Shown here piece by piece: positions 1 through 64,000 of a DNA stretch of 64,000 nucleotides (position 1 is its first letter; each line of letters opens with the position of its first letter). The notes beneath the pieces were generated by a model. That model saw nothing but the letters and a program-made list of their open reading frames with translations, made no database searches and was not told the DNA's origin. The stretch lies in assembly GCA_965223545.1 (NCBI GenBank), contig OZ245006.1:4288001-4352000 (forward strand), in the 5' to 3' direction. The DNA is from Planctomycetota bacterium. Lineage in GTDB: Bacteria > Planctomycetota > UBA1135 > UBA2386. A program made the position numbers and the translations under genes.

Positions 1-1241
<1,241 letters not shown>

Positions 1242-1313
1242 TGGATGGTCGTGTTGCGGTTGTCAACGTGGCGACGAACCGGCCTGGACGACCGGCTCGC
1301 AGCGCCGGTGAGT

Positions 1314-2939
1314 TCAGTCTGAGAGTGCGGTGATGTGCTGGTAGGCGGGCAGAGTGAGGAATTCCTCGAGCTGCTCCGCGGAGATCAACTGCGCGAACAG
1401 CTGGCCGGCGAGCGCGAAGCGCTCGTTCTCGAACGCGTGCTCGCCCACGTCGGACCGGATGCGACCGAGCTCTTCGTCGAGGACTCGAGCGAACAGCTCC
1501 TGATCGATGCGACGACCGTCGCCGAGCGAGGCGCCGTGCCGGATCCACTGCCAGATCTGTACGCGGGAGATCTCCGCGGTGGCGGCGTCCTCCATCAAGT
1601 TGTGGATCGGCACACAGCCGTTGCCGCGCAACCACGCGGCCAGATAGAGCACGCCGACATGCAGGTTGTGCCGCAGCCCTTGCTCGGTGATCTCGCCGCT
1701 CGGTACGCGGAGCAGGTCCTCGGCGGTGACCGCGGGGCCGCCATACGGCGCGTCGATCTGGTTGTCGCCGGTCATGCCGGAATCGAAGATCTCGCGCGCC
1801 AAGCCGACCAGGCCGGGGTGCGCGACCCAAGTGCCGTCGTGTCCGTCCTCGACCTCGCGCTGCTTGTCCGCCCTGACTTTGCCGAGCGCAGCGTCGTTGG
1901 CAGCCGGGTCGCCCTTGATGGGAATCTGCGCGGCCATCCCGCCCATGGCGTGAATCCCGCGGCGGTGGCAGGTCTGGATCAGCAGCTGGCTGTAGGAGCG
2001 CAGGAAGTGCTGCTGCATCGTCACCGAGCCACGGTCCGGAAGGACGAACGACGGATGGGCGCGAAAGCGCTTGATGAAGCTGAAGATGTAGTCCCAGCGG
2101 CCGCAGTTGAGGCCGGCGCTGTGGTCGCGCAGCTCGTACAGGATCTCGTCCATCTCGAACGCGGCCGTGATGGTCTCGATCAGAACCGTTGCACGAACCG
2201 TGCCGGGCGGAAGGCCGAGCAGCTCCTGCGCGGCCAAGAACACGTCGTTCCACAGCCGAGCTTCGAGGTGGCTCTCGAGCTTCGGCAGGTAGAAGTAGGG
2301 GCCGGTGCCCCGCCGGAGCAGTTCCTCCGCGTTGTGGAAGAGATAGAGGCCGAAGTCGAACAGCGACGCGGACACCGCCGCGCCGTCGAGGGTGACGTGC
2401 GCTTCCTCGAGGTGCCAGCCGCGCGGCCGGACCACGAGCGTCGCCGTCGTCTCGGCCAGCGCGTAGTGCTTGCCGGTGTCGGGATGAGTGAAGTCCACTT
2501 GCCGCCGGATGGCGTCGTGCAGGTTGAGCTGGCCGTGGACGACGTTGTGCCAGGTCGGCGCGTTGGAGTCCTCGAAGTCGGCCATGAACACGCACGCCCC
2601 GCTATTGAGGGCGTTGATGATCATCTTGCGATCGACGGGGCCCGTGATCTCGACGCGCCGGTCGCGCAGGTCGGCCGGTATCGGCGCGACCCGCCAGTCA
2701 CCGTCGCGGATCGCGGCGGTCTCGGGCAGGAAGTCGAGCAGCGCGCCCGCGTCGAGGCGCTGCTGCACTTCTTCGCGCCGCGCCAGCAGTTCACGGCGGC
2801 GTCCACCGAAGCGCCGCTCCAGCGCGGCGACGAATGCGAGCGCCGCCGGCGAGACGATGCCTGCACAAGAAGGCTCGACCGCAGCGCGCACCGTCAAGCC
2901 GTTGTGCTGCGTGGATACCGTCGTGGAGTCCTCGTGCAC
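1314..2939 (-). CDS. aceB: Malate synthase A
   Basis: Motifs [57 protein letters not shown]. Directly upstream of aceA. GTG start at 2939 is approximate. Confidence 0.96.
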
Positions 2940-3127
2940 TTGGCGATCCCCCGCTTCCCCGTTTCGTTTCGACGCCGGTGGCCCCGAATCCCCCGGCACT
3001 CGAGAACATCGGCAAACGACGGCCGCCGTGTGTGGCGATTCTCTGGGCAGCCGGCCGATGCGCGGTGCGAAGGCGCTCCCGCCGAAGTTCGGTTATTTTT
3101 GCACCGCCCCGACGACATTGTGCAGCG

Positions 3128-3979
3128 ATGCAACACCCGACCCCGCCGATGCGCGGGCGCGCCGCGTCCGTGCTCTGGACCGCGTTGTTCTCCGCCGCGA
3201 CTGCCGCGCTGGTCACCGTCTGGCTATCGGGCTCCGGCCCGCCCAGCGCGCCCCCAAGGCCGGAACTCGCCATCGACGGAGCCGATCTCCGCGTGCTGCG
3301 CGAGAGGGTCGCCCAGCTCGAGCAGCGTCTGGCGGCGCGGCCGCTCCTCGCGGAGCCGATGAAGACCGCCGAACCCGGCGCGGGCGAGCAGCCCGCGCGG
3401 CGCGCGGTCGCCGACCGCGAAGCGCGGGTCGAAACGAGAATCACCGCGCTCGAGCAGCAGATCGCCGCTCTGGGCCAGCGGGCGTCGCGGTTGCGCATCG
3501 GGGGAGACTTGGACAAGAACCCGGGCGACGCCGCGGCCGCCGCGCAGAGCATGGTCGAAAGGCGTGCCGCGGAGCAGCGTCGTCGCGCTGACCTGCAGGC
3601 GACGATCCTCGACCCGGCCGCTGCGGCGGACGTCAAGCGACAGGCCTGGTCGCGGCTGCGTGGGATCGAGGACGCCTACTCCGATGAAGTCGTGGCCGAG
3701 ATGGTGCGTCTCGGCCTGGGCTCGCAGGATGCGAGGCTGCGCGCCGACATCTGGCGCCAGGCGGACGGCCGCTCCATGCACGATGCCCTGGTGCCCGCGC
3801 TGCTGCGGGCCGTGCAGACCGATCCCGACAGCTCGGTGCGCGAGGAGGCGGCGGAGACCCTCGAGAACTACGCGCACCGGCCCGAAGTCGCACAGACGCT
3901 GACGTTCGTGGCGGCCAACGACGCCGACGAGGGCGTGCGCCGCTACGCCGCGCGCTCGCTGGAGCGCGTCCGCCGATAG
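3128..3979 (+). CDS. Membrane-anchored coiled-coil / HEAT-repeat protein
   Basis: N-terminal hydrophobic helix (VLWTALFSAATAALVTVWL), coiled-coil segments, C-terminal HEAT-like units (DPDSSVREEAAETL, DADEGVRRYAARSL). Confidence 0.75.
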   Translation: MQHPTPPMRGRAASVLWTALFSAATAALVTVWLSGSGPPSAPPRPELAIDGADLRVLRERVAQLEQRLAARPLLAEPMKTAEPGAGEQPARRAVADREARVETRITALEQQIAALGQRASRLRIGGDLDKNPGDAAAAAQSMVERRAAEQRRRADLQATILDPAAAADVKRQAWSRLRGIEDAYSDEVVAEMVRLGLGSQDARLRADIWRQADGRSMHDALVPALLRAVQTDPDSSVREEAAETLENYAHRPEVAQTLTFVAANDADEGVRRYAARSLERVRR

Positions 3980-4269
3980 GACTGAGCCTCGGGGCCGCAA
4001 GTCTGCGCGCGGCGACAACCTTTCGGAAGGCTCGATGCCGCTGGAACTTCGACAACGCAGCTCCCGGAGGCTCGAAGACAACACTGGCCTCTGAGCTCGG
4101 CCCCAAGGGCCGCGGTGGTTCGCTCGGCGCGACTCTCGAGTGCTATCATGGAACCGAGTTGCTTCGCCGGTGTCCCCAAGAGCGCTCGTGTGCGGTGTTC
4201 TAGGGGCCGGCGCAGTGAACGGCGTGGCCAATCGCGTCGAGGTGCTCTGGAGAAGCTCGGGGGCGTAGC

Positions 4270-4548
4270 GTGACTGAAGACTCTGCTCGTTCGATTCTGA
4301 AGCTGATCGCGGTCGCGGTCATCATGGTTGGACTCAGCATGTTCGTGCGCACGGTCATGAGTCTGTTGGCTGCAGGTTCCTCCATGCCTGAGATCTCCAC
4401 CGACATCCAATTCCAAGTGTCGGGCACCATCGCGCAGCTCGGGTTGTTCTCCGTGCTTGCAGACCTGGGCGTCGCCGCTCTCGGGCTGGCTCTGTTCGTC
4501 TTGAGCCCAAAGCTCGCCGAGAAGATCGTCGAGTCGTCGTCCCGCTGA
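4270..4548 (+). CDS. Small hypothetical membrane protein (2 TM)
   Basis: 92-aa ORF with two hydrophobic segments and protein-like composition, unlike the Arg/Ala-rich shadow ORFs. Confidence 0.6.
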   Translation: MTEDSARSILKLIAVAVIMVGLSMFVRTVMSLLAAGSSMPEISTDIQFQVSGTIAQLGLFSVLADLGVAALGLALFVLSPKLAEKIVESSSR

Positions 4549-4793
4549 GACAGTGCCTCCAGGCTCGCGGCGACGGATGTGTCCGGCGTTCCAAGCGGCG
4601 CCGGCGAGAGCGGCATCCGAGTTTACGGCCGTGGCCGCGCTGAAGACTGCAGGACCGGCCTGCTGCCATGCGATGGAGCACGCCCTCAGCGCCGGCTGAG
4701 GGTTGCTGTTCCATCGCGTTCTGTGGCTCGAGTGCCCGCGAGCCCCGGTGGCGCCTCGGCACGAGACACTCCGGCGAGCCGATGCCGACTCCG

Positions 4794-4820
4794 CTGGCGG
4801 TTTTTTGGCAATGGCCAAAA
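4794..4820 (+). promoter_or_regulatory. Possible sigma54 -24/-12 element overlapping a palindrome
   Basis: CTGGCGGTTTTTTGGCA (4794-4810) has GG-N10-GC spacing. It overlaps the inverted repeat TTTTGGC-AATG-GCCAAAA (4803-4820), about 120 bp upstream of the sigma54 activator gene. Confidence 0.35.
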
Positions 4821-4938
4821 GGCGGACATGTGGATGTGCCGAAAACCTCCACGGCGCAGGACCCCACCTGCCGTTTGCAGAGCCACCCCCCGGCTCGCGC
4901 AGGTGTGGCCGTCTCGCCGGAAACGAAACGGAGTCGGC

Positions 4939-6356
<1,418 letters not shown>

Positions 6357-6360
<4 letters not shown>

Positions 6361-7037
6361 ACGGCGGTGACCCGTCGTCGGCGCCCGAGGCTGCCCGCGC
6401 CGCGCGCGGGCAAGTGGTGGCGCGGCGGCTGCAAGCGGTGCTCGGCCACGAGCTGCGCAATCCGCTGGCGGCGGCCCTGACCAACGTCGAGACCGTCGCG
6501 GCGATGACCGACGCCGCTGATCCCCGCGCCCGGATGCTGCAACGGGCTGCGCGTGACCTGGACCGCGTCGCGGCCTTGCTCGATCGCTACCTTGGTCTGG
6601 GGTCGCACCGCGCCCCGCGCCTCGAGCGGGTCTCGCTGCGAGCCGCCGTGGCGAGCGCGTGCCGCACCGTCGAGGGTCTCGTCGTCGAACTCGACGGCGT
6701 CGATACCGACGTGCGTGTCGACCCGCTGCTGTTCCGTCGAGTGTTGGACAACCTGCTCGACAACGCCGCCAGGGCCGGTGCCTCGCGGGTCTGGTGTCGC
6801 TGGCGCCGCCGGACGGACGGTGGCGTCCATCTGGAGATCCGTGACAACGGTCGCGGCGTGCCCGACTGCCTGCGGGCGACGCTGTTCGAGCCCGGCGTCA
6901 CCGGGCGCGGAGGCACTGGTCTGGGACTCGCCGTGGCGCGCGACGTGATGCGGGCGATGCGCGGCGACATCCGGCTGCATCGCGGTTCCGGCGGTGCGCG
7001 GTTCGGCCTGCTCGTGCACGCGGCCCAGGAGGACTGA
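6357..7037 (+). CDS. Histidine kinase with no sensor or TM domain
   Basis: GTGA overlap with the upstream stop. H-box GHELRNPL, N-box NLLDNA, DNGRG and GTGLGL boxes. About 226 aa. Confidence 0.88.
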
Positions 7038-7039
7038 CC

Positions 7040-7915
7040 ATGCTCGTTCTGCTGGTGGAAGACGAGAGCGGGTTGCGTGAAGGGTTGGCGGACTACCTGT
7101 CGCTGCACGGCCACGTCGTGCGCGCCGTCGACAGCTGCGCCGCTGCGCTCGATGCTCTGCGAGACGAGGACTTCGACGTGGTCGTCACCGACTGGCGGCT
7201 CGGCGACGGGCTGGGCGCGCTGGTGTTGGAGCGCTGCGACAGCCCGGCGATCGTGATGAGCGGTCATCCCGACGAGGTCGCGTCGAGCGGCGCCAAGAGC
7301 TTGCTCTGCAAACCGACGCGGCCGGCGGATCTGCTCGCCGAGATCGAGCGCGTCGCGGCCGCGCCGGCACCGTCCGTGCAGGTCTCGCCCGCACCCGGCG
7401 CCGTCGACGCGGGCCTCCCGGCCGACGCGAGAGCACGGCTGCGCCTTCTGCGGCACGCGCTCGGAGGCGCCATCGAGTATCGCGTCGAGGCGGACGAGCT
7501 GCTCGTCGTCGCGCCGTTGCCCGCGCCGGCCGTCGAGCTGCCGGACGTCGTCGACCGGGTCGGTGGCGATGCCAGGATCCTGGACCATGGCGACGGTCCC
7601 CGTCTCGAGCTGCGCATGTTCGTCGACGGGCGCCCCGACGGTGCCGTGGCGGTACGGATCGACGACCCGTGGCCGCCGCCACCGGCGGTGGTAGCGCTCG
7701 ATCTGGCCTTCGAGCGCGATGCCGAGCGCTGCCTCCGCGCGGTGCGCGCAGCGGCGGCGCGCGCGTCGCGCGGGCGCCGTGTACACATTCTCAACGTCGA
7801 GCCCGAAGTGCGTCTGTACTTCGAAGCCACGGGAAACGGTGCGCTCTTGCCGATGAGAACGCCGTGCGGGCCGCGGTTGCCCGCTCTGTTGACGGAGCTG
7901 TGGCGGCAGACATGA
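7040..7915 (+). CDS. Response regulator with atypical C-terminus (possibly STAS-like)
   Basis: LLVEDE...VVTDWRL receiver domain. C-terminal VALDL...GRRVHILNVEPEVRLYFEATG resembles a STAS fold. Confidence 0.8.
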   Translation: MLVLLVEDESGLREGLADYLSLHGHVVRAVDSCAAALDALRDEDFDVVVTDWRLGDGLGALVLERCDSPAIVMSGHPDEVASSGAKSLLCKPTRPADLLAEIERVAAAPAPSVQVSPAPGAVDAGLPADARARLRLLRHALGGAIEYRVEADELLVVAPLPAPAVELPDVVDRVGGDARILDHGDGPRLELRMFVDGRPDGAVAVRIDDPWPPPPAVVALDLAFERDAERCLRAVRAAAARASRGRRVHILNVEPEVRLYFEATGNGALLPMRTPCGPRLPALLTELWRQT

Positions 7916-8733
7916 AGGACTTCGAGGACTCGAGAGCGGCATCGGTCGAAGCATCGAAGAACGCCGGTCAAACCGAGGGCGAGGCTCTCGATCGACTGAT
8001 GGCGGCGGGTGCGCCGGCCGCCGGCGCCGAGACACCGGCGGTTGCCGCCGAAGGCGAGGAGTCCTCGCCCGTTTCGCGCGAAGCCGAGACCACAGCCGGC
8101 GCCGCGCCCATCTTTCGGCGCGCGGCACGATCGGGCGCGCGGCTCGACGTCGTGCTGCAGGTGGCGTTGGCGATCAACGTCGTGGTGCTCGCAGTCCTCT
8201 TGGGTACCACCTCCTCCACGGGGGTGACCGAATCCGCGCCGCCGCCGGCGCAGAGCGACCCGGTGCTCACCCCGCTCCGCGAGATCGGTCAGCTGCCCGA
8301 CAGCCCGCTCTGGGAGCAGGCCGTGCGGGCGGCCGGGACCGGCGACTACGCCGGCGCCGTACGCCTGCTCGAGAGCTACCTCGAGGCGACGCCCCAGATG
8401 TCGGATGTCGAGCGCCAGCTGGTCTACAACCAAGTCGCCTACTACCTGATCAAGGTCGGTCGGGTCGCCGAGTCGCAGCGCTACACCGACCGCGCCCGCG
8501 AGCTGCTCGGCCGGGTCTACCTCGGCCAGGACTTGCTGCAGGCGGCCGAGGCCGCCGGCGGTCGCGGTGCGTTGGAGCAGATGAGGGCCTCGTACGCCCG
8601 CTTCTTGCTGCAGCTGGAGCAGACCTCGCCCGCAGTGCGGCAGCGCGAAGCCGAGGCGTTGCTCCGGCTCGGCGATTCGTATCGCATCGAAGCCGGCGGT
8701 CGCGATGACAAGGCCGGCGGCGAGGGAGGCTGA
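7912..8733 (+). CDS. Single-TM protein with TPR-like C-terminal domain
   Basis: ATGA overlap, acidic disordered N-terminus, TM VVLQVALAINVVVLAVLLG, TPR-like helices (GDYAGAVRLLESYL). Confidence 0.75.
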   Translation: MKDFEDSRAASVEASKNAGQTEGEALDRLMAAGAPAAGAETPAVAAEGEESSPVSREAETTAGAAPIFRRAARSGARLDVVLQVALAINVVVLAVLLGTTSSTGVTESAPPPAQSDPVLTPLREIGQLPDSPLWEQAVRAAGTGDYAGAVRLLESYLEATPQMSDVERQLVYNQVAYYLIKVGRVAESQRYTDRARELLGRVYLGQDLLQAAEAAGGRGALEQMRASYARFLLQLEQTSPAVRQREAEALLRLGDSYRIEAGGRDDKAGGEGG

Positions 8734-8740
8734 GCCCGCG

Positions 8741-10330
8741 ATGCCGCCGCGATGCGTTCGGCGTTTGGCAACCGTGGCGATGGCCGCCGCCGGGTGCGGT
8801 GTGCCCGTCCTCGGCCAAGAGGCGGCGTGGTCTTTCACCGCGGAAGACGGCAGCGCGCTGGTCTCCGTGGACCGCCGCGGAGTGTCCGCGCGTGCCGCTC
8901 TGCGTGAGCTGGCGGACGGGATGAGTTGGGCGCTGGAGTTCGCCGGCTCGGGCATCGAAGAACGCCTGACCCGCGAAACCCTCGATCTTTCTCTGCGTGA
9001 TCGGGATCCGGAGACGGTGGCGATGCTGATCGGCGCGGCCGCCGGCGCCGACGTTCTACTGACCGATCGTGGCGAACCTACCGCACCGGCTCCGACGCTG
9101 TACGTGTCGCCGCAGCCCTCCGCGGACACCCCTGCCGGGCAGCAGCGGTTGCGGGCGAAGGCGGCGGAGTGGTATCAGCGGTTCCTGTTGAGCTCGATCG
9201 AGCAGCTACCGGCCCTGGCATCGCAGGAGATGCTGGTGCGCATGCAGCTCGGCGACCTGTATGCGCAGCTGGGAGAGTTGGCATTGGCCGCCGGCCAATA
9301 CGAAGAGGTGGTCGAGCGCGATCCCGACCATGGCTACGTACCAGCGGCGCTGCTGCGCTTGGCGCAGTGCCGCCACGAGATGGGGGAGCTCGACGAGGCC
9401 GAGCACTGGGCTTCGGTCGTCAGCCGCATGAGCCCGCGCCAGGCGGAGACCGCAGCGGCAACCGTTCTGTTGGGCCGCGTCTTGCTGGACTCCGGCCGGC
9501 TGCACGAGTGCGTCGCGACCATGACCGCGGCCATTGTGCCGTTGGCGACAGCGCCCGAGATCGTCGACATCCATCTGATCGCGGCGACCGCGGAGTGGCG
9601 CCGGGGCAACGCGGAGCGTGGGCTGGCCCACGTGCGCACTCTGCTGCGCCAGGTTGATCCGCGTTCTCTGTCCCGGCGCCGTTGGCTCGACGTGCACTAT
9701 CTGCGCGGGGTATGTGCCGAGCAGCTCGGCGCGGCCGGCGAAGCCACCCAAGCGCTGCAGCGGTTCTTGTGGACCTGTGCCGAGGACCCGCGGCGTGGCG
9801 CGGCAACCGTGTCGCTGGGGTGGGCGTACTTGGCGCAGGATCGATTCGTCGAGGCGCGGGCAGCGGCGCGCACGGCAATGGCAATGGCGGTGCAGATGGA
9901 CCCGGCGTGGCAAGCGCGTGGGCGCGAGCTGGATGCACGCGTCGGTCTGGCGATCGGCCAACTGGACGAGGCGCTGGCGCGGTTGACCGAGGAAGTCCGC
10001 GCCGCCCCGGGGCAGCGCGGGGAGCTCGCGGTGTTCACCCTCCAGGCGATGATCGAAGGGGATCGATTGCAAGCGGCGGTCGAGCTGGCCGGCAGTCTCG
10101 AGCTGGCCGGGATCGAGGGCGATCGGTCGCGATCGCTGCACGTCGAAGCGCTCTGGCGGCAGGCGCGCCGCACGGGGCACTGGCTGGACTTCGTGCGGCG
10201 GTCGGCAGCCGTCGTCGATGGCATTGTCGACGAGGACGAGCGGCGCACTGCGCTGCGATTGCTCGGCAGTGGCTATGGCGAGCTCGGTGACTGGACGCGG
10301 GCCGTCGAGGTCTTCTTGGGGGTGCTGTGA
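8741..10330 (+). CDS. Secreted TPR protein with possible STN/N0-like N-terminal domain
   Basis: Signal-like N-terminus, VSARAALRELA...LDLSLRD segment, then multiple TPRs (AALLRLAQCRHEMG, YLRGVCAEQLG). Confidence 0.75.
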   Translation: MPPRCVRRLATVAMAAAGCGVPVLGQEAAWSFTAEDGSALVSVDRRGVSARAALRELADGMSWALEFAGSGIEERLTRETLDLSLRDRDPETVAMLIGAAAGADVLLTDRGEPTAPAPTLYVSPQPSADTPAGQQRLRAKAAEWYQRFLLSSIEQLPALASQEMLVRMQLGDLYAQLGELALAAGQYEEVVERDPDHGYVPAALLRLAQCRHEMGELDEAEHWASVVSRMSPRQAETAAATVLLGRVLLDSGRLHECVATMTAAIVPLATAPEIVDIHLIAATAEWRRGNAERGLAHVRTLLRQVDPRSLSRRRWLDVHYLRGVCAEQLGAAGEATQALQRFLWTCAEDPRRGAATVSLGWAYLAQDRFVEARAAARTAMAMAVQMDPAWQARGRELDARVGLAIGQLDEALARLTEEVRAAPGQRGELAVFTLQAMIEGDRLQAAVELAGSLELAGIEGDRSRSLHVEALWRQARRTGHWLDFVRRSAAVVDGIVDEDERRTALRLLGSGYGELGDWTRAVEVFLGVL

Positions 10331-11229
10331 CGCTGGCGAATTCGAGGCGCGGGGCGTTCGCACTTTGCTGCATCCTGTGGCTCGCCGGCTCCGCCCGCGT
10401 CGCGGCCCAACAGGAGTCGGAGCAACGGGCTGCGGCCGAGCGCCGGCTGTCCGAGCATCGCGTGGCGCTCGCACAGCGCGAGCTGGAGATCGAGGACATC
10501 ATCGACGCGATGACGCTGCATTCGCTCGGCGCCCGGGAGGGGTCGCCCGACCTGCCGCTGGTCGGTGGCGTGATGCGCGAGCGTGCCGAGGTCGAGGCCG
10601 AGCTCTTGGCCGAAGAACAGCACGTCGAGCAGCTGCGCGCGCTGCTCGCAACGCGCGTCGCCGAGCTCCGCGTCCACGGCGTCGCTACGACCGTGCAGAT
10701 GGGCGAGGAGGAGGTGGTTCCCGCCGCCTTGCCCGCTGATACGCCGTCGCCCGCGCCGGCGGTCGAGGTGGCGCCGGTCGAGTCGACGCCGGAGCCGAAG
10801 GCGACCACCGCCGAGCCCGCGTCCACCGGCGGCGAACCGACTCCGGCGAGCACCCCGCTCCCCGAGGGCGTTTCGGAAGAGGCCGAGCTCGCGCTGGAAG
10901 GACGCGGCCTTGCCGGGGCGGTGCGCGACCCGTTGCTCCTGGGCCGGGCGCTGTTCCGCGCGGGACGTTTCGACCTCGCCCGCCCGCTGTTGTTGGAGGC
11001 TGCGGAGCTACCGTCGGCGGGCGCTCTGCAGTGGTTCAGCTATGCCCGCTGCTGCGAGCGGATGGGCGACTACGAGGCCGCCGACCGCGCGCTGCAGAAG
11101 ATCGAAGCGATGGACACCCATACCGCTGCCGACGGTTCGGCGTCGCTGGGTCGCTGGGGCCTCGCCGCCAACTTGGCGCGCAAGCAAATGCTGTGGATGC
11201 GCGACCACGGCTCAGCGACCGCTCGGTGA
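10327..11229 (+). CDS. Secreted coiled-coil / Pro-rich linker / TPR protein
   Basis: GTGA overlap, signal peptide, coiled coil, PAPA/EPT-rich linker, TPR (LGRALFRAGRFDLA). Confidence 0.72.
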   Translation: MTLANSRRGAFALCCILWLAGSARVAAQQESEQRAAAERRLSEHRVALAQRELEIEDIIDAMTLHSLGAREGSPDLPLVGGVMRERAEVEAELLAEEQHVEQLRALLATRVAELRVHGVATTVQMGEEEVVPAALPADTPSPAPAVEVAPVESTPEPKATTAEPASTGGEPTPASTPLPEGVSEEAELALEGRGLAGAVRDPLLLGRALFRAGRFDLARPLLLEAAELPSAGALQWFSYARCCERMGDYEAADRALQKIEAMDTHTAADGSASLGRWGLAANLARKQMLWMRDHGSATAR

Positions 11230-11742
11230 CAAGTAGCGCGTGCGCAGCACGTCGACGTGGTGGGCCATGTGGCCGGCGAGAATGTACAGCAAGGAGCGCA
11301 GCGTGAAGCGCACTCCGGAGGCGGTGCCGGTCGCCGCGCCCAGGTCGATGCCGGTCTCGTGCAGCCCTTCGATGAACGCCAGGTTTGCCGCCCGGGCCAA
11401 GTACAACTCTTCGACCAGCGATTCGAGCGTGCGGGCGTCGAAGTCGTAGGCGCGCACGTAGTCGTCTTGCTCCATGCCGGGCAGGGGACTCTGGTCGCCG
11501 CGCGCGATGTGGAACGCGCGGAAGGCGAACACCCGCTCGGCATCGGTGATGTGACCGACGACCTGCTTGATGCTCCACTTGTCCGGCGCGTAGCGCAGGC
11601 CGGCGCGGTCCTCGCCGATCTCGCTCAAGAAGGCGCGCACCTCTTCGGCCTGGTTGGCGAGCACGCCCAGGATCGGACCCTCGGGCACCAGCTCGATGTA
11701 GCCGTGGTAGTACGGGGCGGCTTCGTCGGGGAGCGGTCGCAT
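11212..11742 (-). CDS. DinB family protein
   Basis: YAPDKWSIKQVVGHITDAERVF and AGHMAHH His motifs. Confidence 0.9.
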   Translation of the reverse strand: MRPLPDEAAPYYHGYIELVPEGPILGVLANQAEEVRAFLSEIGEDRAGLRYAPDKWSIKQVVGHITDAERVFAFRAFHIARGDQSPLPGMEQDDYVRAYDFDARTLESLVEELYLARAANLAFIEGLHETGIDLGAATGTASGVRFTLRSLLYILAGHMAHHVDVLRTRYLSPSGR

Positions 11743-11795
11743 GCCCCGATGACAGACGATTCCCGCGGCGGACGCCAGCGCGCGGCCGGGCGAGG

Positions 11796-14700
11796 TCAGA
11801 AGTCTACTCGGGCGGTTTGCCCGGCTTCGACCTGAACGTACATCGGCTCGCGGTCCACACCGTCGCCGATGCCGGTCAGCGCCACCTTCCATCGACCCGG
11901 CAGCAAGCCCTCGAGCTTGGCGACGCCGTCGCGGAGCATGCCGAACTTCGGCGCGACGCTGGAGGGGTCTTCGCCCTCGTAGCTCGCGTTGACCATCGCG
12001 AACGGCTGTTCGACGCTGGCGTGCACCTCGATGCGGCCGGCGCCGGCGACGGTGATCTCGATCCCCTCGATCACGCCATCGACGGGCACGGTCACCGGCG
12101 CGGACTTGGCCGGGCCCCAGTCCTTGTCGCCCGTCACGCGCACCTCGAGCGGGACACCGGCGGTGACGCCGCGCAGCTCGAACGTGCCGTCGGCATCGGT
12201 GCGCCGCGAGGAGCCGCGCATGAACGAGGCGAACGGGCTGGCCGCGAGGGCGTTGGCGATCCCGGCTTCACCGGTATCGGGTGCCGCGGCCGCGACCGAC
12301 ACGCGCGCCCCCCGGACCGGCTGTCCGTCGCCGCGCCGCACGGTGCCCCGCAGCACCGCCGTGCTCAGGTCCACGTCGAAGCTGTTGGCGCCGGCCACGA
12401 GGGTGACGGGCAGCTCCGTGGCCATGCTGCGGTCTCGGTGGGTCACGCGGATGCGGTGCTCGCCCGCCTCCACGTCCTCGAGCTGATAGCGGCCCTCTGC
12501 ATCGGTTCGGCCGTTCACCCCGCGGTTGTCGAGGGCCGAGAGGCGGGTCGTGAGCTCCGCGGCCATCGCGGCCCCGGGTTCGGCCTTCTGCGGTTGGCCC
12601 CGGACAAAAGTCACCGTCGCGCGCGACAGGGGCACGCCGTTCTCCCGCACGATACCGGTGCAGGTCGCGGTCGGCGCCTTGGTCAGCTGCAGGGTCGCGG
12701 TGCTGCCCTCGGCGACGTGCACGGACTCGTAGCCGGCGGCCACGGGATCGAAGGAGTTGTCCGACCGCGTCGCGCCGGAGATGCGCATGCTCGCCCGGTA
12801 GCTGATACTGAACGGCCGGTCGCCGCCGCTGCCCGCGAGCTTGAAGTGGTGGTCGCCGGGCGGCAAGTGCCGGAAGCGGGCGACCCCCACACCGTCGACC
12901 TTCTCCGAGGCGTGGTTGCCGTCGGCATCGGCGCGCCGGACGGAGATGTCCGTCACCGGCTCGCCGCTCTGGTCCAGCACGAGCACGTCGACGCTGCCGC
13001 CGCGCAGCAGGGCCGCGTCATGGCGGGTGACGCCGCGGGCGCGGATCGTGATCGGGTCGCTGCGATAGGGCGCGAACTCATCGCTGCCGACGCTGACGCG
13101 GACGGCGGCGCCGGCCGGAGCGTTCAAGGTGCACTGTCCCTTCTCGTCGGTCGTCGCGCGGCGAGGAGTGTTTGCCCCTCCCACGGCCGCTGTCATCCCG
13201 TTGAGAGAAATCGAGGTCTGGCCGCGAAAGGAGCTCCGCTGTTGTCCCGGTGCGCCATCTTCTTCCCGCAACGAAACGGTGGCGTCGGCCACCGGCTCGC
13301 CGTCGGCCGCGCTCGTCACCGTGACGTGCAGCACGGGGGACGCGTCGAGCTGCAGGGTGCCGAGGTCGAGGCTGCCGCTTTCCGGGAGCTCGATCTTCTC
13401 GCGCTGCAGGTTCTGGTATCCGAGTGCTTCGACCGTGAGCTCGAGGCGCTGCTTCTTCTTCGGCCGCAGATTGTCGACCGTCACCACGCCACCGGGGTAG
13501 TCACGCGCCTCGCTGCCGCTGGCGCTGGCCGATGCGATCATCGCCGCGATGCCGCTGCCGCCGCCCATCTGGGTGCGCACCCACAGCCGCTCGATCGGCT
13601 GGCCGGTTTGCCGGTCGATCACTCGGAACGTCACCGAGACGCCGGCACTGTACGGCAGCTCGATCCCGACGGTTCCGGCGACGACCTCCACCCGCGGAGT
13701 GCAGGTCGACGCCTTGAGCGACCCGGTCCGGCTCTGCATGCCCCAAATGCGGTAGCGCTCGCCGGCGGCGAGGCCGCGCAGAGTGAAGCCGCCGTTCTCG
13801 CCGACCTCGGCCCAGCGCTCGCCGATCGGCAGGCCGGCGTCGGCCAGGTGCTCGCCGCCAGCGAACATCGAGGCGAACACGTTGCCGTTCTCGCGCTGCA
13901 CGCGCGTCGCCAGCACCAAGAGTGTTTCGACGTCGGTGGGCATGTCGGTGACTCGCCCGCTGACGGACTCTCCTTGCTCGGCGACCAGGACCAGGTTGTC
14001 GAGGCGGCCGCCGGCTTCGATCGACAGCTGGTCGATCACGGCGGTCGGATAGTCGCGGTGCTTGGCCCGCACCGAAAACTCCCCGGGAGCGAGGTGGTTG
14101 AGCGCAAAGCGGCCCTCGGCGTCGGTGACGGCCGACTCGCGCCCGTCGTCGCGGAGTGCGTCGAGGTCCTCCATGCCCGCCATCTGCATGTCTTGCATCG
14201 CGCCGAAGCGACCGCTCGATGCCCGTTCGACCCGCACCCCCTCGATGCCGCTGCCGGCTCGATCGATGACCCGGCCGGTGGCGACGCCGCCGGCACTCAG
14301 GGCCAACACGCCGAGTGAATGGTCACCGCCGTCGGGCGCTGGTGCCGACTGTCGCAAGACCTGGAAGCCCGGCGCGCGCACGACCACGCTGATCCGGTCC
14401 GCCTCCACCGGCGCCGCGGCGTGGAACCGTCCGTCGGCGTCGGTGACGACCTCGACGCGGGCGGCGTGGTCGGCGCGGGCCTGGGCCAGCATTGCGGTTG
14501 GATCGCCCGACATCACCTGCGGGCCGAAGCGCGTCGAGCGGCGCAGCTCGACGACGGCGCCGTCGACCGGGTTGTCGCTGTCGTCGACGACGCGGCCGGT
14601 GTAGCCGGGTGCGACCGCCCCCGCCGGCGCGGCGGCCGCGCCGACGCGCGCACGATCCGGTGCGCCCGTGGCCTCCGCCGGCGGGCGCTCGGCGTCGGGG

Positions 14701-14855
14701 TTCTCGCCGTCCAACCGGCTGCTGGCCGGGAGGCTCGATTCGGTCGAAGTGCCGGGGGGGTCGGGCATTGCGCCGGAGCCGCGCGCCATCCACCAAACGC
14801 TGCCCGCGAGAAGGGGCAGCAGGACGAGGAGAATCAACAGCGGGGTCTTCGACAT
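11796..14855 (-). CDS. Membrane-anchored protein with tandem carboxypeptidase-regulatory-like (Cna-B-like) beta-sandwich repeats
   Basis: GGAGG RBS before MSKTPLLILLVLL. Repeated G-x-V-x-D...TD-x-x-G-x-F motifs. Confidence 0.85.
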   Translation of the reverse strand: MSKTPLLILLVLLPLLAGSVWWMARGSGAMPDPPGTSTESSLPASSRLDGENPDAERPPAEATGAPDRARVGAAAAPAGAVAPGYTGRVVDDSDNPVDGAVVELRRSTRFGPQVMSGDPTAMLAQARADHAARVEVVTDADGRFHAAAPVEADRISVVVRAPGFQVLRQSAPAPDGGDHSLGVLALSAGGVATGRVIDRAGSGIEGVRVERASSGRFGAMQDMQMAGMEDLDALRDDGRESAVTDAEGRFALNHLAPGEFSVRAKHRDYPTAVIDQLSIEAGGRLDNLVLVAEQGESVSGRVTDMPTDVETLLVLATRVQRENGNVFASMFAGGEHLADAGLPIGERWAEVGENGGFTLRGLAAGERYRIWGMQSRTGSLKASTCTPRVEVVAGTVGIELPYSAGVSVTFRVIDRQTGQPIERLWVRTQMGGGSGIAAMIASASASGSEARDYPGGVVTVDNLRPKKKQRLELTVEALGYQNLQREKIELPESGSLDLGTLQLDASPVLHVTVTSAADGEPVADATVSLREEDGAPGQQRSSFRGQTSISLNGMTAAVGGANTPRRATTDEKGQCTLNAPAGAAVRVSVGSDEFAPYRSDPITIRARGVTRHDAALLRGGSVDVLVLDQSGEPVTDISVRRADADGNHASEKVDGVGVARFRHLPPGDHHFKLAGSGGDRPFSISYRASMRISGATRSDNSFDPVAAGYESVHVAEGSTATLQLTKAPTATCTGIVRENGVPLSRATVTFVRGQPQKAEPGAAMAAELTTRLSALDNRGVNGRTDAEGRYQLEDVEAGEHRIRVTHRDRSMATELPVTLVAGANSFDVDLSTAVLRGTVRRGDGQPVRGARVSVAAAAPDTGEAGIANALAASPFASFMRGSSRRTDADGTFELRGVTAGVPLEVRVTGDKDWGPAKSAPVTVPVDGVIEGIEITVAGAGRIEVHASVEQPFAMVNASYEGEDPSSVAPKFGMLRDGVAKLEGLLPGRWKVALTGIGDGVDREPMYVQVEAGQTARVDF

Positions 14856-15017
14856 GGCCGCCTCCAGAATACGGGCATTCACCGGCGAGCGGGATCCGCC
14901 GGCGAGGAACGCCGGCGCCCGCGCTTCGGTTCCCGGTGCCCGCTCGGTGCTCGGATCTGTCACGCCGGTGTTGAGCCGGACTCGTGCAGGCTGCGCGCGC
15001 GGGGCATGATGCGGCGG

Positions 15018-15572
15018 ATGGCCGACCATCCCCCGTTCTCGCGGCTGTCGCGCGAAGTGCTCGTCGACAACCCGTGGCACCGCTACTGCCTGGACCGCTA
15101 CACCCAAGCCGACGGCTCGGAGGGCAGCTACTACTACATCGACATGGCGGGTTCGTGCGGCGTGATTCCGCTGTTCGCCGACGGCAGCACGGTGTTGGTG
15201 CGCGTGCACCGTTACTTGCACGGCCGCGTGCTGTGGGAGTTTCCCATCGGCGGGATGCATCCGGGAGACGATGCCGCCGCAGTGGCGGCCAAGGAGCTGC
15301 GCGAAGAGACCGGACTGGTCGCCGGACAATGGGTGCGATTGGGCTCCTTCGCCCCGTACAAGGGCGTGTCCAACGAGGAGTGTCACTTCTTTGTCGCAAT
15401 GGAACTCGATTGGACCGAGCGGGCGCTGGAGCCGAGCGAGGACATCACCGTGCACCGCATGCCGTTCGCCGAGGCGCGGCGCACCCTGATCGGACAAGAG
15501 CTCGGCTGCGGGCAATCGCTGGCCGGGCTGATGCTGTACGACCGTTGGCAGACGGCGGGCGGCGCGCGGTAG
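15018..15572 (+). CDS. NUDIX hydrolase (ADP-ribose pyrophosphatase-like)
   Basis: Nudix box GGMHPGDDAAAVAAKELREETG preceded by WEFP. Confidence 0.9.
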   Translation: MADHPPFSRLSREVLVDNPWHRYCLDRYTQADGSEGSYYYIDMAGSCGVIPLFADGSTVLVRVHRYLHGRVLWEFPIGGMHPGDDAAAVAAKELREETGLVAGQWVRLGSFAPYKGVSNEECHFFVAMELDWTERALEPSEDITVHRMPFAEARRTLIGQELGCGQSLAGLMLYDRWQTAGGAR

Positions 15573-15585
15573 GATCGAGCGCCGA

Positions 15586-16611
15586 TCAATCGTCAGGGGC
15601 GAGGGTCGCGCCAGCGATGCTCTGCCACAGTGCGGCCTGCTCGGGTTCGGTGAAGGGCCAGGGTGTCGCGCGCAGCTCGACGCGATCGAAGCGCACGGCG
15701 CCGGGCGCCGGTCGCGATCCTGCCGCGGCGCGCAGCGCCGCGTCGGAGGCGCGCGCGTAGGCCAAGCTGAGGTGGGGTGTCGCGACGTCGAGCAATCGAC
15801 CGTCCAGGCCCTCGACCACCACCTCGGTCAGGTCGATCAAGGCGGGCGTCTCGGCCAGTTCGAGATACAGGGTGCGGCGTAGCTCGGCGCTGTGATGGAT
15901 CCCTTCGACTGCCAGCTCCAGTGGCCGATGAGTGATCGCGGGGATCGAAGTGAGAGTGGCGCGGAGACCCTCGAGGTCGCCGGCGCACTCGATGCTGGCG
16001 AGGGTCACGTGCGGCGCGAAGCGCGGGCTGCCCAGTCGCGATGCACAATCGTCGATCCAGGACTGCAGCGGGTCGCGCGCGGGCGGGGAGGGCATCAGCC
16101 ACACCGACACCACCCGCTCGCCGCGTCGCGGGCTGCGGCCGGTCCACAGGCCGAGAACACCCGCGAGGGTGTCGCGCACGCGCGCATCGATCCCCGGCGC
16201 GTTGGATCCGCGGGGTCCGGCGACGTTGAGGGTGCGCACCGCGTGTCGTCGGAGGAAGAACAGCAATCGGCTGGCATCGGCCTCGGCGGGCTCACCGGTG
16301 ATCAGCAGGTGCGGCTTGCCGGCCCGGGCGGCGAGCTCGAGCGTGAGCGCGGTGCCGCCGGTGGGCCGATCGACCGAGAATGCCACCGTGGCGTCCGCCG
16401 CGCGCACGTTGGCCTCGGTGCGCACCGCGTAGTTGCGCGACTCCAGCTCGCGCAGCGTATAGCGGTCGGGGATGCGGCCGTCCTCGGCGCGCCGGCCGGC
16501 GGGGCAGAAGCCGCCGTGCGCGATGCCGTGCGCGAGCGCGAAGTCGAGGGCGGCGCGGTCGGCGCCGGTCTGGCCGCCGGAGACGATGCGGGGGAACGGG
16601 AGAGCCGGCAT
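15586..16611 (-). CDS. Fusion of a SLOG-superfamily 'putative molybdenum carrier' domain and a 2H cyclic phosphodiesterase-like domain
   Basis: N-half IVSGGQTGADRAALD...RTEANV...LNVAGPRGS. C-half VSVWLMP...PHVTL...PHLSL (two HxT/S motifs). Confidence 0.8.
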   Translation of the reverse strand: MPALPFPRIVSGGQTGADRAALDFALAHGIAHGGFCPAGRRAEDGRIPDRYTLRELESRNYAVRTEANVRAADATVAFSVDRPTGGTALTLELAARAGKPHLLITGEPAEADASRLLFFLRRHAVRTLNVAGPRGSNAPGIDARVRDTLAGVLGLWTGRSPRRGERVVSVWLMPSPPARDPLQSWIDDCASRLGSPRFAPHVTLASIECAGDLEGLRATLTSIPAITHRPLELAVEGIHHSAELRRTLYLELAETPALIDLTEVVVEGLDGRLLDVATPHLSLAYARASDAALRAAAGSRPAPGAVRFDRVELRATPWPFTEPEQAALWQSIAGATLAPDD

Positions 16612-16682
16612 GGTTTGCGAACAGCGGGTGCGGTCGAGACCGGCCTCGGTCGGAGTGTCCGATCGAGCTAACCTCGGCGGTC

Positions 16683-17750
16683 GTGATTGCTCTCGACCTG
16701 CTCGGGCTGACGGCGGACGAGTGCCGCGCCCATGCGCGGCGGGCCGTCGGCCGCGGCGCCGGCCTGGCGGAGGCAGTGTATCGGGCGGCGATGCACACCG
16801 GCGAGCTCCGCGCCGAGGCACTCGGCGCGGGCGCGGATCGCGTTGCGCGGTGGCGGGCGGCGTTCCGCTGCCGGCTGCCCGGCGTGGTGCGCGAGCAGCG
16901 CGAGCGGTCCGGGCGCGGGCGCACCACGATCAAGCTGGTGCTGTGTGGAAGCGACGAGCGGCTCGAGTACGAGAGCGTGCTGATTCCCATGGGCGCCCTG
17001 CACACGACCCAGTGTCTGTCGACGCAGATCGGCTGTCGCATGGGCTGCCGGTTCTGCGAGACCGCGCGGATGGGGCGGCTGCGGGATCTCGAAGCCGGCG
17101 AGATCGTCGGGCAGGTGGTGTTGGCGGCGACGGTGCTCGGCGCCCGGCCGCGGGGGCTGGTGTTCCAGGGCATGGGGGAGCCGCTCGACAACACCGACGC
17201 CGTGCTGCAGGCACTCCGGGTCCTGACCGACCGCCGCGGACTAGGCTACGCGCAGGGGCGGCTGACGGTCTGCACGGTGGGGCGGCCCGAAGGCATCGCC
17301 CGGCTGGCCGGCCTCGGCTATCGGCGGCTCAACCTCGCGTTCAGCCTCAATGCCGCCGACGACGCACTGCGCCGCTCGTTGATGCCGAGTCACCGCGGGT
17401 ACACCCTGGCCGAGCTGCAGCGAAGCCTGATCGCCTATCGGCAGCGGCGGAACGCAGAGCTCGCGATCCACTACTGCTTGTTGCCGGGAATCAACGACAC
17501 AGCGCACGACGCCCGCGCCGTGGCTCGTTTCGTCGCTCCGCTGGGGCGGAGCGTCGTGCATCTGATCCCGTACAATCCGGGGCGCCGGCCGCTGTGCCGG
17601 GCGCCACACGCCGGAGAGGTCGCACGTTTCGTCGACTGGCTGCGGGCCGCCGACGTCGCCGTGCGCCGCCGCAACACCAAGGGCGCCACCGTGATGGCGG
17701 CTTGTGGTCAGCTCGGCAATCCGCAGCTGCGCCGCGCTTGTCAGCGGTAG
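16683..17750 (+). CDS. rlmN: RlmN/Cfr-family radical SAM RNA methyltransferase
   Basis: CLSTQIGCRMGCRFC, GMGEP, SLNA, LIPYN, C-terminal AACGQL. May be a paralog rather than the housekeeping copy. Confidence 0.85.
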   Translation: MIALDLLGLTADECRAHARRAVGRGAGLAEAVYRAAMHTGELRAEALGAGADRVARWRAAFRCRLPGVVREQRERSGRGRTTIKLVLCGSDERLEYESVLIPMGALHTTQCLSTQIGCRMGCRFCETARMGRLRDLEAGEIVGQVVLAATVLGARPRGLVFQGMGEPLDNTDAVLQALRVLTDRRGLGYAQGRLTVCTVGRPEGIARLAGLGYRRLNLAFSLNAADDALRRSLMPSHRGYTLAELQRSLIAYRQRRNAELAIHYCLLPGINDTAHDARAVARFVAPLGRSVVHLIPYNPGRRPLCRAPHAGEVARFVDWLRAADVAVRRRNTKGATVMAACGQLGNPQLRRACQR

Positions 17751-18307
17751 CTGAGCTGCCGCTCTCGCGGCTGGTACAGGCCACCGTCCACGGGCTCGTA
17801 CACCCGACAGGCACTCATCTCGCCGCCGTACACGTGCAGCGTCGCCGCTGGTTCGGCGAACGGGTTGCGGATCACGTGGTACTCGAAGGGAGGGATCAGC
17901 GAGCCGGCTTCACCGACGCCGGCGGTGACGTCGCTCTCGTGCGCGAAGCGCACACTGCCGTCGTCGAGGCGCTCGGTCAGCGCATAGGACTCGACCACGA
18001 TCTGGCCGCGGTACACGCACTCGACGCACCACAGGCCGGCGTGGTCGTGGATGGTCGTGCCCTGGCCCGGTCCCCACGACATCACCACGACGGTGTAGCG
18101 ACCGAGCGGGTCGCGGTGCAGCAGACGGCGCGCGTAGCCGTCGGCCGCCGGCTCGACCCAGTGCTCGGGGATCGAGGCGCCGCTCTGCACGAGGTCTTGC
18201 AGTGCGATCTTGACCGCTTCGCACCGCGCCGGGTCGTCGTCGGCAACGACGGCGTCGTCGAGGGCGGCCACCAGGCGGTCGACCGCGGCATCGGAAGGAT
18301 CGTTCAT
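17741..18307 (-). CDS. Cysteine dioxygenase family cupin
   Basis: YARRLL, WGPGQGTTIHDH, EYHV, TLHVYG. Confidence 0.9.
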   Translation of the reverse strand: MNDPSDAAVDRLVAALDDAVVADDDPARCEAVKIALQDLVQSGASIPEHWVEPAADGYARRLLHRDPLGRYTVVVMSWGPGQGTTIHDHAGLWCVECVYRGQIVVESYALTERLDDGSVRFAHESDVTAGVGEAGSLIPPFEYHVIRNPFAEPAATLHVYGGEMSACRVYEPVDGGLYQPRERQLSYR

Positions 18308-18326
18308 CGCCGGATGATAACCCCGA

Positions 18327-20258
18327 TCAGTCGGTGACGGCGTCGTGCACGAAGCGGACGAACCGCGCCACGCTGCCGGCTCCGGCGAGCTTGTCCACGA
18401 TCTCCTCCGTCTGCGGATCGACGATGACGTAGATCGGCAGCGCGACGGTGCCGGTGAACTTCTTCTGTAGCTCGAGGATGCGCTGGTGGTGCGGGCTGCT
18501 CTCGGTGTCGGTGTGCAGCCGGGCCTCGACCACGTGCTGGAGCTCCGCGGAGACCTCCGGGAGCGGGAACACGGATTCCTCCATGCCCCGGCAGTTCACT
18601 CAAGTGACCCCGGTGAAGTTGAGCAGCAGCTTGCGGTTGGTGTCGATGGCGATCTGCCGCGCCTTGTCGTAGTCGTCGACGACGATCGTGTGCGCGGCCG
18701 AGTGCGCGGCCTGGTCGCCGGATTCGCCGCCGGTGCCTGCCGAGGCGATGCGATTGCTGTACGGCGGCACGATCGACGTCATGATGAAGTCCATCCTGTT
18801 GCCGGCGGCGCCGTAGGCGCAGTAGATCGCGAGCAACGCCGTCGCCAAAGCGCCGGTGAGGCGGCCACTGCCGATCGAGCCGACATCTTCCTTGAGCTTG
18901 ATGATGCCGAACAGCAACAGCGCCGCGATGCCGAAGATGCCGGCCCAGAGCGAGAGGAACAGCTCGCGCGACAGCCAGCCCCAGCCCCAGACCATGTCGA
19001 CGTTCGACAGGAACTTCAGCGCTGCCGCCAGCTCGACGAAGCCGAGGAACACCTTGAGCGTGTTCATCCACTCACCGCTGCGCGGCATCGTCTGCAGCTT
19101 GCTGGGCAGGAGCGAGAGCAGCACGAAGGGCAAGGCCATGGTCGCACCGAACACCGCCATGCCGAGCACCAGTCTGCCCAATCCGCCCGTCGCGCCGACG
19201 GCGAGCAGGTTGCCGACGAATGGTGCAGTGCAGGTGAACGAGGTGATCACCAGGGTGGCACCCATCAAGAACACGCCGGTGTAGCCGCCGGCGCCGCTGC
19301 TCTTGGCGGCGGCGTTCATCAAGAACGCCGGGGGCTGCAGGTTGATGACACCGAACAGCACCAGCGCGAAGACGAAGAACAGCGCGGCGATGACCAGGTT
19401 GGTGATCGGGTGCACCGCGAACGGAGCGATGGCCTGGCCGATCGTGACCGCGATCAACACGAACATCGCGACGATGCCCAGGCCGTAGGTCACCGCCAGC
19501 GGCAGTGGGCTGCGGCCGCTGTCCGCCGCCTGCTTGGTGAAGAAGGAGATCGTGATCGGGATCATCGGGTAGGTGCAGGGCATCGCGAGCGCGAACAGCC
19601 CTCCGCCGATGGCGAGCAGGATGAATGCCCACAGCGAGTCGTCGGTCCCCTCTTCGCCGGCTCTCTCGGATGTGGCTTCCTCGGATGCAGCTTCTGCGGC
19701 GTTTGCCTCGTTCTCGTCACCCTCGCTCGGCGCGTGTTCCGGGCGGACGGCACCCTCCTCGATGGCCAGCTCGACCGAGAACCTCTCGGTGGCTTCCGGA
19801 TCGCAGAACGACTCCGTGCACGCCATGTAGACCAGCTGGCCCTCGAGCTCGACGGCGCCCGGCGCGTGGCCCTCGGCGATCCGCATCTTCTGGCGCACGA
19901 CGAACTCGTCCTCGATCCAGAACGACTCGATGCCGAAGGACTCGTGCGGCTCGCCGAAAGGCACTTCTGCGGTGCCCTGGCGCGCGATGCCTTCGCGCTC
20001 GTCGACGGACAGCGTCGTCGGTGTGCCGGTGCTGTCTCCGGCCCCGTACAAATGCCAGCCGGGCACGATCTCGACCGCCAGCTCGACCGTGACGACCTCA
20101 CCCGGCCGCGCTGGATTGGGCGAGACGCTGGCCTCGGTGGTGATCTTGGGGCCCTCGGTCGGCAGGGCGAGCGGGTCGAACTCGCCCGGCACCTGGGCCG
20201 TGGTGCTGGCGGCGAGGCAGGCGACGGCGAGGGCAATCGCAGCGGATCGTGGCATCAT
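18327..20258 (-). CDS. dsbD: DsbD-family thiol:disulfide interchange protein, probable selenoprotein (UxxC)
   Basis: Signal peptide, DsbD-alpha domain (GWHLY...YMACTESFCDP), TM domain (PCTYPMIP...SFTCTAP). The thioredoxin domain continues in frame across TGA 18602-18600: NFTGVT-U-VNCRGMEE. Confidence 0.88.
18566..18589 (-). promoter_or_regulatory. Putative bacterial SECIS hairpin
   Basis: mRNA GGGGCAUGGA-GGAA-UCCGUGUUCC forms a 10-bp stem (3 G-U pairs) with a G-starting tetraloop 20 nt after the UGA. Confidence 0.7.
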
Positions 20259-20481
20259 GTCTGGCGGGTCAGGAGCCGTTCGGCGGGCGGCGGGCGAGCT
20301 CGCGGATGCTACCGCCGGCCCGCCGCGCGTGGGATTGGCACTTACGACAAACGAGTCCCGGGTGGCCTTCCTGGGCGGCGAAAAAAAGCCGCGGCCGGCT
20401 CCGGGCGGGTCCGCGCGGCTGCGCTCGCGGCGGCGGGGGATGGCGCTCGCGTGGCCCGCGCGCGGCCCGTATAGCGGGGCC

Positions 20482-22650
20482 ATGAGAGCGCTCCTCGTTC
20501 CCGTCTCGTGTGCCGTCAGCCTGCTGATCGCGCCGGTCTTCGCGCAGCAGAAACCGTTGTCTCGCGAGCAGGCCCTCGGCAGCGGCGAACGCGTGCGATG
20601 GTATTCGACGCCGGAGCGCGTGCGCTGGGCGCCCGATGGCGTGCACTACGCGATCCGCCGCGAGGGCAAGGTCGTCTGGGTGCATCCGGAGTCGGGAGCG
20701 GTGGTGTCGCCGCCGGCCGACGCGCGCCGCGGAGAGCGGGCGCCGCGCCCGCGCGGGCCGGGCGGTGCCGCCGGTGGTGACCCGCGCGTGAGGACGCGCG
20801 ACGGCGACCTGTGGTTCGGTCCCCCTGGCGCCGCCAACGACGGTGCCGCGAAGCGGCTGACCAAGGACGGGTTGGCCAAGGACATCGTCACGGTCAGCCC
20901 GAACGGCGAGTACGTCTCGTTCACCGCCGAGAACAACCTGTCGGTGGTGCGCGTGGAGGACGCCAGCGAGTGGAAGGTCACCGAGGACGGTGGGCCCAGC
21001 ATGTTCTGCGGCATCCTCGACTGGGTCTATCAAGAAGAGCTGTACGGCCGCTTCAACTATCGCGGTCACTGGTGGAGCCCGGACAGCAAGGCTGTGGCCT
21101 ACCTGCGGCTCGACGAGAAGGACGTCAAGACCTTCACCATCGTCGACTTCGTGCCGAAGCCTTCGCTCGACGAGGAGCGCTCGGTCGAGCCCGAGTTTCA
21201 GAAGTACCCCAAAGCGGGCGATGCCAACCCCACGGTGCGTCTGTTGGTGGCGCATCCCGAGACGCGCTCGCAGGTCGAGATCGACCTCTCCGACTATCCG
21301 GCTGACGTGCTCGTCGTGCGCGTGGGGTGGACGCCGGACTCCCGGCTGTTGTTCGCGGTGCAGGATCGCATCCAGACCTGGATGGACCTCAACGTCGCCG
21401 ATCCGCAGTCCGGCGCTTGGGTCAAGCTGATCCACGAGGCGTCCGAGACCTGGGTCAACCGACTGCCGTTCCCGGAGTGGTTGCCGGACGGGTCGTTCTT
21501 GTGGCTGAGCGAGCGCACCGGCTACCAGCACCTCTACCACTACGACGACAAGGGCGCCCTCGTGCGGCCGCTGACCGCCGGCGATTGGCAGGTCACCGAC
21601 TTGGTGCGGGTCGACGCCAGCGACGGAGTGCGGCGATGCTGGTTCACCGCTACCAAAGACGGCGCCATCGACAGCAATCTGTACTCGGTGGGGTTGGACG
21701 GCGGCGACATCGTGCGGTTGACCGAGGGCGAAGGCCGCCACTCGACCAGTCTCAACAAGGACGGTTCGTGGTTTCTGGACACCGTGTCGTCGATCGAGAC
21801 CCCGCCCGAGGTCCGCCTGTGCAAGGGCGACGGCTCGGGCTTCGTCGTGCTGGACAAGGCCGAGCCGCGCGCCGTCGAGACCCATCAGTACTACCCCAGG
21901 CAGCGGCTGACGATCCCTGCGCGCGACGGCTATCCGCTCGACGCGACGGTGATCCTCCCCCCGGGCCACGCCGACGGCAGTGGTCCGCACCCGATCTATC
22001 TGCCCACGTATTCCGGGCCCGATGCGCCGTCGGTGCGGAACGCGTTCTCGATCAACACCATGCACCAGTACCTGGCGCAGCAGGGTTGTGTGATCCTGCA
22101 GGTCAACGTGCGCAGCGCCAGCGGCCGCGGCCAGGCGCATACGGGCTTGGCCTACAAGCGGCTCGGTGTCTATGAGCTGCGCGATCTCGAAGACGCCGTT
22201 GCCTACGTCATCGAGAACCACGGTGGCGATCCCACCCGCGTGGCGATCGACGGCTGGAGCTACGGTGGGTTCATGGCGGCCTACGCGCTGACCCACAGCA
22301 AGGTGTTCTCTTTGGGGATCTCCGGCGCGGGAGTGCACGACTGGCAGCTCTACGACACGATCTACACCGAGCGCTACATGAGCACGCCGCAGCTCAACCC
22401 GGAGGGCTATCGCGAGACCTCGGTGATCGCCGGCGCCGCCAACCTGCACGGGCACTTGGTGCTGATGCACGGGGCCCGCGACGACAACGTTCACCTGCAG
22501 AACACCCTACGGCTGGTCTACGAGCTGCAGGCGGCGGGCCACGACAACTTCGAGCTGATGATCTACCCGCGCTCGCGGCACGGCGTGCGCGGCAGCCACC
22601 GCGGCAAGTTCGTGCTGCGCGCGATCGAGCGGCATTTGCTCGGCACCTGA
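20482..22650 (+). CDS. S9B dipeptidyl-peptidase IV family protease
   Basis: Signal peptide, DWVYQEEL, YPKAG, GWSYGG nucleophile, DDNVH, RHG. Confidence 0.95.
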   Translation: MRALLVPVSCAVSLLIAPVFAQQKPLSREQALGSGERVRWYSTPERVRWAPDGVHYAIRREGKVVWVHPESGAVVSPPADARRGERAPRPRGPGGAAGGDPRVRTRDGDLWFGPPGAANDGAAKRLTKDGLAKDIVTVSPNGEYVSFTAENNLSVVRVEDASEWKVTEDGGPSMFCGILDWVYQEELYGRFNYRGHWWSPDSKAVAYLRLDEKDVKTFTIVDFVPKPSLDEERSVEPEFQKYPKAGDANPTVRLLVAHPETRSQVEIDLSDYPADVLVVRVGWTPDSRLLFAVQDRIQTWMDLNVADPQSGAWVKLIHEASETWVNRLPFPEWLPDGSFLWLSERTGYQHLYHYDDKGALVRPLTAGDWQVTDLVRVDASDGVRRCWFTATKDGAIDSNLYSVGLDGGDIVRLTEGEGRHSTSLNKDGSWFLDTVSSIETPPEVRLCKGDGSGFVVLDKAEPRAVETHQYYPRQRLTIPARDGYPLDATVILPPGHADGSGPHPIYLPTYSGPDAPSVRNAFSINTMHQYLAQQGCVILQVNVRSASGRGQAHTGLAYKRLGVYELRDLEDAVAYVIENHGGDPTRVAIDGWSYGGFMAAYALTHSKVFSLGISGAGVHDWQLYDTIYTERYMSTPQLNPEGYRETSVIAGAANLHGHLVLMHGARDDNVHLQNTLRLVYELQAAGHDNFELMIYPRSRHGVRGSHRGKFVLRAIERHLLGT

Positions 22651-22798
22651 CCGGCGGGCGGTGGTCGGTCCCCCTGCCGCCCATGGCACCGGGCAGACGG
22701 CGGCCACCGCGTCGATCCGGCGGTTTGTGGCGTCGGCTGCGGTAGCATTCTCCAGCGGCGGGGCTCGCTTCCACACACGCCGACCGCTCGAAGATCGA

Positions 22799-25090
22799 AT
22801 GCCGCACTCCACCTGTGTCTCGCCCACCCCGCGCCGCCGGCGCGAGTTCTGGCTGCTCGCTGCCAGCCTGGCCGCCACCACCGCCTGCACCCGGTTGAGC
22901 TCGGACCGGGCGCCGCTGGTCAATCCGACGCCGCCGTCGGGGTCGATCGGTGATCGCGTGTGGAGCGATCTGAATTGCGACGGCATTCAGGACCCCGGCG
23001 AGCCGGGGCTCGACGGCGTGAAGCTGACGCTGCGCGACTCCGACGGAGTCGAGGTCGGCACCGCGGTGACGGGCACCGTGGCCGGTCGAGCCGGCGTCTA
23101 CCGCTTCGGTCGGCTCGCCGCCGGGACCTACACCATCGACGTCGACTCCGGCACTGCGACGGGCACACCCTCGCCCTGTGCAGTCGGTGGCAACCGCGCG
23201 GTCGACAGCGACTGTGCGCCGGCGACCGTGGTGCTCGTGGCCGACGACAGCCAGGATTCGTCCGTCGATTTCGGTTTCTGTCCGCCGGCGATGCGCTGCG
23301 AGGCGACGATCGGCGATCGCGTCTGGCACGATCTCGACTGCGATGGCATTCAGGATGCCGGCGAGCCGGGGCTGGACGGAGTCACGCTGCGGCTGCGCGA
23401 CGGGACGGGTGCCCTGCTCGCCACCGCGACCAGCGGCCGGGGGCCGACCGGGGAGCGCGGCCACTATCAGTTCTCCGGGGTCTGCGCCGGGACCTACGAG
23501 GTCGAGGTCGACTTGACCACGCTGCCGCCGGGCTTCTATCCGTCTCCGTGCGGCGTCGGCACGAACCCGTTCGGCAACAGTGAGTGCACGCCAACCGCGG
23601 TGACGGTGGTCGGGTCCGAGGACGATCCGAGCATCGATTTCGGCTTCTGCTCCTCCGGCTCGGGCGTCATCGGTGACTTCGTCTGGCACGACGTCAATGG
23701 CGATGGCATCCAGAACCCCGACGAGCTCGACGACGGGATCGATGGGGTGCGGGTGGTCCTGCGCGATGCCATCGGCGCCGAGCTGGCGTCGACGGCGACG
23801 GCGAGGGGTGGCAGCTACGCGTTCACCGGCCTCTTGGCCGGGACCTACTCGGTCGAGATCGACGGAAGCACACTGCCGCCGGGATTCTCGCCCACGGCGT
23901 CGGCCGCCGGCTCCAATCCCGCCTTGGACAGCAACGCGAGCCCGGCCATGGTCGTGCTTCCCACCGACGACAGTGTCGACCTGAGCATCGATTTCGGCTT
24001 CGTCGGCGCCGGTGCCGCGGGCGTCGGCGACTTCGTCTGGCTCGACCTCGATGCGGACGGCCTGCAAAGCAGCGGCGAGCCCGGCTTGTTCGGCGTGCGC
24101 GTCCAGCTGCGCGACGCGAGTGGCGCAGTCGTTCGCGTCGACGATACGGACGCCGCGGGGGGATACTCCTTCTTCGGCTTGGTGGCGGGGACCTACACCG
24201 TCGAGGTCGATGCGGCGTCGGTGCCGGGTTGGATGTTCGCCGCGCCCTGCCGCGTCGGTTCCAACCCCGCGCTCGACAACGACTGCAGCCCGGCTTCGGT
24301 CACCCTGGCCGCCAATCAGTACGATCCGACCGTCGACTTCGGCTTCGTCTCCGGCGGCACCGCGCTGGTGGGCGACTTCGTCTGGTTGGACGATGACGCC
24401 GACGGCGTACAGGATCCGGGTGAACCGGGGATCTCGGGCGCGGTCGTCGAGCTGCGCGATCCACAGCTGCGCCGGCTGATGTTGGCGGCGACCGACAGCA
24501 TGGGGGTCTACACCTTCCCCGCGCTGCCCGGCGGCGACTACCTCGTGCAGGTCGATCCGACCAGCGTGCCGGCGGGGCTGGCGCCGTCGCCCTGCGAGGT
24601 CGGGGTCGATCCCGCGCTCGACAGCAACTGTGCTCCCGCTGCTGTCAACCTGGCGCCGGGTGAGATCGTTCTCGACATCGACTTCGGCTTCCAGTCGCCC
24701 TGCAGCGCGCGGCTCGGTGACTTGGTGTGGTACGACGCGGACTGCGACGGCTTGCAAGAGGCCGGCGAGCCGGGCATTGCCGGGGTGACGGTCCTGTTGC
24801 GCGACGCCGCCTACAACGTGATCGGCCGCACGGTCACCGACGGCAACGGCCTGTATCTGTTCAGCGGCTTGTGCGAGGCGACCTACGTGGTCGAGGTCGA
24901 CGAGACCACTCTGCCACCCAACCTGGCGCCGTCCCCGTGCAACATCGGGCCCGACGACACCATCGACAACGACTGCAGCCCGGCGACGGTCTCGCTGATC
25001 AGTGGCTCGGTGTGGGACCTGAGCGTCGACTTCGGCTACCTGCCGCACTTCTTGCGGCCGCCGAGCGGCACCATGTCACCGACGCAGTGA
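22799..25090 (+). CDS. Surface protein with six SdrD B-like repeats
   Basis: Six ~120-aa units G-D-x-V-W-x-D-x-(N/D)-x-D-G...DFG(F/Y). N-terminus RRRREFWLL...ATTAC (Tat- or lipoprotein-like). Confidence 0.9.
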   Translation: MPHSTCVSPTPRRRREFWLLAASLAATTACTRLSSDRAPLVNPTPPSGSIGDRVWSDLNCDGIQDPGEPGLDGVKLTLRDSDGVEVGTAVTGTVAGRAGVYRFGRLAAGTYTIDVDSGTATGTPSPCAVGGNRAVDSDCAPATVVLVADDSQDSSVDFGFCPPAMRCEATIGDRVWHDLDCDGIQDAGEPGLDGVTLRLRDGTGALLATATSGRGPTGERGHYQFSGVCAGTYEVEVDLTTLPPGFYPSPCGVGTNPFGNSECTPTAVTVVGSEDDPSIDFGFCSSGSGVIGDFVWHDVNGDGIQNPDELDDGIDGVRVVLRDAIGAELASTATARGGSYAFTGLLAGTYSVEIDGSTLPPGFSPTASAAGSNPALDSNASPAMVVLPTDDSVDLSIDFGFVGAGAAGVGDFVWLDLDADGLQSSGEPGLFGVRVQLRDASGAVVRVDDTDAAGGYSFFGLVAGTYTVEVDAASVPGWMFAAPCRVGSNPALDNDCSPASVTLAANQYDPTVDFGFVSGGTALVGDFVWLDDDADGVQDPGEPGISGAVVELRDPQLRRLMLAATDSMGVYTFPALPGGDYLVQVDPTSVPAGLAPSPCEVGVDPALDSNCAPAAVNLAPGEIVLDIDFGFQSPCSARLGDLVWYDADCDGLQEAGEPGIAGVTVLLRDAAYNVIGRTVTDGNGLYLFSGLCEATYVVEVDETTLPPNLAPSPCNIGPDDTIDNDCSPATVSLISGSVWDLSVDFGYLPHFLRPPSGTMSPTQ

Positions 25091-25108
25091 CAGAAGTGCT
25101 GACGTCGG

Positions 25109-25837
25109 TCAGCGCTGCAGTTGCGCGTCGCACCAGGGCACGACCGTGGCGACCATTTCCTCGGTCGCCGTGCCACTGAACACGTGATCGGCGTCCGCCA
25201 GGGTCACCAGCTTGGCGGGGCCGCCGGCGCGGGCGAACGCGTCGCTCGAGTCCTCGAGCGGCACGACCGTGTCGGCATCGCCGTGCACGAGCAACCACGG
25301 CACCGCGATCGCGGCCGCCTGTTCCAGGGTGGAGCCGACCGCTGCCATGTCGTCCATGTAGGTCTGTGACAGGGGGCACTCGGGCTTGTCCCACATCGTC
25401 GACTGACCCGGCGTTTGATCGCCAAACTTGCGCTGTGCGAAGCCGGCGGTGTCGACCATGCCGGCGAGGGACACCAGGGCGGTGATGCGCGGGTCCGCGG
25501 CCGCGGCCAGCACACCGACCGCACCTCCTTGACTGTGCCCGACGTAGACGACCGGCTGCGTCGGCAGCGCGTCCAGCAGGGCGGCGAGGTCCTCGACTTC
25601 CTTGCTGATGGTGGAGGCGACGAAGTCCCCCTGCGAGGCGCCGTTGCCCGAGAACGACAGCCGCAGCGCGGTGAGGCCGGCGCTGGCCAGCCCCTCCGCG
25701 AGGGCCACCAAGAACGGGCGGTCCTTGTTGCCGGTGACGCCGTGGCCGAGAACGACGACCCCGGCTCTGCCGGGATCGCCGGGGTGCACGGAGTGGTCCA
25801 GCTGCTCGCCGTGTCGGTTGCGCAGCACTTCGATCAT
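25109..25837 (-). CDS. Alpha/beta hydrolase
   Basis: HGVTGNK, FSGNGASQG, GHSQGG, VHGDADTVVP, ADHVF catalytic motifs. Confidence 0.92.
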   Translation of the reverse strand: MIEVLRNRHGEQLDHSVHPGDPGRAGVVVLGHGVTGNKDRPFLVALAEGLASAGLTALRLSFSGNGASQGDFVASTISKEVEDLAALLDALPTQPVVYVGHSQGGAVGVLAAAADPRITALVSLAGMVDTAGFAQRKFGDQTPGQSTMWDKPECPLSQTYMDDMAAVGSTLEQAAAIAVPWLLVHGDADTVVPLEDSSDAFARAGGPAKLVTLADADHVFSGTATEEMVATVVPWCDAQLQR

Positions 25838-25903
25838 GGCCCGATGATAGGGCGAGTTCGGGTGGCACTGCAGCGTTGCTTGGTCGCTGTCCGAAGAGGA
25901 CAT

Positions 25904-26881
25904 GTGCCCTACCCCGAGCTCCCTGACCTCCAAGATCCCGCCCGGCGGCGGGCGCCGGTTCCCGTCGGGCTGTTGTCGGGCAAGCGCACACCCCTGCGCC
26001 GGTTGGCTTCGCTGGGGACCGCCACGGTCAACCGGGTGCTCGACAAGCTGATGCCGTCCGGCCTCTTGCACCGCTTTCTGCAGCGCGGTCTGGAGTTCAG
26101 TGAGGTCGACGTCGTGCTGCGGCGCGGCCACCGGGCACTGCACGGCTTGCGGATCGCGTTCCTGACCGATCTCCACGCCGGCAGCTTCATGAGCGAGCGC
26201 GACTTGCTGCGCATCTTCGCGAAGGTGGGAGAACGCGCACCGGATCTCGTGCTGCTCGGCGGTGATCTGATCAACACGTTCGACCGCGAGATCTTGCTCT
26301 TGCGCGAGCCGCTGCGCGCGATCGCGCCGCGATACGGTGTGTTTGCCGTGCCGGGCAACCACGACCGCTTCTACGGCAACGACATCGGCCTGTGGACGTC
26401 GTTCTTGAGCACCCACGGGGTGCGGGTCCTGCTCAACGAGGGTTGTCGGATCGAGCACGGCGACGGCGGGCTCTGGCTCGCAGGCGTCGACGACCTCACC
26501 GAGGGCCAACCCGACCTGGGCGCGGCCCTGGCGGGTCGCCGCGCCGACGAACCCGTGCTCCTGTTGTCCCATCACCCGGACTTCTTCTTCGAGGCGGCGG
26601 CCGCCGGCGTCGACCTGACGCTGTCGGGCCATACGCATGGTGGTCAGGTGGTGCTGTTCGGCGTTCCGCCGCTCACCCACAGCAGGTTCGGATACGCGAG
26701 CGGCAGCTACGAAGCTGCCGGCTCCCAGCTGTACGTCAGTAGAGGAGTCGGGGTGACGTTCCTGCCGCTGCGCGTCGGTGCGCCGCCGGAAGTGCCGATC
26801 CTGCGGCTGTGCGTGCCGGCGGCGGCGGGGGATGGCGCGGGCGCGGAGGTCGTCGAGACCGAAGGTGCGTCCTGCCGGTAA
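25904..26881 (+). CDS. Metallophosphoesterase (YkuE/YaeI-like)
   Basis: DLH, GGDL, GNHD, SHHPD, GHTHGGQ, YVSRG. Confidence 0.92.
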   Translation: MPYPELPDLQDPARRRAPVPVGLLSGKRTPLRRLASLGTATVNRVLDKLMPSGLLHRFLQRGLEFSEVDVVLRRGHRALHGLRIAFLTDLHAGSFMSERDLLRIFAKVGERAPDLVLLGGDLINTFDREILLLREPLRAIAPRYGVFAVPGNHDRFYGNDIGLWTSFLSTHGVRVLLNEGCRIEHGDGGLWLAGVDDLTEGQPDLGAALAGRRADEPVLLLSHHPDFFFEAAAAGVDLTLSGHTHGGQVVLFGVPPLTHSRFGYASGSYEAAGSQLYVSRGVGVTFLPLRVGAPPEVPILRLCVPAAAGDGAGAEVVETEGASCR

Positions 26882-26891
26882 CATCCGGCTT

Positions 26892-27929
26892 GTGCAACCA
26901 CCGATCGAGACGCTGGGGCGGGTGATCGAGGCGATCGACTCGCACACCGAAGGCGAGCCGACGCGCATCCTCACCGGATTCTCGGACGTCGCCGGCGACA
27001 CCATGGCCGAGCGGCGCGCGACCCTGCTCGCCGAGCACGACGACGTGCGCCGGGCCTTGGTGCGGGAGCCGCGCGGCACCGAAGCCATCGTGCTGGCGTA
27101 TCTCACCCGGCCCGAGCACGCGCAAGCCGACGCCGGCGTGGTGTTCGCCAACGACGCGGGCTACCTCGGCATGTGCGGTCACGGCGCCATCGGCGTCGCG
27201 ACGGTGTTGGTGCGCACCGGCCGGGTGCCCGCGCGGGAGCCCTGCACCGACGTCGTGCTCGACACGCCGGTCGGCCAGGTGCGGGCGCGGGTGGCGGTCC
27301 GCGACGCCCGGCCGCGGTCGGTGGCGATCGCCAACGTGCCGTCGTTCGTGCACGAGCTCGGTGTCCGCGTGCAACCGCGCGGCCTTCCGGCGGTCGATGT
27401 CGACATCGCGTGGGGTGGAAACTGGTTCGGGTTCGTGCGCGGGCGCGACCTCGGGCTGACCCCGTGCATGGCCGAGCTCGAGGCGCTGATGGCGGCCGCG
27501 ATCGAGATCCGTGCCGAGCTCGAGCGGCGCGGCGTGCGCGGCGTCCAACCGACCGACGGTGAGGACGGTCGCGTCGATCACATCAAGATCTACGCCGACG
27601 AGACCGACGGCGACGGCCCGGCGACGCGCGCGCTGACCCTGTGCCCCGGCCGCGCCTACGACCGGTCGCCGTGTGGCACGGGGACCTCGGCCAAGCTCGC
27701 CGTGCTGCACGCCCGCGGCGAGATCGCCGTCGGCCAGCGGCTGCGCAGCCGCAGCGTGCTGGGCACGGAGTTCGGTGCCGTCATCACCGGTGTGACCACG
27801 GTCGAAGGGCGCGCGGCCGTGCTGCCGGAGATCGAAGGAACCGCCTTCATCACCGGCGTGCAGCGGTTCGTCCTCGATCCGGACGACCCGCTGCGGGCGG
27901 GGATCGAGCCGCCACCCGCCTCGTCGTGA
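26892..27929 (+). CDS. Proline racemase / hydroxyproline epimerase family
   Basis: DSHTEGEPTR, MCGHG and DRSPCGTGTSA (both catalytic Cys present). Start approximate. Confidence 0.93.
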   Translation: MQPPIETLGRVIEAIDSHTEGEPTRILTGFSDVAGDTMAERRATLLAEHDDVRRALVREPRGTEAIVLAYLTRPEHAQADAGVVFANDAGYLGMCGHGAIGVATVLVRTGRVPAREPCTDVVLDTPVGQVRARVAVRDARPRSVAIANVPSFVHELGVRVQPRGLPAVDVDIAWGGNWFGFVRGRDLGLTPCMAELEALMAAAIEIRAELERRGVRGVQPTDGEDGRVDHIKIYADETDGDGPATRALTLCPGRAYDRSPCGTGTSAKLAVLHARGEIAVGQRLRSRSVLGTEFGAVITGVTTVEGRAAVLPEIEGTAFITGVQRFVLDPDDPLRAGIEPPPASS

Positions 27930-27937
27930 CCGCGTGT

Positions 27938-29512
27938 TTACGGACGAATCTCGGTGACGACCGGATTGCTGAACAGATTGCCCATCGGCCCGAGTGAGAA
28001 GGTCTGCCAGATCAAGCTGGCGCCCAACAGCCCGGGACTGCCGGTCGGCACCGGCAGCGTGGCGAAGGCGCGGCCCGAGGTGTCACCGACGAAGAGTCCG
28101 AAGCCGATCGGTCCGCCGTTGAAGGTGTGCACCGTCGACCATCCACCGCCGAGCGAGGGCAGCGGGAACGCCGTCGGGCGACCGCCGGGGGCCGGGCCAC
28201 CGCCGATGACCAGCGCACTGGGGAAGCCCTGGAACAGCCCTTGCTGGCTGAGGCGGATGTTCGGATCGCTGGCCAGCGAGACCAGGCCGTCGTTGGCGAC
28301 GTGCAGCGCGACACTGCCGTAGGGAGCGTTCGACGCCCAGCCCGCGCTGACGGTGGCGAGCCCGCGCAGGACCGGCGCGCTGGCGGCGCCACTGCCCTGC
28401 ACGATGCCGGTCCACGATCCGTTGGCGGCTGGCAGGGACGTGGCTCCCATGGTGACTCCGTTGATTACCGCGATCGAGCCCATCGTCCCGCCCGTGTTGG
28501 GCGCGGTCGAGAAGATCGTGCCCTGCCAGGACCCCAGACCGCCACAGCACGTCGAGTCGATGTTCTCGAAGGTGAAGATCAGGTTGGGGTGGTCGACACT
28601 CTGGTCGAACCAGCCCTTGAAGGTGCCGCCGTTCGGATCGATCTCGATGCCGATCATCCAGAACGTGATCGCCGTCGGTTGCCCGAGGTTGTCGACGGCA
28701 CCCGATGCCGCACACATGTCGCGCACCGAGAACTCGCCCCCCGGCCCGACTCCGATTTCGTTGATCACCAGCCTGGCCGAGTCGGCGGCCACGTCTTGCA
28801 CGTTGCCGTTGGCGTCGTACGTGATCGCCGCCGCCGGGATGTAGCAAATGGCACCGTCGTAGGCGAACACCGAAGTCATGCCGTCGCTGACCCAGTGGCC
28901 GCCGGCGACCGATCCCCCCGAAGAGATGCCGTACGCCGGCGAGTAGTAGATCGAGCCGTCGCTCGCCTGGCAGATCGCGTTCGCGCCGGCGACCCAGGAT
29001 CCCGTTTGGGCGCCGATCGCCTTGGTGAAGTGGTCTTGTCGGATGAAGAACTCGACGTCGCCGTTGTCCAAGATGCGCACCCAGTCGCCCTTGCGGACCA
29101 CGTGGGTCGAGGTGCCGTCGAAGACCGTCACCGTCGGCGGCGAGGTGGTTTGCTCGGTGATCGACCAGAACACGCGCCGTGGATCGGCGGAGGCCTTGTC
29201 GGCCTGCTTGACGAACGGCGCGCCCAATCCCCACGACGCCTGGGGGAGGCCGGCGAACTCGGCCATGGTGGTGTCGCCGTCGGCGTCGCCGGTCACCGCC
29301 GCGATCGCCGAGCTCGGAATCCACGGGTGTGCCGCGGCGCCGGAACCCGGGGTGACGACGGAGATGTCGAACGGCCGCAGGCCGCCGAGACCGCCAGCGG
29401 AAGCGTCGAGGCTCGTGCTGTCGTAGCGCGAGAAGAAAAGCAGACTGTCCTGCGCTGGCAGGGCGGTTGCGGCCAGCGTGGCGCACAGGGCGAACAGTGG
29501 GGCGTGGCTCAT
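27938..29512 (-). CDS. Secreted hypothetical protein with the shared C-terminal domain
   Basis: Signal peptide MSHAPLFALCATLAATALPAQ, beta-rich body, C-terminal ATLPVP...GLLGASLIWQ...SNPV. Confidence 0.8.
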   Translation of the reverse strand: MSHAPLFALCATLAATALPAQDSLLFFSRYDSTSLDASAGGLGGLRPFDISVVTPGSGAAAHPWIPSSAIAAVTGDADGDTTMAEFAGLPQASWGLGAPFVKQADKASADPRRVFWSITEQTTSPPTVTVFDGTSTHVVRKGDWVRILDNGDVEFFIRQDHFTKAIGAQTGSWVAGANAICQASDGSIYYSPAYGISSGGSVAGGHWVSDGMTSVFAYDGAICYIPAAAITYDANGNVQDVAADSARLVINEIGVGPGGEFSVRDMCAASGAVDNLGQPTAITFWMIGIEIDPNGGTFKGWFDQSVDHPNLIFTFENIDSTCCGGLGSWQGTIFSTAPNTGGTMGSIAVINGVTMGATSLPAANGSWTGIVQGSGAASAPVLRGLATVSAGWASNAPYGSVALHVANDGLVSLASDPNIRLSQQGLFQGFPSALVIGGGPAPGGRPTAFPLPSLGGGWSTVHTFNGGPIGFGLFVGDTSGRAFATLPVPTGSPGLLGASLIWQTFSLGPMGNLFSNPVVTEIRP

Positions 29513-29616
29513 GAGGCTCCTCGAGGAGAACAAGGGTGCCGCCACGATACCGCTTTCGGCGCGCGGGTGGGTCGCCCGGAGCGTTGGCCCGTCGTCGCGG
29601 CGCGAGGCCCCGCCGA

Positions 29617-31743
29617 TCACCGCCGCCGCAGAAAGATCGCGTCGCGGGGCCCGAGAGTCAGCGACCCACCCTCGACCCGGCCGTCGTTGAACGCGGGATC
29701 CTGGCCGGCCGTACCGACGATCCGCTCGAACTCGAAGCTGCCGCCGGAGCCGACCGTGAACGTGTGGTCGAAGGTCGAGGGGTTGACCATGACCAGGCCG
29801 TTCTCGAACTCGCGCTGCATCGCCGGCGTCGCCGAGTGCACGGTGAGATCTCTCAAGAAGAACGCGGCGTCGGTCTGCCCCTTGCGCAGGCGCAACTTCA
29901 AGTCGACGAGGCGCGGCAGGCCGACGCCACCCAGCGGTCCACCTGCCCTCCGCCAGTAGAACTCCGCTTCGTATGGCGTGGTGTGCGCCCAAGCCCTTGC
30001 CTGGTCGGGTGAGTAGCGGCGCGCGTTGGTCGGCTCGTCCGGGCCGATGTAGCGGTTGTGGCAGGTCATCTCCAGAACGCGAAACCGCTGGTGTGGCTCG
30101 GGAATGGCCTCGGCCCACACGGTGGCGAACACGACCAAGTCACCGGGCAGCGCGGCGAGATCGGGATACGTGATCACCACGTCCTGCGTACTGGAAGTCG
30201 GCAGGACGCGCAGCAGAGGCCCGTTCTGGTCGTAGAGCCGTTGGATCGTGCCGCCGGACACCTGCAACTTCGCCAAGAACGCGTTGGTGAGTGCAGCGCC
30301 TTCCCCGCCGAGTCGATCGGGTGTGTTCTTCGCCAGTCGCTGCGGCGGTTCCGTCGGCTGGCCGAGCCAGTTGGGCACCTGGTCGACGCCGCGCACCATC
30401 TCGTCGAACACTCCGAGCCCGAATGGGGCACCGACGTCGGGGCCTTTGAAGAAGGTCACGGACCAGTCCATCATCGGCCCCATCGCCAGCGACGAGCGGT
30501 GTGCGTGATACGGAACGTCGTCGGCCTGCCCGTCGCCATCCTCGTCGATGGCGTTGAACTTGTGGTTGATGTAGTTGTGGGTCGGGGTGTCGGCGTGCTC
30601 GTTCCAGAACAGCAGCCGGTTGACGCCGCTCGACCAATCGCGCAGAAAGCGCTGCCCGTCCTGGCCGCTCGGAAACCGCTCCGACTCGACGCCGCTGACG
30701 ATGCCGACACTGCGGCCGTTGCGCTGGTTCTGGTTGTCGAAGGTGAGCATGACCGACGGGTCGAGTGGCCCGATGGGCTGGCTGTAGGCGGCCCGGACGC
30801 CCTCGAGAAACTCGGCGATGCCTCGGTCGAGCGCTTCGTGGTCGTCGTCGCCGACGCCGTCGTTGTCGACGTCGAGCGCGCGCTGTTCCGAGAACGCCTT
30901 CGGGTCGCGGTTCAAGACGTCGATCTGAATGCCTTGGTAGATGCTCTCCGGCGCACTGGGGTCGTCCAGCCGGAAAGTCTGCTGCGTGTCTTGCAAGCGC
31001 GCCGCTCGGCAGCTCGCGGCGGCGTAGTTGTAGCACCAGAGCTGGGGACGGGTCGGGTCGCTGATCTTGTCGGGGTCGAAGACGTGCGCCGCGATGTATG
31101 CCCCCGCCGGGAAACTCCCCAGCGCGGTGCCGTAGAGGCCGCGCTGCAGGGACAGGGTCGAGCCGTTGATCCCGACCACTTGCGCTTGTTCGGCGTTGGC
31201 CCAGTCGCGAGCGCCCGGCGGACCGTTCACGATGACGACGTCGTCTCCGTTGCGGAATCCGCTGGTGTCCACCACATCGACCGACAGGACCACCAGCGGA
31301 TGTCCGGTCAGAGCGGTGACCGTGTTGCTCCCCGCGAAGTAGAGCCAGTCCTCGGCGGAGTACAGCGTCTGCGTCGTGCTGACCTCCGCGTTGCGCGACC
31401 GGCCGTTGACCATCGCGAACACGAACTTGCCGGGGTTGCGCGGTGCGTACTTGGTGAAGAACGCCTGCGAGTTGTGCATCCAACCCGGGCGGTTGCCGCA
31501 CAGGCCGTCGAGCAGGTTGATGCGGGCTTCCCACGGTCCGTACTCCATCGGATTGTTCGCGTCCAACCCGATGGTCGACTCGGTTGCCTGCGTGCGAAAC
31601 CAGAAGGCGCGCGGAAAGCCGTCAGCAAACAACTCGTTGCTGGTGCCTACCTGTGCCGCCGCCGGGACGGTCAGACCCAGAAGAAGCGAGGCGCAGAGGA
31701 AGGGGACGCAGAGGATCCGCGGGTCGTCGGTGTCTTGTGGCAT
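29617..31743 (-). CDS. Secreted putative glycoside-hydrolase-like protein (GHL15-like)
   Basis: Signal peptide, Ca-loop-like DVDNDG and DEDGDG, C-terminal REFENGLVMVNP reminiscent of putative GH 'GHL15' proteins. Function tentative. Confidence 0.55.
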   Translation of the reverse strand: MPQDTDDPRILCVPFLCASLLLGLTVPAAAQVGTSNELFADGFPRAFWFRTQATESTIGLDANNPMEYGPWEARINLLDGLCGNRPGWMHNSQAFFTKYAPRNPGKFVFAMVNGRSRNAEVSTTQTLYSAEDWLYFAGSNTVTALTGHPLVVLSVDVVDTSGFRNGDDVVIVNGPPGARDWANAEQAQVVGINGSTLSLQRGLYGTALGSFPAGAYIAAHVFDPDKISDPTRPQLWCYNYAAASCRAARLQDTQQTFRLDDPSAPESIYQGIQIDVLNRDPKAFSEQRALDVDNDGVGDDDHEALDRGIAEFLEGVRAAYSQPIGPLDPSVMLTFDNQNQRNGRSVGIVSGVESERFPSGQDGQRFLRDWSSGVNRLLFWNEHADTPTHNYINHKFNAIDEDGDGQADDVPYHAHRSSLAMGPMMDWSVTFFKGPDVGAPFGLGVFDEMVRGVDQVPNWLGQPTEPPQRLAKNTPDRLGGEGAALTNAFLAKLQVSGGTIQRLYDQNGPLLRVLPTSSTQDVVITYPDLAALPGDLVVFATVWAEAIPEPHQRFRVLEMTCHNRYIGPDEPTNARRYSPDQARAWAHTTPYEAEFYWRRAGGPLGGVGLPRLVDLKLRLRKGQTDAAFFLRDLTVHSATPAMQREFENGLVMVNPSTFDHTFTVGSGGSFEFERIVGTAGQDPAFNDGRVEGGSLTLGPRDAIFLRRR

Positions 31744-31795
31744 GAGTGAACTCCGTCCCCCTTGGGAACCGGAGCTCTCTCGCCGTTACGGATGA

Positions 31796-33387
31796 TCAGC
31801 GCGCCGGCGGCTCGACGACGGTGCCGACGATCGGAATGGGCTGCATGACCCGCGCGATGGGCACGGCTTGCGGACGCGCCCGGCGGCGAGTGACCCTCAA
31901 GTAGTCGTCGAGGTAGTTCCACGTCGCCAGGCTGTCGTTGGTGTCCGGCTCGAGCAGGTAGCCGATGAGGTTGGACTTCGGTTGCGCCATCGGCACGAAG
32001 AAGGCGCCGGCCTTGTACTTCTTCTCTTCGCGCCGCGCTTCGGTGACGACGCGGCGCAACTGGTGCCCCTGGTAGGGGCGGCGTTGGGTGACCTCGGTGG
32101 CGTACAGCGCGTCGACTTCGGCTTTCAGTTTGTCGTCGAGGCGGATGACGCTGATCTCGTGGTCGAGCAGTGCGTCGACCACGCCGGTGAGCTTGGCGGG
32201 AAGCAGGTATCCCCACGGGCGGGTGATCGTCATCGTCGGATCGAACCGCGTCATCACCTGGCCGCGGACCTTGCGGTAGCCGGCCTCGCCGTCCGCATCG
32301 CGCACCCAGAAATCGTCCTCGAACTTCGCCACCTGCTCGTAGTCGATCACGAGTGTGTCGTCGTCCGACACCGATGCGCCGTTCTCGGTGGCGCGCTGCA
32401 TTGCGGCGGCGATCGCCGCCATCGTCTCCTTCGGCTGCGCCGCGGTGTGCTCGACGATCGCCAGCTGGCCGAGATACTGGCCCATCACCTGGTGCCGATA
32501 GCGCTCGTCGTTGGGGATCTCGACCACGCGCTCGCCACCATCGACGATGCGGTGTGTGCCCGAGGGGGTCTCGAACAAGAACCCGATCATGTTGGCCATG
32601 GTCGAGTAGACGTGCTGCTTGCGCGGTTCGACCGACGTGGGGACCCACCGCCAGTCTTCGCCTTCGCGGCGCGGCCCGGAGTACCAATAGCCGTCGTAGT
32701 CCGCGGCGCGCAGCCTGCGCTGCACCGCGGGTAGGAACTGCTCGTTGCGATGCGAATCAGCTCGGCATCCCCCGCCGGGTTCATGCACGTTTGGTAGACC
32801 AGGGTGTAGGGCGCCGAGCCCCCGTTGTGGGTGTCGACGTGGACGTGCGGTTGCCACGGGTTGATGACGCGAGTGACGAGCCCGCGGATCTCCGGGGACT
32901 CGAGCTTGAGGTAGTCGCGGTTGAGGTCGAGGCCTTGCGTGTTCGTGCGCTGTCGCCGCTCGGCGCCGTCGGGGTTGACGTTGGGCACGATGAGTACCAC
33001 GACCTCTCGCAAGAGACCGCGGTGCTCGCCGATGGCGAGGTCGCGCAGCAGCATCAGCGTCGCGTCTTTGCCGGCGACTTCGCCGCCGTGCACGTTGCTG
33101 ACGATCAACACGATGGGCTTGCCCGCGTTGGCGGCGTCGGCGGGCCGGCGCACCGGTGGATCGGAGAGTGCGCACAGGATGACTCGATGGTCATCGGGAG
33201 TCTCGGCCACGTCGCTGACACTGAGCAGCGGAGACTGGGCCTGGAGTGCGGCGATGAACTCCATCATCGGCTCGTACATCGTCGGCCCGCGGCGAAACTC
33301 GGTGGCCTCCGCCGGCGTCGGCAGAGTCTGGGCCGAGAGGGGAGCGAAGCCGGCGATGACGCCGACGGCGAGACAAGTGCGGCGCAT
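31796..33387 (-). pseudogene. M14 zinc carboxypeptidase interrupted by a 1-nt frameshift at ~32747
   Basis: The N-part (HGGE, DLNRDY, DTHNG) and C-part (NEQFLPAVQ...FLFETP...YLLEP) lie in different frames. The junction reads ATC GC- AAC GAG. Could be a sequencing indel. Confidence 0.8.
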
Positions 33388-33450
33388 GCCGGCAGGCTAA
33401 CCGATGTCGGGGCGCGGAGCGCTGCCACGCTCCCGCCGCCGAGCCCGCTG

Positions 33451-34488
33451 TCAGGTGTCGCCGCGCACCGAGAAGTGCTTGAGGTCGCCGGTGCCGTAGA
33501 GCACGTGCGCGCGCCGGGAGCGCCGGGCGCCGCTGCCGGAGGCGTAGTACCACTCGCAGTCGTAGAGGCGAACGCGGAACGACGTGCGCCAGGTGCCGAG
33601 CTTCTTGTAGCGGAACTCGAACTCGTAGGTGCCGCTGACGCACGCCGTGACCGCCCACATCCACAAGCAGTATCGTTGGACGTACGGGTTGCCGGTGAGA
33701 TTGGTCCAGCAGTAGGAGAAGTCGGGGTTGCCGGTGCAGTGGTTGTTGATGAACCACGACGAGCTCATGCAGCCGCCGCGCAGCATCGGTGCCCGCGGCG
33801 GGTCTACCGACACGTCGGTCGCGGCGTCGACCGCTGCGAGGGGACTCTGTCGCGCGGCGTCGTCGGCGCGCGCTTGCGCCGCGCGCAGCGTCGCCGGTGC
33901 GGGCAGACCGCTGGTCGTCTCGTACAAGGTCACCGCATCGAGCTGGCCGGTGCGGTGGGCCTCGAGCCACGGCGGCTTCGGGCCGCTGCCGCCGGCGGCG
34001 ACCAGCAGCTCGCCTGGCTCGACTTCGATGAACAAGACCCGATTGCCGTCGCCGAGGTCGACCTGGGCCAGCAGCTCGCCCTCGTGCTGCAAGCGCGGGG
34101 CCGGCTCCACAGCGATCGGCGGCGACAGCCGCAGCGCCGCGCCAGCTTGTGCCGCCTGTGCGAAGAGTCCGGGAGGCACGCTCGCCGGATCCAACGCGAG
34201 GGTGGCGGCACCGGCTCCGTCGCGGTGGAGCGGCACGATCAACGGGTTGTCGAGGGCCAGCCGGCAGCCGCTGACCGCCAGCGGGCTCTCGCCCGAGTCG
34301 GTGCCGAGCAAGATCGCGATCGGTTGCCGGGCTGCTCCGTTGTCGACACGCAGCGCGATCTTGCCGGCGGCGGCGGCGTTCTCGATTCGGAGATCGCAGG
34401 CCCGATTCTGCGCGGACGTTTGCGCAGCTGCCGCGGCGGCCAACAGCGCGCCGGAGGTGAGGGAGATCACAGAGTGGGTCGTGGCCAT
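33451..34488 (-). CDS. Secreted protein: shared domain + propeptide-like segment + Cys/aromatic-rich C-terminal domain
   Basis: Signal peptide MATTHSV...AAAAAQ. The C-terminal ~105 aa carry 6 Cys and many W/Y. Confidence 0.75.
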   Translation of the reverse strand: MATTHSVISLTSGALLAAAAAAQTSAQNRACDLRIENAAAAGKIALRVDNGAARQPIAILLGTDSGESPLAVSGCRLALDNPLIVPLHRDGAGAATLALDPASVPPGLFAQAAQAGAALRLSPPIAVEPAPRLQHEGELLAQVDLGDGNRVLFIEVEPGELLVAAGGSGPKPPWLEAHRTGQLDAVTLYETTSGLPAPATLRAAQARADDAARQSPLAAVDAATDVSVDPPRAPMLRGGCMSSSWFINNHCTGNPDFSYCWTNLTGNPYVQRYCLWMWAVTACVSGTYEFEFRYKKLGTWRTSFRVRLYDCEWYYASGSGARRSRRAHVLYGTGDLKHFSVRGDT

Positions 34489-34607
34489 GGTCGTGTCCTG
34501 GTCGTTGGGCGCCGCGGGGCGGCGCGGCTCACCGTCCGGAACGCCTTCGTTCCAGCAGTCCCAAGGTCCAATCCGCACCGGTGGGCAGATATCTTCTCCG
34601 GGCCGGC

Positions 34608-37058
34608 ATGAAGGTCATCGTCGCTGAGAAGCCGTCCGTCGCGCGTGACCTCGCACGCCACCTCGGGGCGCGCAACCGGCGCGAGGGCGCGATCGAGGGC
34701 AACGGCTGGATCGTGAGCTGGGCGCTCGGTCACTTGGCGGAGCTGAAGACGCCGGACGAGTACGACCCCGCGCTCAAGCGATGGACGCTGGAGGCGCTGC
34801 CGTTCGTGCCCGCCAAGTTCGAGCTGCGTCCGGCGGGCGACGCGGCGGCGCGCCGCCAGCTGGAGATCGTCGCGGCGCATTGTCGAGACGCGGACGAGCT
34901 GGTGTGCGCTACCGATGCCGGCCGCGAAGGCGAGTTGATCTTTCGTTACCTGCTCGAGATCGCCGGTTGTCCGGGGCGCGCGTTCCAGAGACTTTGGCTG
35001 AGCGCGCTCACCGACGAGGCGATCCGCGGCGCGTTCGCCAACTTGCGGCCGGGCGGCGACTACGAGCCGCTGCACGATGCGGCGCGCAGCCGTAGTGAAG
35101 CCGATTGGATCGTCGGTCTCAACGCGACGCGGGCGTTCACCGTGTGCTATGGCGGCGGCCGCGTGCTGTGGAGTGTCGGCCGGGTGCAGACGCCAGTGCT
35201 GGCGTTGATCGCGGCGCGGGACGACGAGATTCGGGTGTTCGTCGCGGCGCGCTTCTGGGAGCTGCGGACTCGCTATCGCGACGTGCGCTTCAAGCACAAG
35301 GGCGAGCGCTTCTTCGACCGCGAAGCGGCAGACGCGATGCTGCAGCGCGTGCGCGGGACCGAGCTGGAGGTGACCGCCGTCCAGTGCAAGCGGGAGAGCC
35401 AGCCGCCGCCGCTGCTGTACGACCTGACCCAGCTACAGCGCGATCTCAATCTTCGGCACGGCATGCCCGCCGCCAGAACACTGCAGCTGGCACAAGAGCT
35501 CTACGAGCGCAAGCTGCTGACCTATCCGCGCACCGACTGCCGGCACTTGCCGGCGAGCATGCTGGAGCCGGTGCGGGGCACCTTGAAGTCGTTGGCGCGG
35601 TGGCGTCCGGCGATCGCCGAGCGCGTCGATGCCGACGCGATCGAAGCCCGGCGCCGCGTGTTCGACGACGGCAAGGTCAGCGACCACCACGCCATCGTGC
35701 CGACCGGCAAGCTGCCCGCGGACCTGGCGCCGGACGCGGCTTCGGTCTTCGAGGCCGTCGCCCGCCGGCTGGTGCAGGTGTTCATGGCCGACAAGGACCA
35801 GGAGGTCACCACCGTCGAGGCGCAGTGTGCGGGGGTGCCGTTCCGCGCCCGCGGCGTGCGCGTTCTCGAACCGGGTTGGACGGCGCTCGAGCCGGCGGTC
35901 GCGACCCGCCGCAAGGTCGGCAAGAAGCAGGCCGAGGACGAGGATGACCAGCAGGTTCTGCCCGAGTTCGAGGCGGGGGAGCGCGGCCCGCACGCGCCGG
36001 AGCTGCATCAGGGCGACACCAAGCCGCCGCGGCCGTACACCGAGAACACGCTGCTCGGGGCGATGGAAACCGCGGGCAAGCTGGTCGACGACGAGGCGTT
36101 GCGCGAAGCGCTCAAGGAGCGGGGGCTCGGCACCCCGGCGACGCGGGCGGCGATCGTGGAGACCCTGTTGAGTCGGGGTTACATCACGCGCGAGAAGAAG
36201 GCGCTGCGGGTCACCGATCTCGGCCGCTACCTGGTCGCCATCGTGCGCGATCCGCTGTTGAAGTCGCCCGAGCTGACCGGTGGTTGGGAGCAGAAGCTCA
36301 AGCAGATCGAGGCGGGTGCCGCCGCGCGCGCCGACTTCATGCGGGACATCGTCGGCTATATCGAGCAGCTGATCGGCGAGGGCGTGACGCCGCAAAGGAT
36401 CGACGGCTTGGGCCGGTGCCCGCGCTGCAGCCGGCCGATGGTCGAAGGCCGCGAGGCGTTCGGTTGCTCGGGCTGGAGCGAGGGCTGCGAGTACAAGCTG
36501 TCGAAGACCTACCGCGGCGCGACGTTGACCGCGCGGATCGTGGGTGAGCTGATGCAGCGGCGCGTCTGCCTGGCACCGGTGCGGCTGGAAGAGGACGGCG
36601 CCCGCGTGCTGTGTCTCACTGCGAGTGGGGCCGTGATCGACGTGGCGCAGCCCAGCCGCGACGCCCAGGCGCGTGGCCGAGGTGCGGCCCAGCGTGCCGG
36701 CCGCCGGCAGCGGGCGGCCAAGAGCACCGCGCGCCGCGCGCCGGCTGCCAAGAGCGCCGGCACCAAACGGAAACGACGGGCAACCGCGGTCGAGCTTCCG
36801 CCATGCCCAGCGTGCCGGCGTCCCTTGGTCGAGGGGCAGCGGGGCTACGGCTGCTCGGGTTGGCAGCAGGGCTGCAAGTTCGTGGTGTGGAAGGCGATCG
36901 CCGGAAAGTCGATCGGTGCGGCGCTGGTCCGCACGCTGGTGAGCAAGGGCAAGACCCGGCTGCTGACCGGTTTCGTCGATGACGCAGGGGCGGAGTTCCG
37001 TGCGCGGTTGCGCATCGAGGGCAACGCGGTCCGGCTCGAGCGCGAGGCCGAGAGTTGA
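34608..37058 (+). CDS. topB: DNA topoisomerase III (type IA)
   Basis: VAEKPSVA, DAGREGE, GRVQTP, TYPRTD, GLGTPATRA, C-terminal Cys repeats. Confidence 0.95.
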   Translation: MKVIVAEKPSVARDLARHLGARNRREGAIEGNGWIVSWALGHLAELKTPDEYDPALKRWTLEALPFVPAKFELRPAGDAAARRQLEIVAAHCRDADELVCATDAGREGELIFRYLLEIAGCPGRAFQRLWLSALTDEAIRGAFANLRPGGDYEPLHDAARSRSEADWIVGLNATRAFTVCYGGGRVLWSVGRVQTPVLALIAARDDEIRVFVAARFWELRTRYRDVRFKHKGERFFDREAADAMLQRVRGTELEVTAVQCKRESQPPPLLYDLTQLQRDLNLRHGMPAARTLQLAQELYERKLLTYPRTDCRHLPASMLEPVRGTLKSLARWRPAIAERVDADAIEARRRVFDDGKVSDHHAIVPTGKLPADLAPDAASVFEAVARRLVQVFMADKDQEVTTVEAQCAGVPFRARGVRVLEPGWTALEPAVATRRKVGKKQAEDEDDQQVLPEFEAGERGPHAPELHQGDTKPPRPYTENTLLGAMETAGKLVDDEALREALKERGLGTPATRAAIVETLLSRGYITREKKALRVTDLGRYLVAIVRDPLLKSPELTGGWEQKLKQIEAGAAARADFMRDIVGYIEQLIGEGVTPQRIDGLGRCPRCSRPMVEGREAFGCSGWSEGCEYKLSKTYRGATLTARIVGELMQRRVCLAPVRLEEDGARVLCLTASGAVIDVAQPSRDAQARGRGAAQRAGRRQRAAKSTARRAPAAKSAGTKRKRRATAVELPPCPACRRPLVEGQRGYGCSGWQQGCKFVVWKAIAGKSIGAALVRTLVSKGKTRLLTGFVDDAGAEFRARLRIEGNAVRLEREAES

Positions 37059-37061
37059 TCG

Positions 37062-38237
37062 CTACGACTCGGCCGGCCTGCAGCCCGGATCGACCTCGGA
37101 GTAGCCGGGAAACGGCGCGCCTTCCGCGCAGCAGCGGCAGTTCGGGTCGGGGCGCTGCCCGACTTCCATGAACGCCGCCCGCAGGGCGTCGTACACCAAC
37201 AGGCGGCCGACCAGCGGATCGCCGCGACCGAGCAAGATCTTGATGGTCTCGACGGCTTGCAACGTGCCGATCACGCCGGGTAACACGCCCAGCACTCCGG
37301 CTTCGGCGCAGGACGGGGCGAGTTCCGGCGGAGGGGGCTCTGGATACAAGCAGCGATAGCACGGGCCGCGCGCCGCACCCAAGCGCGCCGGCCAGAGCAC
37401 GGTGACCTGGCCTTCGAAACGATAGATCGAGCCGTGCACGTTGGGCAGGCCGAGCTTGACGCACGCGTCGTTGATCAAGTAGCGCGTGGCGAAGTTGTCC
37501 GCGCCGTCGACGACCACGTCGTAGCCGGCGAAGACCTCCTCGACGCATTCCGCGGTGAGCCGGCGCTGGATCGCACGAATCTCGACGTCCGGGTTCAGTC
37601 GTTCGAGCGTGCGCCGGGCGGACTCTGTCTTCGGCTGCCCGATGGTGTCCTCGCCGTGCAGGATCTGGCGCTGCAGGTTGCTCCGGTCGACGACGTCGTC
37701 GTCGACGATGCCGAGTGTGCCGACGCCGGCTGCGGCGAGATACAAGGCCGCCGGTGAGCCGAGGCCGCCCGCGCCGATCAGCAGCACGCGGGCGCGGCGC
37801 AGCCGCAGCTGGCCCGCCTCGCCGACCTCTGGAATCGCCAGATGGCGCGCGTAGCGCTGCCGCGCTAGGGCGTCGAGCTGCTCGGGAACCTCGCATGGCA
37901 GGCCGGCAGCTTGCCAGTCGCGATAGCCGCCGTCGACCGACACAACGTTGGTGTACCCCAACCGCTGGAGGTCGTCGGCGGCGAACAAAGAGCGCACTCC
38001 GCCGCCGCAGAGCACCAACAGCTCTGCATCGCTCGTCGAGGCGTGGCGCTCGATGGACAGCTCGAGGAAGCCGCGCCCGAGGCGCAGCGCTCCCGATGGG
38101 CTGCCGGCGGCGACCTCGTCGGCTTCGCGCACGTCGATCAACAACGCACCGTCGCGTTGGCGGCGGTGTGCCTCTGCTGGGGAGCACTGGCGAACGCGTT
38201 GGCGGAGCTCGGCCAGCCGCTGGTCCTTGAGGTTCAC
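37062..38237 (-). CDS. moeB: Rhodanese + MoeB/ThiF adenylyltransferase (MoeZ-like)
   Basis: Rhodanese CGGGVRS, then RYARH, GAGGLGSP, SNLQRQ, DGADNF, CYRC...CRCC. Confidence 0.92.
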   Translation of the reverse strand: MNLKDQRLAELRQRVRQCSPAEAHRRQRDGALLIDVREADEVAAGSPSGALRLGRGFLELSIERHASTSDAELLVLCGGGVRSLFAADDLQRLGYTNVVSVDGGYRDWQAAGLPCEVPEQLDALARQRYARHLAIPEVGEAGQLRLRRARVLLIGAGGLGSPAALYLAAAGVGTLGIVDDDVVDRSNLQRQILHGEDTIGQPKTESARRTLERLNPDVEIRAIQRRLTAECVEEVFAGYDVVVDGADNFATRYLINDACVKLGLPNVHGSIYRFEGQVTVLWPARLGAARGPCYRCLYPEPPPPELAPSCAEAGVLGVLPGVIGTLQAVETIKILLGRGDPLVGRLLVYDALRAAFMEVGQRPDPNCRCCAEGAPFPGYSEVDPGCRPAES

Positions 38238-38761
38238 CCTCGCCCTCCCGCGCCGGGGTTCGATGGCTCGTGCATGACGACCGACAACGTAGCGCGGCCG
38301 ACGCCGGCATGCGGGCGACGACCGGCGAGCGTGACGCCGAGCTCGGTGCAGTGCCCCGCGCCACCGTGCCACCACGCGCGCAACCGGCGGCGGCATCGGC
38401 CCGCCGCGGTGGCCGTGGGGACGGTGATCAGGACGATGCTCGCCGGCCAGGCCGCCCGTTTGTCGGCGACCGAGGGCTGAATGGAGCCGTTCGGGTGGCT
38501 GTGCCAGGTGCCGAGCACCTGCCAACCCCGACGCGCGGCGCGGTCCGCCAGCCGTAGCCACGCGACGCCGTCCACGCGAAATCCGCGTTCCGGGTCCGCG
38601 GCCGTATTGGTGGTGACGACCGCGGCGTGCAGCCGAGCCCGCGGCGTCGCGACCGCGCCGAACAGCACGCCGCAGCTCTCTTCGGGCATCGCGCGGTCGG
38701 TCCATCGCGCCAGTGCGGCACGGGCCCGCGCACCGACCCAGAGTTCTCGCGGTGCACTCAC
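38234..38761 (-). CDS. JAB/Mov34 (M67, Mec-like) metallopeptidase
   Basis: EESCG and JAMM motif WHSHP...PSVAD. GTGA overlaps on both sides. Confidence 0.88.
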   Translation of the reverse strand: MSAPRELWVGARARAALARWTDRAMPEESCGVLFGAVATPRARLHAAVVTTNTAADPERGFRVDGVAWLRLADRAARRGWQVLGTWHSHPNGSIQPSVADKRAAWPASIVLITVPTATAAGRCRRRLRAWWHGGAGHCTELGVTLAGRRPHAGVGRATLSVVMHEPSNPGAGGRG

Positions 38762-39234
38762 CGGCCGTTGTCCTCGACGCGGCGAAGATACACCTGACAG
38801 CGCGCCGTCGCGCAGCACTCGCCGCTGGCGTCGATCGCGTGCGCACTGTGCGCCTGCACCGCCTTGCCGTCGCGCTCGATCGCCGCCGCAGCCCTCTCGA
38901 TCGCGTCGTCGTCGAGCTGGTAGTCGATGGTCAGGTGGGACTTGGCCGGCTTGAGGTAGTCCACTTCGGCGGCCTTGAGCCAGACCTGGAGATCCTGTCC
39001 CCGGCGGGCGAACACCTGCCAGTAGAGCAACGCGTAGATCGGATCGAAGCCGGTGAAGATGGCTCCGCCAAAGGTGGTGCCGTTGAGGTTGCGCGTCAAG
39101 AGACTGCGGCGCACCTGCACCTGGCAGCTGCGGAACCCGGCGCCGAACTCGACGATGCGCACGCGGTGGAACAGCATCGGGGGGTACAGGTTCAGCAGCC
39201 AGCGGAAGCTGCGCTCGGACATGATGCGGGCCAT
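38758..39234 (-). CDS. Hot-dog fold thioesterase-like protein (DUF4442/PaaI-like)
   Basis: NLYPP...NLNGTTFGG...DPIY...VWLKAAEVDYLKP. Confidence 0.85.
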   Translation of the reverse strand: MARIMSERSFRWLLNLYPPMLFHRVRIVEFGAGFRSCQVQVRRSLLTRNLNGTTFGGAIFTGFDPIYALLYWQVFARRGQDLQVWLKAAEVDYLKPAKSHLTIDYQLDDDAIERAAAAIERDGKAVQAHSAHAIDASGECCATARCQVYLRRVEDNGR

Positions 39235-39247
39235 CGCGCTGCGCAGC

Positions 39248-40198
39248 CTAACCCAACCGGCGGGGGACGCGATGGTCGGCCAGGGCGTGAAACGCCCACA
39301 CCGTGCTCACCACCGCCAGCGCCGGAAACACCCACACGTGCCAAACTCCGTGCAGAGCGGGTTCTTTGCTGCGGGCGAGGATCGTCCCCCACGACTCGTT
39401 GCCGCCCAGGCCCAAGAATGCGAGTGTGGCCTCGATGACGATGGCGCCGGCGAACAAGAACGCGGCGTTGACGCGGATCGGTCCCGCGGCGTTGGGCAGG
39501 ATGTGGTGGCTGAGGATGCGCCACGAGCTGACCCCGAGCCCGCGCGCCGCCAGGACGAATTCGCGCTCGCGAAGCCCGAGCACCTCGCCGCGGACCAGCC
39601 TGGCGAACGTTGTCCAGAACACGCCGCCGAGAATGATCATCACCGCCAGCGGCGAGTTGCCGAACAGGGCGGCCGCGATGAGCACGGCGAACAGGCCGGG
39701 GAAGCAGAGAAAGATCTCGATCAACAGCGAGATCACCGCGTCGATCCAGCCGCCGTGATACCCCGCCAGCGCTCCGAGCGGCACGCCGATCAGGGCGCTG
39801 AGCAGGACGGTCCCCGCGGCGATGTAGAAAGCGGTCTGCGTTCCCCACAGGATCCGCGACAGCAGGTCTCGCCCGACGTCGTCGATGCCGAACGGGTGTT
39901 CCAGGCTGGGTGGCTCGTTGCGGCGTTCGATGGCGCGGTCCATCAGCGGGCCGTATGGCCACGGCGGCATCACTGCCCAGTCATCGCTGTCGGTCGGCAG
40001 CGCCGCCCACCATTCGTTCCAGGTCTCGATCCGGTCCCGATAGGGGCCGATCGCGGCTTGCCCGGTGTAGGACGCGAACGCCGGGAAGCGCAGCGCGCCG
40101 TCGATCCGGGCGACGATCGGCACGTCGTTGGCGATCAAGGGGGCGAGCAGGGCGATGGCGAACAGCAGGCCGACCCACGCTGCAGCGATCCGCTTCAT
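39248..40198 (-). CDS. Peptide/nickel ABC permease (DppC/OppC-like)
   Basis: HPFGIDDVGRDLLSR, EFVLAARGLG, HILPN, LAFLGLG. Confidence 0.93.
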   Translation of the reverse strand: MKRIAAAWVGLLFAIALLAPLIANDVPIVARIDGALRFPAFASYTGQAAIGPYRDRIETWNEWWAALPTDSDDWAVMPPWPYGPLMDRAIERRNEPPSLEHPFGIDDVGRDLLSRILWGTQTAFYIAAGTVLLSALIGVPLGALAGYHGGWIDAVISLLIEIFLCFPGLFAVLIAAALFGNSPLAVMIILGGVFWTTFARLVRGEVLGLREREFVLAARGLGVSSWRILSHHILPNAAGPIRVNAAFLFAGAIVIEATLAFLGLGGNESWGTILARSKEPALHGVWHVWVFPALAVVSTVWAFHALADHRVPRRLG

Positions 40199-41208
40199 CG
40201 GAGCCGGATCCTCGGGTCGACGACGCGGTGCAGCACGTCGGACAAGACCAAGCTCACCAGGGTGACGATCGCGACCAGCACCGTCATCGCCATCACCATG
40301 GGATACTCTTGCGCCATCGCGGCTTCGAACGCGAGCCGGCCGAGCCCAGGGAGCGAGAACACGTTCTCGACGACCACGGATCCGCTGATCATCGCCGGCA
40401 GCAAGACGCCGAGGAGGGTGACCAGTGGCGACAGGCCGTTGTGCAGGGCGCTGCGTCGCACGGTGCGCTCCGGCAGCCCCCAACCGCGCATCGCGCTTGC
40501 GAACTCCTGGGTCGCTGCCCGCGCGACCGAATCGCGCACGAACCGAGTCACGTAGACGCACGGACCGATCGCGAGGGCGGTCACCGGCAGGACCAAGTGG
40601 CAGCCCATGTCGAGGGCGCGCTCCCAGAGCGGCCACTGCTCGGCACCGATCGACATCAGGCCACGGCCCGGCAGCAGGGCGGGCCCCCAGCCGCCGGCGA
40701 ACGCGAGCAGGAGGAGCGTGGCGGCGAGGAACTCCGGTACGCCGTAGGCGATGAACAAGAGGGCGGCCGCGCCCCGGTCGAGCCAGCCGCCGGCGATCAT
40801 GCCGAGGCGGGCGCCGAGCGGGATGGCGATGCCCAGGCCCAACAGCAGCGCCAGCCCGTTGACCAGCAGGGTCACCGGCAAGGCCTCGGCGATGCGCTCG
40901 CGAAAGCGCGCCCGGTTCTCGCCCGGTCCCGCGAAATCGAGGCGGCAGGCGCGCGTCAGCCAGCCCCAATAGCGCACCCACACCGAGTAGGGTTGCTTGG
41001 TCTCCGGGTCGGCCATGCCCCAGTGAACGCGCAGGGCATCGAGCGCCTCGCGGGAAGTCCTGGCACCCGACTCGAGGTTGTGGCCGGTGGCGAGCTCGGC
41101 GCGATCGGAGGGCGCCAGGTCCATCAACAAGAACGTCAACAGCGTGATGCCGATCAACGCCGGCACCATGCGCAAGAGGCGCTTCGTCAGGTAGACGACC
41201 AGCGGCAC
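40195..41208 (-). CDS. Peptide/nickel ABC permease (DppB/OppB-like)
   Basis: YLTKRLL, HLVLP, GSVVVENVFSLPGLGRL, DPRIR. Confidence 0.93.
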   Translation of the reverse strand: MPLVVYLTKRLLRMVPALIGITLLTFLLMDLAPSDRAELATGHNLESGARTSREALDALRVHWGMADPETKQPYSVWVRYWGWLTRACRLDFAGPGENRARFRERIAEALPVTLLVNGLALLLGLGIAIPLGARLGMIAGGWLDRGAAALLFIAYGVPEFLAATLLLLAFAGGWGPALLPGRGLMSIGAEQWPLWERALDMGCHLVLPVTALAIGPCVYVTRFVRDSVARAATQEFASAMRGWGLPERTVRRSALHNGLSPLVTLLGVLLPAMISGSVVVENVFSLPGLGRLAFEAAMAQEYPMVMAMTVLVAIVTLVSLVLSDVLHRVVDPRIRLR

Positions 41209-41216
41209 CGCTCCGG

Positions 41217-42005
41217 TCAGCGTCCCTCGATCGCCTGCAGAATGGCGTCGCGCGTGTCGACCCAGCCGTCCTCGGGGCGCTCGCCGTTGCGGAACTCGAG
41301 CGTCAGGATGCCGACGCCGCGGTCGCGGCCGAGCCACGAGCCGAGCGAGCCCGGCGTGCCGTGCAGCTGTTCCGAGGCGACGAGTGGAAAGCCGCTGGCC
41401 TCGGCGAAACGACGCGCATCCGCCTCGGCGGCCCCATCCCAGTTGATGAAGCGCCCGCGGCGGGCCGAGTGCGCGACGATGACCAAGTCGGGCGCGAGGT
41501 CGAGGATCAGTTGGTGCAGCGCCTTGGCCTCGGGTTGGTCCAGCGGCTGCCGACCGGTGGTGCGACTGGAGCGGAAGTTGCTCGCCGGGAAGTTGCGGTT
41601 GAGGTCGACGCCGTTGGCATTGCCGCGAGTGCCGGCGGCGGAGCCGTCCGGGTTGACGTCTTCGACGATCGACAGCGTCACCCGGTCGCCGAGCCCTTGG
41701 GCGGCGAACGCCCCCGGCAGCGCATCAGTGGCGACGCTGCCTTCGCGCTCATTGCCGTGGATGCCACCGACCCACAGCACGCGCCGCGGTCCGCCGCCGA
41801 TGTGCCTCACCAGCAAGGGCCGGCCTTCGACCGAAAAGCCGAACGTCTGCCATGCACTGGGCCGGGTGGCGCGGCCGGTGGCTCGTTCCGAGCTGCGCGT
41901 CGCCACCGGTTCTTCCTCCGGACGCAGTGGCTCGTGCTGGATCGGGCGCGGCAGGACGCAACCCCCCACGCCAAGGAGAAGAACGCAGGCGGCGAGCCGG
42001 AGCAT
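41217..42005 (-). CDS. M14 murein peptide amidase A (MpaA)-like lipoprotein
   Basis: Lipobox-like LLLGVGGC, SVEGRPL, GIHGNE, NPDG, DLNRNFP, PGSLGSW, LTLE. Confidence 0.82.
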   Translation of the reverse strand: MLRLAACVLLLGVGGCVLPRPIQHEPLRPEEEPVATRSSERATGRATRPSAWQTFGFSVEGRPLLVRHIGGGPRRVLWVGGIHGNEREGSVATDALPGAFAAQGLGDRVTLSIVEDVNPDGSAAGTRGNANGVDLNRNFPASNFRSSRTTGRQPLDQPEAKALHQLILDLAPDLVIVAHSARRGRFINWDGAAEADARRFAEASGFPLVASEQLHGTPGSLGSWLGRDRGVGILTLEFRNGERPEDGWVDTRDAILQAIEGR

Positions 42006-42153
42006 GGTGGCAACCATAGCGAAGGGTCGGCCGCGTGTCCGTGTTCTGAATGAGCGCTTCGGCCCGCGATGCCGATACATCGCGCATGAACACGTGGCGG
42101 CGGGTGCACGAGCAGGCGTGGGGCGAGTGCCGACCCTGACTCCGCGACCCCTG

Positions 42154-42699
42154 ATGCTGGTTCCCCGGCGCCGTTGCGCGGCGTGCGGTGCCGCACAGGA
42201 CGTCGTCCGCATGGCGTTGGTGCGGCGCCAGTGGCTGTGCACGGGGTGTTTGCACGAGCCGCCGGTGGGGGGTCGCTCGAACCGGGAAGAAGTCGTCTCC
42301 GCTCTCCGCGCCGGCGAGGCCGAGCGCGTCGCCTGCCCTTTGCGTCGTGCAGCGCGCGCCGCGCGGCACGCGACGGTGGTCGCGCGCGCGGTCGGCTACG
42401 GCTTGTTGGCTGCGTGGGCGGCCCATTCCCCGGCCGGCATGGCGGTCCTCACCGGAGTGCTGATCGGCGACGCGCTGACCTGGGTGCTGACGTCGTGGGT
42501 CGCGCTGGTGCGCGGCCACGGCCACTTCTGGATCGAACTGGCCCTGTTTCTCGCCATCGGCGCCTGGTGGACGCACCACGGTGGCCTCGAGCTACCGGCC
42601 GACACCGAGGGCCGCGCGACGGTCATGTTCGTCGGCATGGCGCTGTTCTCGGGCAAGGCAATCGCATTCGCGCTGAAGCTCCTGCACCGCGAAACGTGA
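42154..42699 (+). CDS. Hypothetical membrane protein with N-terminal Zn-ribbon
   Basis: CAAC...CTGC followed by about 4 hydrophobic helices. Confidence 0.65.
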   Translation: MLVPRRRCAACGAAQDVVRMALVRRQWLCTGCLHEPPVGGRSNREEVVSALRAGEAERVACPLRRAARAARHATVVARAVGYGLLAAWAAHSPAGMAVLTGVLIGDALTWVLTSWVALVRGHGHFWIELALFLAIGAWWTHHGGLELPADTEGRATVMFVGMALFSGKAIAFALKLLHRET

Positions 42700-42729
42700 T
42701 GAAGGTACGGAGCCTGAAGGTACGGAGCC
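42700..42729 (+). repeat. Tandem 15-mer x2 (left arm of a REP-like palindrome)
   Basis: TGAAGGTACGGAGCC at 42700-42714 and 42715-42729. Confidence 0.9.
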
Positions 42730-42731
42730 AG

Positions 42732-42975
42732 TCCTGCCCCGGCAGATTTGTCGGCCCTTCAGGGCAGGAAACTAGCCGCTGAGGAAGGGGGAGGGGAACG
42801 TGTGAGGGGCCCGGCAGCTACGCCCCCAATAGCCACTGGAGCACGTTTGCCCCAGAGCCAGTCTGGGTCCGAGTTGGCCATCCTTCACTGGTGAGGGGCA
42901 CGTCGCCGTGCCCACTCCCGCAGGTCAGATTCGTTTGATCGCCGCCTCGGGCCGGGCCCACCACAACAATGAGGA
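42732..42975 (+). ncRNA. Candidate IS110 bridge/seek RNA
   Basis: Non-coding end with hairpins (TCCTGCCC/GGGCAGGA; CCCAGA/TCTGGG) and internal copies of both junction sequences. Confidence 0.55.
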
Positions 42976-42981
42976 TGAAGT

Positions 42982-44364
42982 ATGGCTGGGAAGAGCAGAA
43001 CGAGGAAGGGCAAGAAGCCCGCAGCGGAAGTATTGCCAGTCGTGAAGCCCAACGCCGCCGGAATCGACATCGGCAGCCGCGAGCACTGGGTGTGCGCAGC
43101 AGCACCCGACGGCAGTCGTCCGATCAAGCGATTCGGAACGACGACGCCCCAGCTAGAGGCGCTCGCGGACTGGCTGGAGGAGCTCGGAGTGCGATCCGTC
43201 GCGATGGAGAGCACCTATGTCTACTGGATTCCCGTCTACGAGCTACTCGAGTCGAGAGGCTTCGAGGTCATCCTCGCGAATGCCCGCGAGGTGAAGAACG
43301 TGCCGGGCCGCTCCAAGTCCGATGCCAGCGATTGCAGTTGGCTGCAGAAGCTACACACCTATGGCCTCATTCGCGCTTCGTTCCGGCCTCCGAAGGACAT
43401 CTGTGCGTTGCGGACCCTGCAACGCCATGCCGCGTCTTTGATCGCGCAGCGCACGCGCCACACGCAGTTGATGCAGCGGTCACTGGATCAGATGAACGTG
43501 GCGATCCATCGCGCGGTAACGGACATCACCGGCAAGACCGGCCTCGCGATCATCCGCGCGATTCTCGCTGGTGAACGCGACCCTCGAGCGCTCGCCAGAC
43601 TGCGTGATCCGCGCTGCAAGATCTCCGAGAAGGAGCTCGCGGATCACTTGCAAGGGACCTGGATCGAGGAGCACATCTTCACTCTCGCTTCGGGCTTGCG
43701 GATGCTCGAGCACACCGACCACGAGATCGAGTCGGTCGAGAAGCGATTGATGGCGATGATCGAGGACCTGCAACCGGAGGAAGCCAAGACGGCCGACGTC
43801 CCCGAGCATCCAGACCCCCGCAAGGAGAGGAGCATCCGAACGAAGGGCGGCCGGGAGCTTCGCGATGCCCTCTGCCGGCTCGTCGGGTGTGATCTCACGC
43901 GAATCGACGGTATCAGCCCGAGCACGGCCATGATCGTGCTCACCGAGGTCGGCTACGACCTCGATGCTTTCCCGACCGAGAAGCACTTCGTCTCCTGGCT
44001 ACGCCTGTGCCCACGTCAAGCCGTCTCGGGTGGAAAGCGCATCAAGAAGCACCGCAACAACATCGCGGTCAGCAGGATCGCCACGGTCCTCCGGATGGCC
44101 GCCCTGTCCCTCCAACGTACTCAGACAGCTCTCGGCGCACACTTCCGCAAGATCGCCCGCGCGAAGGACGGCAACGTCGCCATCTTTGCCATCGCCCGCA
44201 AACTGGCCCTGCTCATCTACCGCATGCTGAAGTTCGGCCAGGACTACGTAGACGAAGGCGCCAAGGCCTACGAGGAGCGCTTCACCCAGCGACGCATCGT
44301 CGGACTCCGACAGAACGCTAAATCCCTCGGGTACAAGCTCGTACCGATCGCCGAGGCTGGGTGA
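42982..44364 (+). CDS. IS110 DEDD recombinase/transposase
   Basis: GIDIG, AMEST, KSDASD (DEDD). C-terminal LTRIDGI...F..WLRLCPRQAVSGG...AIARKLA. Confidence 0.96.
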   Translation: MAGKSRTRKGKKPAAEVLPVVKPNAAGIDIGSREHWVCAAAPDGSRPIKRFGTTTPQLEALADWLEELGVRSVAMESTYVYWIPVYELLESRGFEVILANAREVKNVPGRSKSDASDCSWLQKLHTYGLIRASFRPPKDICALRTLQRHAASLIAQRTRHTQLMQRSLDQMNVAIHRAVTDITGKTGLAIIRAILAGERDPRALARLRDPRCKISEKELADHLQGTWIEEHIFTLASGLRMLEHTDHEIESVEKRLMAMIEDLQPEEAKTADVPEHPDPRKERSIRTKGGRELRDALCRLVGCDLTRIDGISPSTAMIVLTEVGYDLDAFPTEKHFVSWLRLCPRQAVSGGKRIKKHRNNIAVSRIATVLRMAALSLQRTQTALGAHFRKIARAKDGNVAIFAIARKLALLIYRMLKFGQDYVDEGAKAYEERFTQRRIVGLRQNAKSLGYKLVPIAEAG

Positions 44365-44374
44365 GTTTCAGGTC

Positions 44375-44406
44375 AGGCTCCGTACCGTCAAGGCTCCGTA
44401 CCGTCA
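44375..44406 (+). repeat. Tandem 16-mer x2 (right arm, inverted relative to 42700-42729)
   Basis: AGGCTCCGTACCGTCA at 44375-44390 and 44391-44406. Reverse complement is TGACGGTACGGAGCCT. Confidence 0.9.
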
Positions 44407-45249
44407 GTGGATCTTGTCGACGCGGCGGACTGCGAGCTGGTAGATGTCGACGCAGTAGTCGTCCTCGATGGTCGCGCGCACGGTGAAGCGGCCGGTGACG
44501 AGGACTGGGTCGAAGTCGTAGTCGATGGTTTCGCCCTCGGGCATCACGCAGCGGACGACGCCGTTGATGTTCGGCGGTTGGCCGTAGCAGCAGGACCACA
44601 ACGAGTCGACGAGGAGGAACTCTCTCATGTTCTCGACGGCGTCGAGGGGCAGCATGAAGCCGAGCAAGCTCACGTCCTGTCCCGACAACGAGAGGACGCT
44701 CGGTGGCGCGCCGATCAGTCCTTCGGTGTACTCCCAGTCGGCCAACCGATCGAAGTGCAACAGCTCTTCGCTCGAGTCGAGCTCGCCGGCCGCGAGCCGT
44801 GCGGCGAGCCGGCGCTCGGCTTCGAGCATCGCCTCCGCGCTCCGCATCGCCGCGAGGTCGGCGGGATCGGTGCCCTTGGGGTGCTGCGCGTCCTCGGGGT
44901 TCTGTGCCCCATCGCTCGCTGCCGGTGCGTCCGCCGTGCGCGGCGTGACGTGCGGCGAAACGGCGATGACCGGTGCTGCGCGCTCCGGGCCCATCGACGC
45001 TGGCGCGGGCGCGCGCTCGCGTTCCATCAACGCGACGCTGACCGTGGTCAAGAGTCCCAAGGGAATGACCGCGGCCGCCAGCTGGGTGCGACTCCAGCGC
45101 GAACGCCGCGCGCGCGCGGCGCCGCTGCCGCGCCGCACCCGCGCGAGGATCGCCTGCGACTGGTCGGGCGGCGTGCTCTTTCCCGTGGCCTCGTCGAACA
45201 GCTGCTGTAGGTGTTGGTGCTCGACGTCTGGTCGAAGGTCTTCCGTCAT
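44404..45249 (-). CDS. Putative anti-sigma factor with extracytoplasmic DUF3299-like domain
   Basis: ATGA-coupled to the ECF sigma gene, short N-domain, one TM, C-terminal GFMLPL...EFLLV...SCCYGQPP. Confidence 0.75.
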   Translation of the reverse strand: MTEDLRPDVEHQHLQQLFDEATGKSTPPDQSQAILARVRRGSGAARARRSRWSRTQLAAAVIPLGLLTTVSVALMERERAPAPASMGPERAAPVIAVSPHVTPRTADAPAASDGAQNPEDAQHPKGTDPADLAAMRSAEAMLEAERRLAARLAAGELDSSEELLHFDRLADWEYTEGLIGAPPSVLSLSGQDVSLLGFMLPLDAVENMREFLLVDSLWSCCYGQPPNINGVVRCVMPEGETIDYDFDPVLVTGRFTVRATIEDDYCVDIYQLAVRRVDKIH

Positions 45250-45749
45250 GATTCGTCTCCGTGCATCTGTTGCTCGATGCATGCGCGCAGCGCGGTGCGC
45301 GCGCGGGCCAGCATCGATTTGAATCCCTGAGCGCCGATCCCTAGACGGGCGGCGGCATCGCGATACTTGATCCCCTCGACGTGGTGCCACTCGAGCGCCT
45401 GTCTGGCGCGGGGACCGAGCCGCGTGAGGCAGTGCCGCAGCGCATCGATCCGGTCGTCGTCGAGCGCGGTCGGGCTGTGGGCAACGAAACCGTCGACGGC
45501 GTCGGCCCAGTCGAGGTCGAGCGGTTGGCGGCGCCGGCGGCGGCCGATCAGCGCGTTGCGGGCGACACTGCGCAGGTAGGCCTTTGGATGGCGCAACTCC
45601 TCGCCGTCGCGCAGTGCCTCGGCGGCGCGCACGAACGCGTCTTGGGTGAGGTCGTCGGCTTCCTCGGGTGTGCCCCCCAACAGGCGCAAGTAGCGCCACA
45701 CCATGGCCTGATGCGCGCGCACCAAGTCGGCCAGCGCATCGGTGTCCAT
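45246..45749 (-). CDS. ECF sigma-70 family factor
   Basis: VWRYLRLLG...ADDLTQDAF...AYLRSVARN (region 2) and EGIKYRDAAARLG...LARAR (region 4). Start uncertain. Confidence 0.9.
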   Translation of the reverse strand: MDTDALADLVRAHQAMVWRYLRLLGGTPEEADDLTQDAFVRAAEALRDGEELRHPKAYLRSVARNALIGRRRRRQPLDLDWADAVDGFVAHSPTALDDDRIDALRHCLTRLGPRARQALEWHHVEGIKYRDAAARLGIGAQGFKSMLARARTALRACIEQQMHGDES

Positions 45750-45987
45750 CGGCCTCGCCCGGCGCCGCCCCTGATCGTCGGTCGGCGCGCGGCGGCGCGC
45801 GCGCGGTCGCTGCGCGATCGTCATGCTGACACAGTGCGCCAACCGGTCGAATGGGGTGCAGGACTTCGCGGTTTTTGCCCGTGCGGCCCGGCGCAGGCGT
45901 TGTGGACGGCGGTTGCGGTGCCAACGCGCTCGTCCGCAAATCGTTATGATCGAGCCGAGTTCGTTCCCGGCTCCAGGAGGTCGAGCG

Positions 45988-48900
45988 GTGCGAGAGTTCA
46001 GGTCGATGACGTTGGCTACGGTTCCCGCGGTGCTCGTAGCTGCTGTCTGCGGGCAGCCGAGTCTGCTGCTCGACCTCAACCAGAAGTCGATGGGCGGCGT
46101 GACGTCATCGAGTCCGGCGGCGTTCGTGACTCAGGGGGCCTGGGCGTTCTTCGCGGCCGGGTCCGGCGATTACGGCACGGAGCTGTACCGAACGCTGGGT
46201 GTGCCCGGATCGACGCAGCTGGTCGCGGACATCCGGCCCGGGATCAACGGCTCGACGCCGATCGACCTCGTGGTCCTGGGTACCGCGGTCTTGTTTACCG
46301 CGGACGACGGCAGCTCGGGGCGCGAGCTGTGGCGGTCGGATGGCACCGCTGCGGGCACCACGCTGCTGCTGGATGTGCGGCCCGGGTTGCAGAGCTCGGT
46401 CCCCACTTGGCTGACCGTGGTGGGCAACCACGCGTACTTCGCGGCCGATGATGGGGTGAGCGGCAAGGAGCTGTGGAAAACGGACGGCACGACCGCCGGC
46501 ACCGTCTTGCTGCGGGATATCGGTCGAGGGTCGGCCTCGGGGCGGGTCACTTGGCTCACCGCGTTCGGTGCGAGCATCCTGTTCGTGGCCGATGACGGCG
46601 TCACCGGCGACGAGCTGTGGATCTCGGATGGAACCGCTGCAGGCACCCGTCTGGTGGCAGACATCAACCCCGGCCCGGGTTCGTCGTCGATCGCAGGTGT
46701 GGAAGTCGCGGGTCCCCTCGCGTTCTTCTCGGCGTCCGATGGTGCTTCCGGCCAGGAGCTATGGATCACGGATGGCACTGCCGCCGGCACGCGCCTCGTC
46801 CGGGATGTCAACCCAGGCTCCGGCTCGTCCTCTCCGACCGGGATGACGGCGTTCGGCAACCAGCTCTGCTTCGTCGCCCTTGACGCGGCGACCGGCGCGG
46901 AGCTTTGGATCACGGATGGCACGACGCCGGGGACGCGTTTGGTTGCGGATCTCGCGCCTGGCTCTGCGCGCTCCGATCCAAACGGGCTCACCGCCGTAGG
47001 CGCGCGGCTGTTCTTCGCCGCGCACACGCCGGCCAACGGCCGCGAGCTTTGGAGCACCGACGGCACCGGTGCCGGAACTGCGTTGGTCCGCGACATCGTG
47101 CCGGGAGTCGGTAGCTCGACACCCGCCAATCTCATCGAGCACGGCGGCCAGCTGTTCTTCACGGCTTCCGATGGGGTCACCGGCACCGAACCCTGGTTCA
47201 GCGACGGAACCACCGCCGGGACGGTGTTGTTGAGGGACATCTGGCCTGGCAGTCGCTCGAGTGGTCCGACCATGCCGTTCTCGCACGGCAGCCATGTGCT
47301 GTTTTCTGCTGACGACGGGGTGACCGGTGCGGAGCCGTGGACCAGTGATGGCACGGGGCCTGGAACAAGGCTGCTCGACGACATCGCGGCCCCGCCGACG
47401 GAGTCCGCGGCGATTCGAGATGCCGTCGATCTCGATGGGATTGCCTACTTCAGCGCGGATGACGGGTCTGTCGGTCGCGAGCTGTGGCGCTCCGACGGTA
47501 CGGCCTCAGGAACGCGGTTGGTTGTCGACGTGTTGTCCGGCGGCCGAGGGTCGGGCCCGAGAGAGCTGGCGGTGGTGGGCGCGCGCATCTTCTTCGCGGC
47601 GTACGAAAGAACCGTGGGCGAAGAGCTGTGGGTCAGCGATGGGACTGCGGCAGGCACGCGCTTGGTCGTCGACTTGAACTCGGGTACCGCGGACTCGTCG
47701 CCCTCGCTGTTGGTGCCGCTGGGCGACAGGGTCGTGTTCACCGCGGACGACGGAACGCGTGGTCGCGAGTTGTGGATCAGCGACGGCACCGCCGCCGGCA
47801 CGGTCCTGCTCGGCGACTTGAATCCCGGCGCTGGCAGCAGTCGGCCGAGCGATCTCGTCGCCGTCGGGTCGCGGGTCTACTTCGCTGCCGACTCCGGCGC
47901 GACCGGGGGCGAACCCTGGGTTACCGATGGCACTCCCGCGGGCACGATGCTCTTGGCCGACATCGCCTTGGGCTCACCGTCTTCGCAGCCGCGCGATTTC
48001 GCCTTCGTGGGTCCGTGGGTGCTGTTCGCTGCCACGGACGCCGTGGCTGGGCGTGAGCTGTGGCGCACCGATGGAACGCCCGCCGGAACGGCGCTGTTCT
48101 CGGACACCTTTCCGGGGTTGTTCAGCAGTGGGCCCAAGGACTTGGTGCGGGTCGGCGATCGCGTGTTCTTTGGCGCGCTGGATCCGGCGTCGGGGTTCGA
48201 GCTCTGGACCTCGGATGGCACCGTCGCGGGCACCCGCCTCGTCCGCGATTTGCGCCCCGGGATCGCGGGGAGCTTCCCCAGCAGCTTGGTGGCACTCGGC
48301 ACCGAGGTCGTGTTCACCGCGGATGACGGAGTCAACGGGCTCGAGCTCTGGCGCTCGGATGGCACCGCCGCCGGGACGCAGCGCATCAGCGATTTGATCC
48401 CCGGGACCGCGGACCCTCGGATCGCGCACCTGACACCGGTCGGTAACCGTTGGCTTTGTTTCTCGGCCGAGGATGCCAACGGCGACCGCGAGCTGTGGAT
48501 CAGTGATGGCACGGCGGCGGGAACCGTCCGCTTTGACCTGCACCCCACTGCGTCGTCGACGCCGCGGGACTTCCGGGTAGTGGGGCCATGGTTGTTGTTC
48601 AGCGCGGTGGACGAGCTCTTCGGTGAGGAGCCGTGGGTGATGCCGCTGGGCGCCACTGCGCATGGGGTCGGCGCCAGCTGCGCTGCCGGTGGCCGCGTGC
48701 CGTCCCTGGTGGCGGCACCGCCGCTGCTCGGTGCCGCGGCGCTGGTCCAGGGCTTCGACGCTCCGCCCGGTGGTGCCGGCGCGCTCTTGCTCGCCGCTCC
48801 GCGGCTGCCGCTCTCGCTCGGCTCGGGCTGCCATTTCCATCTCGACCCTGGCACGATGATCGTCGTGGCGGCCCCAGTGGTCGACGCTGCCGGCCGCTGG

Positions 48901-49035
48901 ACCGCGACCATCCCCGTGCCTCCTACTCCCGCCTTGCTGGGGCTTGCCACCATGTTGCAGGCAGTGCTGCAGCCGAGTGCACTGCCGCTCGGTGCCGACG
49001 TGACCGCCGCGGTCCGCTGGACGCTCGGGCGCTGA
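45988..49035 (+). CDS. ELWxxDGT repeat protein (~18 repeats) with the shared C-terminal domain
   Basis: AGGAGG RBS, GTG start, signal peptide, about 18 ~48-aa G-x-E-(L/P)-W-x-(S/T)-DGT units. Confidence 0.93.
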   Translation: MREFRSMTLATVPAVLVAAVCGQPSLLLDLNQKSMGGVTSSSPAAFVTQGAWAFFAAGSGDYGTELYRTLGVPGSTQLVADIRPGINGSTPIDLVVLGTAVLFTADDGSSGRELWRSDGTAAGTTLLLDVRPGLQSSVPTWLTVVGNHAYFAADDGVSGKELWKTDGTTAGTVLLRDIGRGSASGRVTWLTAFGASILFVADDGVTGDELWISDGTAAGTRLVADINPGPGSSSIAGVEVAGPLAFFSASDGASGQELWITDGTAAGTRLVRDVNPGSGSSSPTGMTAFGNQLCFVALDAATGAELWITDGTTPGTRLVADLAPGSARSDPNGLTAVGARLFFAAHTPANGRELWSTDGTGAGTALVRDIVPGVGSSTPANLIEHGGQLFFTASDGVTGTEPWFSDGTTAGTVLLRDIWPGSRSSGPTMPFSHGSHVLFSADDGVTGAEPWTSDGTGPGTRLLDDIAAPPTESAAIRDAVDLDGIAYFSADDGSVGRELWRSDGTASGTRLVVDVLSGGRGSGPRELAVVGARIFFAAYERTVGEELWVSDGTAAGTRLVVDLNSGTADSSPSLLVPLGDRVVFTADDGTRGRELWISDGTAAGTVLLGDLNPGAGSSRPSDLVAVGSRVYFAADSGATGGEPWVTDGTPAGTMLLADIALGSPSSQPRDFAFVGPWVLFAATDAVAGRELWRTDGTPAGTALFSDTFPGLFSSGPKDLVRVGDRVFFGALDPASGFELWTSDGTVAGTRLVRDLRPGIAGSFPSSLVALGTEVVFTADDGVNGLELWRSDGTAAGTQRISDLIPGTADPRIAHLTPVGNRWLCFSAEDANGDRELWISDGTAAGTVRFDLHPTASSTPRDFRVVGPWLLFSAVDELFGEEPWVMPLGATAHGVGASCAAGGRVPSLVAAPPLLGAAALVQGFDAPPGGAGALLLAAPRLPLSLGSGCHFHLDPGTMIVVAAPVVDAAGRWTATIPVPPTPALLGLATMLQAVLQPSALPLGADVTAAVRWTLGR

Positions 49036-49908
49036 CTACAGTCCGCGCAACCAGTCCGGCCGCAGCGGCACTTCGCCAGCCAGCGCCGCATCGATCGCGC
49101 CGACGATCTTGGCCCGGTCGCGGGGTAGGCGGCCGCCGAGCGGCAGGTAGTTGGAGGCGTGGTTGGTGCGGAACAGCGCGTCCGACGGGGTGGCGCGGGC
49201 GACGAACTCCCGCAGCTCGCGCAGGAGCTGGTCGGCGGGCGGCACCGAGAAGCGGCCGCGCTGCTCCAGCGTCGCGATCGGGGTGCCGGGCACCACGGTC
49301 AGCGTCAGGGCGGCGAGAAACTCGGGGTCCATCGCCGTCGCCAGCGTCGCGGAGGCCATGGCGTGTTCCTCGGAGCGCTCGAGCCCGCCCGCGCCGAGCA
49401 GGAAGATCGCCGAGAGTCGCATTCCCGCCGCGTGCGCGGCATGCGCCGCGTCGATGTGCTGTTGCGGCGAGCTGCCCTTGGCGATCCGGCGCATGACCTC
49501 GGCGTCGCCGGTCTCCGGCCCGATGTAGAGCAGGCTGAGGCCGGCCGCTCGCAGCTGCTCGAGCTCAACGGCGGTCTTGCCGGTGATGTTGGTGGCCATC
49601 GCGTAGCAGCTCACCTGGCGCAACGCCGGAAACACGGCGTGGCAGCGTTCGAGCAGGCGCAGCCAGAGATCGGCACTCATGACCAGCGCATCGCCATCGG
49701 CGACGAACACCTTGGTCACCGACGGGCCGAGCTCTTCTCGCGCCATCTCCAAGTCCTGCTCGATCTCCTCCCAAGGCCGCACCGCGAACTCCTTGTCGCG
49801 GTACATGTCGCAGTAGGTGCACTTGTTCCAGGAGCAGCCCAGCGTGGCCTGCAGGATGTACGAGTGCGCCTCGCTCGGCGGCCGGTAGAGGCGACCCTGA
49901 TAGCGCAT
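49036..49908 (-). CDS. Radical SAM protein of unknown function
   Basis: YRPPSEA...GCSWNKCTYCDMY...FRTNHASNY. Confidence 0.9.
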   Translation of the reverse strand: MRYQGRLYRPPSEAHSYILQATLGCSWNKCTYCDMYRDKEFAVRPWEEIEQDLEMAREELGPSVTKVFVADGDALVMSADLWLRLLERCHAVFPALRQVSCYAMATNITGKTAVELEQLRAAGLSLLYIGPETGDAEVMRRIAKGSSPQQHIDAAHAAHAAGMRLSAIFLLGAGGLERSEEHAMASATLATAMDPEFLAALTLTVVPGTPIATLEQRGRFSVPPADQLLRELREFVARATPSDALFRTNHASNYLPLGGRLPRDRAKIVGAIDAALAGEVPLRPDWLRGL

Positions 49909-49913
49909 GCCGG

Positions 49914-50993
49914 TCAGTCGCCGAAGCTGATGCCGAGGTCGCGCGCCGTCAGCACGGCGTCGCTGTCGAGGGGAACCGCCTTGCGGTTGGCGATCGCGTC
50001 CTCGAGCGGCACCGCGCGGATCACCGGCGGGGTGAGGGCGACCATCGTGCCGAACCTCTCCTCCGCGATCAGGCGCACGGCGGCCGCACCGAAGCGCAGG
50101 GCCAAGATCCGGTCGAAGGCGGTGGGCCGGCCGCCGCGCTGCAGATGGCCGAGGACCAGCGATCGCGTCTCCTTGCCGGTGCGTTGTTGGATCTGCGCGG
50201 CGACCAGCTCGGCGATGCCGCCCAGCCGGACCTCGCGCCCGACCTGAGCGGGACCGCGCACGGTCTCGGTGCCGCCGACCGGAATGGCACCCTCGGCGGC
50301 GACCACCAGCGCGAAGCGACGCCCGCGCGACTCGCGCAGTCGGATCTTGTCGCAAACCCGGTCGATGTCGAACGGGATCTCGGGCAGCAGGATCGCGTCG
50401 GCGCTGCCCGCGACGCCGGCGTGCAGGGCGATCCAGCCGGCGTGCCGGCCCATGACCTCGACGACGAACACGCGCTCGTGGGCTTCGGCGGTGCTGTGCA
50501 GCCGGTCGAGTGCATCGGTGGCGACCGAGACCGCGGTGTCGAAGCCGAAGGTGATCACCGTCGAGGCCAGGTCGTTGTCGATGGTCTTGGGCACGCCGAC
50601 CACGCGCATGCCCTTGCGCGCCAAGTCGTGCGCGATGCGCATCGAACCATCGCCACCGATGGCGATCATCGCGTCGATCTCCAGCTCACGCAGGCTCTGG
50701 ATGACCTCGTCCGAGCGGTCGCGCGTGGTCTCGGTGCCGTCGGCCTGCACGTGGGGGTAGCGGAACGGGTCGCCGCGATTGGTCGTGCCGAGGATCGTGC
50801 CGCCGAGGTGCGTGATGCCGCGCACCGACTCGCGGTCGAGGTCGAGCAGGTCGCGGGGGTGCAGTAGGCCGGTGTAGCTGCGCCGCACCCCGACCACCTC
50901 GTAGCCGCGCTCGAGCGCGGCGAGTACCGCGGCGCGCACCACGGCGTTCAGGCCGGGTGCGTCGCCACCGCCGGTGTTGATCGCGATCCGCAT
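49914..50993 (-). CDS. pfkA: 6-phosphofructokinase
   Basis: TGGGDAPGLN, GGDGS, PKTIDND, EVMGR, LGHLQRGG. Confidence 0.96.
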   Translation of the reverse strand: MRIAINTGGGDAPGLNAVVRAAVLAALERGYEVVGVRRSYTGLLHPRDLLDLDRESVRGITHLGGTILGTTNRGDPFRYPHVQADGTETTRDRSDEVIQSLRELEIDAMIAIGGDGSMRIAHDLARKGMRVVGVPKTIDNDLASTVITFGFDTAVSVATDALDRLHSTAEAHERVFVVEVMGRHAGWIALHAGVAGSADAILLPEIPFDIDRVCDKIRLRESRGRRFALVVAAEGAIPVGGTETVRGPAQVGREVRLGGIAELVAAQIQQRTGKETRSLVLGHLQRGGRPTAFDRILALRFGAAAVRLIAEERFGTMVALTPPVIRAVPLEDAIANRKAVPLDSDAVLTARDLGISFGD

Positions 50994-51043
50994 GCCGAGC
51001 AGTAGACCGCGGCTCCGAGCGCGGGGCGAGCCGCCAGCGGTCG

Positions 51044-53809
51044 TTATTGGCGAATCGCGATCGCCAGCCCGTTGGAGGCGGCGATGCCGAGCGGGCTGCA
51101 CGCGGCGCCGGTCGCCGACTGCGCGTACAGCGTCGCGCCGATCAGCGCCGGCTGGGCGGGAATCGGCAACTCGGTGAGCGCGAGACCGCTGGAGTCGGCT
51201 TGCCAGGGCAGGCTGGCGGCGCCGGTGGGCGAAACCAAGACGGTGATGCCGGCGACGGGCACCGCGGCCTGCTGATTGCCGAGCAACAACAGACCGGCTG
51301 CTCCTGGTGTCGCGTTGCTGGTGCGGAGCGCGAACAGCGCGTTGCCGACCGAAGGCTCCGAGTTGGCGTCCAGCGCGAGCGCGGGCGCGCAGGCAGGGGT
51401 CGCACTGCCGTACGGCGTCGCGGCCTCGTCTCCGTCGCCGTTGCCGTCGAGGTCGCGGTCGATGCCGATGCGCCGTCCCGAGCCGACCGGCACGCCGGTG
51501 AAGGTCATCGTGCCGCTGTTGCTGACCAGGTCGGCGAGCAGCTCGGCGCGCGTGCGGTTGCCGATCGCGGCGAGGTCGGGCTGATACGCACCGTTGTCGT
51601 ACCAGAAGCCGCGGGCGGCGCCGCCGTACTCTCCCTTGGCGACGAGATCGCAGTTGGCTTGGTCGGCCTGTTGCTCCAGCAAGTTGATCGTCGCCAGCAC
51701 GCTCGGCGCCCCGGCCGTCGCGGCATCCACGGTCACCGAGAAGCCGACGATGGGAGCGATGCCGGTGTCCAGCTCGACCATCAGGTTCTCGAGCATCTGC
51801 TTGTTGTTGGCCTGCTGTGACAAGCTTTGGAACACCGGCTTGCTCAGCAAGTCGAATACGTCGTTGACCGAGCCGTCGTGCAGCAAGCCGAAGCCCGATG
51901 TGCTGACGCCTCCCACCGGCGTCCGGCCCTGTCGCTTGTAGATATTGCGGAGCTGCGGGACCTTGAAGTGCTGCGGCTCCTGTAGCACGAAGGCGGGGAT
52001 GATGATGCCGTTGGTGCCGGTCGGCAGCGAGTGGCAGAACACGCAGGTGAAGTTGTTGGCAAAGACCGTGTTCTGGAAGAACAGCAGTCCTTCCGCTGCG
52101 CTCGTGCCGGCAGGTGTCGTGCTGTAGGTCCGATCGATGTTCTGGTTCGGGTTTGGCGGGAACGCCAAGGTCTCCATGAACGCGGCGTAGTCGTCCATGT
52201 CCGCGCCGCTGATCTCGGCTCCGCCCATGGTTTCGTCGAAGGCCGAGTTGAAGTCGACGAGGGTGGCTTTGTCACCGCGCCAGTGGAACGGCTGCGTGTC
52301 GGATGTGAGACCGCGCAGGGTCTGGGTGGTCATCGGCCCCTTCATCGGGTGCATGCGCAGCGTCAGCAGGCCGCCGGTGGTCACGCTCACCATCTGGCCA
52401 CCGGGGTCGCCGAGGTCCCAGGCGAGACCGTCGATCTCGCCGTCGACGTGGCATGCCGCGCAAGAGGCCGTGCCGTTGCCGGACAGCTTGGCGTCGTAGA
52501 GGAAACCGCGGCCGTTCCGCACCACCGCCGGCGTCGGGTCGTAGCCGATGGGCATTTCGCCCAGCACCGCATCACTCGTGGTGTCGATCACTGCCAAGCT
52601 CATCGCGAGTCGGTTGAGCACGTACAGACGCGGCTGGCTGGGATGCAGGGCGAGGCCACGCGGCCCGCGCTTGTTGCGCGGATCGGCGGTCGCGCCGGCG
52701 GCGCCGAGCTCGATCATCGCGCTGCGGTTGCCGGCGGTGTCGAGAACCGCGACTCGGTCGGTGCCGAAGGCCGCGACGTAGAGCCGGTTGCCATCGGCCG
52801 ACCACACCAGGTCGGTGGGCTGCGCGAGTGCGGTCGCGGTCGCGCCCGGGTTTGGTAGCACCGAGTAGTCGATGCCCGGGTTCAGGTCGAAGTGGGTCGT
52901 TTGCCCGCTGCCGGGGACGATCTTGGTCACGCGGTGATCGACGACGTGGCCGCGCAGGTTGGGCGCGAACCGCACCATGTTGAGCGACTCGTTGTTGGCG
53001 ACCCAGAGCTCGCCGGTGGTCGGGTGCGGGGCGATGCCGAACAGGTGCGTGCCGACCGAGGTGTAGCGCGAGGTCACCGCGAGCCCGGCGACATCGATCT
53101 CGAAGACGTCGTAGTCGGGGAGGGTGATGCCGTGCGCAGCGGTCCACTGCGGGTCGTTGGCGTCGACGATCAAGCCCTGCGCCGGGGCGGAGGGCAGCGA
53201 CGGGTTGGTCGGCAGCGGTGGGGGCGGCGCCTGGTCTTCCGGCACGATCGTCGTCCGATTGCCCGAGCGGTGGACGGCGACCCACACCGTGCTGCCGTCC
53301 GCGCTGCGCGCCAGAGCTCGCGGCTCCTCGCCGAAGATCGGGATCTCGGCCAGTTGGGTGTGGGTGATGGGGTCGAACACGCGCACCACGCGCGAACCGG
53401 AGATGCTGACCATCGCGACTTGCGGAGAACCGGCAAACACGACATCGGCTGGTTCGTCCTTGGCGAACACGGTCGCGATCACCGCGCCGCGGCTCAGCGA
53501 GACCACGCTGATCGAGTCCGACAGCCGATTGGTCACCCACACTTCGTCGCTGGTGCGCGGCGTCACCGAAACCGGTTCCAAGCCGACCGGGATCTCGTCG
53601 ATCAGCACGGGCCGCGAAACGTTCTGCAGCGAGAACACTGCCAGCCGGTTGTCCGGTGTGTTCACGGCGAACAGTCGCGTGCCGTCCGCCGACACCGCCA
53701 CCGGTCGCGTCTGCGGGCTCTCGAAGTTGACGAAGGGCGTCGGTTGGAGTTGGGCGGATGCCAGGGGTGTCAGCCCGATGAGGGCCGCGGTCGCGAGCGT
53801 CTTTTGCAT
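51044..53809 (-). CDS. Secreted YncE-like beta-propeller + di-heme cytochrome c (bCcP/MauG-like) + shared C-terminal domain
   Basis: Signal peptide, propeller repeats, CAACH and CVFCH heme motifs, FHWRGD, FKVPQLRN...LHDGS. Confidence 0.85.
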   Translation of the reverse strand: MQKTLATAALIGLTPLASAQLQPTPFVNFESPQTRPVAVSADGTRLFAVNTPDNRLAVFSLQNVSRPVLIDEIPVGLEPVSVTPRTSDEVWVTNRLSDSISVVSLSRGAVIATVFAKDEPADVVFAGSPQVAMVSISGSRVVRVFDPITHTQLAEIPIFGEEPRALARSADGSTVWVAVHRSGNRTTIVPEDQAPPPPLPTNPSLPSAPAQGLIVDANDPQWTAAHGITLPDYDVFEIDVAGLAVTSRYTSVGTHLFGIAPHPTTGELWVANNESLNMVRFAPNLRGHVVDHRVTKIVPGSGQTTHFDLNPGIDYSVLPNPGATATALAQPTDLVWSADGNRLYVAAFGTDRVAVLDTAGNRSAMIELGAAGATADPRNKRGPRGLALHPSQPRLYVLNRLAMSLAVIDTTSDAVLGEMPIGYDPTPAVVRNGRGFLYDAKLSGNGTASCAACHVDGEIDGLAWDLGDPGGQMVSVTTGGLLTLRMHPMKGPMTTQTLRGLTSDTQPFHWRGDKATLVDFNSAFDETMGGAEISGADMDDYAAFMETLAFPPNPNQNIDRTYSTTPAGTSAAEGLLFFQNTVFANNFTCVFCHSLPTGTNGIIIPAFVLQEPQHFKVPQLRNIYKRQGRTPVGGVSTSGFGLLHDGSVNDVFDLLSKPVFQSLSQQANNKQMLENLMVELDTGIAPIVGFSVTVDAATAGAPSVLATINLLEQQADQANCDLVAKGEYGGAARGFWYDNGAYQPDLAAIGNRTRAELLADLVSNSGTMTFTGVPVGSGRRIGIDRDLDGNGDGDEAATPYGSATPACAPALALDANSEPSVGNALFALRTSNATPGAAGLLLLGNQQAAVPVAGITVLVSPTGAASLPWQADSSGLALTELPIPAQPALIGATLYAQSATGAACSPLGIAASNGLAIAIRQ

Positions 53810-53887
53810 GGCTGCTCTCTCGGGTGCGAAAGCGTGGCCCGCGGATGCAGGGCCGCGCTGATCATAGCCCGCATCCGCCGCCGCGGG

Positions 53888-55612
53888 TCACATGCGGTTG
53901 CGCAGCAGCAGCTCGAGGGCGCGTGCGCTGTTGCGCGAGATCGGACCACCCACTTCCGGGTCGTTCGGCGGTCGGTCCAGCGACAGCAGGTGCTGGATCA
54001 CGTGCGAGGCCGCCTGACGGCCGCGCTCTGGAAACTCCGGTTCCGACAGAGTGGACACCAGGGCGTTGGCGACGGTCAGGCTCTTGGTGCGCAAAAGTGC
54101 CTTGACCAGATCGTCGGCGACGGGCTCCCGGCGCAGCTCGCGCAGGATCTCGGCGACCGCTTCGCGTTCGACCATGTCCAGGTAGCGCGTGTCGACCTTG
54201 CCGCGCATCGCCCGCACGATGTCCGAGACCTGGTCGAGATTGCGGCGGTACTCGGTGCCGAACGCCAGCGACAACACCTGCTGCAGGATCTTGTGTTCGT
54301 CCTCGAACCCCAGGCACCGCCCCTGGCCTGCTCCGGCGATGTCCTCGAACGAGCGCCGGGCCTCGGCATTGAGATGCTGCCGGCCGCGCACCGAGGTGAC
54401 GATCGCGTGCACTTGGCTCCGGCCGTCGGAGGAGAACGTGCGCAGCAGCCGATCGAGCTTGTCTTTGTCGTGCTCGTGCGCGGGCGCGTCGCCGATCAAA
54501 ACGACGACGCGGCGCGCGCGGACTTGCCACGGCTGTTGCATCGCGGCGCGAATGCCCTGCAATACCGCCTCGGGTTGATCGCCACCGCCGTCGGCCTCGA
54601 TGACCTGCATGAAGTTGATCGTCCGGTAGACGTCGTCACTGAGCGGTACGGCCCGCGTCAAGTACTCCTCCTCGGGATCGACGTCGCGGTAGGTGACCGC
54701 CCCCATGCGCGCGGCGGGCACCAGCGCGTGCAGGACCTCGACCATGTGCGCGATGCGGTCCTTGGTCGCCCGCAGCACGCTGCTCATGGAGCCGGTGCTG
54801 TCGAACACGAACATGATCTCCAGTCCCGAGCGCCGCATCTCGGTGACCTTGCTCTTGAAGCCGCCGCCGCCGACGCCGGCGCGGCCGAGGATCCCGTTCG
54901 CAGAGCCGGTGACGCGCTCGCCCCAGTGGGCTCCGCCGTTCTCCGTCACCGGGCGTTGTTCGGCAGTCGGCCCGGTGTCGGCGGCCGGCTCCGGCTCATC
55001 GATCTGGTTCTCGCCGAGATCGTCGCGCAGCTCGATCTCCGGCGGATGCTCCTCGCGCAGCTGCAGGTCGTTGGGGGCGAAGTCTTCCTCGGGCAGATCG
55101 GTGTCGGGCAGCTCGTCGGCGCGGCCGATCGGGATCACGTCGGCGACCTTCTCTACTGGCGTCACCAGCAGGTGATGCAGCAAGAAGAGGAGAACGGCGT
55201 GGATCAGCAGAGAGAGGGAGAACCAGGGCGCCCGGCGGAGCTCCTCCGCCATGATGTCGGTGAACGGCGCGTGCTGGCGGTGCCGGAGGGCGTGGCCGCC
55301 GCGGCGCAGACCCAGCGCGGGCGCTCCCCGGGCCAGGGTGAACTCGAGGTCGCCGATCTGCAGCGTGCTGCCGACGCGGAGTGTGTGCTGTTCGACGCGG
55401 GCACCGTCGACCAGAGTGCCGGCTTCGGTCTGCAGGTCGGTCAGCTCGACGCCGTCGTCGACGACGCGCAGCTCGCAGTGCCGGTCGCCGACCGAGGGGT
55501 GGCTGACCCGCAGCGCGCACGCCGGGTCGCGGCCAACCGTATAGGTGACCCCGCGGCGCAGCCCGAACCGCGTGTCGCCCAGCACCAGCACGAACGTCGA
55601 GGCGGGATTCAT
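53888..55612 (-). CDS. FHA-TM-vWA domain protein
   Basis: FHA-like VGRD...RHC...GTLVDG, TM WFSLSLLIHAVLLFLL, vWA FDSTGSMS...GGGDQPE...IGDAPAH. Confidence 0.85.
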   Translation of the reverse strand: MNPASTFVLVLGDTRFGLRRGVTYTVGRDPACALRVSHPSVGDRHCELRVVDDGVELTDLQTEAGTLVDGARVEQHTLRVGSTLQIGDLEFTLARGAPALGLRRGGHALRHRQHAPFTDIMAEELRRAPWFSLSLLIHAVLLFLLHHLLVTPVEKVADVIPIGRADELPDTDLPEEDFAPNDLQLREEHPPEIELRDDLGENQIDEPEPAADTGPTAEQRPVTENGGAHWGERVTGSANGILGRAGVGGGGFKSKVTEMRRSGLEIMFVFDSTGSMSSVLRATKDRIAHMVEVLHALVPAARMGAVTYRDVDPEEEYLTRAVPLSDDVYRTINFMQVIEADGGGDQPEAVLQGIRAAMQQPWQVRARRVVVLIGDAPAHEHDKDKLDRLLRTFSSDGRSQVHAIVTSVRGRQHLNAEARRSFEDIAGAGQGRCLGFEDEHKILQQVLSLAFGTEYRRNLDQVSDIVRAMRGKVDTRYLDMVEREAVAEILRELRREPVADDLVKALLRTKSLTVANALVSTLSEPEFPERGRQAASHVIQHLLSLDRPPNDPEVGGPISRNSARALELLLRNRM

Positions 55613-55876
55613 GCGGAGTCGGGCTTCCTGCGGAGGGGCCAGGTGAGCCCGAGCGAGGATCGGATCGCGGCGCGCACGGCCAGCCAGTCTAGTGGGTTCT
55701 GCCGATCGGGTAACCGTGCTCCGGCCCGGCTTCTGTCGCGTGGGCTGTTTTCCGGGCCGCGGGGTCCGCGTCGTCTGTTGCGCTCGGCCGAGCCGCTGGC
55801 CAACATGAGCGCGCGCCCCAACCGCGTGTCCCGGGGCGCGTTGCTTCGTTTGGCTCCACGGCTCGAGGGCGGCGTC

Positions 55877-56452
55877 TTGCTCAAGGTGATCGCAGGTGAT
55901 TTTGGTGGTCGGGTGCTCAAGACGGCGCGCGGCCGGCTGACCCGACCGCTGCGCGCCCCGGTGCGCGAGGCGTTGTTCAACGTGCTGGGCGATGCCGTGG
56001 TCGATGCCGAGGTCTGGGATCTCTTCGCCGGCACCGGGGGCTCGGGCATCGAGGCCCTGTCGCGGGGGGCGCGGCGCGTCAGTTTCCTCGAGAAGAGCAA
56101 CCAGGCGCTGGTGGTGCTGCGCGACAACCTCGAGCAACTGGCCCTCGACGACGGCGACCGCGCGCGGGTGTTCAAGGCGGACGCTTGGCTGGCCGACGTC
56201 CCAGAGCTCGTCGAGCCGCCCGATTTGATCCTGTTCGACCCGCCCTACGCCGCCGTTGCCGAGGACCCCTCGCTCGCAGTGCACCGCGCCACCGCACTCG
56301 CCGAGCGGATGACCGATGACGGGCTCTTGTGCTTCCACTTCGAGGAGGGCCTCCTCGATGTCGACGATTTCGACGAGGACTTGGACGTCGACCTCCGCCG
56401 CTGGGGGCGGACCGCGATGGCGATCCTCAGGCGGCCCGTAGCCGGCTCCTAG
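55877..56452 (+). CDS. rsmD: 16S rRNA m2G966 methyltransferase
   Basis: IAGDFGGR, VREALFN, DLFAGTG, IEALSRGA, DPPY. Start approximate. Confidence 0.92.
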   Translation: MLKVIAGDFGGRVLKTARGRLTRPLRAPVREALFNVLGDAVVDAEVWDLFAGTGGSGIEALSRGARRVSFLEKSNQALVVLRDNLEQLALDDGDRARVFKADAWLADVPELVEPPDLILFDPPYAAVAEDPSLAVHRATALAERMTDDGLLCFHFEEGLLDVDDFDEDLDVDLRRWGRTAMAILRRPVAGS

Positions 56453-56481
56453 GGCGTTCCGCGGCGCTTTGCCGCGCGAGG

Positions 56482-56510
56482 TCAAGCCGGCCGACGCCGA
56501 CTGCCGATAT
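56482..56510 (+). promoter_or_regulatory. Sigma28-like promoter
   Basis: TCAAG-N16-GCCGATAT. The -10 box matches the SigD/FliA consensus; the spacer is slightly long. Confidence 0.45.
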
Positions 56511-56578
56511 CCAGCACGGGAGTGGGGAGCGCTTTGCGTGAGCCCCGCTCTCGAGCCACGCAACAGGGAAGAAGCACC

Positions 56579-56752
56579 ATGACCACCTCAGATTCTCGGG
56601 TGGATCGGATCGTCGACGAGTTGATGGAAAGATCTCTCAGCAAGGAAGAGCGCATCGCTCTTCTGCGCGAGCTGGTCGAACACGGAGACGATGTACCCGA
56701 CGAGATCCTCGAAGTGGCGCTGCGGCGGCTGATGCAACGTCTGACCGACTAG
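56579..56752 (+). CDS. Small FlgM-like anti-sigma28 candidate
   Basis: 57 aa; KEERIALLRELVEHGDDVPDEILEVALRRLM resembles the FlgM C-terminal helices. Confidence 0.5.
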   Translation: MTTSDSRVDRIVDELMERSLSKEERIALLRELVEHGDDVPDEILEVALRRLMQRLTD

Positions 56753-56796
56753 GGCTGAGGCGAACACGAGGCCTCGGAGCAAGGGGTAAAGCAGTC

Positions 56797-57618
56797 ATGA
56801 ACAACCTGGCGACCAAGGTGGCGATGCTCGCGGTGTTGGGCACGCCGTGCTGGGCGAACGGCGACGACGAGAAGCTCGCGCCGGTCGTCAAAACCACACT
56901 CACGGAGATTCGGCAAGCGCCCGAGTCGTTCAAGGGTGTCCACGTCGAGCTGGTTCTGCAGTTCGCCTCCATCGGGCGCATCCAGAACCCGTTCTTCACG
57001 CGGTTCATCGCCAGCGACTTCACCAACTTCCACGCTTGGGCCGACGAGCAGCCGATCTGGCAGCGCGAGAACTACGACGACGTGTTCGGCCTGCTGTTCA
57101 TCTCGAAGGACAACGCCGAGCTGCAGGACGTGTTCCAGCTGCGCACCTACGACCGGCTGCAAGTGCGCGCCGTGGTGCGCAACACGTTCCAGGGCCAGCC
57201 GTGGATCGAGGTGATGAGCTTGGCGTCGTTGGACGGCAAGGTCGACAGCGCGACTCTGTCGCACATGTATCGCGGCGAGGAGCACATGAAGCGGCGGCAG
57301 TGGAGCCGGGCGATCTCCGAGCTGTCGTTGGCCCCGCTGGGAGAGGCGCCGAACCACGTCCGCGCCAACGTGCACAAGAGCATCGGCGTGTGCTACCTGC
57401 GCATGGGCGAAGCCGCGCCGGCGGCGGACCACCTGGCGCAGGCCAACACCCTGCAGCAGGGCGCGGATGACGAAGTGCAGCGGCTGCTGCAGACCGCGGT
57501 GGTCTCGCCCGAGCTCGGGCTGGACCGCGCCGTCGACGCGCAGAAGGTGCCGGACTACGCCCGGCCGATGTGGGAGGCGTTCGAGGACGCCAGCGCGGCG
57601 CCGCCGACCGCGCGGTAG
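56797..57618 (+). CDS. Secreted protein, OB-fold-like domain + TPR
   Basis: Signal peptide, LTEIRQAPESFKG...LQVRAVV beta domain, TPR (KSIGVCYLRMGE). Confidence 0.7.
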   Translation: MNNLATKVAMLAVLGTPCWANGDDEKLAPVVKTTLTEIRQAPESFKGVHVELVLQFASIGRIQNPFFTRFIASDFTNFHAWADEQPIWQRENYDDVFGLLFISKDNAELQDVFQLRTYDRLQVRAVVRNTFQGQPWIEVMSLASLDGKVDSATLSHMYRGEEHMKRRQWSRAISELSLAPLGEAPNHVRANVHKSIGVCYLRMGEAAPAADHLAQANTLQQGADDEVQRLLQTAVVSPELGLDRAVDAQKVPDYARPMWEAFEDASAAPPTAR

Positions 57619-57765
57619 CGGAAGCACCCCAGGCGCGCGCGGGGACGCGCGCCAGCGGCCGGAGCGGCGGGTTTTGCCGGCCGCTTCGAAACTCGGGGCT
57701 CGCCCCGGGGTTGCGAGGCTCTATTTTGCGCGGTGCCGCCCACCGGCCCGACCGCGCGCCCCGCA

Positions 57766-58689
57766 ATGAACCTCCCCACCAGCGCCATCGCCGATCCAGC
57801 CCCGACGTCCAGCCACGCCGTCGCCGGGGTTGGGCTCTACCGCTACGCCGTCGGCGTGGTGGTCGCGGTGTTCCTGCTGATCAAGGTGGGGGCGATGGTG
57901 ACCAGCACCGGATCGGGGTTGGCGTTCGAGGACTGGCCCCTGTCGGACGGCTCGTGGTGGCCGCCCGACATGCGTCTCGATCAGCTGCTCGAGCACGGGC
58001 ACCGTGCCGTCGGCATGGCGATCGGCCTGCTGACGCTGGTGCTGACCATTTGGATCGGCGTCGTCGAGCGCCGCCAGTGGTTGCGTTCCCTCTCGATCGG
58101 GTTGCTCGGGTTGGTGTGCCTGCAGGGCTACATTGGCGGCAAGGGCGTGCTCTTGGGGCTGCCGGCCGTCACCTCGGTGACGCACGGTGTTCTGGCGCAG
58201 GTCATTCTCTGTCTGCTGGCGCTGGTTGCGTTCGCGCTGTCGCCGGCCTGGGCGTCCCGGCACCCGGCCGCTGCGCACGAAGTCGCGACCGCGCGCAACC
58301 TGTCCGCATTCGCGCTGATGCTGGTGTTCGTGCAGCTGGTCGCCGGCGCGATCCTGCGCCACACCAACGCGCAGGGCATGTTGTGGTTGCACATCTTCAA
58401 CGCGGTCGTGGTCGCTCTGACGATCGCCATTGCGGCGATGTACTGCGGCACGCGGTTCGGTGACCGCGGCTTTCGGGGCACGACGCGATGGGTGCTCGTG
58501 CTGCTGTTGGTGCAGCTGGTGTTGGGGTTCGTGGCGTTGCTCGTGCGTCGGGTGAAGGACCCCTCCAACATCGAGTACTTGGGCCGCAGTGTCCTGGTGA
58601 CGGCGCACGTCGTGGTCGGCGCGCTGTTGTTCTTGAGCGCGGCGCTGCTTCTGTATCGGACGTGTCGCAACCTGAAGCCGATACCTTGA
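57766..58689 (+). CDS. ctaA: Heme A synthase (COX15/CtaA family)
   Basis: GAMVTSTGSGLA..DWP, EHGHR, further TM His residues; adjacent to ctaB. Confidence 0.88.
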   Translation: MNLPTSAIADPAPTSSHAVAGVGLYRYAVGVVVAVFLLIKVGAMVTSTGSGLAFEDWPLSDGSWWPPDMRLDQLLEHGHRAVGMAIGLLTLVLTIWIGVVERRQWLRSLSIGLLGLVCLQGYIGGKGVLLGLPAVTSVTHGVLAQVILCLLALVAFALSPAWASRHPAAAHEVATARNLSAFALMLVFVQLVAGAILRHTNAQGMLWLHIFNAVVVALTIAIAAMYCGTRFGDRGFRGTTRWVLVLLLVQLVLGFVALLVRRVKDPSNIEYLGRSVLVTAHVVVGALLFLSAALLLYRTCRNLKPIP

Positions 58690-59573
58690 GTGGGCGCGCG
58701 CCGGCCGGCGCTGCGGGGCCACGCCTCGTCGCCTACGTCGAGCTCGCCAAGCCGCGGTTGTCGGCGTTGGCGGTGTTCGCGGTGTTGGCCGGTCTCTATC
58801 TGGGCACCGAAGCGCCGGCCGTCGAGATCGTCTTGACCTGCGTGGCGGCGACCTTCTTGGTCGCCGCCGGTGGCAACGCCCTCAACATGTGGATCGAGCG
58901 CGAGTCCGACCGGCGTATGCCGCGCACGGAGGGGCGTCCGCTGCCGAGTGGCCGACTGTCGCCCGCGGCGGTGCTCGGCTTCGGTCTGATCAGCGCGGCG
59001 GTCGGTTTGGCGGCGCTGGCCCTGGTGACCAACTGGCTGGCGACCGGCGTCTGTGCCCTGATCTTTGCCACCTACGTCGGGATCTACACTCCGCTCAAGC
59101 GGGTGACCACGCTCAACACGCTGGTCGGCGCGGTGCCCGGAGCGCTGCCACCGCTGGTCGGCTACGCCGCGGCGCGTGGAATGCTCGACCTGCGCGCGGG
59201 GATCCTGTTCCTGCTCCTGTTTCTGTGGCAGATCCCGCACTTCTTGGCGATCGCCTTTCGCTACCGCGAGGACTACCGCGCCGGCGGCATGGTGATGCTG
59301 CCGGTCGTCGATGCCGACGGACGTTTCACCGGCGCGCAGATGGTGGCCTACACCTTCGCGCTGGTCCTGGTCAGCCTCTACGCCTACCTCATCGGTCTCG
59401 CCGGTCCGCTCTACTTGGTGGCCGCGATGTTCTTAGGCGTGCTGTTCTTCGTGCCGGTGGTGCTGGCCGCGGTGTTTCGGCGCGAGAGCGCCATGCTGCT
59501 CACCTTCTGGGTATCGATTGCCTACTTGCCAGCCCTGCTCTCGGTGATGGTCATCGATCGGAGAATGGGATGA
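58686..59573 (+). CDS. ctaB: Protoheme IX farnesyltransferase
   Basis: ELAKPR, DRRMPRTEGRPLPSG, YTPLKR, WQIPHF, YREDY. Confidence 0.95.
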   Translation: MSGRAPAGAAGPRLVAYVELAKPRLSALAVFAVLAGLYLGTEAPAVEIVLTCVAATFLVAAGGNALNMWIERESDRRMPRTEGRPLPSGRLSPAAVLGFGLISAAVGLAALALVTNWLATGVCALIFATYVGIYTPLKRVTTLNTLVGAVPGALPPLVGYAAARGMLDLRAGILFLLLFLWQIPHFLAIAFRYREDYRAGGMVMLPVVDADGRFTGAQMVAYTFALVLVSLYAYLIGLAGPLYLVAAMFLGVLFFVPVVLAAVFRRESAMLLTFWVSIAYLPALLSVMVIDRRMG

Positions 59574-60502
59574 CTGGCGCGCTCGCGGTGCACGCTGCCG
59601 GCGTCGGCTTCCGCTACGGCGATCGGGTCGCGTGCGACGACATCGGGCTCGAGGTCGAGCCCGGCGCGGTGCACGGCGTGCTCGGTCCCAACGGGTCCGG
59701 CAAGTCGACGTTGTTCAAGGTGCTGTGCACGGCATACCCGATCCAGCGCGGCACGGTTTCGGTGTTCGGCGAGGATCTGGCGACCCGGGTCGACGCGATT
59801 CGCTCGATGCTCGGGGTCGTGTTCCAGAGCGCCGCGCTGGACGGTCAGCTCACGGTCGAGGAGAACCTGATCTGCGCCGGCAACCTGTTCGGCCTGCGCG
59901 GTGGTCCGCTGCGGGCGCGGGTCGCCGAGGTCGCGGAGTGGGCGGGCGTGCGCGACCGGGCTGCGGACCGGGTGGCGGCGCTGAGCGGCGGGCTGCGACG
60001 CCGGGTCGAGATCGCCAAGGCGCTGCTCCCCGCGCCGCGTCTGCTGCTGCTGGACGAGCCGAGCACAGGCCTGGACCCCGGCGCGCGCATCGACTTGTGG
60101 CGGCTGCTGCGGGCCTCCGCAGGACTCACCGTCCTGTTCACCACGCACTTGATGGACGAAGCCGAGCAGGCCGACGGCATCACCATCCTGACCGAGGGGC
60201 GGGTGGTCGCGGCGGGGCGTCCGGCCGACCTCGTGCAGGAGGTCGGTGGCGTGGTGCTCGAGGCGTCGTGCGAGGAGCCCGAGGCGGTCGCGGCACGCGT
60301 CGAGGAGGTGCTGGGCGTCGCGCCGGTGATCGTCGGCCGCGCGCTGCGGGTCGAGAGTCCGGACGCCCACCGCATGGTCGGTCCCCTGGTCGACGCGCTC
60401 GGATCGCGGCTGGCGCGGGTCTCGGTGAGCCACGCTTCGCTCGAGGACGTCTACATCCGCAAGACCGGTCATCGGTTCTGGACCGCGGAGGACGCGCGAT
60501 GA
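59570..60502 (+). CDS. ABC transporter ATP-binding protein
   Basis: GPNGSGKS, LSGG, LLLDEPSTGLDP, TTH. Confidence 0.95.
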   Translation: MTGALAVHAAGVGFRYGDRVACDDIGLEVEPGAVHGVLGPNGSGKSTLFKVLCTAYPIQRGTVSVFGEDLATRVDAIRSMLGVVFQSAALDGQLTVEENLICAGNLFGLRGGPLRARVAEVAEWAGVRDRAADRVAALSGGLRRRVEIAKALLPAPRLLLLDEPSTGLDPGARIDLWRLLRASAGLTVLFTTHLMDEAEQADGITILTEGRVVAAGRPADLVQEVGGVVLEASCEEPEAVAARVEEVLGVAPVIVGRALRVESPDAHRMVGPLVDALGSRLARVSVSHASLEDVYIRKTGHRFWTAEDAR

Positions 60503-61299
60503 CGACCAGCGGTGGCCTGGCGGTGTCGGCGTTGTGGTGGCGCGAGATCCGGCGGTTCTTGCGCAGTCGCGCGCGGGTGTTCAGCTCGCTGGGCCAGCCG
60601 ATCCTGTTCTGGATCCTGCTCGCTGCGGCGCTGGGCAATGCCGAGTTCCGCGCCGGAGACCTCGACTTCTCGCAGACCAGCTACGGCGAGTTCTTCTTCG
60701 TCGGCGCGCTGACGATGATCGTGCTGTTCACCTCGATCTTCGCCACGATCACCGTCATCGAGGACCGTCTCACCGGGTTCCTGCAGGGAGTGTTGGTAGC
60801 GCCGGTGGCGCGCTGGGCGATCGCGCTCGGCAAAATCGGCGGTGGTGCCACGCTGGCGTTCGGCCAGGCATTGCTGTTCTTGTGCTTGGCGCCGATGGCC
60901 GGGGTTCCGCTGACCTTCGAAGGCGCGCTGCTGGCGGCGCTGGCGTTGGCGCTGTTGTCGTTCGCGCTCACCGGGCTCGGCTTCACGATCGCCTGGCTGA
61001 TGCAGAGCACTGCGGGTTATCACGGCATCATGATGGTCCTGCTGATGCCGATGTGGCTGCTGTCGGGATCGCTGTTCCCCGCGCAGGGCGCGCATCCCGT
61101 GCTGGCCGCGGTCATGACGCTCAACCCCATGAGCTACGGCCTGGCGGCCCTGCGCTACGCCCTGTACGGAGCGGAGGCAGGCGCCGCGCAGGGCTTGCCG
61201 CAGCCGGCGCTGGCCTGGGGGATCACCGCGGCGTTCGCGTTGATCATGTTTCTCGCCGGCGTCGCCGTCGTCCATCGCCGCTCCGTCCGAGACGCCTGA
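60499..61299 (+). CDS. ABC-2 type permease
   Basis: REIRRF, EDRLTGFLQGVLVAP, NPMSY; six TMs. Confidence 0.92.
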   Translation: MTTSGGLAVSALWWREIRRFLRSRARVFSSLGQPILFWILLAAALGNAEFRAGDLDFSQTSYGEFFFVGALTMIVLFTSIFATITVIEDRLTGFLQGVLVAPVARWAIALGKIGGGATLAFGQALLFLCLAPMAGVPLTFEGALLAALALALLSFALTGLGFTIAWLMQSTAGYHGIMMVLLMPMWLLSGSLFPAQGAHPVLAAVMTLNPMSYGLAALRYALYGAEAGAAQGLPQPALAWGITAAFALIMFLAGVAVVHRRSVRDA

Positions 61300-61301
61300 C
61301 C

Positions 61302-61721
61302 GTGACCTACGCCAATCTCGCCGACCTCAACGCCATCCTCAACGGGATCGCCTTCACCCTGATCTGCGCCGGTTTGATCGCCATCAAGCGCGGCGACGAG
61401 CGCCGCCACGTGCGGCTGATGCTCGCCGCGGTCGGGGTCTCGACGTTGTTCTTGATCAGCTACCTGATCTACCACGCCGAGGTCGGGTCGGTGGCGTTCG
61501 AGGGGCAGGGAGCAGTGCGCTGGTTCTACTTCGCCCTGCTGATCTCGCACATCGTGCTGGCGGCGCTGCAGGTGCCGCTGATCATCGGCACCGTGATCCT
61601 CGGCCTGCGCGATCGGCGCGCCGCACACCGGCGTTGGGCGGTGATCACAGCTCCGGTTTGGCTCTACGTCTCGCTGACCGGCGTCATCGTCTACCTGATG
61701 CTGTACTGGCTGCCGGTGTAG
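61302..61721 (+). CDS. DUF420 (CtaM-like) membrane protein
   Basis: LNAILN, FLISYLIYH, LISHIVLA, WLYVSLTGVIVYLML; in the cta operon. Confidence 0.9.
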   Translation: MTYANLADLNAILNGIAFTLICAGLIAIKRGDERRHVRLMLAAVGVSTLFLISYLIYHAEVGSVAFEGQGAVRWFYFALLISHIVLAALQVPLIIGTVILGLRDRRAAHRRWAVITAPVWLYVSLTGVIVYLMLYWLPV

Positions 61722-61739
61722 CGCGGCGGTCGAAGCCGC

Positions 61740-63509
61740 CTACGGCTGCAGGCGGAGCTGCACGCTGCTGCTGGCGCAGGCGTGGCCCGCGCCGCCGTCG
61801 AGGGCCACCGCTTGCAGGTAGTAGCGGGCGTAGCGCAGAGCCGCGACGTTGGGGACGCGCAGCGGAAGGGCGATGGGTGCCGCCACGAACGGACCACTCA
61901 AGAGCGCGGCCAGCGAAGTCGGATCGAGCAACAAGCGGTTGCACAGTGGGTCCGGGTTGCCGAGCGGCAGCGGCAGGTTGGCTGGCAGCGCGGCGCCGGC
62001 CAGGACCCACGCATCGGCGGCCGTGGCGGCAAACGGCGGGGTGATCTCGACGGTCACGGTTTGGCCGAGCACCGGCGGCTGGAGCAGGCGCAGGCCGCGC
62101 TGGAGGCGCAGCGCCGCCAGCAGCTGCGCGGCGTCGGGCCGCAGGCCGATCGCCTGGCCCGGGCTCAGTGGGGTGCCCCAGCTGCGCAGTGCCGTCCGCA
62201 TCGCGCGGGGGTCGAGGGTCGCCGCGACGGCCGGCGGGAGCTGGGCCCGCGCGGCTGCGACCAGGCCGGTGGCCACCCCGGCCACCATCGCGCTGGCGGC
62301 CGATGTGCCGCCAAACGTCGCGGTGTAGGCCTGGCGCGGATCGTTGCCGGCGAGCAGCAGATCGCCGTAGCCCGTGGTGACCACCGAGAGGCCCCAGCCG
62401 TTGGTATCGACGCGCGCGCCGTGGCACGAGGTCGGTGCTCGGGTCGATGATCCCGCGTTCGTGCTGCCGACCAAAATGGCGCCCGAATCGCGGATGCTCG
62501 GATCGAAGCGACCGCCCAGCTGCGGGTCGCCGAGGTCGAAGCCGCCGTTGCCGGCCGGCTCGACCACGATGACACCGAGCGCCGTGGCGTTTTGGATCGC
62601 ATCGAACTCGGCCTGCTCCCACTCCACCGGCCCGAAGCCCAACGGCGTGTTGGTCTGTGCCTCGATCAACAGCACGTCCTGCGCGGACATCGCCGCCAGC
62701 GCGGTGACGATCGCGCCCGCCACGCTGTAGCCGCCCGGCAGGGCGGTCACCAGGCCGAGGTTGGCGTCGGGCACCAGACCGCTGACGCCGAACTCGTCGT
62801 TGTCCGCGGCGAGGATGCCCCCGACCGCGGTGCCGTGGTCTTCGCCGACCGCCGCGGCCGGCGGTGGACCGATCAGCGCACCGGGCCGCAGGGTGGCGCA
62901 GTCTTCGTGGTCGAGGCGCCAGCTGACCTCGATATCGACCACGCGCGCACCCCGCCCCATGCCGCCGGTCACCTGCTGCAGCGCGAACGCGTCGACCCCG
63001 GTCGGCGCGACCCCGCGCCAGCTCTGCTGGCCGACCAGGCTTGGCGTCACCGGCGCGAGGTCACCGGGTGATGGTGCGCGCCGCGCGGGCGCATACGCGG
63101 TCGCGACGCCGGGCGCATCGCGCAAGTCTGCCAGCAGCGCGACGACGTCGTTGGCGCCGCGGGTCGGCACCCGGAAGTACTGGCGCAAGTCCGCCGGCAT
63201 CGGCGCGCCCGCGGGCAGCGCCCGGCGGACCCGGTCGCGCAGGGTGGTCAGCGCATCCCGCAGGTTGGCGAAGTGGGGCTCGATGACCCGCCCGTGCAGG
63301 GCGGCGCGCGCGCGCACCAGCGCGTGGTCCGGGCTGGCCAGCGCGCCGTCGGGCGCGCGCCGGATCCGGATGCCGTCGTCGAACTTGACCAGCACGAAGT
63401 CCGTGCGCTGCCGTGCCGGATCGAGCCCCGACCCCGGCGCGTCCTGCGCCGACACACTCGCCGCCAACAGGGTGGTGGCGAGGGGTCCGAGCGCTGCGTT
63501 ACGGGTCAT
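61740..63509 (-). CDS. S8 subtilisin-like serine protease with the shared C-terminal domain
   Basis: Signal peptide, propeptide, VVDIE / DHGTAV / FGGTSAAS triad, PAGNG. Confidence 0.92.
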   Translation of the reverse strand: MTRNAALGPLATTLLAASVSAQDAPGSGLDPARQRTDFVLVKFDDGIRIRRAPDGALASPDHALVRARAALHGRVIEPHFANLRDALTTLRDRVRRALPAGAPMPADLRQYFRVPTRGANDVVALLADLRDAPGVATAYAPARRAPSPGDLAPVTPSLVGQQSWRGVAPTGVDAFALQQVTGGMGRGARVVDIEVSWRLDHEDCATLRPGALIGPPPAAAVGEDHGTAVGGILAADNDEFGVSGLVPDANLGLVTALPGGYSVAGAIVTALAAMSAQDVLLIEAQTNTPLGFGPVEWEQAEFDAIQNATALGVIVVEPAGNGGFDLGDPQLGGRFDPSIRDSGAILVGSTNAGSSTRAPTSCHGARVDTNGWGLSVVTTGYGDLLLAGNDPRQAYTATFGGTSAASAMVAGVATGLVAAARAQLPPAVAATLDPRAMRTALRSWGTPLSPGQAIGLRPDAAQLLAALRLQRGLRLLQPPVLGQTVTVEITPPFAATAADAWVLAGAALPANLPLPLGNPDPLCNRLLLDPTSLAALLSGPFVAAPIALPLRVPNVAALRYARYYLQAVALDGGAGHACASSSVQLRLQP

Positions 63510-63571
63510 GGCGGCGCGCCAGCGAGCATCCGGCGCTTCTAGGACATTGTATCCCCGGCGCGGACGGACGG

Positions 63572-64000
63572 TCACTCGCCCGCTTCTCGGCGCGGCGGCA
63601 GGGGCTGACGGCTGCTGCGCATGCCGAGTCCGCGGATGCGGTGGCGGCCGGGAGTGGCGGCGTGGCCGCGCATCCAGAGCGCCATCTCGCCGGTCTCGGT
63701 CGGGATCTCGAGATCGAACTCCGCGATCCCGCCGCCGGGTACTACGACGTCCACCTCCCGGACGGAGAACACCCCCTCGGTCTCGTAGCGCGCCTCGCGG
63801 AGCTGCAGCGGTGTGGCGCAGCGCGAGCGCAACTGGACGACGCACCGATCTCTGCCTGCAGCGCTCGGCGCCCGGTTCCGCACCTCGACCTCGAGCGGCG
63901 CGACCGCGGGCAGCTCCGGGTGCGCGTTGATCTCGATGGCGGACCACTCCCGCACGTCGATCGGTGCACTGTCCTCGGGGTTCAACACGACGCTGCAGCC
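63572..64000 (-). CDS. Hypothetical protein, 3' part only
   Basis: Open frame to the window edge with beta-sandwich-like composition. Confidence 0.5.
   Translation of the reverse strand, partial: GCSVVLNPEDSAPIDVREWSAIEINAHPELPAVAPLEVEVRNRAPSAAGRDRCVVQLRSRCATPLQLREARYETEGVFSVREVDVVVPGGGIAEFDLEIPTETGEMALWMRGHAATPGRHRIRGLGMRSSRQPLPPRREAGE

Follow-up and report, generated by a model that had tools for sequence, protein, structure and literature searches.

The gene under study, dsbD, occupies 18327..20258 on the reverse strand of the window, by which we mean the whole 64,000-nucleotide stretch of planctomycetotal DNA that was analysed, and its single-frame translation gives 643 amino acids when an internal TGA is read through. 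Between 20258 and 18327 this strand holds one frame of 643 codons whose sole internal stop is the TGA at codon 553. The first-pass annotation had claimed that two open reading frames of 627 amino acids (20483-18600) and 90 amino acids (18599-18327) are a single gene split by this codon, and we find that they do share a frame with nothing but the TGA at 18602-18600 between them. An upstream ATG opens the 627-residue frame, and the ATG at 20258 gives the 643-residue protein with U553; the length of the database gene call, 552 amino acids, is that expected if translation begins at 20258 and stops at the TGA. On the same strand, a cysteine dioxygenase type I gene (PF05995, 18307-17741) begins 20 nt past the dsbD stop; among 140 loci searched, this gene adjoins dsbD only in the genome's own loci, and the neighbourhood is not conserved. 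A divergent S9 dipeptidyl peptidase gene lies upstream of dsbD (20508-22650, forward strand) and a convergent radical SAM gene lies beyond the dioxygenase (17750-16380 region, forward strand), and we saw no link between either of them and dsbD.

The predicted protein has the full three-domain layout that had been proposed for it, with DsbD_N, DsbD_TM and Thioredoxin_2 all matching over their Pfam cut-offs on the reverse strand. Following a likely signal peptide (20196..20258, residues 1-21, judged by eye from the sequence), the alpha domain (PF11412 DsbD_N; 19773..20114, residues 49-162; 34 bits, cut-off 25) carries Cys147 and Cys152, and the beta membrane domain (PF02683; 19002..19631, residues 210-419; 86.6 bits, cut-off 27.1) carries Cys228 and Cys343; these four cysteines are invariant in 20/20 aligned proteins. 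The gamma thioredoxin domain (18330..18707, residues 518-643), placed by Pfam and by a structural model, includes the match to Thioredoxin_2 (PF13098, residues 539-634) and holds U553-x-x-C556, with which all six redox positions are present. The TGA (18600..18602), read as selenocysteine (Sec) 553 from its alignment column, frame and contig base, stands in the context NFTGVT-TGA-VNC at the first, attacking position of the thioredoxin UxxC, and six residues before it lies Asn547 (18618..18620), which by offset corresponds to Asp455 of E. coli DsbD. The gamma-domain model has a pLDDT of 96.3, with the parts upstream and downstream of the TGA folding together, and its nearest solved folds are 3f9u and the DsbD-gamma structures 1uc7/1vrs. 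The full-length single-sequence model reached a pLDDT of only 44, and a crude hydropathy scan returned five strong segments where the DsbD class expects eight transmembrane segments. Within the genome (91% complete, 2 contigs), dsbD is the sole match to PF02683, and we found no further gene of the DsbD/CcdA kind. A scan of other genome contigs with the gamma domain alone gave only three distant loci.

An internal stop in a single genome might reflect a mistake in sequencing or assembly, or else a recent nonsense mutation, and it is from assembled contigs that the base at this site is known. It is identical in the contigs of two of four sequencing runs, the other two (X5 and X6) lacking coverage of the site. 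One of the agreeing runs, X1, is possibly the source of the analysed DNA itself; the other, X4, is a second sample from the same study whose contig, at a depth of 388, has no differences over 18200-18848. TGA occupies this position in 89 loci (the 87 described below and two variant loci) from 29 Planctomycetota families and 82 genera, and conservation on this scale excludes error or fresh mutation, to which we assign a negligible chance.

The same codon recurs among close and distant relatives, the nearest homologues being labelled Planctomycetota at their source. A match to the protein was found in 35 of 41 near genomes, 27 of the 35 best matches hold one TGA, and within the organism's own family the best match has a TGA in 21/25 genomes. 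Across a phylum-wide sample, 215 of 401 genomes have a match, and among the best 150 of 260 matches 98 hold one TGA, in 98 genomes; those phylum matches that were flagged TGA and left unfetched could in part be terminal stops. This did occur in Verrucomicrobiota, where two of 25 matches flagged with one TGA proved to have terminal stops and Cys at the active site, and we rejected them. As a control, internal stops were present in 0/76 Bacteroidota matches (68 of 121 genomes with a match). Having fetched 80 further loci and removed duplicates, we aligned the gamma domains that are linked to a membrane domain and found that the codon-553 column holds 87 TGA and 45 TGC/TGT codons and encodes no other residue, which is the alternation that the first-pass annotation had expected of homologs. 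That annotation had also named what would count against it, namely a lack of relatives with TGA together with decay of the downstream frame; relatives with TGA are instead numerous and their downstream domain is intact. The frame 3' of the TGA measures 84-110 codons in 82/87 cases, and of the other five, three run off the locus, one contains N bases and one has 189 codons.

These comparisons bear on whether the TGA is a true stop, such that the product would be a 552-residue alpha-beta protein working in a CcdA-like manner with a separate thioredoxin, and the 3' frame either a remnant or a peptide with a start of its own. The database record matches this description: the residue just before the TGA column is the last one in 85 of the top 120 hits (80 when a strict pattern is applied) and in 109 of the top 150 representatives of 50% clusters, and the window gene is cut at the same place and has a GTG directly 3' of the TGA. 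Moreover, one relative (L137, from genome G372) has a frameshift between its beta domain and its TGA-bearing gamma domain, and one genome with a TGA-type dsbD (G250, locus L159; 90% complete, 140 contigs) yielded no selA, selB or selD, owing either to missing contigs or to recent loss. Termination at codon 553 would, however, sever the gamma fold after its first strands, in a family that conserves the downstream part in frame and length and retains the resolving Cys of UxxC in 87/87 TGA gamma domains; in the model of the window protein, the downstream part folds with the upstream part at high confidence. The internal codon is also invariably TGA and never TAA or TAG, whereas terminal stops differ between relatives, and a restart after the TGA is not conserved, because the next codon encodes Val in only 34/87 genes. 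We therefore regard a true stop as highly improbable and read the database record as the truncation by annotation pipelines that had been anticipated; the remaining full-length entries show C and none shows U, a letter that the tools may not keep.

The genome is equipped to decode UGA as selenocysteine. As the first-pass annotation had proposed checking, we searched for selA, selB, selC and selD and found selA, selB, selD and tRNA-Sec all over curated cut-offs, and SelD itself has an in-frame TGA at its known Sec site. Could read-through nevertheless insert Cys or Trp, with the help of a suppressor tRNA or an altered code? Some bacteria insert Cys at UGA by special tRNAs, and Cys is the alternative at the codon-553 column. 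Against this, TGA is the main stop in this genome, where it terminates 1466 of 1914 long genes, and the code has thus not been reassigned; among 64 tRNAs, the only one with a TCA anticodon is tRNA-Sec, which scores 74.2 bits on RF01852. Together with the TGA in SelD, these observations make decoding as another residue very unlikely. We conclude that the gene very probably encodes a DsbD-class selenoprotein with Sec in its gamma domain and that such proteins are widespread in Planctomycetota, the claim that the nucleophilic residue is Sec being supported by the TGA/Cys column, the Sec machinery and the intact downstream domain.

The distribution of the Sec machinery is consistent with this prediction. 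Near genomes have selA in 41/41 and selB in 39/41 cases. Among the best 150 of 260 phylum matches, selA is present in 97 of the 98 genomes with a TGA-holding match and in 35 of the 43 whose listed matches are all stop-free (Fisher p 0.0003, overstated by kinship), against a background of 295/401 genomes in the phylum sample. When we built a FastTree phylogeny of 131 rows with the codon-553 site masked, it gave 11 changes between Sec and Cys, eight of them forced by well-supported branches; since the tree is unrooted, gain and loss of Sec are not told apart. Numerous relatives carry a second alpha domain or an additional thioredoxin. Those DsbDs with an extra N-terminal thioredoxin include one with TGA in both thioredoxins (L139), one with TGA in the N-terminal one only (L114) and two with TGA only in gamma (L161 and L162). 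In loci L086-L165, none of the alpha and beta cysteines was seen to be replaced by Sec.

Selenocysteine insertion would call for a signal in the message, and the first-pass annotation had pointed to a 10-bp stem at 18589-18566 whose GGAA loop lies 20 nt 3' of the UGA. This stem is present in the minimum free energy fold of a 63-nt stretch (z -2.21; 6/200 shuffles fold equally well), and fold energy is not significant for stretches of 45 nt (z -1.25) or 100 nt (z -0.52). The bSECIS model, as described in the part of PMC13188914 covered here, has a loop of 3-9 nt with G in position 1-2, a stem of 4-16 bp, a spacing of 16-37 nt and an energy of at most -7.5 kcal/mol; the window gene agrees with it, having a GGAA loop (18579-18576), 6-10 bp, 20 nt and -15 to -19 kcal/mol. 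Stem and loop thus stood up, and the register did not: at least eight of its ten pairs form in only 8/86 TGA genes (L035 was omitted from the hairpin comparison for an insertion), and it is therefore nearly private to the window gene. The stem that the family conserves lies 3-4 nt further 3', pairing positions +21-26 with +32-37 (relative to the T of TGA) around a 5-nt loop. From folding and family comparison, we place the candidate SECIS hairpin within the coding sequence at 18553..18595 on the reverse strand and, from covariation and pairing counts, the conserved upper stem at 18582-18577 with 18571-18566. The window gene itself favours the other upper register over that of the family (pair probability 0.86 versus 0.08), and its best fold joins the family lower stem to the upper stem of the 10-bp register.

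Comparison of TGA with Cys homologs, another check proposed at the outset, gave a partly favourable answer. The family upper stem is fully paired in 39/86 TGA genes and 2/45 Cys genes of equal GC content, and its covariation exceeds that of column shuffles in TGA genes (0/2000) and not in Cys genes (1546/2000). Where the +6 codon encodes Val, it is GTG in 18/20 TGA genes versus 3/18 Cys genes, a synonymous choice that favours the stem. By contrast with these differences, an apical G in the family register does not separate the two groups (59/86 TGA versus 30/45 Cys genes), and on eight independent tree pairs the link between hairpin and TGA runs in the same direction without reaching significance (median p 0.125). 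The lower stem shows no covariation (1980/2000 shuffles), and the Rfam and promoter scans returned nothing informative. In Cys genes too, the codons of the M-E-x-x-V-F-P segment go about half of the way towards forming the stem, which makes it partly their by-product, and a Bacteroidota Cys gene (L191) also folds the hairpin stem. Judged from these sequence patterns, the downstream hairpin likely has a SECIS function, its exact form aside.

By analogy with E. coli DsbD, we propose a route for electrons through the protein. SelB bound to the hairpin just 3' would direct decoding of UGA 553 as Sec; cytoplasmic thioredoxin would reduce the beta Cys pair, which would then reduce the gamma Se-S bond, allowing Sec553 to attack the alpha disulfide and alpha to reduce exported client proteins. 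An Se-S bond is harder to reduce than an S-S bond, and the beta-to-gamma step could thus be uphill. A selenol is ionised at neutral pH. If Sec553 were ionised all the time, gating would be lost and exchange would be faster, such that a Sec relay would trade gating of the E. coli type for speed. The part of PMC2631958 covered here gives the pKa of E. coli DsbD Cys461 as 10.5, set by Asp455 and Glu468, and describes the residue as quiet until alpha docks. The Glu at +7, corresponding to Glu468, is kept in 85/87 Sec gamma domains; the residue at -6, which corresponds to E. coli Asp455 by offset, is Asn in 60/87 Sec domains and Asp in 37/45 Cys domains. A Sec-specific adaptation from Asp to Asn is not supported, as the pattern follows one large clade and independent pairs give a median p of 1. 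If translation stopped at UGA, the product would consist of alpha and beta and lack gamma, and because recoding in E. coli is partial (30-40% and selenium-dependent, as given in the covered part of PMC4513850), this shorter product probably coexists with full-length DsbD.

The same genome offers candidate clients of such a relay in its TlpA-like, Prx-like and MsrA proteins; an active-site TGA and a signal-like N-terminus are features of many of these. Scans of codon usage and motifs for TGAs inside coding sequences led us to examine 14 further Sec candidates. Judged by eye, the N-terminus is signal-like in 11 of them, among which are three TlpA-like, one Prx-like and two MsrA-type proteins. 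The three TlpA/ResA-like proteins (L170, at G000:C1:6226245, L171 and L174) combine such N-termini with a TGA at the UxxC site. The family of L170 has TGA in 81/85 matches, in 45 of 80 genomes searched, and the active-site position was inspected in loci L195-L204. A thioredoxin/MsrA-like fusion of the VPGUxxT family (L166, at G000:C1:4588495 and 4588144) has two in-frame TGAs and a signal-like N-terminus and scores above the cut-off of NF041383; L167, an MsrA with GUFW, likewise has a signal-like N-terminus. Three candidates are without an NCBIfam match, namely an FG-GAP repeat protein with W-U-C (L168, at G000:C1:492917), a carboxypeptidase-regulatory-like repeat protein with UxxC (L176, at 3793782) and a thioredoxin-like protein with C-U (L178, at 2580553), and from their sequences these are possible uncatalogued exported selenoproteins. 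The others, L169, L172, L173, L175, L177 and L179, are of known kinds (DUF3179, AhpD-like, Trx_7, Prx-like, ArsC-like and Grx-like). In two relatives a TlpA-like gene adjoins dsbD, with TGA in both genes in one (L050, from G022) and Cys in both in the other (L040, from G007). The Sec-TlpA family is present in 30/43 genomes with Sec-DsbD, and because it is also present in 15/37 genomes with Cys-DsbD, the two are not locked together; co-dependence is unsupported by these counts.

We put forward, as a tentative proposal that we hold to be possible rather than probable, that in many Planctomycetota the entire reducing pathway of the envelope depends on selenium, from a single DsbD conduit with Sec in gamma to selenoprotein clients that are TlpA-like, Prx-like, MsrA or among several uncatalogued exported proteins. 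Selenium supply, through the choice between stopping and recoding at UGA 553, would then set the amount of full-length DsbD and hence the extracytoplasmic reducing power. Independently of this proposal, a DsbD with Sec in gamma would add a widespread selenoprotein to those in NCBIfam 20.0 and in the covered part of the 119-family list of 2026, and a systematic truncation of a housekeeping gene would be corrected across the phylum. Sec would be placed in a membrane electron conduit on its oxidising side, where E. coli DsbD relies on an unusually unreactive cysteine, and the switches between Sec and Cys, at least 11 in number and mostly in genomes that keep selA, would provide natural pairs in which to study the benefit of selenium to a disulfide relay.

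No theme is commoner among selenoproteins than Sec replacing Cys in the CxxC of a thioredoxin, and comparison with known systems and catalogues shows where the present protein departs from earlier examples. Thioredoxins with UxxC have been described, as has TsoB, a DsbD-like selenoprotein; Sec in a DsbD gamma domain is not found in the catalogues examined. No NCBIfam 20.0 model matches the full dsbD protein over cut-off. In the covered part of the 2026 inventory of 119 families (PMC13188914), 'DsbD' appears once, for TsoB, and word searches of the main texts of PMC12013277 (for DsbD), PMC5029168 and PMC9312934 (for Dsb) returned no DsbD entry. The literature that we searched, to which the original description of TsoB does not belong, contained no paper on a Sec-DsbD, and an earlier mention is possible. 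The selenoproteins named 'thiol:disulfide interchange protein' by Zhang 2006, a name also used for DsbD, share UxxC, the thioredoxin fold and the Pfam family PF13098, under which Table 1 of PMC13188914 lists them with UxxC. The three Zhang 2006 sequences given in the covered part of PMC1794560 are of about 190 amino acids, with the motif NPGUIGC and without membrane or alpha domains, unlike the window protein, which has 643 residues with both domains and no NPGUIGC. The 22 GOS 'Trx-like 2' selenoproteins are assigned to cd02953, and FTGxxUxxC is found in none of those 22 sequences; one of them, a single read, encodes part of a proteobacterial-type DsbD-gamma domain with U and lacks a membrane part (all from the covered part of PMC2398784). 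A DsbD membrane domain also underlies the selenoprotein TsoB (NF045694), a rhodanese/DsbD fusion-like protein whose UxxxxU motif contains two Sec, according to the listing of Haft and Tolstoy 2025 in PMC13188914. The window protein has instead a single UxxC and scores 123 bits against the TsoB model, over the membrane domain only, where the cut-off is 805, and none of 301 genomes holds a true TsoB over that 805-bit cut-off; positions of about 160-571 of the model match Cys-type membrane and thioredoxin DsbDs of Bacteroidota.

With E. coli DsbD (DipZ) and the Bacteroides-type DsbDs, the window protein has in common the alpha-beta-gamma order and the three redox pairs, its gamma fold gives TM-scores of about 0.7-0.8 against theirs, and it matches the Bacteroides gamma domain 3f9u (E 2e-21) with the motif FTGxxCxNC in common; it differs from them in having Sec at the position of the attacking Cys. 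Against the NCBIfam PRK00293 DsbD subfamily it scores 148.8 bits, below the threshold of 330, and we assign it to the wider DsbD class, whose alpha Cys pair, two-Cys beta membrane domain and CxxC-type gamma domain it possesses and whose transfer of electrons from thioredoxin to envelope clients it would, from its architecture, be expected to perform. ScsB, an alpha-beta-gamma electron hub, feeds TlpA and peroxiredoxin clients in the envelope and has Lys at +8 from its first beta Cys, as described in the covered part of PMC3322552; at that position the window protein has an invariant Thr236, and its alpha domain matches PF11412.

Follow-up and report, generated by a model that had tools for sequence, protein, structure and literature searches.

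A multi-copy IS110-family element at the centre of a REP-like palindrome in a Planctomycetota genome, and its predicted bridge RNA

The insertion locus

Between two convergent genes of the window, i.e., the whole 64,000-nt stretch of DNA that was analysed, an IS110-family insertion sequence (IS) is enclosed by short repeats that are inverted with respect to each other. Do these repeats belong to the element, or do they represent the target it was inserted into, and how would such a target be recognised? An earlier note on this DNA favoured the second view and placed the element at the symmetry centre of a REP-like repeat. Our analysis leads to the reading that 23 near-identical copies each occupy the AG centre of a REP-like palindrome specific to this genome by virtue of a predicted bridge-RNA-guided recombination, to which we assign a probability of roughly 85%. 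The features of the locus are listed in Table 1.

Table 1. Features of the insertion locus, in positions of the window.
Feature	Position	Strand	Remarks
Upstream convergent ORF	39910..42699	+	929 aa, without Pfam family; TGA stop (42697-42699) adjoins the first arm
Left half of the split REP-like palindrome	42700..42729	+	TGAAGGTACGGAGCC x2, tandem 15-nt arms; left target is GAGCC, the final five bases
Left copy of the AG core dinucleotide	42730..42731	+	common to target and element; follows the left flank in 23/23 copies, also in relatives
Non-coding left end	42732..42981	+	250 nt; 5' stem-loop, then predicted bridge RNA
Conserved two-loop RNA core (predicted bridge RNA)	42804..42964	+	closing stem, target-binding loop, then donor-binding loop; from an alignment of 15 relatives
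Candidate short guide AGCC (tentative)	42831..42834	+	target loop, 5' strand; complement of the core G and of GCT on the right side of the insertion
Long target guide	42855..42863	+	GAGCCAG (42855-42861), target loop, 3' strand; same sequence as left flank GAGCC with core AG
Long donor guide	42921..42928	+	CAGGTCAG, donor loop, 3' strand; identical to the element's last 8 bases (right end plus core)
IS110-family DEDD transposase / bridge recombinase gene	42982..44364	+	460 aa, intact; PF01548, PF02371, NF033542
Short right end and right AG core	44365..44376	+	GTTTCAGGTC, 10 nt, plus core AG (44375-44376)
Right half of the split palindrome	44377..44406	+	GCTCCGTACCGTCA + A + GGCTCCGTACCGTCA; right target is GCT(CC), at its start
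Downstream convergent ORF	44404..45939	-	511 aa, C-terminal DUF3299; stop is TCA 44404-44406, within the last arm

Read from the sequence, the left flank consists of two copies of TGAAGGTACGGAGCC (42700-42714 and 42715-42729), and AGGCTCCGTACCGTCA is found twice on the right (44375-44390 and 44391-44406). Their description as tandem arms that are near reverse complements is true to the base, with one of 15 bases differing between the reverse complement of the left unit and the right unit. Exact matches to GGTACGGAGCC occur four times in the window and are precisely the arms flanking the IS. Allowing for at most one mismatch, six matches were found vs 1.35 expected, a number that was reached in 1 of 100 shuffles.

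When the flanks are rejoined at a single AG, a hairpin of 62 nt is rebuilt that folds at -30.4 kcal/mol as DNA, which is in good agreement with the 60-65 bp proposed for the empty site. Either A or AGGTCA had been considered as the hairpin centre. The former is seen in 85 uninterrupted genomic copies, and the latter was rejected since it is the right end of the IS in all 23 genomic copies as well as in relatives from other genomes. Likewise, the proposed common CAG does occur at both junctions (42729-42731 and 44374-44376), but relatives narrow the repeated core to AG. The palindrome lies between the convergent genes as described, adjoining one stop codon and holding the other, and the opening three bases of its first arm provide a second in-frame TGA for the upstream ORF.

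A strict pattern search of the genome, used instead of a loose regular expression that gave 782 uninformative matches, detected doubled arms also at one unoccupied locus. The doubling is therefore not due to the insertion; it is a property of the repeat family and represents a pre-existing variant.

The element

The element (1,645 bp, 42730-44376) is a member of the IS110 family, IS110 group, with an intact transposase gene. The family identity, already stated in the earlier note, is borne out by three profiles above their cut-offs, namely PF01548 (N-terminal DEDD, RuvC-like domain; E = 1.3e-26, 93.6 bits vs 29, residues 26-171), PF02371 (C-terminal Tnp domain; E = 6.4e-14, 52.5 bits vs 21.3), and the NCBIfam IS110 equivalog NF033542 (248.2 bits vs 140). 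The non-coding left end (250 nt) is far longer than the right one (10 nt plus core), which is the layout of the IS110 group and not of IS1111. Terminal inverted repeats are lacking, in line with what the earlier note gives for several IS110 elements: between the first 12 nt and the reverse complement of the last 12, 1 of 12 positions matches. All 23 copies show AG at either junction, empty sites a single AG, and a longer target duplication is absent.

Predicted bridge RNA and its guides

A search of positions 42600-44500 against Rfam (E <= 10) returned chance-level matches only, the best being a eukaryotic lncRNA model with E = 0.52, and no bridge-RNA family. Because the single-sequence fold of the left end is uninformative, i.e., not better than that of shuffled sequences (z = -1.75), a comparative analysis was used. 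In the consensus structure of 15 relatives, 91.8% of the cells are paired, vs 28.6-51.3% when the partners are slid. Pairs changed on both sides number 12, vs 6.5 +/- 1.5 in shuffles, and none of 500 shuffles reaches 12. The leader at the left end likely encodes a bridge RNA, which would guide the IS to the palindrome centre. Relatives of the IS are mostly found in metagenome genomes of Myxococcota and Acidobacteriota, the nearest ones mostly in those of Myxococcota.

The predicted guides recur beyond the window. In 22 of 27 loci, the sequence just 5' of the conserved left end repeats the final 6-8 nt of the target-loop guide, and the donor-loop guide equals the own right end in 14 of the 16 loci that include this end (9 of 11 families). 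The right flanks of L018, L019 and L065, three copies from one other genome, are unrelated, and their left flanks are alike in GCTCTAG alone, exactly the sequence of their guide. In the window element, the two bases that follow the GAGCCAG guide, UC, equal the opening two bases of the left end and are thus handshake-like.

For the other side of the target, AGCC is a tentative candidate. Its register gives at least three complementary bases in the window element, L009, L015, and L025. Over nine families the complementarity amounts to 22/45 vs 16.1 +/- 2.7, with 1.4% of derangements as high (p ~0.014), and five of the nine families are unmatched. The nearby CACUGGAGC (42834-42842) was tried as the right-target guide via GGAGC/GCTCC complementarity. 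It was discarded, since L009 has identical bases and a different right flank, and since the G/A-G of the motif covaries with its partner in a small hairpin. For the left-end side of the donor, a guide was looked for as well: GGGGCA (42895-42900) is complementary to left-end bases 4-9 of the window element and of L009; L014 and L015 are similar, the other families are not.

Genomic copies and target specificity

The 8.1-Mb genome holds 23 full-length copies of the IS with 99.4-100% identity. All of them retain an intact 460-aa ORF, and none of the 12 variable sites falls within the guide segments. Comparing flanks across copies, a check the earlier note had recommended together with a genome-wide search for the repeat, we observe GAGCC and then AG on the left in 23 of 23 and GCTCC on the right in 22 of 23. 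One copy (C1:4826229) has a non-cognate right flank, another (C1:1716589) the other arm type on its left. The outer arms differ between copies, being GTAC-type on some and GATTCATCAC-type on others. The genome-wide search revealed 85 exact GGAGCC-A/T-GGCTCC palindrome centres without IS. Since the palindrome occurs that often on its own, the repeats are the target and not the ends of the element. Two outcomes named beforehand as speaking against a target, repeats that travel with the IS and the lack of any empty palindrome, were both decided in its favour.

The 10-mer GAGCCAGGCT has 104 empty sites, 94 of which continue as GAGCCAGGCTC; by inspection of the listing, approximately 89 of the 104 are in REP context. 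None of the 294 other AGAGCCAG sites and none of the 1,835 other GAGCCAG sites is occupied by the IS. The long guide of 7 nt on its own cannot explain the observed specificity, and therefore part of the target recognition is something we have to infer. The recognised target, approximately GAGCC-AG-GCT, is shorter than the 11-mer suggested earlier.

An orthologous empty site was sought in 40 related genomes, all from other genera, which gave just chance-like matches of 25-108 bp and no orthologous locus. Among contigs of public runs, from which rare variants are dropped, those of X1, X3, and X6 cross a junction into the IS and none skips it. Contigs of X5 do not cover the IS junctions; contig evidence says nothing about excision.

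The same sites could also be reached if recognition were mainly gated by DNA structure, such that the recombinase needs an extruded hairpin or cruciform, inserts at its tip, and relies on RNA pairing in a minor way. This would extend the "sequence-structure dual match" of ISPpu10, and a target stem-loop is described as a specificity determinant of another REP-targeting IS110 element in the account cited here (10.64898/2026.03.19.712850). It would fit with every used site being the dyad centre of a palindrome, with rebuilt sites that fold at -20 to -71 kcal/mol as DNA, and with a long guide of just 7 nt. Moreover, by inspection, 0 of 15 non-REP copies of GAGCCAGGCT are occupied vs 22 of 111 in REP context (chance ~0.04). 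However, the non-REP sites are probably within genes, where insertions are selected against, and a sequence target of 10-12 bp already explains the distribution. Furthermore, the guide covaries with the left flank in families without visibly palindromic targets, and the right flanks of L018, L019, and L065 are unrelated. Gating by structure is thus rather unlikely in our view, and we prefer recognition by the predicted guides.

Far less probable is that the flanking repeats are the element's own ends, either terminal inverted repeats or a carried MITE-like shell. A GAGCC...GCTCC-type sequence does surround every copy, but the IS-free palindromes refute this explanation. In addition, the outer arms vary, no IS end sequence is found inside the repeat, the terminal 12-base stretches of the IS are not inverted repeats of each other, and relatives in other genomes have quite different flanks, which match their own guides. 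Unspecific insertion, with survivors only in harmless intergenic repeats, would suit the intergenic position of REPs (at 60 of 94 centres, a long ORF of high third-position G+C ends next to the repeat), but its probability is negligible because selection cannot yield base-exact junctions, and all 23 insertions hit the identical base of the motif, with the orientation set by the central A.

Proposed mechanism and known systems

Following the published mechanism of IS621, the preferred reading of guided recombination would proceed as follows. The element would be excised as a circle, with its right end joined to its left end at one AG, and the donor loop would pair with this circle junction. The target loop would bind both strands of the target site, one via GAGCC-AG and the other, with weaker pairing, via G-GCT. 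Strand exchange by the DEDD/Ser recombinase at the core would then leave only AG at both ends. The target is palindromic but for the central A (AG on one strand, TG on the other), and therefore this single A would set the orientation of the insertion.

The principle of IS110 elements homing to REPs via a bridge RNA is already established. Bridge RNA, guide logic, and REP targeting are described for IS110 elements in the accounts cited here (PMC11208160; PMC11208158), and REPs have long been reported as IS110 targets (Tobes & Pareja 2006, PMC1525189), in line with the earlier note. The IS at the centre of a REP palindrome is a clear new example of this known arrangement. As far as these descriptions go, IS621 of E. 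coli shares the recombinase with DEDD and Tnp domains, the long left non-coding end, the very short right end, and the 2-bp core at both ends. A 5' stem-loop is followed by a target loop and a donor loop in both, the guides reproduce the left flank and the right end, each together with the core, two bases after a 3'-strand guide match the partner DNA in a handshake-like manner, and REP sequences are the natural targets. In contrast, the core here is AG on the transposase strand and CT on the opposite strand, the protein has 460 aa, and the insertion point is the palindrome dyad centre. Either loop is predicted to have its long guide on the 3' strand, and the candidate short guide lies on the 5' strand, whereas IS621 is described with a 9-nt left target guide on the 5' strand (nt 50-58) and a 4-nt right one on the 3' strand (nt 77-80).

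ISPpu10 and ISPpu9 of Pseudomonas putida, as well as ISPa11, ISPsy8, and ISRm19/22, are likewise reported as multi-copy IS110-family elements with all copies in one REP family of the host (PMC1525189; 10.64898/2026.03.19.712850), and their targets are described as intergenic and often paired. Here, both the host lineage and the repeat sequence are different. In the ISPpu10 account (10.64898/2026.03.19.712850), it is a 5' extension and the left target that form the stem-loop, whereas in our case the stem is made by the left and right targets, with the core at its tip.

With 23 active-looking copies, approximately 110 unused targets, a target that is symmetric but for one base, and guides readable by covariation, the genome offers clean natural data on how a distant branch of bridge recombinases selects its targets.

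The repeat family and its RAYT-like gene

The repeat behaves like a REP family. Approximately 130 palindrome centres were counted in the genome (85 exact and 107 one-mismatch centres that are empty, plus 22 occupied), REPIN-like doublets are present, and the ORF ends near the 60 of 94 centres mentioned above are at most 22 nt away. The 17-mer centre occurs 79 times here and no more than once in any of 40 related genomes; within this sample, the family is lineage-specific, as had been presumed.

A gene for a Y1 protein of 333 aa (C1:3914532-3915533) lies between two inverted repeat copies: upstream is GGCTCCAATTCATCA, and TGATGAATCGGAGCC overlaps the stop codon. Both are occupied by copies of this IS. 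The protein matches PF01797 with 37.8 bits (cut-off 23), and its best NCBIfam match, the REP-associated tyrosine transposase NF047646, scores 63.5 bits and thus below the cut-off of 80. A second Y1_Tnp gene (C1:1729907) has no flanking copy of the repeat. The repeat family and the bracketed gene are in good agreement with REP/REPIN and RAYT systems as described by Nunvar et al. (2010, PMC2817692), i.e., short imperfect palindromes, inverted doublets that form long hairpins, and a Y1 HUH transposase gene between two inverted copies, the downstream one overlapping the stop codon. Differences are the additional C-terminal part of the RAYT-like protein, its score under the NCBIfam RAYT cut-off, the IS in both flanking repeats, and the arms, which carry GTAC(G/C)G or GATTCATCAC and not the GT(A/G)G head, a feature defined in that account on gammaproteobacterial REPs. 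A REP/RAYT-type system is hereby documented beyond the classic gammaproteobacterial examples, and convergent genes often take their stop codons from its repeats. For annotation, the analysis accounts for this repeat family and predicts possible further insertion sites.

More tentatively, and with considerable doubt on our side, this clade of IS110 elements might run a mirrored bridge RNA with swapped guide lengths, and the element might parasitise the REP/RAYT system. In that case, the 3' strand of either loop would carry a long programmable guide with AG at its end. Such guides would thus pair with the CT strand, opposite the transposase gene, and the cargo would therefore be inverted relative to the core polarity of IS621. 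On the palindromic REP centre, one central base would decide on the orientation. If this is true, an element that occupies both REPs around the RAYT-like gene could invert this gene or carry it off.

Organisation of the split repeat and its insertion sequence

The insertion sequence (IS) of the IS110 group at 42730-44376, counted with both copies of its AG core, lies within a palindromic repeat between two convergent genes (see table). Its flanks are exactly as the earlier note had read them, the left and right units being reverse complements save one base in 15. With at most one mismatch, GGTACGGAGCC is found six times in the window against 1.35 expected, a count reached in one of 100 shuffles, and all four exact matches are the IS-flanking arms. 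Rebuilt at one AG, the site forms a 62-nt hairpin of -30.4 kcal/mol, compared with -20.0 for a single unit. A second in-frame TGA, contributed by the repeat arm, immediately follows the TGA of the upstream gene (42697-42702).

Features of the split repeat, the IS and the RAYT-like gene (C1, contig of the window's genome; other positions refer to the window)
Feature	Position	Strand or location	Remarks
Upstream ORF	39910-42699	+	stop 42697-42699 directly abuts the first arm
Left arms	42700-42729		TGAAGGTACGGAGCC x2
Predicted RNA structure	42804-42964	left end of IS	closing stem; first stem with internal loop and small hairpin; second stem with internal loop and variable hairpin
Candidate short guide	42831-42834	5' strand of first loop	AGCC, complementary to core G + GCT
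Predicted target guide	42855-42861	3' strand of first loop	GAGCCAG, equals left flank of the window's IS + AG
Predicted donor guide	42921-42928	3' strand of second loop	CAGGTCAG, equals right end of the window's IS + AG
Transposase ORF	42982-44364	between the arms	460 aa; IS110 domains PF01548 and PF02371
Right arms	44375-44406		AGGCTCCGTACCGTCA x2
Convergent ORF	44404-45939	-	stop TCA 44404-44406, within the last arm
RAYT-like gene	C1:3914532-3915533		333 aa; Y1 HUH transposase domain

Against the NCBIfam model 'IS110 family RNA-guided transposase', the protein scores 248 bits, above the cut-off of 140. In the window's genome (8.1 Mb, two contigs, 69.7% G+C) we found 23 full-length copies of the IS with 99.4-100% identity, all with the 460-aa ORF intact, and one fragment of 111 bp. 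Only 12 positions vary, dividing the copies into subfamilies of 17 and 6. The element measures 1,645 bp counting one AG and carries no longer duplication; CAG is common to both junctions in the window, while among relatives only AG is constant. In a relic at C1:988112-988240, bases 270-380 are fused nearly directly to the right end, beyond which lies a degenerate right arm.

The repeats as insertion target

When the copies are aligned in one orientation, all 23 left flanks end in GAGCC and 22 of the 23 right flanks start with GCTCC. The left arm is of the GTAC type in 22 copies and of the GAATC type in one, the right arm is of the GTACC type in some and of the GATTCATCAC type in others, and the DNA outside the arms is unrelated. 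Uninterrupted GGAGCC-A/T-GGCTCC palindromes occur 85 times in the same genome. As palindromes without an IS exist and the arms differ among copies, the repeats are the target of the IS. The alternative, that they are element ends carried along into unrelated sites, fails on both points on which the earlier note had made its claim depend: empty palindromes exist, and the outer arms vary between copies. An empty allele of the window's own locus was found neither in 40 related genomes (24 sharing the family and 16 the order of the window's genome, every one of another genus), where the locus itself is absent, nor in contigs from four public runs; in three of these runs, contigs cross a junction into the IS. 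Read depth in the public runs is roughly 17-fold higher over the IS than over the flanks.

Tandem arms were also observed on both sides of the unoccupied doublet C1:4241087-4241223, on one side only of the occupied copy C1:1015110, and at C1:5177912. Their presence at other loci, including an unoccupied doublet, shows that the doubling is a repeat variant and not a consequence of insertion. The doubled form reads as one unit nested within the centre of another.

Two arm types, X = tgaNGTACGGAGCC and Y = gtgatgaaNCGGAGCC, meet at the centres and form symmetric X-X' and asymmetric X-A-Y' units. Many units form inverted doublets with the layout X A Y' loop Y T X', and these fold to long hairpins (e.g., -70.9 kcal/mol at C1:769843). 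Sixty of the 94 empty GAGCC-A/T-GGCTC centres lie within 22 nt of the end of one or more ORFs that are at least 100 codons long and rich in third-position G+C; 11 centres have such an ORF on either side, and 34 lack one. The TGA of the arm itself is the stop of a long ORF in 27 cases. The 17-mer GTACGGAGCCAGGCTCC occurs 79 times in the window's genome, once in each of two related genomes, and not in the other 38.

The genome also encodes a protein resembling REP-associated tyrosine transposases (RAYTs), matching PF01797 above cut-off (37.8 bits); its top NCBIfam match, 'REP-associated tyrosine transposase', stays under the cut-off of 80 with 63.5 bits. Inverted Y arms bracket the gene, the downstream one overlapping its stop codon. 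A gene placed between inverted repeats in this way is what defines REP/RAYT systems (PMC2817692), although the GT(A/G)G head described there is absent here. The IS has entered both flanking repeats, the two copies facing in opposite directions. This pair (C1:3912821-3917192) comprises one copy from each subfamily, and the segment between them resembles a composite transposon or an invertible segment. A second repeated element of about 750 bp occurs in 12 copies of 90-95% identity on C1 (e.g., 5691132, 7214346, 1355010; L003-L008). Each encodes a partial Y1 transposase domain match, with REP-associated tyrosine transposase as the top NCBIfam match (37 bits). RAYTs are usually single-copy.

A predicted bridge RNA in the left end

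Scanning reference genomes yielded 75 loci encoding relatives, the closest with 78% protein identity and the next, with 52-58%, mostly from Myxococcota metagenome genomes and some other phyla. Their left ends are alignable with that of the window, and a consensus structure was derived over 15 relatives. Paired cells amount to 91.8%, against 28.6-51.3% with partners slid, and 12 pairs have changes in both partners, compared with 6.5 +/- 1.5 for shuffles, none of 500 reaching 12. No Rfam family matches the left-end RNA.

In each relative, the columns of the putative target guide equal its own left flank plus AG, e.g., GTGCCAG, GCTCTAG, AGCGTAG, AGGCTAG, GGGCAAG, AAACAAG and TTCTCAG. At 22 of 27 loci a match spans 6-8 nt directly 5' of the conserved left end; the five without a match belong to the more distant loci. 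Another genome has three copies (L018, L019, L065) whose upstream DNA has only the seven guide bases in common. The putative donor guide changes in parallel in relatives with other right ends, e.g., CACACTAG and CTGGTTAG, and equals the right end plus AG at 14 of the 16 loci containing the right end; L014 and L016 depart. The UC directly after the target guide is identical to the two bases with which the left end begins; the first of the two matches in 9 of 11 relatives. The predicted RNA would thereby guide the IS to the REP centre.

At L014:2540-2580, from a Marinacidobacterales metagenome genome, the right end finishes with the locus's own left target, GGGCAAG, and not with the GGGTCAG specified by its donor guide. 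GTTTC just inside the right end (44365-44369) and GAAAC in the left end (42768-42772) are conserved across relatives. At L016 they change in concert, to GTTAC and GTAAC, a hint that the two ends pair with each other.

Comparison with IS621

The bridge RNA of IS621 from E. coli has a 5' stem-loop followed by target-binding and donor-binding loops with core-containing guides (PMC11208160, PMC11208158). The predicted guide logic is the same here, and the UC resembles the 'handshake' positions after the right target guide of IS621 (PMC11208158). According to that paper, the left target guide of IS621 comprises 9 nt (nt 50-58, 5' strand of the loop) and the right one 4 nt (nt 77-80, 3' strand), with the handshake bases coming after it; on the gene strand the core reads CT. 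Here, in contrast, it is the 3' strands that carry the long guides, whose last two bases are AG and which thus would pair with the CT-carrying strand, opposite the transposase. Viewed from that strand, the geometry is that of IS621, with guide lengths swapped and genes inverted relative to the core; this mirrored layout is possibly undescribed so far. The observation and the interpretation of the earlier note, an IS110 element in a REP-like palindrome as its target, both stand. Homing of IS110 elements to REP sequences by bridge RNA is a known arrangement, of which this is a well-documented natural example, the role of the RNA being predicted by analogy.

Target specificity and orientation

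Outside IS interiors, GAGCCAG occurs 1,946 times; 1,835 sites are neither REP centre nor IS junction, and none of these is occupied. As these non-REP sites stay empty, the 7-nt guide alone cannot explain the specificity. None of the 294 AGAGCCAG sites is occupied either. We tentatively regard AGCC in the first loop as a right-target guide. At this register L009, L015 and the L025 family also match their own right flanks, while five other families do not; over nine families, complementarity extends to 22 of 45 positions, compared with 16.1 +/- 2.7, and 1.4% of 133,496 derangements reach the observed value. With the short guide counted, the target would be GAGCCAGGCT. This 10-mer has 104 empty sites; by inspection, about 89 of them have a REP context and 15 do not. 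At an occupancy of 22/111, the chance of finding none of these 15 occupied is about 0.04, so the hairpin structure may contribute to target recognition, as reported for the REP-targeting ISPpu10 in a preprint (10.64898/2026.03.19.712850), but such a contribution is not needed.

The target is symmetric apart from the central base. Read with central A, nearly all repeats carry the X arm on the left, and for this reason it lies left of 22 of the 23 copies. The exception, C1:1716589, carries a Y arm there instead, so an X arm is not needed; at this doublet both centres are filled by tandem copies, of which it is the second. The tandem pair (C1:1714944-1718281) is separated by 45 bp. At C1:4826057-4829692, the IS is duplicated in tandem together with 172 bp of left flank, and the right end of the first copy is joined to a non-cognate site sharing the AG core only, which could reflect off-target or half-matched recombination between sister copies.
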